A stretch of DNA of 36,927 nucleotides, the filler included, from Deltaproteobacteria bacterium (GTDB lineage Bacteria > JAUYMQ01), in NCBI GenBank assembly GCA_030698575.1. It is 7 parts of 7 records of this genome, joined end to end, with 100 filler letters (N's around TTAATTAATTAA, not from the genome) between each part and the next. Parts side by side here need not be neighbours in the genome. Positions count along the whole stretch, not along the records: positions 13,108 to 19,475 come from JAUYMQ010000012.1; 6 more parts are not named here. One strand, 5' to 3'. The stretch's first letter is position 1. The number at the start of each line of letters is the position of its first letter. The notes beneath the pieces were generated by a model. That model saw only the letters and a list, made by a program, of their open reading frames with translations. It did not search any database and was not told the DNA's origin. A program made the position numbers and the translations under genes. Positions 1 through 36,927 of this stretch are shown here, in pieces.

Positions 1-896
1 GACTGCTCCGGGACGGTGATGGCTTCATCCCTCTCCTCGATGACCAGTTGCGTGTTGGCAAACATCCCCGCCCGAAGGACGAGCTCCGGGTTGGGAACAA
101 GAGCCTTGACGGTAACGGAGCGGCTGGCCGCGCTCACGCGAGGGTTGATGAAATAGACCGTTCCCTCGAAGTCCCTGTCCGGGAAAGCGACAACCTTCAG
201 CTTCACCGGCTGCCCGGTCCGGACGCCGGGAAGGTAGCGCTCCGGAACCTCGAAGTTGAGGGTGAGCGGGTCGATGACCTCGAAATTGGCCAGATCGTCA
301 CCGGGCTCGACGACGGCGCCGGGGCTCACTCGCCGCCTCCCTATGGTGCCGGAGAAGGGGGCCTTGATGCTTGTCTTCACCAACCGGGCCTTCATCACCT
401 CGACGCGCGCCGCTGCGCGATCCATCTCGGCGCGGGTGCGCTCCATTTCCTGCTTCGACACGACCTGCTTGGCGAAGAGGTCCTTACGCCGCTCATACTC
501 CGCGCGCGCGAACGAGAGGTCGGCTTCGGCCTCGCGAAGTGAAGCAGCCGTCTCGATGTCGTCGAGCTTGACGAGGAGCGCCCCCTCCTCGATCTGCTCT
601 CCCTCTTTGAAATGAATCGAGGCGACCTTGCCCGAGATCTCGGGCTTGAGCATCACGGCTTCCTTGGCCTCGAGGCTGCCGACGAGATCGAGCACCTGCC
701 GGATGGGCCGGATTTCAGCCTTCGCCATCTCGACGGGAACGGCGAAATCCTGGGGGACGTCGGCCTGGGGTCCGCCGCATCCCGGCCCGGTCAGGGCGAG
801 CGCCAGGAAAGAGGCGAGTGCGAGGGTGATCGATGAACGGCTGGCAGGAGTACCGGACCGCCGGGCGGGCCGCGGCGTGAGGCTGTTGTGGGTCAT
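1..896 (-). CDS. Efflux RND/HlyD-family periplasmic adaptor subunit (3' end runs off the window)
   Basis: Not in the ORF track; translated by hand from ATG at 896. Lipoprotein-like N-terminus (LALALTGPGC), then GSLEAKEAVMLKPEISGKVASIHFKEGEQIEEGALLVKLD, a coiled hairpin, IKAPFSGTIGRR and LRAGMFANTQLV. Confidence 0.9.
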   Translation of the reverse strand, partial: MTHNSLTPRPARRSGTPASRSSITLALASFLALALTGPGCGGPQADVPQDFAVPVEMAKAEIRPIRQVLDLVGSLEAKEAVMLKPEISGKVASIHFKEGEQIEEGALLVKLDDIETAASLREAEADLSFARAEYERRKDLFAKQVVSKQEMERTRAEMDRAAARVEVMKARLVKTSIKAPFSGTIGRRRVSPGAVVEPGDDLANFEVIDPLTLNFEVPERYLPGVRTGQPVKLKVVAFPDRDFEGTVYFINPRVSAASRSVTVKALVPNPELVLRAGMFANTQLVIEERDEAITVPEQ

Positions 897-1012
897 ATAA
901 GAGGAGCGGTGGGCCGGTGTGGAGCTACCCTGAGGGCAGGCGGACCCCCGCTTTTCCTTTTCTGCATGAAATTCTGCATGAAGTGAATCGGTCCCTGATC
1001 CGCCTTCTGCAG

Positions 1013-1041
1013 AATATACCGCAACGCGGCCGGGATGCCAA
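1013..1041 (-). promoter_or_regulatory. Putative sigma70 promoter for the efflux adaptor gene
   Basis: Minus strand TTGGCA (1041-1036), 17-nt spacer, TATATT (1018-1013). Confidence 0.5.
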
Positions 1042-1107
1042 AATTCAGGCGTTCGGGCAGCGAACGGCCGCGCAAGGGCTGTCGGGAGGCTGCCTGCGCC
1101 ACGCTTC

Positions 1108-1932
1108 TCAGCCGCCTGTCCGGCCCCGCCGGGCAATGTTTGCGCGGCCCGTGCGCTCGAAAAGCGCGAGAAGCCAGTCGCCTGTATCGGGGAACAGGGA
1201 GCCCATCTTGGCGAGGAACCCGCGGTGTGCGGGAATGCAGACCTCGCGCCGCGGCTTCTCGACGGCCTGGACGATGGCCCGGGCCACACGATCGACGGTG
1301 AGTGTCGTGCCCGAGAAGATGATCGGCGAGCCGGCCTCGGCGGCGGCGCGTTCGACCATGGGGGTCTCGACGGCGTCGGGGCAGATGACCGTCAGGCGCA
1401 CCGGCGTGTCGCGAAGCTCCTGGGCGCAGGACAGCGTCCAGCCCCGCACACCGAACTTCGAGGCGCAGTAGGCCGCGGCGCCCGGAACGGCGGAGAGCCC
1501 CGCGAGGGATGCAATGTTCACGATGTGCCCTCCGCCCGGCTGCGCGCGCATGAGCCGTGCCGCCGCCAGGGTTCCGTACATCACCCCCAGGAGATTGACC
1601 TCGATGTGCCGCGCAAGCGTCTCCTCCGTCATCGCGTCGAATGGTCCCGTGACCAGCACGCCGGCGTTGTTCACCATGACGTCCAGCCGGCCGTGCGCTT
1701 TCCGGGCTTCCTGGACCAGCGCTTCGACATCCGCGGGTTTGGTGACGTCGGCCGGGAAGCTCTGCGCCGTCGGGGCGTCCTTCCTGATCTCCGCTGCGGC
1801 AGCCTCGAGGGCCGCAGCATCGAGGTCGGACATCAGGACGGTCGCGCCTGACTTCGCGAACAGTTTCGATGCGGCGAGGCCAATGCCGCTCGCAGCCCCT
1901 GTTATCGCCACTACCTTACCGCTGATCGACAT
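1108..1932 (-). CDS. Short-chain dehydrogenase/reductase (SDR)
   Basis: TGAASGIG Rossmann motif, NNAG, catalytic YCASK (YxxxK). Confidence 0.93.
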   Translation of the reverse strand: MSISGKVVAITGAASGIGLAASKLFAKSGATVLMSDLDAAALEAAAAEIRKDAPTAQSFPADVTKPADVEALVQEARKAHGRLDVMVNNAGVLVTGPFDAMTEETLARHIEVNLLGVMYGTLAAARLMRAQPGGGHIVNIASLAGLSAVPGAAAYCASKFGVRGWTLSCAQELRDTPVRLTVICPDAVETPMVERAAAEAGSPIIFSGTTLTVDRVARAIVQAVEKPRREVCIPAHRGFLAKMGSLFPDTGDWLLALFERTGRANIARRGRTGG

Positions 1933-1986
1933 GTTTGGGACCTCCCTGGACCGGTGGTGAGGGGATAGATTCTTCGCCGGGGTGTT

Positions 1987-3123
1987 TCAAGCGATGGTCT
2001 TCCGGGTCACCCGCGAGAGGATCGCGAGCGTGGCAAGAAAGTAAGCGATGCAAGCCGTGATCGGCACCCACATCTCGAGGAGCGTTGCCCCCCTCACGCC
2101 TATGCCCCGCAGTATCCAGACCTCGTATTTCATCGGAAACAGAAAACTCGATAGCCTTATTGCCTCGGGCATGGTCTGTGTCGGGTAGAAGTAATCGGAG
2201 AGATTGACCGAGAACAGGATGAAGAAAAAGCCGATGAAGGATGCCTGCAGAATGTTGCGACTGACCGCCGAGAAGATTAGCCCCAACCCCGTGCTTGCCA
2301 GGACGAAGGGGAGGGTGGCGACGAGGAGGGCGAGCAGGTTGCCCCGGAAGGGCATGTTGAAGATGAAGATCTCCGCCAGCGTGACGAACAGCAGCATCGT
2401 GTATGCCACGATGATATAGGGGAGCGTTTTTCCGATGACGATGTCGAACGTGTTCAGCGGATTGGAGAGAAGCTGCTCCATCGTTCCCTGGTCCTTCTCG
2501 TTCACCATGGCCGCAGAGGCGAGCGCGATGCAGACCTGGGTAATCAGGATGGCCGGGAGCGCCGAGAGAAAATAGAACTTGTCGGACAGGGTCGGGTTGT
2601 ACCAGAAGCGGCGGCGGACCTCGATGCGCCCGCTCGCGAGGGTCTTCGCGAGCGCTTTCGAGGAGAGGGCGGGCGGCCCCGAGGATTGGAGCCGGAGCGC
2701 TACCTGGGTGATATACGCGCCCGCGCGCGTGGCCACGAGTGGATCGGCGCCGTTCAGCAGCAGTTGAAGATAGCCGGGCTCGCCCCGGACAAGCTCGCGC
2801 TTGAAACCTTCCGGAATGATCAGGGCGGCGCTGGCGCGCTTGCGCTGGAAAGCTTCGAGCCGCTGCTCTCCGCCCATAACCGCATGGGGCTCCTCGAAGC
2901 GCCCTGTGGCCATCACCTCCGCGACCAGGCGGCGCGAAAGCTCCGTGCGGTCGTGATCCTCCACGACCCAGGAGATGTTGAGCGCCTGATAGGTGATCAT
3001 CGTGCCATAGATGATCAGGAAGACGATCGGCTGGGCGATGATCGACCGAATCGTGTTCTTGTCCCGTCGAAGCCGGATCGTTTCTTTCCAGAAGAGCGCC
3101 TTCACGTTGTGCCAGGAGATCAT
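1987..3123 (-). CDS. ABC-2 type transporter permease (YbhR/YbhS-like)
   Basis: KETIRLRRD N-terminus, large extracytoplasmic loop, WYNP, EKDQGTMEQLLSNP, six C-terminal TM segments. Confidence 0.9.
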   Translation of the reverse strand: MISWHNVKALFWKETIRLRRDKNTIRSIIAQPIVFLIIYGTMITYQALNISWVVEDHDRTELSRRLVAEVMATGRFEEPHAVMGGEQRLEAFQRKRASAALIIPEGFKRELVRGEPGYLQLLLNGADPLVATRAGAYITQVALRLQSSGPPALSSKALAKTLASGRIEVRRRFWYNPTLSDKFYFLSALPAILITQVCIALASAAMVNEKDQGTMEQLLSNPLNTFDIVIGKTLPYIIVAYTMLLFVTLAEIFIFNMPFRGNLLALLVATLPFVLASTGLGLIFSAVSRNILQASFIGFFFILFSVNLSDYFYPTQTMPEAIRLSSFLFPMKYEVWILRGIGVRGATLLEMWVPITACIAYFLATLAILSRVTRKTIA

Positions 3124-3126
3124 GGG

Positions 3127-3232
3127 TCAGACCTTGAGCTTCGAGAGGCTGCGGGAAACGGCCAGCATGAAGAAAGCCATGAAGCCTAGAAGGACGAGAA
3201 TTTCCGGCCAGAGCTCGACGACGCCAGCGCCG
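3127..3232 (-). CDS. C-terminal fragment of an upstream ABC-2 permease
   Basis: GAGVVELWPEILVLLGFMAFFMLAVSRSLSKLKV-stop parallels the C-terminus of the neighbouring permease; cut by the contig end. Confidence 0.7.
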
Positions 3233-3332
3233 NNNNNNNNNNNNNNNNNNNNNNNNNNNNNNNNNNNNNNNNNNNNTTAATTAATTAANNNNNNNNNNNN
3301 NNNNNNNNNNNNNNNNNNNNNNNNNNNNNNNN
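3233..3332. other. Artificial contig linker
   Basis: N-run, TTAATTAATTAA (stops in all six frames), N-run; 100 nt. Confidence 0.98.
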
Positions 3333-4267
3333 AAGGGATCGCGGGAGGCCGCGGTGAGATGGGCGGGATGATGAGCGGCATGAGGGGCCGCGGAATGATG
3401 GGTGGCGGGATGATGGGCCGGGGCATGGGCGGGATGATGGGTGGCGGCTCTCAGAACATGCCGGCCTACGACACCATGACCATCAACGGCAAAGCGTACC
3501 CGGCCACCGAGCCGCTCCGGGTGCGGAAGGGTGAGCGCGTGCGGCTCCGCCTGATCAACGCCAGCGCCGATCACACCCATGTCATCCGCCTGGCGGGGCA
3601 TCAGCTGCGCGTCACCCACACCGATGGCAATCCGCTCGTCGAGGCCGTCGCCGTGGACGCGGTGCCTATCGCGCCCAGCGAACGCTACGACGTGCTGGTC
3701 AACGCGGATCGACCCGGCTCCTGGTGGCTCTACTGCGCCCAGCCCGGGCATGCGGCCGCGGGCGAGCAGGCCCTCCTGGTCTACGACGGGCGCGAGGGCC
3801 GCAGGCCGGACGCGGTGACGGAAGGCACGGCCGGTCTTCACCTCTGGCATTACAGCCTGGGGCAGGGCCGCGACGTGCTCGCGCCGGCGTCCGGCACGGT
3901 GCGGAGCTTCAGCCAGACGCTGAGCGGCGGGATGATGGGCTCCGACGCCTGGACGATCAACGGCAAGCAGTACCCGTCCACCGATCCCATCGCCGTGAAG
4001 CGGGGCGAGCGAGCGCGGGTGCGCCTCGGCAACATGAGCATGGAGGCGCATCCCATGCACCTCCACGGTCAGTCCTTCGCCGTCCTGTCCGTCAACGGAC
4101 AGCGCCTGGCGCACCCCCTAGTCAAGGACAGCGTCGACGTGGAAGCCCACATGGGCGCCGTAGAGATCGAGTTCGCGGCCCACAACCCCGGGGACTGGGT
4201 CTTCCACTGCCACAAGCCCATGCACATGGAGGGCGGCATGATCACCCTCGTCAAGATCGCGGGATGA
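3333..4267 (+). CDS. Multicopper oxidase (5' truncated)
   Basis: Met/Gly-rich linker, cupredoxin domains, copper ligands HPMHLHG and WVFHCHKPMHMEGGM. Confidence 0.93.
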
Positions 4268-4953
4268 GACGCCGGGGGCTGCTCTCGCTCGGTGCGACCG
4301 CCCTGGGCCTAGCGCTCACCGGCGTCGCCCTCGCCTCCCTCTGGCGCCAGCCGCAGTCCCTGCCCGCAGAGGGTACGGTCGAGACCCTCGCGGACTACGG
4401 GCTGGTGCCGGACTTCCGGCTGACTGAGCGCAGTGGGAGCACCGTGACCCTTGCCGACCTTCGCGGCAAGGTCTGGCTCGCCAATTTCATCTACACGGAG
4501 TGCACCGAGACCTGCCCGCTCCAGAGCCTCCAGGTGCAGCGCCTCCAGAAGGAGTTCGCCGGCTCTGCCGACCTCCGCTTCGTGTCCATCACGGTGGACC
4601 CGGGCCACGACACACCCGAGGTGCTCCGGCGCTATGCCGAGCGGTACGGGGCGGATCCCGGGCGCTGGCTGTTCCTGACGGGGCCGAAGCCAGCCATTTA
4701 CGGGCTCGCCAAGGGCGGCTTCAAGCTGGGCGTGTCTGACGCGAGCCCGGCCGCCCAGGGTGGTGTGCCGGGCTGGCCGCTCGGCCCGGGCCCGGCTTTC
4801 GCCTCTCACGGCTCGGGCGGACTGATCCTGCACAGCTCGCGATTCGTCCTCGTCGATCGCCAGGCTCGGATCCGCGCCTACCACCGGACTGACGACCCGG
4901 ACTCGCTCGCCCGGCTGCGCGAGAACCTCCGAGCGCTGCTTGCCGGGAGCTGA
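4264..4953 (+). CDS. SCO1/SenC family copper chaperone
   Basis: ATG at 4264 overlaps the oxidase stop (ATGA). N-terminal TM helix, FIYTECTETCP (CxxxC), SITVDP, ILHSSRFVLVD. Confidence 0.92.
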   Translation: MRRRGLLSLGATALGLALTGVALASLWRQPQSLPAEGTVETLADYGLVPDFRLTERSGSTVTLADLRGKVWLANFIYTECTETCPLQSLQVQRLQKEFAGSADLRFVSITVDPGHDTPEVLRRYAERYGADPGRWLFLTGPKPAIYGLAKGGFKLGVSDASPAAQGGVPGWPLGPGPAFASHGSGGLILHSSRFVLVDRQARIRAYHRTDDPDSLARLRENLRALLAGS

Positions 4954-5507
4954 TGGGGCACACGGTGAGATCAATTTCGTTACTTGTGCTTGGGACCTGG
5001 GTCCTGGCAGTGGCCGGACCCGGCTCGGCTGCGGGCGACCCGTTCGCGGCCCTCAGCGTCCAGGCGATTCCGGAACCGGCGCCGAGCCCGGCGCTCTCCC
5101 TGCCGGACCTGACAGGGCGAGTGGTGGCGATACCTGAAGAGTTCCGGGGGAAGGTGGTCCTGCTCGGGTTCTTCACGACCACCTGACCGCTGTGCCTGCG
5201 GGAGGCTCCCGCAAAGGTGGCGTTGTCGCGGCAGTTCGGTGGGGAGGGACTCGCGGTGGTCGGCGTGAACCTCGGCGAAGACGGCGAGACGGTTCGACGC
5301 TTCGCCGAGCGCTTCGGGGTCCGGTTCCCACTGCTGCTGGACCGGGAGGGGCGGAGCCCGGAGCGCTTTGGCCTCCGGGCGCACCCGAACACGGCCTTGA
5401 TCGATCGGAAGGGGCGCCTGGTGGGCCTCGTGCGCGGTGAGCGCGACTGGCAGGGCGAGCCTGCGAAGCGGCTGGTCCGGTATCTGCTCGATGACCGGAG
5501 ACCTTGA
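4953..5507 (+). CDS. Exported TlpA/ResA-like thioredoxin-fold redoxin, probable selenoprotein (UxxC)
   Basis: ORFs 4953-5186 and 5217-5507 are in the same frame. Reading through TGA 5184-5186 gives RGKVVLLGFFTTT-U-PLC-LREAP...VVGVN...FPLLLD...HPNTALIDRKG, a complete 184-aa TlpA-type protein. Confidence 0.85.
5184..5219 (+). promoter_or_regulatory. Bacterial SECIS-like hairpin
   Basis: Stem TGCGGGA (5197-5203) / TCCCGCA (5207-5213) with a G-starting loop GGC 17 nt after the UGA; extendable lower stem GCC/GGT. Confidence 0.7.
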
Positions 5508-5535
5508 ATGGCCTCAGGAGGGACTGGGACTGGGA

Positions 5536-5787
5536 ATGATGGAAGGCTGCTGGGGTGGGTTCGGATGGATGGGAGCCGCGATGCTGGTCAACTTCCTCCT
5601 GGGTCTCGGTCTCCTGGCGCTCGTGGTGGTGGGCGTGGTCTTCGCCGTCAGGTGGCTGGCCAGGGCGTCGGGTGAGTCGCCTCGAGACCGGTCGAAGGAC
5701 GACGCGCTCGAGATCGTCAGGACGCGCTACGCCAGGGGCGAGATCAGCCGGGAGGAGTTCGATCGCTTGCGGAGGGAGCTGGCCTGA
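5536..5787 (+). CDS. SHOCT-domain membrane protein
   Basis: Met/Gly N-terminus, one TM helix, ALEIVRTRYARGEISREEFDRLRREL; AGGAGG upstream. Confidence 0.85.
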   Translation: MMEGCWGGFGWMGAAMLVNFLLGLGLLALVVVGVVFAVRWLARASGESPRDRSKDDALEIVRTRYARGEISREEFDRLRRELA

Positions 5788-5808
5788 TCGCGGGAGGCCC
5801 GAGGCGCC

Positions 5809-6271
5809 ATGGCTGAAATAGTGATCGCCTGGTACTCGTGGCTGAGCGGGCTCACTCAGGGCCCCATCCTCGTGATCCAGGATTGGATCGAGGGAAGCAG
5901 CGTCCCGCTGGTGAGCGCGTTGCTCTTCGGGCTCATCGGGGCGACCTCACCCTGCCAGCTCACGACGAACCTGGGCGCGCTGGCCTTCAGCGCGAGCCGG
6001 GCCGGGACGGCGCCCGTCCTGGGCGCCTCCCTCGCTTATGTCGCCGGCAAGGTCCTCGTCTACTCGGTGGTCGGCGGGCTCGCGGTGGTGCTCGGCCTCC
6101 AGCTCCAGGGGGCATCGATCCCCGTGGTTCTCGTCGCCCGCAAGCTGCTCGGTCCGCTCATGCTGCTCGTCGGTGTCGGCCTGCTGGGGCTGATCCGCTT
6201 GCCCGGCGGGTTCGGGCTCGGCCTCAGCCGCTGGCTCGCCGGACAAGTGCCCGGCAACGGCCGCGGCGCCT
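5809..6271 (+). CDS. CcdA/DsbD_2-like membrane protein (3' truncated)
   Basis: LLFGLIGATSPCQLTTNLGALAF and several TM segments; GGGAGG upstream. Confidence 0.7.
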
Positions 6272-6371
6272 NNNNNNNNNNNNNNNNNNNNNNNNNNNNN
6301 NNNNNNNNNNNNNNNTTAATTAATTAANNNNNNNNNNNNNNNNNNNNNNNNNNNNNNNNNNNNNNNNNNNN
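6272..6371. other. Artificial contig linker
   Basis: N-run, TTAATTAATTAA, N-run. Confidence 0.98.
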
Positions 6372-7337
6372 CTGCTGGAAGCAGCTCCGGCAGCCTTTCG
6401 GAGGCTGGCCGTACTTCCGCACGGCATGCGTGAAAGCCTCCCGGAAGTCATCGAACTCGAGAAGGTTTGCCGCGACGCCACCACGCCCGTCGCTTCGGTC
6501 CGCTATCGGCCGGCACGGGTAGATGAAGTCCCCGTTTTGCATGACCCGGATGTTCAGCGTCGGGTAGCACTGGAACTCCTCGAAATTCAGGATGTGCTTC
6601 AGGTAGACGCGGCTTCCCACCGCGTCGTAGCCCGCCTCCTTCATTCGCAGAACGTCCTCCACGAGGCGCCGGTACTCGGGCTTCTCCAGCAACTCGGCGT
6701 GCGGCTGGTCCCGCAGGCCCTGGGGCGAGAGGGAGAACCCGACGTCGTGTTTCACGCAGAAGTCGATGACCTCGCGGGCCATTCCGATGGTGTCGGGCAT
6801 GACCACGCAGTTGACGATCATCTTGAATCCATAGTCCCCCTGCAGGGCCGCGTAGCGCCGCACCACACCGATGATCCGCTCCGCGGTGCCCACACGAGAC
6901 GCCAGTATTCGGTCCCAGGCCACGCCATCGAGCGAGTCGAGGCTGATGATGAGCCGCGTCAGGTGCGCGAGCACGGACTCGTGCTTCGGGAGCAGGACGC
7001 CGTTCGTGATGAGCGCAATACCTTTGAATCCGATCTCGGAGGCGTAAGCGGTGAGATCGTCGATGGCGGGATGAAGCAGCGTCTCGCCGCCCGTCAGGAT
7101 GAGGTTCTCGGTGGCGGTCCGAATGACGCGAAGCACCTTCTTCGCATCCTCCAGGCCGAGGAAGGCATTCTTCATGCCCCGGTTTTTCCTCTGCCCGAAG
7201 TCCTCGCAATAGACGCAGTCCAGATTGCAGTAGCTGGTGACGTGGTAGGTCGCGACGATGGGGTCCATCACCCGGTTCCCGGTGAACCGGGCCCGGACAG
7301 CGTTGCGCGTGAAACGCCGGAGCGTGAGAAGTCCCAT
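6372..7337 (-). CDS. Radical SAM protein (3' truncated)
   Basis: CNLDCVYC (CxxxCxxC), TGGETLLH, ISLDS and a C-terminal Cys cluster (C...PC...CRSC). Confidence 0.9.
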
Positions 7338-7511
7338 GGGCCCTCTCCCTCTGGAGATTCGGACGGCCGGACAGCATCCGGCGGGCGGCGGCCGGCGATG
7401 TCCATAGCGAGATCGCCAGATTGCATGATTAGTTTAAAATCGCCGTGATACTATACTACAAACGGTGTAGGGTCAGATAGATCCTTCACCCCCTTTCCCA
7501 GGAGGCCGGAA

Positions 7512-8603
7512 ATGAAGAGATCATTCGGCTGGCTAGAGGGATGCATCACGATTGCGATCGCTCTTGGACTGGCCGGCGGCTGCGGACACCAGATGGCGGC
7601 GCCTTCCGGGGCAACCTTTCACGTCGCGGCCATCGGCGACTCGATAGCTTCCGGCCAGGGGGCCCCGGACAAGGATGCCTCAAAGTGGCCGCCCTGGGAC
7701 TGGATGCCGGAGTGGCAGGACGAGCGCTGCAACCGATCCATGCACGCCGGCACGTTCGACGCAGTCGAGCGAATACGCAATTCCCCACAGCCCAAGACGA
7801 TCGAGTTCCGCTCATTTGCCTGTTCAGGAGCGTCGATAGCGAAGGGCCTTCTCGGCCCCTACGACGGAGTGGCGCCGTTGTGGAAGCGCTGGCTTCGGCC
7901 GGACAGGTACAGAGAGCCGCTTGCCCCTCAGGTCGAAGAGGCGCTCAAATGGGCCAAAGAGCTGGATAACCAGCGGATCCCCACCGAGCCCTACGAGCCG
8001 CCGATCGATGTCCTGACCATTTCCATAGGGACCAATGACATTCTGGCGACACAGATTGTGGCCGCATGCATGCTGCCTGTTGTCGAGTGCAACATCGCGC
8101 GCCCCATCATCGAGCACGAACTTCTGTGTCTCGTCGGAAGCTACAAGAAGCTGCGCGAGGAGATCGACAAGGAGCTCGCCGGATACACGAAACACATCAT
8201 TGTGACGGGATACCCCGACCCGGCGAGGGACGGCGAGGGAGTGGCTTGCAATCATGCGCCCCCGCGATCCCAGGGCAAACCCGAACCTCTGGCGGGCATC
8301 TCGGCGGGCGATTCAGAGTGGATGTCCGGGGTGCTGAGAGACCTCAACGAGACTATCAGGACGGAGACTGAGGATCACGGCTGGACTTACCTGGACGTGA
8401 ACGAGGACGTGGCGGCGAACGGCGTCGTCGACGAAGGCTTTCCGAAGCACGGGTGGTGCAGCGATCAGAACTGGATCAACACCATCAACGACTCCATCCA
8501 CAAGCAAAGGCATTTTCGAGGCGGCGTCCATCCGAATGTCAGCGGCCACGATGTCTACGCCAGGAGGCTTCACCCTCTAATCGACGAGAGGCTCACGGAG
8601 TAA
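7512..8603 (+). CDS. SGNH/GDSL hydrolase, probable lipoprotein
   Basis: LAGGC lipobox-like sequence, GDSIASG, ACSGA, IGTND, HPN..GH; AGGAGG RBS. Confidence 0.85.
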   Translation: MKRSFGWLEGCITIAIALGLAGGCGHQMAAPSGATFHVAAIGDSIASGQGAPDKDASKWPPWDWMPEWQDERCNRSMHAGTFDAVERIRNSPQPKTIEFRSFACSGASIAKGLLGPYDGVAPLWKRWLRPDRYREPLAPQVEEALKWAKELDNQRIPTEPYEPPIDVLTISIGTNDILATQIVAACMLPVVECNIARPIIEHELLCLVGSYKKLREEIDKELAGYTKHIIVTGYPDPARDGEGVACNHAPPRSQGKPEPLAGISAGDSEWMSGVLRDLNETIRTETEDHGWTYLDVNEDVAANGVVDEGFPKHGWCSDQNWINTINDSIHKQRHFRGGVHPNVSGHDVYARRLHPLIDERLTE

Positions 8604-11600
8604 CTCCATCGAGAAGAGCCCTCGCCGACCTGAGATCCTGCGTCTCGAATCCCTCGGTGAACCAGCCGCACACATCCCCGAGGAACGCGCGCCCCGCCTG
8701 GCCGTCCCCCTGTTCCATGAGCAGCCGGCACAGGCTGGTCGCCGCTCGAAGCTCCAGCGACCGTCCCTTGAGCTTGCGCGCCACCGCGATCGCCCGCTCG
8801 TAGTGGCTGCGGGCCAAGCGCGCTGATGGGGTCTTCTGCTTCAACTGAAGATCCCCCATGAGGCGAAGCAGGTCGGCGTCCCAGAAGGGGCTGCGCCGCC
8901 GCTGGGAGAGGTCCAGCGCGTTCTCCAGGGTGCCGAGGGCGTCGTCGATCCGCCCCACGTCGCCGTAGGCCTGCGCGAGCATGCCGAGAATGAGCGGCGC
9001 CCCCACTTCCGTTCCCGTGGCAGCGAGCTGGGCCACACCCTGCTCCATGAGAGGCAGCCATTCCTCCTCCGGGCGCTCCCGCGAGAGCGCCCACCCGAGC
9101 GTCGCCCGTCCGAGCCCCAGCCACAGCGAGAAGTCCTGCTCGATCGACAGCGCGATGGCCTCGTCGGCGCGCGCCCGGGCCTGCTCGTGCTCGCCTCGCA
9201 GACGGTGAGTTGCGGCGCCCCAGCAGAGCGCGTAGGCGAGACTGAAAGGGTGCGTGCCCTCCCGGGCGAGTGAAATTCCTTCCTCGATTCGTCCGAGGGC
9301 CTGATCCGGGTAGCCGAGCTGCCATAGCGCCTGTGACGCGTAACACCGGGAGGTCACGCCCGGATCCTCGCCATAAAGCGTCGCAAGCGGCCGGTGCACG
9401 GCCGGATTATAGAGATCGATCACCTTCTCGACGTTCTCGAGCGAGCGCGCCGAGTCGCCCTGCCAATAGAGCGGGCTGCCGAGCGACATATGCGCCATCA
9501 CGAGGAGATTCGAATCGCCGGCTTTCCCGGCGATTTCGAGAAGCTGCTCGCCCAGCTCGACGGAGGCCTTCAGATCGTTTCGCGCCTGGTAGAAGACAGA
9601 GAGCCCCCAGAGTGCGCGAAACAGCTCGGGGGCGTCGCTGCTCTCGCTGCAAAGCTCCCGCGCCCTCGCGTAGGCGCGCTCGACGTCGGCGCCCCCGTAG
9701 CCCTGCACCTCGAGGAGTCTGGCGCCGAGCGGGACCTGCAAGACCAGCTCGAGCCGGTCGCGCTCCGGCCCCTCAGGCGTCAGCGCCAGCAGTTCCAGCG
9801 CCTTTCGCAGGTGGTCGATCGCCTCGGCATTGGCCGATCTCCGGGCAGCGCGCTCTCCCGCCTCGCGGTAATGTGAGATCGCCTCTGCGAAGAGACCCGC
9901 CTCCTCGAAATGCCGTGCAATCACTTCCGGACCCGTCGCCACGCGATCAGGAAAGCGTTCGAGAAGAATGCGCGCCACTCTGGCGTGGCACTCTTGCCGC
10001 TTGCTCTTGAGCAGCGACTGATACGCGGCCTCCTGGATCAGCGCGTGCTTGAAGATGTACACGGCACGGGGCGGCGCGCCCCGCCGGTAGAGAATCTCCG
10101 TTTCATCGAGACGATCGAGCGCCGCCTCGAGGGATCCTGCATCGAGGGGGCACACGGCCACGAGAAGCTCGTGGGGAAGTTCGCGGCCGAGCACGGCGGC
10201 GAGTTGCGCGACGTCCTTCGCCGGCCCGAGCCGATCGAGCCGGGCCATGAGCGAATCCTGGAGCGTCGCCGGGATGGCGAACTGCGGGAGCGGGTCCACC
10301 CGCTCATATGCCTGGTCGCTCTCCGCCAGGAGTCCCGATTCGAGCACGGATTGCGTCAGCTCCTCCACGAAGAGCGGCACACCGTCGGTCTTCTCGATCA
10401 GCTGCTTCACGATCATTCGGGGAAGGGACTTCCCTCCGGTCAGCAGCTTCATCATGAACTCGATCTGCTTGCGGGTGAGCGGGTGAAGCGTGTGATGCAC
10501 AACATAGGATCGGTTCGCCCAGGGAGGTTCGAATCCGGGGCGGAAGGTGAGCAGGATCAGGACGCGAGCGGTGGGAATCTGATCGACGAGCATCCCGAGC
10601 AGCTCGAGGCTGCTGGGATCGACCCAGTGCAGGTCCTCCATCACGAGAACGACCGGCCGCTGCTCGCTCTGCGCGAGAAGCCACGCCGAGAGCATCTCGA
10701 GCGTCTTGCGGCGCTCCGCCTCCGGGCTGAGAGACGGCGCCGCGTAGGCTTCGGGAAGCGGCAGCGAGAGAAGCGAGGCGAAGATGGGCATCGATTCCGG
10801 GAGCGGAATGCCGATGGGGCGCAGGGCTTGCTCCAGCCTGGCAACCTTCGTCTCCACGGGATCGTCATGGCCGAACCGCAGCGCGTGCTCGAGGAAGCTG
10901 ATGACGGGATAGAAGACGCTGTTCTGATGGTAAGGCGTGCAGCGGCTCTCGAGCCAGGCATGCGCCGTTTCGGAAAGCCGCTCGCGCAGCAGCTCGACGA
11001 GCCGGGACTTGCCCATTCCCGCCTCGCCGCCGAGAAGCACCACCTGGCCCAGTCCCTCCCCCACCTGCGCCCAGCGATCAAGAAGGAGCGAGGCCTCCTG
11101 CTCCCGCCCGACCATGGGCGTCAGCCCCGAGGCCGAGGCCAGATCGAGACGGCTCTTGACCCCGCTGGCGCTCAGGACCCGCGAGACCTTCACGGCTCTG
11201 TCGAACCCCTTCAGGGTCCGGTTGCCCAGATCCTCGAATACAAAAACACCCTGCACCAGTCGGCGTGTCGCCTCGCTTATGACGACCCAGCCGGGCTCGG
11301 AGACTTCCAGGAGCCGCGAGGCCAGAATGACGGCGTTGCCGAGCGCGAGCTGCTCGTGCTTCTTGTCGCTCCCCATCTCCCCGACCACGACCGGCCCCGT
11401 GTGAACGCCGACGCGAACCTGGAGCGGCGCCTCTTCGAGGGTGGCGAACCGTTCGCCCAGCCGGGCGGTGACCTGGGGAAGCTCGTCCAGGATGGCAAGG
11501 GCCGCGCTCACTCCGCGGACGGGGTCGTCCTCATGCGCCTGGGGGTAGCCGAAGTACACCAGGAGGCCGTCGCCCAGATATTGCGCGATCTCGCCGCCAA

Positions 11601-11925
11601 AGTTGCCGATGATCGCACCGCATGCCTGCTGGTATGCCCGCAGGACCACGCGGAGTTCCTCGGGATCGAGGCGCTGCGACAGCTCGGTCGAGCGCACGAG
11701 ATCGCAGAACATGACCGTGAGCTGACGGCGTTCTGCGGGGCGGGCAGGTTTTTCATCGCGGAGGGACGGACGCGACCTGAGGGATGCGGCGCACTTTCCA
11801 CAGAAATCAGCCTGAAGAGGATTCGCGAAGCCGCACCCCGGGCAGACGGCGCTCAACGGATTTGCGCATTTGATACAGAAGCCCATCCCTTCCGGGTTTT
11901 CAAACGCGCAACTTTCACATCGCAT
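8593..11925 (-). CDS. Zinc-ribbon + class III adenylate/guanylate cyclase + AAA ATPase + TPR protein
   Basis: Likely start MRCESC at 11925. Double zinc ribbon, RRQLTVMFCDLV, YLGDG, Walker A GEAGMGKS, Walker B MEDLHW, TPR-like C-terminus. Confidence 0.92.
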   Translation of the reverse strand: MRCESCAFENPEGMGFCIKCANPLSAVCPGCGFANPLQADFCGKCAASLRSRPSLRDEKPARPAERRQLTVMFCDLVRSTELSQRLDPEELRVVLRAYQQACGAIIGNFGGEIAQYLGDGLLVYFGYPQAHEDDPVRGVSAALAILDELPQVTARLGERFATLEEAPLQVRVGVHTGPVVVGEMGSDKKHEQLALGNAVILASRLLEVSEPGWVVISEATRRLVQGVFVFEDLGNRTLKGFDRAVKVSRVLSASGVKSRLDLASASGLTPMVGREQEASLLLDRWAQVGEGLGQVVLLGGEAGMGKSRLVELLRERLSETAHAWLESRCTPYHQNSVFYPVISFLEHALRFGHDDPVETKVARLEQALRPIGIPLPESMPIFASLLSLPLPEAYAAPSLSPEAERRKTLEMLSAWLLAQSEQRPVVLVMEDLHWVDPSSLELLGMLVDQIPTARVLILLTFRPGFEPPWANRSYVVHHTLHPLTRKQIEFMMKLLTGGKSLPRMIVKQLIEKTDGVPLFVEELTQSVLESGLLAESDQAYERVDPLPQFAIPATLQDSLMARLDRLGPAKDVAQLAAVLGRELPHELLVAVCPLDAGSLEAALDRLDETEILYRRGAPPRAVYIFKHALIQEAAYQSLLKSKRQECHARVARILLERFPDRVATGPEVIARHFEEAGLFAEAISHYREAGERAARRSANAEAIDHLRKALELLALTPEGPERDRLELVLQVPLGARLLEVQGYGGADVERAYARARELCSESSDAPELFRALWGLSVFYQARNDLKASVELGEQLLEIAGKAGDSNLLVMAHMSLGSPLYWQGDSARSLENVEKVIDLYNPAVHRPLATLYGEDPGVTSRCYASQALWQLGYPDQALGRIEEGISLAREGTHPFSLAYALCWGAATHRLRGEHEQARARADEAIALSIEQDFSLWLGLGRATLGWALSRERPEEEWLPLMEQGVAQLAATGTEVGAPLILGMLAQAYGDVGRIDDALGTLENALDLSQRRRSPFWDADLLRLMGDLQLKQKTPSARLARSHYERAIAVARKLKGRSLELRAATSLCRLLMEQGDGQAGRAFLGDVCGWFTEGFETQDLRSARALLDGVTP

Positions 11926-12302
11926 CGTCGGAGCCCCAGGTGACGGCAACGGGTAGGCCGGCGGACGATCGGGTCCGCTCCGTCTCCTCCGAAGATTACC
12001 AGATTGTTTCAATTTTCCACCGCTCTTGATTATCCCCCCATGGTAGCGCGATGCGCAACCCCGTTCCTCGAAAGGCGGCGCCGATGCAGGCGTGGATGCC
12101 GTGCCCGAAGGCGACACGCCGGCTGTCATTCCGGGCGTCTTCGCGGAGCCCGAGCGTCTCGACTTTGCCCGGAAACCTGTATCGATTCCCCGTTGATCAA
12201 GGTAGAGTCCAGGATTGATCGAGCCGTGGCCTGCCAGGCGGCCTGGGGAGGGGCCGGCCTGTTCGTCAGGGTCGGCGATTCCCTTTGTCCCAGGGCGTGT
12301 CC

Positions 12303-12725
12303 ATGATTCGCCACCTCCCCATGCTTCTCTGCCTCTCCTTCCTGGCGGTTTCGCTCGGTCTTGCGCCGCCGTCGCACGCCGTCAGCGTCTACGACGTCAT
12401 CCTGCTCAGTCAAAAGGGCTTCAGCGAGAGCGAGATCCTTCGCATCCTCGACGCCACCGACTCCGCCTTCACGATCACGGCCGACGACGTCATCCGCCTG
12501 AAACGCCTGGGCGTGGGCGAGACGGTGGTCAGGCGAATGCTCGTCGCCACGCCTGATGAGCGGCCGGATTGGAAGCCGGTGAAGAACGACGAAGACCGGA
12601 CGGCCGCTCCGGCCGAGGAATCCGGCGCTGCCGACGCCCGCTACCACCACGACGATTACGAGCAGACCGACGCCCATTCGGTGGTGCGGCGGCCGGAAGC
12701 CGCGGAAAAGGGAGACTCGCCATGA
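12303..12725 (+). CDS. Secreted hypothetical protein (helical repeat domain)
   Basis: Signal peptide, then DVILLSQKGFSESEILRIL...TADDVIRLKRLGVGETVV. Confidence 0.7.
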   Translation: MIRHLPMLLCLSFLAVSLGLAPPSHAVSVYDVILLSQKGFSESEILRILDATDSAFTITADDVIRLKRLGVGETVVRRMLVATPDERPDWKPVKNDEDRTAAPAEESGAADARYHHDDYEQTDAHSVVRRPEAAEKGDSP

Positions 12726-13007
12726 AGCGCGCCGTCCTGGTTCTCTGCTTTCTTCTCGCTCTGGCCGCGCCCGTGAGGGCCAATGGGCTGCTCGCTTCGA
12801 TCGATGAGCTTGTCACGCTCGCGGAAAGCGGCCTCTCGAACGAGACCATCCTGGTCTTCGTGCAGAATCGCCCCGTCGCGTTTTCAGGGAGCGCCGGGGA
12901 GATCGTCCGGCTGAAGGACGCCGGGATTAGCGAGGAGGTGATCCGTTACCTCCTCGACCATCCGGCGGCGGACGACGACGGTTACATCGTCGAGAGCCCG
13001 GGCGCCG
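12722..13007 (+). CDS. Secreted hypothetical protein, paralog of the upstream gene (3' truncated)
   Basis: ATGA overlap, GGGAG RBS, signal peptide, ELVTLAESGLSNETIL...SAGEIVRLKDAGISEEVI. Confidence 0.7.
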
Positions 13008-13107
13008 NNNNNNNNNNNNNNNNNNNNNNNNNNNNNNNNNNNNNNNNNNNNTTAATTAATTAANNNNNNNNNNNNNNNNNNNNNNNNNNNNNNNNNNNNN
13101 NNNNNNN
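13008..13107. other. Artificial contig linker
   Basis: N-run, TTAATTAATTAA, N-run. Confidence 0.98.
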
Positions 13108-13122
13108 AAAGATGAGTTTCAC
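13108..13122 (-). CDS. fmt: Probable first codons of methionyl-tRNA formyltransferase
   Basis: GTG AAA CTC ATC TTT (MKLIF) begins 21 nt after the def stop, matching the usual Fmt N-terminus and def-fmt gene order; only 5 codons are visible. Confidence 0.55.
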
Positions 13123-13143
13123 AGCTTCTGGGAACCGCGCGCG

Positions 13144-13578
13144 TCAGGCCGACTGACGCGCCCGCTTTTGCATCCTGGCGCGGATGCGGTTCTGCTTGAG
13201 GCGCGAAAGATAGTCGACGAAGACCTTCCCCTACAGATGATCCATTTCATGCTGAATGCATACGGCCTGCAGCTTTTCGGATTCGAATTCGAACCGCTTG
13301 CCGTCCAGGCCCACTGCGCGCACGTGTATCCACTCGGCGCGCTCGACAGCCTCATAGACCCCTGGGACAGATAGGCAGCCTTCTTCGCAATACTGGGATC
13401 CTTCGCTTGCCAGTATCTCCGGGTTGATCAGGACCAGCAGCGTATCGCGCGCTTCCGATGTGTCGATGATAATGACCTGTTTGTGCACGTCGACCTGTGT
13501 CGCCGCGAGCCCGACGCCGGGGGCTGCGTACATGGTCTCGGCCATGTCGCGCACCAGGGCGCGGATGTCTTCGGTAAC
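13144..13578 (-). pseudogene. def: Peptide deformylase lacking its N-terminus, with an in-frame TAG, fused to the giant ORF
   Basis: [39 protein letters not shown](13231-13233)-GKVFVDYLSRLKQNRIRARMQKRARQSA-TGA. Confidence 0.88.
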
Positions 13579-16500
13579 GCCCTTGCTTTCGGCGGGCGTG
13601 CGCATGGTGACGCCGGCGCGTTCGAGCCATCGGCGTACGGTCGTTTCGCCACGGTCCATCGACTGAGCGATCTGGGCAGCCGTCTCGCCTTCTTCATAGC
13701 GCTGCGCGGCGGCTTGGAGCGAGCCGATATACTCGACGATGTCGTCCTTCGTCGTTTGGCCCCTCAATTTGAGGAACTTGTCCAGACCGACGCTGGCGAT
13801 CTCGTCTTCCTTCACGCCCTGCGTGTTGCGCAGCGCGGCGAGCATCTGAGGGCCGGAGCCTTTTTCGGTCTTCAGGGATTCGGCGGCGCGGGTGAGGGCG
13901 GAGAAGAAAGGTGGGGACTGACGGGGGAGGGCGAAGCGTTCGCGACCGCCGCGCGAAGCGAGCGGCATCTCCGGTGTCGTTTCGCCGCGCAGATACGCTA
14001 CCCAGTCCATATCGAGGATGCGGCCAATGTCGACCGCCAGGATCGTCTCCCGGCCCGCCGCGCGCGCAGTGGCGACGCGATGTCCGCCCTCAAGCAATTC
14101 CCATCGGCCGCTGTCGCCGCGACGCACGAGTACGGGCGGCGGCGCGTTGCCGGTCGCCAGCATCTCGGAATATCGCCTGACTGCGGCTTGGCTGATCGAG
14201 CGCCGGGACAGATCGAGATCGGCCACCGGAACATCGGCGCGCGGGGCAGTCAGCGGATCGGCAAGGTCGAACAGTTCCGCGCGCCAATCTTCCTCCGTGG
14301 CGTCGCGGCCGTTTACTTCGCGATAGGCGCGCGCCGCCGGTTCGTGGCGGCTGATCTCATAGGCAAGATCGCTGCGGGTCTCGGCGGGGAGATCGTCATA
14401 TGGCGTGTCGGTTAGGGCGCGATCTGCTTCGCCGCGCTCGCCCCGCTGCGCAGCTTCTTCAGCATCTCGCGCGCTTCGGCCTGGGTCTCCGGCTCCTCGC
14501 CTCTCTGTTCCAGAGCCGCTAGGTGCGTCACGATCAGGCCTTCCAGGCTGTCTCGATCGGGCGCTTTGCCCAGCATGTTCCTCGACATTTGCTGTAGCGG
14601 GGTCATCGTAAACCTCCTTGAGGGCGTCGTGCTCGGCGTGGAACGCATCGAAGGCGGCGACAAGATCGCTCTTGATGCGGCTGTCCAGCCCAGGATTATG
14701 CTCTTCGAACAAGCCTGACAACGCCGACAGCGCCGACGTGAAACTTTGATTGTGCTCGCCCTCGTTCTCGTGCACGGCCTCATGGTAGAGCGTGTGCAGG
14801 ACGGATGCCGCCTTGGCGCTGGGCTTGGACAATCCGCCCGCGAACGGCCCGTAGAACGGGTTGATGAAGAAGCCCTTGAACGGCACCGAGACGTTCACAC
14901 CGGCGTAGCCCTTGTCCAGAGACACGCCTGCGGGACGTGCCTGCGGGCTGCCCTCGGCAAAGGCCAGGTAATCCGATCCTGGAATCTTGCCGAGCCCGTC
15001 GCGGAACGCAGTTGCCGCGGCGCCGAGCTGGTAGAAGAACTCGCGCAGCTTGGCTTCGGGCAAACCGGAGCGCTTCGCCGCATCGGCCACGATGTCCACA
15101 TTGAGGTTGTTGTGGAATACCGGCGGCAGGCCGCGCAGGCTCTCGTCCGGAACCTTGAAATCCTCGACCGTGTTTGGGTTCTCGAACTTGTCGAGCGTGC
15201 GGCCGTCGATATTGAGCGCGCCGTCCTTGACCTGAATGCGGTCGGCGATCTGGAACGCCAGACTGCTCCGTTTCGGCAAGGCATCGCTGAGATCGAGGGA
15301 GTCGAAATCCGCGCCTTCGGTCGTGGGGCGCATGGCCTGCAACCTGGTGAAGCCGGTGCTTGTCCCGCTCGCCGTCCGCGACCAGTTGATCAGGCGGAGA
15401 TAATGTTCCAGCGCGGCGGTATCCTCCTCGACCTTCTTCGACCAATCTTCGCGCTGGTTGTTGAAGGGATAGAAGGCGTGCTCCGCCGGCACCTTGGAGC
15501 GCACGTTGAGGAGGATGCGATAGGGGATCGGATCGAACTTCATGGGGGTGGCGCGGAAGCGGGTGTCGAACTGCCACAGGCCGGCGGAGAGAACCTGGTG
15601 GTCCTGCCAGCCGCCATCGGTCGGCGCGTCGCCGTAATAGATATCGATCTCGCCCCACGGGAACTCCGCGGTGGTGATCTTCGGCAGCCCCTTCAACTCG
15701 ATGTTGCGGCCGACCGGCAAGGTCATCGGCGTCTTCTCGCTGGCAGTCTTCACCGTGACGGTCACGTCGCCGATCAGCGGCTTGCGCAGGAAACCGAACG
15801 AGGTCGGGCTGCTCGGGACGTAAAGGTCCTTAATCTCGCCGCCGGCATCCTTGTATGTCTTCGGGAACGTGACCGTGACCGTGGTGCCGTTGGGCTCGCG
15901 CGTGGAGCTTTCTTTCAGGGTCGCCCGTCCCGCCATCAACTCCTTGCCGCTGGTGTCCAGATCGACCGCCACGCCGTCGCGCACGGTATGCAGCTTCAGC
16001 CCGTCGTTGCCGAAGATGAAGGCGAGCTTGGCGATGCCGAAGCCGCCCGAGGCCTGGTCCGGCGCAAGTCCCGCCTTGTCGGTTCCCGCAACGGTGAGGA
16101 ACGCATCCTTCACGGTCTGCGCCGTCATGCCGGCACCGTTGTCCGTCACGGTGATGGTGCGCTTCTCGGGCTCGTAGACGATGTCGATCCTGGGCTCGCC
16201 CTTGATCGCGCCCGCGAACTGCGCCGCCTTCACCCCGTCGAAGGCGTTCTGCACCAACTCCTTCACCGTCACGTCCGGCATGTCCGCGCCGTAGAGTTTC
16301 GCGCCCATGATCTTGACGATGCGCTCGAGATCGGCGCCGATGCCGACGGTCTGGTCCGGCCCTGGCTCGCGGGTGTCGCGCAGCTCGCGGCGCTCGCCGC
16401 CGAAGAAACGATCAAAGGCGGACTTGTCCTGGGTCGAGGGGAAGGGGCCGCGCGGGAGGCTGAACTTCGGCTTGGCGGTCGCCCCTTCAATGCGCGCCGC

Positions 16501-19475
16501 CTCGGCCTCGTAGGCTTCGTCGAAGCGAGCGGTCGCCTCATCGTACTCGCGCTTTGCCGCCAGGAACTCGTCGTCACCGATCTTCTTGGCGCGGTAGTCG
16601 TCTTGGGCCTTTGTGAACTTCCGTTGGGCGGCGTCGTGCGCGGCGCGCGCGGCTTCGTACTCGGCAGACGTTGCCGGTTCGTCCGCAGCCTTCGGCGCTT
16701 CTTTCGGCGTCCGGGGCGCATCGAACATGTCGGCCTGCTTGCGCGCCCCTGTATCGAACAGCCCTTCATCGGCCGCCTTCTGCTGGGCCTTGGGCTTGAT
16801 GCGACCCTCGCGCGCTTCGACGGCCTGCTGCACGGATTTCTCTGTACCGGGAATGACCTGCTGCTCGCGCGCGCCGTCGATGGTCTGGACGGTTTCGGTC
16901 GTGGGCTTGGCTTGTCCACGTTCCTGCTTCTGGAACTGGCCGACGTGGAACCCTACGGCCTTCTCTCCGCGCTGGAAGGCGGATGCCTGGGCACCCTGGC
17001 GGAACCGCGGCGGGATTTCCGTGCCCTCGGGAATGGAGCCCTCCAGCTCGGCGACACGACGATCGTAGCCGGCGAGGAACGCATCGCGCAGGAGCCGATT
17101 GAACGGCTTGCCGCTCGCCGTGCGCTGAGTCTCGACGGACGACTCGCGCTGGGCGCGAAGGTAGGAGATGAGGGCGTCGTCGCCCGCCACCTGACCGCCA
17201 GATGGCTGCGCGGCGGCGGATGTCTGATCTCCGGCAGCGTAGCGGGCTGCGTTCACCAGCGCCTTCTTGCTGTTCGCGAACCAGATCGTTCGGCCGGAAT
17301 CGGTAGACCCCTTCCGGAGAGCGTCGCCCATGGCCTGACGCACCCGCGGGCGCGTGACGCCGAACATCTCCTGCACGACGGGCGAGATGTACTCGAAGCG
17401 CGCGGATGGATGGAGGTCCAGGAGGCGGAGGTCTGCATCTGTCGGCTCTCCGCCGGCACGCAGGCGCGCAGCGATCTCGGCGACGCGGTTCTGTCGCTCT
17501 TCGGCGCGCGCAGCATTGTCAGCCACGTTGGTGAGGCGCTTGCGCGCACTGTCCGCGGCAGCCTCCTTTGTCGCCTCGTAGTTCCAGATCATCTTGCCGT
17601 CGGCGTCGGCGACCGCCCACTTGCCTTTGGCAAGGCCCTTGCCTTCGATGAAATGGGAGCCTTCGGGAAAACCGTCGAGCAGAGCGTCGTCAGAATCAGA
17701 AACCCCGGCTTCTGGGGCCGGGGCTTGGTCTGCGGCTGGCTGCTCGGCCTGCGTTATTTCTGGTTGTTGGCCAGCGCCTCCAGGTTCTTCGCCTGGCGAA
17801 GTCCCTCCTTCCTCTGCGCGCGCGTCAGTCCCGGCTGGCCCAAGGCGCGGCGGCGCCCTTCCTTCACCAGCGCGAGACGCTGGTCCTTCGTCAATCTCGA
17901 ACGGGACTTCCCACCTATCTCCACGGCCTTCCTCCTGGGCCTGGGCGACGCGCTCGTCGACCCACGCCATCTTACCACTTTCAACAACGTCCGTCACAGC
18001 TTCCTCGGCGGACACGCCCTCGCCCATGCGCGCAAGGGCCGCGTCGGCTTCCTCGGCCGTCAGGGTGATCTCCATCTCCTCGGCGTATGCGGCGATATCG
18101 GCCCGGGCGTCGGCTTGGCCGGAATCGCCTTCCTGGGCCTGGATTTCGCCCCGCCGGCGGTCGACCTCCGCCCGGTCGCGCTCGGAATAGACGCGCTCCC
18201 CCCTGGCCTGGCGCTCGATGAGGTCCAGAAACTCGTTGATGCCCTGCTCGGGCGACGCATCGGGGCGTTCCTGGGGGAGATATCCGGCTTCTTGGGCGAG
18301 CTCGCGCGCGCGGTCCAAGGTCAAGCCATTGGCGCGTACCAAGCGGCCATGGCCAGGGACGAAGACGCGGCCGATATCGAGAGTGCGCAATTCGCCGCCC
18401 TGGTCCCGGATGCCGCCCTGGGAGGCCAGGAACCGGAACAGGTCTTGCGGCGCCCGCATGCGCTGTTTCAGTCGGCGCTGCGGCTCCGGCTCTGCCTGTC
18501 CAGCAGGCCCCGGCGCGGCTGGCGTTTCGACATAGCCTCGAACATCTCGACCTGCGCCAGCCTCTTCTGCGCCCGCTCCCGGCTCGGATACGGCCCGCCC
18601 AGGTTGCGGCCCGACTCGCTCAGGACGTGAAAGCCGTCCTTGCGTTTCACGATCATCGATAGCTCCTTGCGAAATCTCCATCGCCCGGCCGATCGCTCGG
18701 GATTTCTCCTCCTGCGTAAGCTGCGCCCACGGCGCGACGCGGCCTGCGGTCTCGCGGATGATGTTGAGCCCGACCCCGGCGACGTCCGGCGCGCCATCGG
18801 CATCCTTGGGCAGCAGCGCGCGGAAGTGCTCGAAACTCGAGGAAGAAGGCGGGGCCGGTCGGGCAGCGACTGCCTCGACCGGCCCCTGGGCGGGAGGCTG
18901 CGCCTCTGCGCGAGGCAAGGCAGGAGCCTCGACCGCCGTCTCGTCCGGAACAACGGATACGTCCTGCGGGCTGACCAATACGGCACCATCCTCGGTCTCC
19001 AGGCGGGCATAGGTCTGGCCCTGGTGCTCCACCGTGCCGGCGAGAGTGCCGCGCACGATCTCGCCGGAGGGAAGGGTGGCGGTGACGGAGGGGGGGGCAT
19101 CTTTCGCCCGCTCCTGGTCGGCCACGATATCGGCCAGGGGGCTCTCCGTCGTGACCGGACGCGCTGACGCATCGGGATCCTGCCGCGCGGCCTCGGCGAT
19201 GGCGCGGCCCTCGGCGATATCGGGGGAGGCTGCCGGGGCTGAAACGGCGGGCGCGCTTAGCGCGCTCAGCGCGCTTTGAATGATCGCCTCGCCCTCGGCC
19301 TTCAGATCGGTGGGGATGGGAGAATCGATGTCGCCCTGTGTGATCTCCACGGCGACGGGGGGAGAAGTGGGATCCAGCGTGACCAGGACGGTGCCGGGCT
19401 CGGTCTGGACGGCTTCGGGGGCGGGCTGGGCGGGGTCGCCGGAATCGGGCGGGGGCGGGCTGAGGTCTGGGGTGG
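13231..19475 (-). CDS. Giant phage-type polyvalent protein (>2080 aa, 5' truncated): GHKL ATPase, zincin HExxH, ParB-like, HTH
   Basis: Frame is open to the contig end. GHKL motifs [47 protein letters not shown]...[30 protein letters not shown]; long Ala/Pro/Glu-rich linkers. Confidence 0.85.
14412..14606 (-). CDS. Overprinted small gene 3 (64 aa, +1 frame inside the giant ORF)
   Basis: AAGGAGGT, 5 nt, [69 protein letters not shown]-ending codons shift to this frame. Confidence 0.72.
14695..14721 (-). promoter_or_regulatory. Possible internal sigma70 promoter for nested gene 3
   Basis: TTGTCA (14721-14716), 15 nt, CATAAT (14700-14695); the spacer is short. Confidence 0.4.
17692..17726 (-). 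terminator. Intrinsic terminator after nested gene 2, inside the giant ORF
   Basis: Minus strand CCCCGGC-cccagaa-GCCGGGG followed by TTTCTGATTCT, about 30 nt after the TAA at 17754; the U-tract is modest. Confidence 0.55.
17754..17924 (-). CDS. Overprinted small gene 2 (56 aa, +1 frame inside the giant ORF)
   Basis: AGGAGG, 6 nt, [59 protein letters not shown], basic and helical; flanked by a promoter and a terminator. Confidence 0.65.
17969..17997 (-). promoter_or_regulatory. Internal extended -10 sigma70 promoter for nested gene 2
   Basis: GTGACG (17997-17992), 17 nt, TAAGAT (17974-17969) preceded by TGn; a local AT-rich patch in an otherwise GC-rich ORF. Confidence 0.55.
18468..18656 (-). 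CDS. Overprinted small gene 1 (62 aa, +1 frame inside the giant ORF)
   Basis: AAGGAG, 6 nt, [47 protein letters not shown]..., a beta-hairpin plus helix pattern. Confidence 0.78.
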
Positions 19476-19575
19476 NNNNNNNNNNNNNNNNNNNNNNNNN
19501 NNNNNNNNNNNNNNNNNNNTTAATTAATTAANNNNNNNNNNNNNNNNNNNNNNNNNNNNNNNNNNNNNNNNNNNN
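19476..19575. other. Artificial contig linker
   Basis: N-run, TTAATTAATTAA, N-run. Confidence 0.98.
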
Positions 19576-19937
19576 GGCTTGTAGTAGAACCCCTCCAGGT
19601 AGGCCAGCGAGACGAGGCGAACGAGATTCTGGCACCCCTTCTTGTTCATGGCGAGGAGCACCAGATGGTTCGTGTCGGCGTAGCTGGCCCTTGATTCCTT
19701 CTCGCGGCGATCGCCCGGCGCCACGTAGGTCTCGCACCCGAAGATGGGCTTCACCCCCGCCTTGCGGGCCTTCTCGTAGAACTCGACCGCCCCGAACATG
19801 TTGCCGTGGTCCGTCATGGCCACGGCCGGCATCTTGAATTCGCGCGCCTTCTCGACCAGGCGGTCGATCTTGATGGCGCCGTCGAGCAGCGAGTACTCGG
19901 TGTGCAGGTGAAGGTGGACGAACTCCGCGTGGGGCAT
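19576..19937 (-). CDS. dnaE: DNA polymerase III alpha subunit, N-terminal PHP domain (3' truncated)
   Basis: FVHLHLHTEYSLLDGA, AMTDHGNMFGA, KPIFGCETY, HLVLLA, EGFYYK. Confidence 0.95.
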
Positions 19938-20156
19938 GGGGTTCACCTTGCTCGAAACAGCCAAGAGGGCCTGGAAAAAACGAGGGACAGCGCGCCCGCC
20001 GGTGCGGCCCCCGGACAAAACGCGTTACGTCTCAATTACTTAGCAGTGATGTGTGACAAGTTGCGGTAACAAGGCCGGGCCGGGAGCGGAGATGATCTGC
20101 CCCCCAGCCATCGCTACCACGGGCGGGCGGGCTTTGACAAGGACATTCCTCCCCGC

Positions 20157-20948
20157 TCACCCTTTTCGGGACTTTGGCCGTGCCTTTGGCCGCAGCTTTG
20201 GCCCGGGCTTTGGCCGACGTTTCCGGGTCGCGCGTCGCAGCGGGCGGACGGCCGCGGCCTCCTTTCCCTGGTAGGGACGGTTGCCGTAGCGGTCGATGTG
20301 GACGGCGTCCCCCACGGGCTTGCGCGTCGTGGGGCCGTAGCGACCGATGGGCCAGCCGACGGGAATGACCGCAATCGGCGAGACCCAGGGCGGGAGCCCG
20401 AGGGCGCGGCGCGCGAGCAGGCTGTTCCAGAGAGGCATCACGGTGAGTGACGCCCCGAGCCCCGCCGCGCGAGCAGCCAGCAGGAAGTTCTGCACGGCCG
20501 GGAAGATCGAGCCGTAGTAGATGCTCTCCCAGAAGGCCGGATAAGGCATCCGGAATCCGCTCACGATGGGGCCGTAGCGGCTCCACTTGAGGCAGGGGAC
20601 CACGATGACGGGGATGTCCTCGTAGTGGTCCGCCTCCCACTGAACGGCGTCCATCGTGCGGAGCGTCTTGGGATCGTTGCGCGCGAAGAAGCGCCAGAAG
20701 CGGCCGTAGGTGTTCCAGGCGAAGCGGTTCAGTCCCGCGAGCTTGCGCTTGATCCGCTTGTCGCGGATGATCAGGAACTCCGCGTTCTGCCGGTTGCCCC
20801 CCGTCGGCGCCTTGAGCGCCAGCTCGATCAGATGAAGCACGAGCGCGTCGTCCACCGAGTCCGGCTTGATGCGCCGGATGGCCCGCTGCGTGCGCATCGC
20901 CTCTTCGAGCGGCATGGTCAGCACGGTGGGCGCCTTCTTCCGCGACAT
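20157..20948 (-). CDS. Nitroreductase family protein with basic C-terminal tail
   Basis: EAMRTQRAIRR, APTGGNRQ, SIFPAVQNFLLAARAAGLGASLT, IPVGWP. Confidence 0.88.
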   Translation of the reverse strand: MSRKKAPTVLTMPLEEAMRTQRAIRRIKPDSVDDALVLHLIELALKAPTGGNRQNAEFLIIRDKRIKRKLAGLNRFAWNTYGRFWRFFARNDPKTLRTMDAVQWEADHYEDIPVIVVPCLKWSRYGPIVSGFRMPYPAFWESIYYGSIFPAVQNFLLAARAAGLGASLTVMPLWNSLLARRALGLPPWVSPIAVIPVGWPIGRYGPTTRKPVGDAVHIDRYGNRPYQGKEAAAVRPLRRATRKRRPKPGPKLRPKARPKSRKG

Positions 20949-21031
20949 TCGTCGGGCCTGCGGCCCTCTGTCATTGCGAGGAGGGCCGCAGGCCCGACGA
21001 AGCAATCCCCCGAGCGCTCGGCGTGGCTGTT

Positions 21032-21859
21032 TCAGAGCGCCTCGCCGCAGTACTTGCAATGCCGCGCGTCGGGGTCGTGCCCGTCGGCGTTGCAGTGACG
21101 GCAGGCCTGCGTCGTGATCGGCATGCGGGCGGCCCGCGACAGCTCCACCGTCACAATGCCCGTCGGCACGGCAATGATGGCGTAGCCGATGATCATGATG
21201 ACCACGGCGAAGGCCTGCCCAAGCGGCGTCTCGGGCGAAATGTCGCCGTAGCCCACCGTCGTGAGCGTCACGATGGCCCAGTAGATGCTGAGCGGGATGC
21301 TCGTGAAGCCGTGCTCCTCCCCCTCGATCAGATACATGAGCGAGCCCATGAGGACCACAAGCGTCATGACGGTGAAAAGGAATACAACGATCTTGCGGCG
21401 GCTCGCCCGCAGCGCCCGCATGAGAACCTGAGCCTCACCGAGATAGGTGATGAGCTTCAGGACGCGGAAGATCCGGAGGATGCGCAGTATCCGGATGACG
21501 AGAAAATACTGGGCGCCCGGGACGAGCAGGCTCACGTAGGTTGGAAGGAAGGCCACCAGATCGACCACGCCGAAGAAGCTTGTCGCATAGGCCGCGGGGC
21601 GAGCGACCGACACGAGGCGCAGCACGTACTCGACCGTGAACAGGATGGTGAAGAACCACTCCATCGCGTAGAGCTCGGCCCCGAACCGCGCATTGATGCT
21701 CTGGACACTGTCGAGCATCACCGCGAGAACGCTCGCTATGATGCTCACGATGAGGAGGAGGTCGAAGGCCCTGCCCGCAGGCGTATCGGCCTCGAAGATG
21801 ACCTCGTGCAGCCGGTCTCTCCAGCCGGTCGCGGCCGGACGCCCTTCAGCCGGGTTCAT
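21032..21859 (-). CDS. Ion transporter, voltage-gated K+ channel-like
   Basis: S4-like IRILRILRIFRVLKL, selectivity filter TTVGYGD, C-terminal CxxC...CxxC. Confidence 0.92.
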   Translation of the reverse strand: MNPAEGRPAATGWRDRLHEVIFEADTPAGRAFDLLLIVSIIASVLAVMLDSVQSINARFGAELYAMEWFFTILFTVEYVLRLVSVARPAAYATSFFGVVDLVAFLPTYVSLLVPGAQYFLVIRILRILRIFRVLKLITYLGEAQVLMRALRASRRKIVVFLFTVMTLVVLMGSLMYLIEGEEHGFTSIPLSIYWAIVTLTTVGYGDISPETPLGQAFAVVIMIIGYAIIAVPTGIVTVELSRAARMPITTQACRHCNADGHDPDARHCKYCGEAL

Positions 21860-21906
21860 CGTGCTTGGTCCGCTTCGATGGGTGCAATAAGTCGGCTCCC
21901 CTTGAA

Positions 21907-22116
21907 TCAATCATCGAGCGTGAAGCCCACCTTGACCGTGACCTGCCAGTGCGCGATCTGGCCCTTGTCGATGTGACCGCGCGTCTCCAGGACCTGGAAC
22001 CAGCGCAGGTTGTGCAGCGTATTTGACGCTTTTGCGACGGCCTTCCGCACGGCCTCGTCCGGCCCCTTGGTGGAAGAACCCGTCAGCTCAACCGACTTGT
22101 AGACATGTTCGGACAT
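21907..22116 (-). CDS. Dodecin (flavin-binding)
   Basis: [12 protein letters not shown]...[13 protein letters not shown]...[12 protein letters not shown]. Confidence 0.93.
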
Positions 22117-22203
22117 TGGATGCCTCCATTTGCCTCGTGGGATTATCGAAGATCACGCGCGGGCGACCTCGTGCGTTTGAACCGGGGGACTGGCCCCTTC
22201 CCT

Positions 22204-24348
22204 TCAGCCCCCCGTGCCCTCGTCGCCGGGCGCCCGGTAGGGCTCGAGCACCGTGCCGCCCGCAGCTTGCATACGGCGGTAGCCCGCCTCGATCTCGCGG
22301 TAGAGCTGCTCCTGGAGCCTCGGCGAGGCTTCCCGCCTGACGCGGCGCTTGCGGTGGTAGGTCCCGTCCGGTCTCAGCCAGAGGCCGCTCCAGTTATCGA
22401 GGAACATCGCATCGAGCGCGCTCTTCACCTTCTCGCGGCAAGCCGCGTCCTCCACCGGGAAGAGCAGCTCAATCCGTCGATCCAGGTTCCGGGGCATCCA
22501 GTCGGCGCTCGAAAGATACACCTCCTCGTCGCCGCCGTTCCGGAACGCGAAAACCCGCGCGTGCTCGAGGAAGCGATCGACGACCGAGACCACCTGGATG
22601 TTCTCGCTCACGCCCTTCACACCGGGCCTGAGGCAGCAGATTCCCCGCACGTTCAGCCACACACGCACGCCCGCGCTCGAGGCGTCGTACAGCGCGCGAA
22701 TGAGCTCCTCGTCTTCGAGGGAGTTCATCTTCGCCCGAATTTCCGCGGCCTGCCCCTCCTCGGCTCGCCGCTTCTCCCGCTCGATGAGATCGAGGAACTT
22801 GTCGCGCAGCATCATGGGCGCCATCACGAGCTTCCGCATACGGGGCGGATCGGAGTAGCCGGTCAGCGCGTTGAAGAATGCCGAGGCGTCCTGACCTATT
22901 TCGGGATCGGTCGTCATCAGCCCGTAGTCGGTGTAGAGGCGGGCCGTGCGGTCGTTGTAATTGCCCGTTCCGAGATGCACGTAGCGCCGGATGCCCCGCG
23001 CCGTCCGCCGGACGATGAGCAGGATCTTCGAGTGCGTCTTGTAGCCGCGGATTCCGTAGATGACGTGCGCCCCTGCCTCCTCCAGGCGCCTCGCCCACTG
23101 GATGTTCGACTCCTCGTCGAAGCGCGCGAGCAGTTCCACCAGAGCCGTCACCTGCTTCCCCTGCTCGGCGGCGGAAGCCAGCGCCTTCACCACTGGCGAA
23201 TCGCCGCTGGTCCGGTAAAGCGTGAGCTTGATGGCCAGAACGTCCGGATCGTGAGTGGCCTGGGCCAGGAGCGAGATGAGCGGATCAAAGGAGTCGTATG
23301 GGTGGTGGACCAGCAGGTCGCGATCGTCGAGGATCGAGAACATGTCGCGATCCGGGTTGATCTCGGGGAGTTGAAGCGGTCTCAGCGGCTGAAATCGCAG
23401 ATCGGACAGCGCGGGAAGATCGGCGATGGGCAGCAGCGCGCGCACGTCCATCGGCCCCGTCAGGGCATAGACGGCGTCCTTGCCGACCTCGAGCCGCTGC
23501 ATGAGGGCCCCGAGGAGCGCCGACCCCATCCCCGCCTCGACGTCGAGGCGAACAACGTTGCTGCGCCGACGCTTGCGAAGCTCCCCCTCCAGCTCCTGGA
23601 TGAGATCCCGCCCCCCCTCGTCGTCCAGATCGAGTTCCGAGTCGCGGACGATCCGAAACACGCCCGACTCGATCAGGCGCTGCCCCGGGAACAGCGCCTG
23701 GAGCTCCTTTCGGATGATCTCCTCGAGCCAGGCGTAGTTCGAACCATCGCCGCCCGGCAGCCGCACCAAACGCGGGAAGGTTGCCGGCACCTGCACCACG
23801 GCCAGCCGCGGCGGCTTGCCCTCGGCCACCGGCTCGAGGAGAACCGCCAGGTTGAGGCTCAGGTTCGAGAGCATGGGAAAGGGCCGCGAGGAGTCCGTGG
23901 CCATGGGCGTGAGCGCGGGGAGGATCTCGCCTGCAAAAGTGCGGGAGAGGAACGCCCGCTGCGGAGCATCCATCGCCTCCAGGGGAACGAAGCGGATACC
24001 ACGCTCGGCCAGCGCCGGCACGATGTCCTTCGTGAGCGCCGCGTAGAGCGAGCCCACCATCGCGTGGGCTTTCTCCGAAATCAGCTCGAGCTGCCTGGCG
24101 GGCGTGAGCCCGGCCGGGTCCATCTGGGTATCGCCGTCACGCAGCCGCTGATCAAGGCTCGCGACACGGACCATGAAGAACTCGTCGAGGTTCGTCGCAG
24201 CGATGGCCGCAAAGCGCAACCTCTCCAGAAGCGGATTCTGCTCGTCCTGGGCCTCCTCCAGCACGCGCGCGTTGAATTCGAGCCAGGAGAGATCCCGGTT
24301 GAGGAAGAGTTCTGGCGCACCCGCCTCTCGCCTCGCTCGCTTCTTCAT
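22204..24348 (-). CDS. ppk1: Polyphosphate kinase 1
   Basis: NRDLSWLEFNARVL, NLDEFFMVRVA, HHPYDSF, ARFDEESNI, HLGTGNYN, SSADWMPRNLDRRIE. Confidence 0.97.
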   Translation of the reverse strand: MKKRARREAGAPELFLNRDLSWLEFNARVLEEAQDEQNPLLERLRFAAIAATNLDEFFMVRVASLDQRLRDGDTQMDPAGLTPARQLELISEKAHAMVGSLYAALTKDIVPALAERGIRFVPLEAMDAPQRAFLSRTFAGEILPALTPMATDSSRPFPMLSNLSLNLAVLLEPVAEGKPPRLAVVQVPATFPRLVRLPGGDGSNYAWLEEIIRKELQALFPGQRLIESGVFRIVRDSELDLDDEGGRDLIQELEGELRKRRRSNVVRLDVEAGMGSALLGALMQRLEVGKDAVYALTGPMDVRALLPIADLPALSDLRFQPLRPLQLPEINPDRDMFSILDDRDLLVHHPYDSFDPLISLLAQATHDPDVLAIKLTLYRTSGDSPVVKALASAAEQGKQVTALVELLARFDEESNIQWARRLEEAGAHVIYGIRGYKTHSKILLIVRRTARGIRRYVHLGTGNYNDRTARLYTDYGLMTTDPEIGQDASAFFNALTGYSDPPRMRKLVMAPMMLRDKFLDLIEREKRRAEEGQAAEIRAKMNSLEDEELIRALYDASSAGVRVWLNVRGICCLRPGVKGVSENIQVVSVVDRFLEHARVFAFRNGGDEEVYLSSADWMPRNLDRRIELLFPVEDAACREKVKSALDAMFLDNWSGLWLRPDGTYHRKRRVRREASPRLQEQLYREIEAGYRRMQAAGGTVLEPYRAPGDEGTGG

Positions 24349-25470
24349 GCCTGACTCCCCGCTTCACGGAACAAAAGCCGATTGCCAAAGACTTCCGTGA
24401 AGAGATCCGATCGCGCCATCGCGGAAAGCCGCTCGAGCGTCAGATCCCCCGCGCCCTTGACCTCCAGCACCCAGGCGTCTTCCTCGCGCAGCATCCGCAC
24501 CTCGCTCATCTTCTGGAGGTGATCGGCGTCGAGAGCGTTGGCGAGCCGGAGAATGCCCGACAGCTTGTTCACCTTGACGCGACTTTCACGGTCGAGCCCC
24601 ATGTACGCAATGTGGGACTTCTGCGGCATCGCCCGACGGTGGTAGCGCGAGACGTTGGCGATAATCGCCATGTCGTCCCGGCTCATTCCGAAGATCTCCG
24701 AGCTGGTCAGAATGTAATGGGCGTGCTTGTGGTGCGCCCGGAGGCTCAGGAACATCCCGATGTCGTGAAGCATCGCCGCGACTTCGAGGAGCAGTCGGTC
24801 GCGATCGGAAAGCCCGTGCTCCTCACGGAGCTGATCGAACAGCGACACGGAGAGGGCGGCGACGGCCCGGGCGTGGAGCTCGTCGTAGCGGTACTTCTGC
24901 CCCAGCGCCGCGGCGCTTGAGATCACCTGGCGCCTGAAATCCTCGATCCCCCACCGGTCCCCCGTTCGCGCCGAATCGAGCAGGAGGCCCGCGCGCAGCG
25001 AAACCTCCGGTACCAGGATCGTCTTTACGGGAGTCTCGGATAGCAGCGCGCGGTAAGCCAGCAGCGCCGGCAGGAGCGTTTCAGCTTCGGCCGGAGGAAG
25101 GTGATAGTTCTCGGCGATCTGATCGGCATTGTAGAGGGCGATCTCGTCACAGAACGCGCCGAAACGCTGCGCCTTCAGAACGCGCAGGCCGTTCTCGGCC
25201 GCCTTCTCGCCCACGATTCGCGAAGCAGCAAAACGCATGTCCCCGCCCAGAGCGATGAAATACGCGGCCTCGTTGAGCGGAATCTGCAACAGGATGTCGT
25301 GGACGACGTTGCCGATGTGACGCGCGAGCAACCTGACACGCTGCTCGTGGGGGCCGTGCCAGGAAGCATGAATCTGCCGCATACGCAGGGCACCGAGGGG
25401 ATAGTTGCCCGAAACGGCCGGCTCGCCGTCGCGCAGAAAAGATATGTCGGCGTTCCCGCCCCCGACCTCG
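24345..25470 (-). CDS. ppx: Ppx/GppA exopolyphosphatase with HD domain (5' truncated)
   Basis: EVGAGN, ALGGD, SLRAGLL, AMLHDIG, HHKH, LRLANALD; ATGA overlap with ppk1. Confidence 0.88.
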
Positions 25471-25570
25471 NNNNNNNNNNNNNNNNNNNNNNNNNNNNNN
25501 NNNNNNNNNNNNNNTTAATTAATTAANNNNNNNNNNNNNNNNNNNNNNNNNNNNNNNNNNNNNNNNNNNN
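25471..25570. other. Artificial contig linker
   Basis: N-run, TTAATTAATTAA, N-run. Confidence 0.98.
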
Positions 25571-26186
25571 CCACCATCTCGAGCACGAGCTGCGCGCCCT
25601 GGCTGAACTCGTAATCGCCTGCGTACAGGACGACACGTCGCCCCTCCACGGCCAGCGCCTCACGCCAGCGCGCCGCGCCCTTCGCGTTCTCCGTCTGCCG
25701 CGACAGATCAAGGCCCGGGTGGATCTTCACGACGTTCCGGACGCCGGCCCCGGCGAGCATCCTTCGATTGTACTCCGAGAGCGCCACCACGCGGTCGCCG
25801 AAGCAGAGCCGCGCGACGGCGCCGTAGTCGGCCGGTGAGGAGGAGACGGTTTGGACCGCCGGGCGGCGGTTGAGGGCCCGCGCGATGCGGGCGACATGGG
25901 ACGTGACCGGGTTGGGCGCGAAGAAGAAGTGGAGAGCGCGCACCTCGCGCGGAAGCTTGAGAAGCGCGCCGAAAATCGCCGCCTTCTGCGCCAGGCCCGG
26001 GGAATAGGCGCTCTCGCCGAGCCGGCGGTGAACCGCCACGCGCGGGCTGCGGGGTTCGAAACCCGGGCCCGCGAAGACGCGCACATCGTGTCGGGGCAAA
26101 GCCTCGGCGAGGTCGTGAACGAGGTTCTTGCCGCTGTCATTCCAGGGAGGCGAGAGAGGCTTCGAGACGTAGAGAACGGCTCCCAT
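25571..26186 (-). CDS. Glycosyltransferase family 4 (3' truncated)
   Basis: GT-B N-terminal domain, VVALSEY, IHPGLD, VVLYAG. Confidence 0.75.
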
Positions 26187-26195
26187 CGCGACGGC

Positions 26196-28172
26196 TCAGG
26201 AAGTCCGGAGAGAAGCGATGCGATCGATCTCCCCGGCGAGTCGCGACGCGACCCGGTCAGCGGAGTACACCTCGACACTCTCGCGCCCGCGCGCGGCGAC
26301 CGCATCGGCCAGGTCGGGGTGCTCGAGGGCCCAGCGGATCCGCTCGGCCAGCGCGTCGGCGTCGCCCTCCTTCACGAGGAGGCCGTTCCAGCCATCGCGA
26401 ATAACCTCCCCGATGCCGCCCGCGTCCGACGCAATGACGAGGCAACCCGCCGCCAAGCCCTCGAGCACGGTCACGGGGAGCCCCTCGGTGCGGCCGCCGG
26501 GCAGGATGCGCGAGGGCACCACCAGAATGCGCGCGCGCGCCAGCGCCGCGCGCTTCGCGTCGCCGTGCAAGAGGCCGTGAAAAACGACGCGCCCACCGAG
26601 CATCCGCGCCTGGATCCGTAACGCGGGCCTCATGGGGCCGGCTCCGGCGACGTGCAGCGTCGCGCCGGAGATCTTCTTCATGGCTTCCAGGAGGATATCG
26701 ACCCCCTTCACCTCGACAAGCCGTCCCATATAAAGGACACGCTTGCCGCGATCGCAGGCCGGCGCTTCGATCCCGTTGATTTCAACGCCCATGGGGATCA
26801 CCGGCACGTCCCGTGGCGCCAGCCGCAAATCCTGCGATGCGGCGGCGGTGAGCAGTTCGTCGCGAAGCGCCGCGCTCACGCAGACGAGGCCGTCGCATCG
26901 GGTGAGTATCGCCCGTAGCAGCCGCGCGCCGGCATCGAAGGGCCCGCGGTCGCGGAGCGCGGAAAAACCGCCGCCATGCTCAATCAGGAGATGGGGCTTT
27001 CCGGTGAACGCGCGGGCTGCCGCGCCCGCGGCGCCGCCAGGCACGAGCCAGTTCGAAACGATCACATCGGCCCGCCGCGCCGCCCAGGCCGCCCGCAGCG
27101 CGAAAACCAGAAGAAAGGGAACGAGAAACACGCGCGCCAGCGGCGACGCCAGATTCTCTTCGATACCGTCACCATAAGCCACACGGTGCCATCGCGCGTG
27201 CGGCGCGTAGCCGAAGCGCACTATCTCCAGCTTCCCGTTCACATCGTGTTCACGGCGGGGCGCCTCTCCATCCCAGGGTGCAAGAACGGTCACCGGACCT
27301 CGCGCCGCCCACCGCCTTGCCAGCGCGCGCACGAAGTGTCCCGCGTGATCATCCTCACGGCGCGGGTAGCTGGAGGTCAGCACCAGCAGGCGGGGCGTCG
27401 TGACAATGCGCTTGCCATCCGAGAGCGGCTGCGCCCGCGCGCGCTTCCACTCCCCGCGCCCGAGGACGCGCCGCACTATGCCCGCGGCAAGCATCCAGCC
27501 GAGGCGGGGGATGACCCGGGGAATCGCGAGGCCGGAGGCGTCCGGGCCGTCGTGATAGATCGGCCGCACGCAAACGTCGCTCACCCGGAGACCCAGGGCC
27601 GCAGCTTTGATAAGAAGGTCGTTCGGAAAACCGTAGCGGGGATAGAGAGCGCCGAGCGGCAGCCGGAGGAGCGCTTCCCGCGAGATCGCGGTATAGCCGC
27701 ACTGGCTATCGGCGATCGAAAGCCCTGTGGCGAGCCGCGTCGCGAGGGTGAGAATGGCGTTGCCGAAGAGCCGGACGGAGGGCATGACGTCCATCACGTC
27801 CGGGTGCGAGAGGCGATCGCCCTTCGCGTAGTCGGCCCGCCCCTCGATGAGCGGGTCGAGCAGCGCCGGGAGGTCGGCCGGATCCATCTGCGCATCGCCG
27901 GCCATGACGGCGACGATGTCGGCGCCCGCTTCGAGGGCCCGGCGGTAGCCGCTGACAATGGCGGCGCCCACCCCGCCGTTCGATTCGCGCCGCAGGATCT
28001 CGGCGCGCCCCACCGCAGGCACGGCGTTGCGCCCGGCCGTGCCGTCCGTGCTTCCGTCGTCGACCACGATTACCCGATCGACGAACGCCGGCGTGGTCTC
28101 GACAACGTCGGCAACCCGGCGGCTCTCATTGTGGGCCGGAACAACAACGGCTATCTGCTTGCCTCGATACAC
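26196..28172 (-). CDS. Fused GT2 + GT4 glycosyltransferase
   Basis: GT2 part VVVPAHNE, VVDDGSTD, AGDAQMD, DSQCGY; GT4 part LTSSYPR, MGRLVEVKG, EGLPVTVLEGLA. Confidence 0.88.
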   Translation of the reverse strand: MYRGKQIAVVVPAHNESRRVADVVETTPAFVDRVIVVDDGSTDGTAGRNAVPAVGRAEILRRESNGGVGAAIVSGYRRALEAGADIVAVMAGDAQMDPADLPALLDPLIEGRADYAKGDRLSHPDVMDVMPSVRLFGNAILTLATRLATGLSIADSQCGYTAISREALLRLPLGALYPRYGFPNDLLIKAAALGLRVSDVCVRPIYHDGPDASGLAIPRVIPRLGWMLAAGIVRRVLGRGEWKRARAQPLSDGKRIVTTPRLLVLTSSYPRREDDHAGHFVRALARRWAARGPVTVLAPWDGEAPRREHDVNGKLEIVRFGYAPHARWHRVAYGDGIEENLASPLARVFLVPFLLVFALRAAWAARRADVIVSNWLVPGGAAGAAARAFTGKPHLLIEHGGGFSALRDRGPFDAGARLLRAILTRCDGLVCVSAALRDELLTAAASQDLRLAPRDVPVIPMGVEINGIEAPACDRGKRVLYMGRLVEVKGVDILLEAMKKISGATLHVAGAGPMRPALRIQARMLGGRVVFHGLLHGDAKRAALARARILVVPSRILPGGRTEGLPVTVLEGLAAGCLVIASDAGGIGEVIRDGWNGLLVKEGDADALAERIRWALEHPDLADAVAARGRESVEVYSADRVASRLAGEIDRIASLRTS

Positions 28173-28389
28173 GTGCGCGCTTCCTTGTCTCATTCCGGGG
28201 AGAGTGGGCTCGACGGGGTCCGCGCCTGGAACCCGACCGCTTCCGGGCCGCGAAACCCGGACGGCGAGAGGGCGCTTTTCTTCATCGTTCGCTGAAATGG
28301 GAGGGGAAACGGGGGAAGAGGACGAAAGCTACCGGAGCGGGCGAATGATATCAAGCCCGGCGTTCGGGCGCCCGGGACGGGCGGCGGTA

Positions 28390-28418
28390 TTGACTTGAAA
28401 ATCGACAGCGGGTAACCT
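28390..28418 (+). promoter_or_regulatory. Putative sigma70 promoter for the ccr operon
   Basis: TTGACT, 17 nt, TAACCT. Confidence 0.6.
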
Positions 28419-28710
28419 TCCCCGGCTTGCAGGCCGCTGCTCTAGAGGCCTGAAAACATACAAGAAAACAAGGAAGAATGAGCCCTTCCGGGGGCCCCCG
28501 AGTCTTCCTCGACTCTGGCTCGACGCAGGCTCGACAGAGGCCCCGACACCGTCGGTCGGGTCCCCCGGCGCGCTCGTCGGCGCCGGACACCAGTCCAGTT
28601 CCCGATCCCGTCGTTCAAGGAATTCACGATCGAGTTCCCATCGACCCCGAGGCCGGGCGACGACGTCGGTACGGGGGCGACGACCCGAAAACTCCAAGGA
28701 GGACGTGACG

Positions 28711-29925
28711 ATGGCCGAGAAGCAGATCCCCATCGGCAAGGTGCCGGGCGAAGTGGGTGCGCTGCCCGAGTCGATGAAGGCCTGGGTAATCCGCGAGGAG
28801 CGCCACGGCGAACCGTTGAAGGCGTTCCAGCTCGAGGACATGCCCATTCCCGAGATCGGCGCGACCGAGGTCCTGGTTCTCGTCATGGCCGCGGGGGTCA
28901 ACTACAACAACGTGTGGGCCGCGCTCGGCACCCCCGTCACAGTCTCGCAGCTGCACAAGGGCATTGATCACCACATCGGCGGCTCCGATGCTTCCGGCAT
29001 CGTGTGGAAGGTGGGCTCCGAGGTGAAGTACTGGAAGCCGGGCGACGAGGTGGTGATCCACTGCAACCAGTCCTGCGGCCAGTGTCCTGAGTGCAACGGG
29101 CTCGACCCCCTCGCCTGCGCCCAGCAGAAAATCTGGGGTTATGAGACGAGTTGGGGAAGCTTCGCCCAGTTCACCAAGGTGCAGGCACAGCAACTCCTTC
29201 CCAAGCCCAAGCACCTCACCTGGGAAGAAGCCGCCTCCTACGCGCTCGTCTATCTCACCGCCTACCGGATGCTCGTGGATCAGTGCCGGCTCAAGGCCGG
29301 TGACAACGTGATGGTGTGGGGAGCGGCCGGCGGCCTCGGAGGGTTCGCCGTCCAGATCTGCAGGCTATTCGGCGCCAACGCGGTCGGCATCGTCTCGAGC
29401 GAGGAGAAGAAGAAGCTCGTGATGCAGCTGGGCGGCGTGGGCGCAATCAACCGGAAGGACTATGACTTCGCCCGTCGCGACAACGAAACGCCCGATCAGA
29501 TCAAGAACCGCGCCAAGGAAACACGGCGGCTGGGTAAGGCGCTCCGGGAGTTCTGGAACGGCCGCGACGCCGACATCGTGTTCGAGCACGTGGGGCAGCA
29601 GACCTTCCCGGCCAGCGTCATTCTGGCCAAGACCTTCGGCAAGATCGTGATCTGCGGCGCGACGTCGGGATTCAATCTCGATTTCGACGTGCGCTACCTG
29701 TGGATGCGCCAGAAGCAGATCATCGGCTCCCACTTCTGCAACGCCTATGAGGCGAACCGCGCCAACCAGCTCATCGTCGAGAAGAAGATCGAGCCGGTGC
29801 TCGGCAAGGTGTTCCCCTGGGAGGGCTGCGCCGAGGCGCACCAGGTGATGCACGAGAACAGGCACTCCGGAAACATGGTGATCCTCGTCCAGGCGGAAAA
29901 AGAGGGGATGGGGAAAACCGGGTAG
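28711..29925 (+). CDS. ccr: Crotonyl-CoA carboxylase/reductase
   Basis: MAAGVNYNNVWA, IGGSDASG, IWGYET, GSFAQF, DVRYLWMRQK, GSHF; AAGGAGG RBS. Confidence 0.92.
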   Translation: MAEKQIPIGKVPGEVGALPESMKAWVIREERHGEPLKAFQLEDMPIPEIGATEVLVLVMAAGVNYNNVWAALGTPVTVSQLHKGIDHHIGGSDASGIVWKVGSEVKYWKPGDEVVIHCNQSCGQCPECNGLDPLACAQQKIWGYETSWGSFAQFTKVQAQQLLPKPKHLTWEEAASYALVYLTAYRMLVDQCRLKAGDNVMVWGAAGGLGGFAVQICRLFGANAVGIVSSEEKKKLVMQLGGVGAINRKDYDFARRDNETPDQIKNRAKETRRLGKALREFWNGRDADIVFEHVGQQTFPASVILAKTFGKIVICGATSGFNLDFDVRYLWMRQKQIIGSHFCNAYEANRANQLIVEKKIEPVLGKVFPWEGCAEAHQVMHENRHSGNMVILVQAEKEGMGKTG

Positions 29926-30113
29926 CCGTCGAGTCAGATCTGAATGGAAACTCCCGCCCGGGCGCGCGCCGCCAGGGATTCTTCCCGCTCATAATTGACG
30001 CGCCGCGTTTTCCGGGGCATCTTCCGCCTCCGGCCGGAAATCGTAAGGCATGCCGCCGGGCAGCTGGCGGCGCCGGGTCCGGGCTTCGAGGCCGCGCTTC
30101 ATAAGGAGCGTTC

Positions 30114-30626
30114 ATGGCTGTGCACAGGGTCGTTCGTGGCAACTTCTTCGAGGATTTCGAGGTCGGCCACGTGTTCAAGCATCACTGGGGCCGCACCATC
30201 AACGAGGGGGACAATTCCCTCTTCTCCACCGTCACGCTCAACTATCTCCCCGCGGCGCTCAACAAGGAGTACGCGCAGAGCCTCGGCTACGCCGGATGCA
30301 TCATTCATCCCCTGCTGGTGATGAACGTGGTCTTCGGCCTTTCCGTCGAGGATCTCTCGGAGCAGGCCATCGCGCAGCTCGGCTACTTTGACATGAAGTT
30401 CGGCGTAACGGTCTATCCGGGCGACACGCTCATCAGCGAATCGACCGTGATGGAAAAGCGCGAGAGCAAGAGCCGACCGGCCTTCGGCATCGTTCGATTC
30501 AGGACGGTCGGGCGCAACCAAAAAGGCGAAGAGGTGCTTTCCTACGAGCGCCCCGTGCTGATCAAGAAACGGAGCCACTACGGCCCCGAAGCGATGGCAG
30601 CGAAGGCGAAGGAGGGAAAATCGTGA
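30114..30626 (+). CDS. MaoC/hotdog-fold acyl-CoA dehydratase
   Basis: GNFFEDFEVGHVFKHHWGRTI, VYPGDTL, GIVRFRTVGRNQ; AAGGAG RBS. Confidence 0.88.
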   Translation: MAVHRVVRGNFFEDFEVGHVFKHHWGRTINEGDNSLFSTVTLNYLPAALNKEYAQSLGYAGCIIHPLLVMNVVFGLSVEDLSEQAIAQLGYFDMKFGVTVYPGDTLISESTVMEKRESKSRPAFGIVRFRTVGRNQKGEEVLSYERPVLIKKRSHYGPEAMAAKAKEGKS

Positions 30627-31108
30627 GCCTCACCGATCCCGGTTCCTACTACGAGAACTTCACGGTGGGCGATATCTACGAGCACTCCCGCGGGAAGACC
30701 ATCAGCGAAACCGAGCACCAGTGGCTGACGCTGCTCGTGATGAACACCGCCCAGGTGCACTTCAACCACGCCATGGTTTCGGCCGATCCCGACACCTACA
30801 TCGGCGGCAAGCGGATCGTCTACGGCGGCATCGTGCTTTCGACGGTGCTGGGCCTCACCAGCGAGGACTGCGCCGAGAACTCGATTACCGAGATCGGCAT
30901 GAACAACGGCAAGCATCCGAATCCGGTCTTCGCGGGCGACACGCTCTTCGCTTCATCGGAGGTGCTCGAGACGCGCGACGCCCCGGACCGGGACGATGCA
31001 GGCATCGTGAAGTTCAAGCACATGGGAAAGAATCAGGACGGCAAGGTGGTGGTGGAGATCGAGCGCGAGGTCCTGATCAAGAAGCAGGCCAAATGGGCAA
31101 GGAATTGA
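30623..31108 (+). CDS. MaoC/hotdog-fold acyl-CoA dehydratase
   Basis: YYENFTVGDIYEHSRGKTI, NTAQVHFN, PVFAGDTL; GTGA overlap with the upstream gene. Confidence 0.88.
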   Translation: MSLTDPGSYYENFTVGDIYEHSRGKTISETEHQWLTLLVMNTAQVHFNHAMVSADPDTYIGGKRIVYGGIVLSTVLGLTSEDCAENSITEIGMNNGKHPNPVFAGDTLFASSEVLETRDAPDRDDAGIVKFKHMGKNQDGKVVVEIEREVLIKKQAKWARN

Positions 31109-31121
31109 TGGAGGCCAGACG

Positions 31122-32150
31122 ATGTTCTTACTTTCGAAGCTGAACCGTTTCGTCATTCCCAGGACCGAGCTGACCTACCCCTGTCACCTCATGAAGCTCC
31201 ACCAGAACGCCGCGAAGGCGCAGGTGGACCTCGTAATGGCCGACTTCGAGGACGCCTGCCCCTACGAGTACAAGGGTGAACCGTCGCGGAAGACGATGGT
31301 CGAGGCGCTGAACACCATCGACTTCGGGAATCGCGCCATCACCATCCGGCCCAATAACATCCACTCCAAGTTCTTCCTCGGTGACATCGAGGCCATCATG
31401 ATGGGCGCCGTTGATCGCTTCCACGGCATCGTCCTGCCCAAGACCAACACGCCCGAGGACATTGTCCATCTCTCGCGGCTCCTCGACGGTTACGAGAAGC
31501 AGGCCGGCTGGACCACAACGGTCCAGATCGAGGCGCTCATCGAGACCCCGCTGGCGATCGTCAACGGCTACAAGATCGCCACGGCCAGCGAGCGCATGGC
31601 GGGCCTCATCTTCGGCATCGCCGATTTCTCGGCCGCCATGGGCGTGCGCGAGATGGTCATCGACCAGAACAAGAACTTCCACTACGCCAAGCAGGCCACC
31701 GTGGTTGCGGCCAAGGCGGCCGGGCTCCACGCCGTCGACAACGCCTGGCTGAAGCTGATTCGAAAGGACACGACGCCCGAGGAGGCGAAGGTGATCGAGG
31801 CCGGGCTGCGTGACAAGAACGTCGGCGCCGCGAACATGGGCTTCGACGGCACCTGGGTCATCCATCCGCAGCAGGCCGAGATCGCGAACGCGTGCTACAC
31901 GCCCGATTCCGAAGCGGTGCGGCTCGCAAAGCGCGCCGTCGAGTACTACCACTCGGTTGGCGGCGGGGCCGTGGCCGATCCCGAGACGGGCTCGTTCTAT
32001 GACGAGGCCACGATCAAGAACAACCTGATGGATCTCGCCAAGGGCGTTCAGGCCGGCACGGTCGAGGCCGATTACCTCGCCCACTGGGCCGCCAAGTCGA
32101 AGGAAGTGACCGGCTACGACATCCTCCAGGTGATGAAGAGGGTGATGTGA
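31122..32150 (+). CDS. CitE/Mcl-family acyl-CoA lyase (malyl-CoA/beta-methylmalyl-CoA lyase-like)
   Basis: DFEDAC, IRPN, VLPK, ALIET, FGIADF, GFDGTWVIHPQQ. Confidence 0.85.
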   Translation: MFLLSKLNRFVIPRTELTYPCHLMKLHQNAAKAQVDLVMADFEDACPYEYKGEPSRKTMVEALNTIDFGNRAITIRPNNIHSKFFLGDIEAIMMGAVDRFHGIVLPKTNTPEDIVHLSRLLDGYEKQAGWTTTVQIEALIETPLAIVNGYKIATASERMAGLIFGIADFSAAMGVREMVIDQNKNFHYAKQATVVAAKAAGLHAVDNAWLKLIRKDTTPEEAKVIEAGLRDKNVGAANMGFDGTWVIHPQQAEIANACYTPDSEAVRLAKRAVEYYHSVGGGAVADPETGSFYDEATIKNNLMDLAKGVQAGTVEADYLAHWAAKSKEVTGYDILQVMKRVM

Positions 32151-32520
32151 GGTTCTACGAGTTCGAAGCCAAGAAGCTTTTTGCCAGGCACGGCGTTCCG
32201 CTCCCGAAGAACGGCACGGCGAACACGCCTGACGAAGCGAAGCAGCTGGCGGCCGAGATAGGCTGCCCCGTGGTGCTCAAGTCGCAGGTGCTCTCCGGCG
32301 GTCGCATGAAGGCCGGCGGCGTGAAGTTCGCCGACACTCCCGACGAGGCCGCGAAGCACGCCGAGGCGATACTCAAGCTCGAGATCAAGGGCCTCAAGCC
32401 CGTCTGCGTTCTCGTCGAGCAGAAGGCCCCCGTCAAGAAGGAGTACTACGCGGGCGTCACCTGGGACGGCGTGGCCAAGAAGCCCGTCATCATCTTCAGC
32501 GACATGGGCGGCATCGACAT
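32147..32520 (+). CDS. Succinate/malate-CoA ligase beta subunit (ATP-grasp, 3' truncated)
   Basis: EFEAKKLF, VLKSQVLSGGRMKAGGVKFA, EYYAGVTWD, SDMGGIDI. Confidence 0.88.
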
Positions 32521-32620
32521 NNNNNNNNNNNNNNNNNNNNNNNNNNNNNNNNNNNNNNNNNNNNTTAATTAATTAANNNNNNNNNNNNNNNNNNNNNNNN
32601 NNNNNNNNNNNNNNNNNNNN
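32521..32620. other. Artificial contig linker
   Basis: N-run, TTAATTAATTAA, N-run. Confidence 0.98.
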
Positions 32621-32824
32621 AAGTACAAGGCCCGGTATCGGCCCGATCAGGTGACCGACGAGGAGCGGTCGCTCCGGGAGCGCCGCTCGGGGCTCAACCT
32701 GCTGCACAAGTACCTGCTGCGAAAACCCTTCCACTTCTTCAAGCACATGATCTATCCCAAAGGGTCGAACGAGATTGTCCGGTGGAAGTTCCGGAAGGAA
32801 AACCGGGAGAAAGAACCGCGTTGA
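32621..32824 (+). CDS. C-terminal fragment of an unidentified protein
   Basis: Open frame KYKARYRPDQ...NREKEPR-stop with GC3-rich codons from the contig start. Confidence 0.55.
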   Translation, partial: KYKARYRPDQVTDEERSLRERRSGLNLLHKYLLRKPFHFFKHMIYPKGSNEIVRWKFRKENREKEPR

Positions 32825-32849
32825 CGGTAACGGATCGCCCTGATAGCCT
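32821..32849 (+). promoter_or_regulatory. Putative sigma70 promoter
   Basis: TTGACG, 17 nt, TAGCCT with an extended TGn. Confidence 0.5.
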
Positions 32850-32899
32850 CGGGGAAGCTCAGGAAGTCGGAGCGCGCGCCGCGACGGCGGGGGTGCTGC

Positions 32900-33199
32900 A
32901 TGCTCATCGAGGACAGGCTGATGATCGTGGCGGATATTCGCGGCGAGGATCTCTCAGCTGACGCAGCGGTGGGGCAGGAGCTGTACGAGGCGATGCTCCC
33001 CTACGTGGAGCGGCGGCCGAGAAAGCATGACGAGATCATCTTCGACATGGATGAGCCCACTCCCATCTGGCAATCCAAGAAGCGCGAGATGCTCCGGCGC
33101 GCCTTCGCGCTCAAGCGGGGCATCGCCTACGAACGGATCAAGGATCTCCCCTTCCGCGAACTCGTGAAGATGATCCCCCGCCCGGCCGAAACGCCCTGA
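32900..33199 (+). CDS. Hypothetical protein
   Basis: 99-aa ORF with typical codon bias downstream of the predicted promoter. Confidence 0.65.
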   Translation: MLIEDRLMIVADIRGEDLSADAAVGQELYEAMLPYVERRPRKHDEIIFDMDEPTPIWQSKKREMLRRAFALKRGIAYERIKDLPFRELVKMIPRPAETP

Positions 33200-33231
33200 A
33201 CGGCCCTCCCGGGCCGAACCGTGATCCCTCC

Positions 33232-34080
33232 ATGACCTCCAGGGGCTATTCGAACGAACGCCTTCTCATCGCGCCTGCGGCGCTGCGCAAGCGCCTCGGG
33301 GATCCCGCGCTCGCCCTCATCGACACCCGCCCCGCCGAAGCCTTCGCCGCCGGCCACATCGAGGGCGCAGCGCACTTCGATCTCTTCGGGATGAGCCTCA
33401 CCGACACGCGCCCCGAGCCGCTACGAGCCTACCTCTGGATGATGGCGCATCTGTTCGCGGCCCGCGGCGTCAACGAGACGAGAGCCGTAGTCGTCTACGA
33501 CGCCGACACCGGCATGCGCGCCGCCAGGGCCTTCTGGTTCCTGGAGCACTTCGGCCATCCCGACGTCCGCGTGCTCCACGGCGGGACGCGAGCCTGGGCC
33601 CGCGCGGGCCACGCGCTCACGCGCGACGCCCGGGCGCCGGAGAAAACAGACTGGCTCGGAGATCGCGTCGAGGAGAATCTTGCAACGGCCGATCTGGTCC
33701 TCTCGCGGCTGGGGAAGCCCGACGCCCGCATCCTCGATACGCGATCCGACGAGGAGTACTTCGGCGAGAACATCCGCGCCGCCAGGGGGGGTGCGATACC
33801 CGGCGCGGTGCACCTCGAGTGGACCCGCAACCTGACCCCAGAGGGGGAATTCAAGCCGGCGGACGCCCTTCGCGCGATGTACGAGCAGGCCGGTATCCGG
33901 CCCGAGCACGAGGTGCTCACCTACTGCCAGGGGGGCTATCGCGCCGCCCACTCCTACCTGGCGCTCCGTCTTCTCGGCTACCCGCGCGTTCGCACCTATC
34001 TCGGCAGCTGGAAGGAGTGGGGCGACCGCCTCGATCTGCCGATCGAGCATCCGCGACGCGCGCCGTCCTCCCGCGCTTGA
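33232..34080 (+). CDS. Two-domain rhodanese / sulfurtransferase
   Basis: GHIEGA, ILDTRS, GAIPGA, active-site loop YCQGGYRAA, YLGSWKEW. Confidence 0.93.
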   Translation: MTSRGYSNERLLIAPAALRKRLGDPALALIDTRPAEAFAAGHIEGAAHFDLFGMSLTDTRPEPLRAYLWMMAHLFAARGVNETRAVVVYDADTGMRAARAFWFLEHFGHPDVRVLHGGTRAWARAGHALTRDARAPEKTDWLGDRVEENLATADLVLSRLGKPDARILDTRSDEEYFGENIRAARGGAIPGAVHLEWTRNLTPEGEFKPADALRAMYEQAGIRPEHEVLTYCQGGYRAAHSYLALRLLGYPRVRTYLGSWKEWGDRLDLPIEHPRRAPSSRA

Positions 34081-34153
34081 CCGTTCCGCTCCGCGGGGGC
34101 TACAACCCATTGTGACGCGCGCGCCGGCCGACTCCCCACGGAAGGAAACCCCC

Positions 34154-34345
34154 TTGAAAGCTCTGAGAATCGAGAAGTACGGCGGACCCGAAGTGATGCA
34201 GATAGCCGAAGTGTTCGTGCCGGAACCAGGCGCCGGGGAGGTGCGCGCCGTCGTGGGCAAGACCTTCGCGCTCGATGACGCGGTGGACGCCTTCAACCAC
34301 ATGCAGCGGCGCGAGAGCATCGGCAAGGTGATCATCACGCCCTGA
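34154..34345 (+). pseudogene. Internally deleted NADPH:quinone oxidoreductase (MDR family) remnant
   Basis: N-terminal KALRIEKYGGPEVMQIAEVFVPEPGAGEVR is joined directly to C-terminal AVVGKTFALDDAVDAFNHMQRRESIGKVII. Confidence 0.8.
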
Positions 34346-34386
34346 AGGCCCGGGCCCCACCTCCTTCCCGGGCCTGGAACGCGCTC

Positions 34387-36375
34387 ATGATACTCATCGA
34401 GGTCATCGTCCTCCTGGCCGTCGCGACGGCCGGGCTGCTCGCCGGCCGGTGGCTCCGCCTGCCACCGATCGTGGCCTATCTCCTGGCCGGGCTGCTCGCC
34501 GGGCCGGGGGGCTTCGGGCTGGTCTCGCCCTCCGAGGCCACTGAAAATCTCGCCGAGATCGGCGTTGCGCTCCTGCTCTTCGGGGTCGGCATCGAGTTCT
34601 CCCTCGATCGCATCCGCCGCATCCTGATGCGAATGCTCACCACCGGCCTGCTGCAGGTCGGCGTTACTATCGCCCTGGCAACCGCCATTTTTCACCGCTT
34701 CGACTACGACTGGCCCAGCGCTGTCTTCGCGGGCTTCGTTCTCTCGCTCTCCAGCACCGCGATCGTCTTCAAGATCTACGGCCAGGAAGGGACCCTCGAC
34801 GCGCCCCAGGGGCAGGCCGCCGCGGCCATCCTGCTGTTCCAGGATCTCGCGCTGGTCCCGATGATGCTCCTCATTCCCGTGCTCGCCGGACCGCCCTCGA
34901 ACGCGGCGGTCGCGGCCACGGGCGCGCTCATCAAGGCCGCGGTCGCCGTGGGCGGCCTCATCCTGCTGGCGCGCACTTTGCTCCCGAAGGGGCTGGCGCT
35001 CGTCGCGCGGGCCGGAATCCCCGAGATCTTCCCGATCATCTCGCTGGTGATCGCTTTCGGCACCGCCCTGGGCGCGTCGGCCCTCGGCCTCTCTCTGCCC
35101 ATCGGGGCGTTCCTGGCCGGTCTCGCGCTTTCGGGCAGCGTCTACGCGCACCAGGTGTTCGCCGAGATCCTCCCGCTCCGCGACGCCTTCGTGGCAATCT
35201 TCTTTACGAGCATCGGGATGCTGTTCGAGCCGGCGATCGTCGCCGCCGCGCCCATGCTCATGGCGGGCATGATCGCCGTGGTGGCGATCAAGGGCGCGCT
35301 CATCGGGGCCATAGTCGGAACCCTCTGGCGGTCGAGGCGGCTGGCGATCGTGAGCGGCCTCGGCCTGGCGCAGATCGGCGAGTTCTCTCTCGTTCTCGCC
35401 CAGCAGGGCCTCGACGCCGGAATCATCGACGCGAGCTTCAGCCAGGCGCTCCTCGGCGCCGCCATTCTCACGATGGGCGCCACACCGTTTCTCATGCGCG
35501 CGGGCACGCGGCTTTCGCGAATCGATTCTGCAAGCGTGGAGAGCACTGCAACGCGACAGATGCGCCAACACGTCGTGATGGTTGGATATGGAACCACCGG
35601 CAAGGCGGTGGCTCGCGTGCTTCGGGAGACGGGAATTGCATTCTGTGGCGTCGACCTGAACGCCGACAGCGTGGCCGAAGCCCGGCGAGAGAACCTGCCG
35701 ATCCAGTTCGGCGACGCCACGCGGCGTGCCGTGCTCGAGAACCTCGGCGTGCCCTCGGCCCGCGCTGCGGTCGTCGCGGTCTCCGATCCGGTCGCGACCC
35801 GCCTCATAGTCGGCCTCATCCGGCAGATGAACGGCGACCTCCGGCTCATCGTGCGCGCGCGCTACGTGTCCGAGATCATCGAGCTGGAGCGGCTGGGCGC
35901 CGACGAGGCCATCCCGTCGGAATTCGAGACATCCATCGAGATCTTTGCGCGGCTGCTCGCGCACCTGGGCGTCCCCCGGCACCTCATCCGGGTTCAGGAA
36001 TCGATCATCCGCGTCGGCCACTACCAGGCGCTGCGGGGCATCGGACTGTCGACGGAGTTCATGGAGGAAACCCGGCGCATCATCGCGGGTGGAATCCTCG
36101 AGACCGCCCAGGTGATCGAGGGAAGCGAGGCCTGCGGCAAGACCATCCGGGAGCTGGAGTTCCGAAAACGCACGGGCGCGACCGTGCTGAACGTGGTCCG
36201 CGACGAGAACCCCCTTCCCGAGGTCACGCCTGATACGCAGCTCGAGGCGGGCGATCAGCTTGTGCTCTACGGCCCGCACGAGGCGATTGACGCGGCCTTC
36301 CGCATCATCGAGCCTACGGTGTACAAAGGCAGCGGATACGCCGCTGAAGGACCTGAAGAGGGAGGCAAACCGTGA
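34387..36375 (+). CDS. CPA2 cation:proton antiporter (Kef-like) with TrkA-N and TrkA-C domains
   Basis: AEIGVALLLFGVGIEF, LSSTAIV, FQDL, GAFLAG, QIGEF, VGYGTTG, FGDA, RCK-C tail. Confidence 0.92.
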   Translation: MILIEVIVLLAVATAGLLAGRWLRLPPIVAYLLAGLLAGPGGFGLVSPSEATENLAEIGVALLLFGVGIEFSLDRIRRILMRMLTTGLLQVGVTIALATAIFHRFDYDWPSAVFAGFVLSLSSTAIVFKIYGQEGTLDAPQGQAAAAILLFQDLALVPMMLLIPVLAGPPSNAAVAATGALIKAAVAVGGLILLARTLLPKGLALVARAGIPEIFPIISLVIAFGTALGASALGLSLPIGAFLAGLALSGSVYAHQVFAEILPLRDAFVAIFFTSIGMLFEPAIVAAAPMLMAGMIAVVAIKGALIGAIVGTLWRSRRLAIVSGLGLAQIGEFSLVLAQQGLDAGIIDASFSQALLGAAILTMGATPFLMRAGTRLSRIDSASVESTATRQMRQHVVMVGYGTTGKAVARVLRETGIAFCGVDLNADSVAEARRENLPIQFGDATRRAVLENLGVPSARAAVVAVSDPVATRLIVGLIRQMNGDLRLIVRARYVSEIIELERLGADEAIPSEFETSIEIFARLLAHLGVPRHLIRVQESIIRVGHYQALRGIGLSTEFMEETRRIIAGGILETAQVIEGSEACGKTIRELEFRKRTGATVLNVVRDENPLPEVTPDTQLEAGDQLVLYGPHEAIDAAFRIIEPTVYKGSGYAAEGPEEGGKP

Positions 36376-36927
36376 GTGACCCCGTTCTGTACGAGCGCCT
36401 GGGCGCGGCGGCGGTCGTGCGCCTGAACCGCCCCGATCGGCGGAACGCCGTGGACGGCCCGACGGCCGAGGCGCTGCATCGTGCCTTCAGCCGTTTCGTG
36501 GAGGACTCCGGCGCGCGGGTCATGGTGCTTACCGGCAACGAGCGGGCGTTCTGCGCGGGCGCCGATCTGAAGTCGATCGAAACGCTCGAGAACCGCGAGT
36601 CGGGCCCGCTCGGCTTCACGCGCCTGTTCTCGCCGAAGCCGACCATCGCCGCTGTTTCGGGCTATGCGGTGGCCGGCGGGCTCGAGCTGGCGCTCTGGTG
36701 CGACCTGCGCGTGTGCGACGAGACGGCGACCTTCGGCTGCTTCGAGCGCCGCTGGGGCGTGCCGCTGGTCGATGGGGGCACGCAGCGTCTCCCGCGCATC
36801 GTCGGGCTCGGGCGGGCGCTCGAGATGATCCTGCTGGGCCGCGCCGTCTCCGCCGAGGAAGCGCTCAACTGGGGCCTCGCCAACGCGGTTGTGCCCGGGG
36901 GAAAGGCGCTTGAAAAAGCGCTCGCCT
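36372..36927 (+). CDS. Enoyl-CoA hydratase/crotonase family (3' end runs off the window)
   Basis: Translated by hand from GTG 36372: LNRPDRRNAVD, AFCAGADLK, KPTIAAVSGYAVAGGLELALWCD, GVPLVDGGTQRLPR. Confidence 0.92.
   Translation, partial: MSDPVLYERLGAAAVVRLNRPDRRNAVDGPTAEALHRAFSRFVEDSGARVMVLTGNERAFCAGADLKSIETLENRESGPLGFTRLFSPKPTIAAVSGYAVAGGLELALWCDLRVCDETATFGCFERRWGVPLVDGGTQRLPRIVGLGRALEMILLGRAVSAEEALNWGLANAVVPGGKALEKALA

Follow-up and report, generated by a model that had tools for sequence, protein, structure and literature searches.

The DNA analysed here (the window, 36,927 nt in all) consists of several contigs chained by artificial N-run spacers, and the locus of interest is a 6368-nt contig bounded at its lower end by a spacer at 13008-13107 (an N-run, TTAATTAATTAA and a second N-run) and at its upper end by a spacer at 19476-19575. 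A giant gene is the sole gene present between these spacers; it therefore comes without gene context, and its neighbours in the window are uninformative. Its open frame runs along the minus strand (13231-19475), free of stop codons to the contig edge, and amounts to 2039 codons when counted from the first possible start, a GTG at 19350 (13231-19350). Since the frame is still open at 19475, the N-terminus is missing and the gene is 5'-truncated. Domain searches, with all coordinates on the minus strand, placed a GHKL-type HATPase domain at residues 1027-1164 (15859-16272; PF13589, E 2e-6; PF02518, E 6.8e-6), with the invariant columns present in the homolog alignment A1, followed by a zincin-like metallopeptidase region with an HExxH...H motif at residues of about 1515-1596 (14563-14808), in which H1523, E1524, H1527 and H1533 are unchanged across 20 homologs and the match to Pfam WLM falls short of the cut-off (E 0.014). 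Further downstream lie a stretch with a weak ParB-like match (residues 1739-1780; 14011-14136; phrog_723, E 0.012), a helix-turn-helix resembling sigma-70 region 4 (residues 1880-1912; 13615-13713) and, at the C-terminus, a peptide deformylase domain (residues 1925-2039; 13234-13578; PF01327, E 4e-36; phrog_2890), which stops directly after its HExxH-type motif.

This combination matches the architecture of the polyvalent proteins that phages and conjugative elements encode, described in the main text of the original report as carrying many conflict-type domains with a zincin-like metallopeptidase as hub, a peptidase proposed there to process the polypeptide into units (Iyer, Burroughs, Anand, de Souza and Aravind 2017, PMC5512222). 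The giant protein has several unrelated conflict-type domains (HATPase, zincin-like, helix-turn-helix and deformylase, the ParB-like one being weak), an HExxH domain with invariant residues, and homologs of 1598-3368 aa that carry LPD and ART-PolyVal Pfam domains (PF18858, PF18857, PF18834 or PF18760 in 11 of the 21 homologs listed). The words 'HATPase', 'GHKL' and 'deformylase' do not occur in the main text of PMC5512222. By homology, the giant frame is a 5'-truncated gene for a polyvalent protein of the phage or mobile-element type; as there is no other gene on the contig, the label 'phage-type' refers to this homology of the giant protein. When the whole giant protein was searched against viral contigs, its deformylase domain alone was matched (3 loci). 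A 650-aa core matched none of 50,697 phage records (E 1e-8) and none of 72,556 plasmids (E 1e-5), with 7 short, weak matches in the phage records at a looser E of 1e-3.

Three small ORFs had been proposed by the initial annotation to lie inside this gene, on the same strand and in its +1 frame, each preceded at 5-6 nt by a strong Shine-Dalgarno (SD) sequence. We confirmed both points: all three are on the minus strand, in +1 relative to 13231-19350, and the motifs and spacers are as described. ORF1 (18468-18656; 62 codons and TGA) starts with the ATG at 18656, 6 nt after AAGGAG (18663-18668); ORF2 (17754-17924; 56 codons and TAA) starts at 17924 with GTG, not ATG, 6 nt after AGGAGG (17931-17936); ORF3 (14412-14606; 64 codons and TAA) starts with the ATG at 14606, 5 nt after AAGGAGGT (14612-14619). 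A shift in the composition of the giant frame over each ORF had also been noted and was reproduced, GC3 dropping from roughly 0.8-0.9 to 0.42-0.52 and G+C at position 1, which is the third position of the +1 frame, climbing to 0.84-0.92. Windows of 150 nt that combine GC3 below 0.60 with GC1 above 0.80 were absent from the 589 taken from 14 Pfam-supported control genes and made up 11 of the 200 in the giant ORF, every one of them at the three small ORFs. Similarly, in a scan of codon-usage log-odds the +1 frame outscored frame 0 in strong runs at 18690-18466, 17925-17656 and 14610-14401 and otherwise in a single minor blip (13425-13351), the switch from the giant frame to +1 coinciding with each SD and start.

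Other signals were weaker. An SD with a start codon and an ORF of at least 50 codons occurred four times in the +1 and +2 frames of the giant gene, compared to 1.30 ± 1.10 times in 1000 synonymous shuffles, 38 of which reached four; the enrichment over codon-shuffled controls is thus present but modest, and the fourth occurrence, at 19100, appears spurious. Promoter-like sequences reported upstream of two of the ORFs, and a terminator reported at one, were not recovered: a consensus scan of 13108-19475 showed, on the minus strand, no promoter-like site near the ORFs and no terminator-like site anywhere, and the sole minus-strand promoter-like site (13493-13466) is unrelated to the ORFs and not above shuffles. 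Contigs from groundwater metagenome runs of one study, one of which may be the source sample, repeat ORF1 and ORF3 without indels, and 17783-18001, which covers most of ORF2, is not bridged by long metagenome pieces among those listed. The sequencing runs listed with this sequence are DNA runs, with no RNA run among them.

When the three peptides were compared to 92 loci by tblastn, as had been suggested, ORF1 gave a match, to an Aeromonas phage, and ORF2 and ORF3 gave none. The ORF1 homolog in Aeromonas phage 1233 (OR359403.1) is free-standing, unannotated in the record and 65% identical over 40 aa (E 3e-10); five further small homologs of 44-68 aa are 69-77% identical (E 1e-12 to 8e-8). Residues 1-44 of ORF1 correspond to a phage family of about 44 aa, with M1 aligned to the family start and all 18 of the 18 invariant columns of alignment A3 retained. 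Unlike the free-standing members, ORF1 lies within a giant gene in a different frame, and it ends in a tail of some 17 residues that the family does not have. AlphaFold2 (AF2) predicted three strands and a helix with a pLDDT of about 95 over residues 1-40, and a PDB fold search with this model returned 0 matches at E ≤ 0.001, the best being a YegP-like small protein (E 0.83). By alignment and model, ORF1 is an intact member of this three-strand-plus-helix phage family.

The family itself occurs in several arrangements. Among 262 confirmed stretches in viral contigs, the best 80 loci comprised 40 free-standing genes, 25 nested in +1 inside frames of at least 300 aa, 15 fused in frame and none nested in +2. 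Polyvalent-protein domains (InPase, LPD1, ddrB-ParB) were present in two of the four giant hosts examined, and in both of these the ORF1-family gene begins right at or after InPase. Elsewhere the module forms an N-terminal fusion with head-protease-like proteins and with a DNA ligase, and phrog_2859 and Klebsiella phage records named 'prohead core protein protease' contain it as a domain. Because it exists free, fused and nested, the ORF1 family offers a worked example of the interplay of gene fusion and overprinting.

For ORF3, family membership required a profile search rather than tblastn. An iterated HMM found exactly one match in each of 73 sources, namely the window and 72 of the 87 related loci (L006-L092), all on the sense strand, and the family thus delineated consists of proteins of about 65-75 aa encoded in +1 directly behind the zincin peptidase domain. 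All 73 matches lie entirely within an open frame of 419-4737 aa and in its +1 frame, with 0 of 73 in +2; a stricter pass anchored on the motif likewise gave an ORF3-type ORF in +1 in 33 of 33 cases and none in +2. The members start about 136-199 nt past HExxH and have 57-101 codons; the start of ORF3 at 14606, 178 nt past HExxH, is inside this range. Many of the loci are mutually related, so that locus counts do not represent independent events. With the window left out of the profile, ORF3 alone was matched when the window was searched as 603 six-frame segments (E 0.0022, 14 bits), and as its identity to family members is 7-28%, its membership is specific yet weak by sequence alone. In the closest relative (L013; core 43% identical) the SD-ATG context is near-identical, the first residues are the same and the gene occupies the same site. 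In the window, the final helix of the zincin-like region overlaps the SD and start of ORF3, and the SD is spelled by conserved K-E-V codons of the giant frame.

Selection in both frames, a check called for by the initial annotation, could be compared in 66 pairs among 62 unique copies of the ORF3 family (nucleotide identity 70-97%; NG86). Median dN/dS was 0.34 in the +1 frame, 1.26 in the giant frame and 1.01 in the third frame, and the +1 value was below the giant-frame value in 61 of the 66 pairs (15 of the 18 independent ones). Differences per site at positions 1, 2 and 3 of the small ORF were 0.175, 0.157 and 0.270 in the same 66 pairs. The ORF3 family is under purifying selection in its nested state. 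Conservation of the signals, which had likewise been set as a check, was also found: of the 62 unique copies, 61 start with ATG and 50 have an SD core (compared to 9.2% of 2951 random positions), and in most members a +1 stop codon lies 0-5 codons ahead of the ATG. A library of 1.84 billion proteins held 57 cluster representatives of the family, most of 43-117 aa. In the AF2 model (pLDDT 71), ORF3 consists mainly of three helices, with a short fourth one, and a PDB fold search gave 0 matches at E ≤ 0.001. We judge ORF3 to be a real nested gene and a member of a conserved small-protein family, and ORF1 and ORF3 alike are predicted to encode conserved small proteins that the models show as foldable.

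Nine non-truncated related loci were without a detectable member of the ORF3 family. Four of them (L034, L035, L052, L060), and probably L011, have a +1 ORF at the site; in L009 and L031 the giant frame terminates there, and L008 and L010 had no anchoring match. A second nested +1 family, upstream in 36 of the related giant genes, displayed an even larger difference between frames (dN/dS 0.15 vs 1.74), and the remaining alternative-frame clusters in these relatives behaved as hitch-hikers by the same contrast. As frames lying over conserved domains hitch-hike, clustering nested ORFs by similarity only is misleading, and such clusters are informative only once the dN/dS contrast is included.

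ORF2 has the codon-usage switch at its start codon as its sole support. It had no Pfam or PHROG match and no word-sharing candidate, and the syntenic +1 ORF in L016 did not align with it. The proposal that the linkers double as small genes missed by annotation is supported for ORF1 and ORF3, which pass the refutation checks set with it, and ORF2 is a candidate by its coding signature. As the +1 signature extends about 18 codons beyond the ORF2 stop, ORF2 may be the remnant of a truncated gene or a side product of the linker sequence; it is probably a third case, or a recently truncated one.

A general version of this doubt is that all three +1 ORFs are non-functional, either by-products of linker composition or decaying relics of genes swallowed by fusion. 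Codons for G, R, A, E and P would yield SD-like strings and open +1 frames, the linkers of L013 are low in GC3 too, and the modest excess over shuffles, the homolog-less ORF2 and the signature beyond its stop all agree with such an origin. Composition cannot, however, explain the 65-77% identity of ORF1 to free-standing phage proteins with every invariant residue kept, nor the low +1 dN/dS among nested copies of the ORF3 family, in which starts and SDs are conserved and from which the control alternative-frame clusters differ in dN/dS pattern. We consider this explanation unlikely.

Mobile cassettes provide a second alternative, in which the nested ORFs would be selfish elements inserted out of frame and the host frame would be kept open to avoid harm. 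A precedent is the 'ShiLan domain', reported as an out-of-frame HNH homing endonuclease hidden as a mobile insertion in an actinophage DNA methylase (Arsenault, Gosselin and Gogarten 2025, PMC11855218), which as described there shares with our ORFs the position in another frame of a phage gene, the stop-free host frame across the insert and the failure of annotation to detect it. The varied contexts of the ORF1 family (free, fused, and nested behind different domains) would also fit. However, ShiLan is a homing endonuclease, and ORF1-ORF3 are small and non-enzymatic-looking: they have no nuclease or mobility domain and no Pfam match, their PHROG matches are to families of unknown function only, and the predicted folds, a 44-aa unit of three strands and a helix for ORF1 and a small protein of three main helices for ORF3, are not those of an HNH or other homing nuclease. 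Moreover, the ORF3 family sits at a single, vertically inherited post-zincin site in 73 sources under purifying selection, and this fixed site and its divergence alongside the host gene are the opposite of what a sporadic, recently homing element would display. A cassette origin is therefore very unlikely.

Programmed frameshifting might instead join the small ORFs to the giant frame, either by a start at the internal ATG and a later -1 slip or by entry into +1. SD-like sequences within genes can promote frameshifting, as in prfB and dnaX, and a fused product would be sensible given that the ORF1 module is an in-frame N-terminal or internal domain in 15 of the best 80 loci. Against this, none of the three window ORFs has a canonical X_XXY_YYZ heptamer in its own frame, and just 10 of the 62 unique ORF3-family copies have one, at non-conserved places. 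The spacing from SD to start is canonical for initiation, and the +1 stop just before the ATG in most ORF3-family members leaves hardly any room for +1 entry. We regard a frameshift as highly improbable.

The remaining question was whether the giant frame is one gene at all. Across the 62 unique ORF3-family copies the giant frame is free of stop codons in all 62, compared to 1.1 expected if the small protein is kept and its codons are drawn anew, and it runs on for hundreds to thousands of codons. The giant frame is held stop-free across nested genes by selection. In the window, at 65% G+C, the overlaps would often be open by chance (P 0.20, 0.25 and 0.18; joint 0.009), so that selection for openness is demonstrated in the relatives and not in this copy. 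These individual probabilities, together with a possible frame-0 ATG 9 nt past the ORF1 stop, are what would speak for seven ordinary same-strand genes (four large and three small) with frame 0 stop-free by G+C-rich chance, a reading that we can hardly credit, given the low joint probability, the need for the four large segments to share one frame as well (1/27), the lack of any frame-0 stop at the large-segment ends, through which ribosomes must read, the absence of a frame-0 ATG, GTG or TTG between the ORF3 stop and the next conserved segment, and the openness of the giant frame in relatives at 26-60% G+C.

Genes embedded in genes are known from phages: Rz1 of phage lambda lies within Rz in the +1 frame, and the two products cooperate; in phiX174, B is embedded in A and E in D. 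The arrangement described here is alike in that a small ORF with its own ribosome-binding site and start is fully contained, on the same strand and in +1, in a larger one. It differs in its host, a polyvalent gene of several kilobases that houses several small genes, every one of them within a linker between domains, and in that the constraint falls on the nested frame, with the host frame just kept open. A spanin (Rz1-type lipoprotein) identity was ruled out, as the translations of ORF1-ORF3 contain no cysteine and hence no lipobox. In the main text of PMC5512222, 'overlap', 'frameshift' and 'linker' do not occur, and 'embedded' and 'reading frame' are each used once, on other matters, so that nested genes are not described in that main text. 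Our literature searches found no report of internally initiated partner proteins for polyvalent proteins.

Overall, we consider it probable that this is a polyvalent gene with dual-coding linkers and internally initiated partner proteins. In the giant frame, the three linkers would stay open and form a disordered, G/R/A/E/P-rich tether, and the same DNA read one base downstream would be a complete small gene with its own SD and start. The small proteins would be made by independent internal initiation on the giant-gene mRNA, and their position and fusions suggest that they may act as partners of the giant protein. The ORF3 family, invariably found behind the HATPase-zincin module and linked to it, may act on that module as a regulator, inhibitor or chaperone, and the ORF1 family resembles a portable adaptor. 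The small proteins also lie next to enzymatic domains, as a toxin-antitoxin or effector-immunity partner would, with no match to a Pfam or PHROG family that points to such a role. For ORF1, the small gene may be the older reading, with the giant frame having grown across it by fusing the flanking segments.

A wider and more tentative proposal, which we hold to be possible, is that polyvalent genes are systematically dual-coding, their linkers serving as reserved +1 slots for partners, and that they grow by reading through and overprinting small genes rather than deleting them. If so, one mRNA would yield a giant virion effector together with small regulators, chaperones or adaptors in a fixed order. 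Phage genes within genes have been known as isolated cases, and the arrangement here is regular, with three nested families. In the overlaps, selection constrains the sequence of the small protein and, for the giant frame, preserves openness only, so the 'linkers' in polyvalent proteins cannot be treated as unconstrained. Because gene callers forbid such overlaps, a class of conserved phage proteins is under-counted. Giant multi-effector proteins may thus carry built-in partners, and these would be a concrete starting point for understanding their folding, silencing, packaging or processing.

The window is an artificial chain of at least seven contigs and no single genome piece, because six pairs of 44-nt N-runs, each flanking a TTAATTAATTAA spacer, interrupt its 36.9 kb (spacers with their N-runs at 3233-3332, 6272-6371, 13008-13107, 19476-19575, 25471-25570 and 32521-32620). 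ORFs that enter the spacers, such as a 164-aa PHP-domain ORF at 19524-20018, are artefacts of the joins. The three small ORFs studied here sit on a 6368-nt contig (13108-19475) that is filled almost completely by one minus-strand open frame of 2039 codons, with its stop at 13231 and its first possible start, a GTG, at 19350. This frame remains open to the contig end, so the N-terminus of the giant protein is missing. The other window genes (adenylate cyclase, polyphosphate kinase, glycosyltransferases and others) give it no context since they are all on different contigs. The contig sequence was present in groundwater metagenome runs, all from one study.

Pfam searches of the giant protein identified a GHKL-type HATPase (residues 1027-1164), a WLM-like zincin region, weakly matched, that holds an HExxH...H motif (residues 1515-1596), an HTH (residues 1880-1912) and, behind the HTH, a C-terminal peptide deformylase domain (residues 1925-2039; window 13234-13578, minus strand; E 4e-36), while a ParB-like stretch was a weak match to PHROGs. 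The deformylase domain lacks approximately the first 21 profile positions and terminates directly past its HExxH-type metal motif; its fusion junction was crossed by one contig of sequencing run X1 with 0 differences. The 21 homologs listed (1598-3368 aa) have only a HATPase-zincin core of ~630 aa in common, with a best identity of 42%, and 11 of them carry domains named for large polyvalent proteins (PF18858, PF18857, PF18834, PF18760). Searches with the core against 50,697 phage records (1e-8) and 72,556 plasmids (1e-5) gave no match, and its relatives were metagenomic, with 210 loci confirmed in metagenome contigs and 7 in genome contigs. Eighty of the former and all 7 of the latter formed our set of related loci (L006-L092); many are akin to one another, so locus counts are not counts of independent events.

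We confirmed that ORF1 (18468-18656), ORF2 (17754-17924) and ORF3 (14412-14606) lie on the minus strand in the +1 frame of the giant gene, with the Shine-Dalgarno (SD) sequences and spacings described in the initial annotation; the start codon of ORF2 is GTG. Giant-frame GC3 fell (to 0.42-0.52) while giant position 1 climbed (to 0.84-0.92) at these three ORFs only, and windows of this type numbered 11/200 in the giant ORF compared to 0/589 in 14 control genes. Codon-usage log-odds switched from frame 0 (the giant frame) to +1 at the SD or start of ORF1 (18690), ORF2 (17925) and ORF3 (14610), and returned to frame 0 near 18466, 17656 and 14401. ORFs of at least 50 codons with SD and start were more frequent than in synonymous shuffles (4 compared to 1.30 +/- 1.10 expected), a count attained by 38/1000 shuffles. 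The promoter-like sites claimed upstream of two ORFs and the single terminator were not reproduced by a promoter and terminator scan.

Among the three, ORF2 alone may be a non-functional by-product or relic. As internal evidence, its codon-usage switch falls within ~15 nt of the GTG and its summed codon-usage score was +38 in its own frame versus -38 in the giant frame, and no homologs were found in Pfam, in PHROGs, by tblastn against 92 loci or by a word-sharing candidate search. The +1-type codon usage extends ~18 codons beyond the TAA (17753-17700, minus strand); ORF2 may once have been longer, and this signature fits a truncated older gene equally well as a live gene. A related locus, L016, carries a 50-codon +1 ORF with a GC3 dip (7503-7655) at the site syntenic to ORF2 (window ~17900), with no alignable similarity to ORF2 itself. 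At this site the giant frames of L016 and the window have a short acidic-aromatic motif in common (E-V/I-P-F-E), and this motif alone is enough to make the +1 residues similar.

At the site homologous to ORF3, the closest relative (L013; core 43% identical, G+C 60%) has a near-identical SD-ATG context and a 68-codon +1 ORF with identical first residues, across which its frame 0 is open and of low complexity. All 33 loci that could be anchored by an HExxH motif in one open frame carried an ATG-started +1 ORF of at least 40 codons, beginning 31-199 nt past the motif (136-199 nt in 30 of them), and at none of the 33 sites was the longer ORF in +2. Homologs in +1 were recovered with an iterated ORF3-type peptide profile, which matched 72 of the 87 related loci as well as the window, at exactly one place in each of these 73 sources, and had no match in five unrelated loci (L001-L005). 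Every match was the +1 frame of a 419-4737-codon open frame that contained it completely; 72/73 started with ATG, and most had a +1-frame stop 0-5 codons 5' of the start. The SD was likewise conserved, its core lying at -16 to -4 in 50 of 62 unique copies compared to 9.2% of random positions. With the window left out of the profile, ORF3 was the sole match among 603 six-frame window segments (E 0.0022), a weak but specific match at a syntenic site. In a library of 1.84 billion proteins the family had 57 representatives at E <= 1e-3, 49 of them 43-117 aa long and 8 longer, and the predicted structure of ORF3 consists of three main helices plus a fourth, short one (pLDDT 71).

Among the 15 loci without a match, 6 are cut by a contig end, the giant frame terminates at the equivalent site in L009 and L031, and L008 and L010 had no anchoring match. 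In L034, L035, L052, L060 and probably L011 the site holds a +1 ORF that is diverged or of another type. The nested slot behind the zincin motif seems, from these comparisons, more conserved than its occupant. The +1 ORFs of L034, L035, L052 and L060 are 59-77 codons long and lie just past the motif, those of L052 and L060 being alike. The closest textbook cases of such nesting are Rz1 in Rz and the phiX174 overlaps. The nearest published case found is an HNH concealed out of frame within the methylase of a phage (PMC11855218); selfish HNH-type insertion would agree with the geometry of the nested ORFs, but not with their content or with their fixed position.

Differences per site at small-ORF positions 1, 2 and 3 were 0.175, 0.157 and 0.270 across the 62 unique ORF3-family copies, with the fastest change at the third position of +1 and the slowest at that of the giant frame. 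Purifying selection in +1 was indicated by a median dN/dS of 0.34, compared to 1.26 for the giant frame and 1.01 for the frame that remains (NG86, a pairwise estimate that treats overlapping frames as if independent), with the +1 value lower in 61/66 pairs and 15/18 independent pairs. It is unlikely that these are separate genes across which frame 0 reads through by chance: in the window, the joint chance of openness was 0.009, large segments are not ended by any frame-0 stop and no frame-0 start was found 3' of ORF3. Decisive was the openness in low-G+C relatives, where the giant frame was open across 62/62 unique copies compared to 1.1 expected (mean probability 0.018) when codons for the same small proteins were redrawn from each giant gene's own usage. 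Given the dN/dS contrast and this openness, both frames are under selection in the ORF3-family overlap, +1 for protein and frame 0 for openness. Joining of the small ORFs to the giant frame by frameshifting is opposed by the lack of slippery heptamers in the window ORFs and by the +1 stops just 5' of most family ATGs.

We also clustered all nested alternative-frame ORFs of the 73 giant frames by similarity and contrasted dN/dS. This yielded many seemingly conserved clusters, mostly hitch-hiking on conserved domains, and in two large clusters only was constraint much stronger on the nested frame than on the giant one. One was the ORF3 family (0.31 nested, 1.43 giant, 47/51 pairs). The other was a second SD-led +1 family of ~57 aa (0.15 compared to 1.74, 23/25 pairs; for example L044 5772-5945), located 2.3-3.6 kb upstream of the zincin-associated family, whose profile matched 36 loci and had no match in the window. 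Two small ORF3-family sub-clusters also leaned toward nested-frame constraint; in the remaining 16 clusters tested, the giant frame was more constrained in 14 and the frames were about equal in 2. Another linker of L013 (3696-3838) has a 45-codon helical-looking +1 ORF with a GC3 dip and a weak SD.

For ORF1, tblastn identified a 65%-identical, free-standing unannotated ORF in Aeromonas phage 1233 and weaker matches within proteins of Klebsiella phages that bear the annotation prohead core protein/protease or coat protein; ORF1 also matched phrog_2859 (E 1.7e-4). Five free-standing homologs (44-68 aa) were 69-77% identical (E 1e-12 to 8e-8). The alignment to the family begins at the first residue and all 18 invariant columns are kept, but ORF1 has an additional 17-residue tail compared to the ~44-aa phage family. 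Residues 1-40 were modelled confidently (pLDDT ~95) as three strands and a helix, the tail not confidently. We confirmed 262 family stretches in viral contigs. In the best 80 loci, the family was free-standing in 40, nested as +1 in open frames of at least 300 codons in 25 (340-2694 codons, 23 above 1000), joined in its own frame to a larger ORF in 15 and nested as +2 in none. All 25 of these nested copies and all 73 ORF3-family copies are +1. The seven in-frame fusions examined comprised one DNA ligase, three matches to phrog_760 (two also matching DUF2213 and head-maturation-protease PHROGs) and three without any match. The 44-aa module is fused N-terminally in L104 (5001-7031), L124 (4989-6578) and L157 (4941-6383), with a LigD-like DNA ligase and DUF2213 or head-maturation-protease-like proteins as partners. 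Two of four giant hosts examined carry InPase and LPD1, one of them also ddrB-ParB and GGDEF, and in both the nested gene begins at or directly past InPase; the other two had one phosphoribosyltransferase match only and no match, respectively. That the family is so widely free-standing points, for ORF1, to an older small gene across which the giant frame grew.

Overall, at the level of sequence, we showed that selection differs in kind between the two reading frames and that the putative internal ribosome-binding sites are conserved. A literature search on polyvalent proteins with overlapping genes or overprinting did not find the arrangement reported, and the main text of the paper on polyvalent proteins is silent on nested or overlapping genes (PMC5512222). 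Ribosomes would initiate at the internal SD and start on the giant-gene mRNA to produce the small proteins, while the same DNA in the giant frame would encode a disordered tether between domains. We favour the ORF1 module as a portable adaptor for virion-packaged proteins, because it occurs free, nested, or fused N-terminally to head-protease-like proteins and a ligase. Since the ORF3 family goes with the HATPase-zincin module, the proposed processing peptidase of polyvalent proteins (PMC5512222), we favour a role for it in regulating, inhibiting or chaperoning this module.
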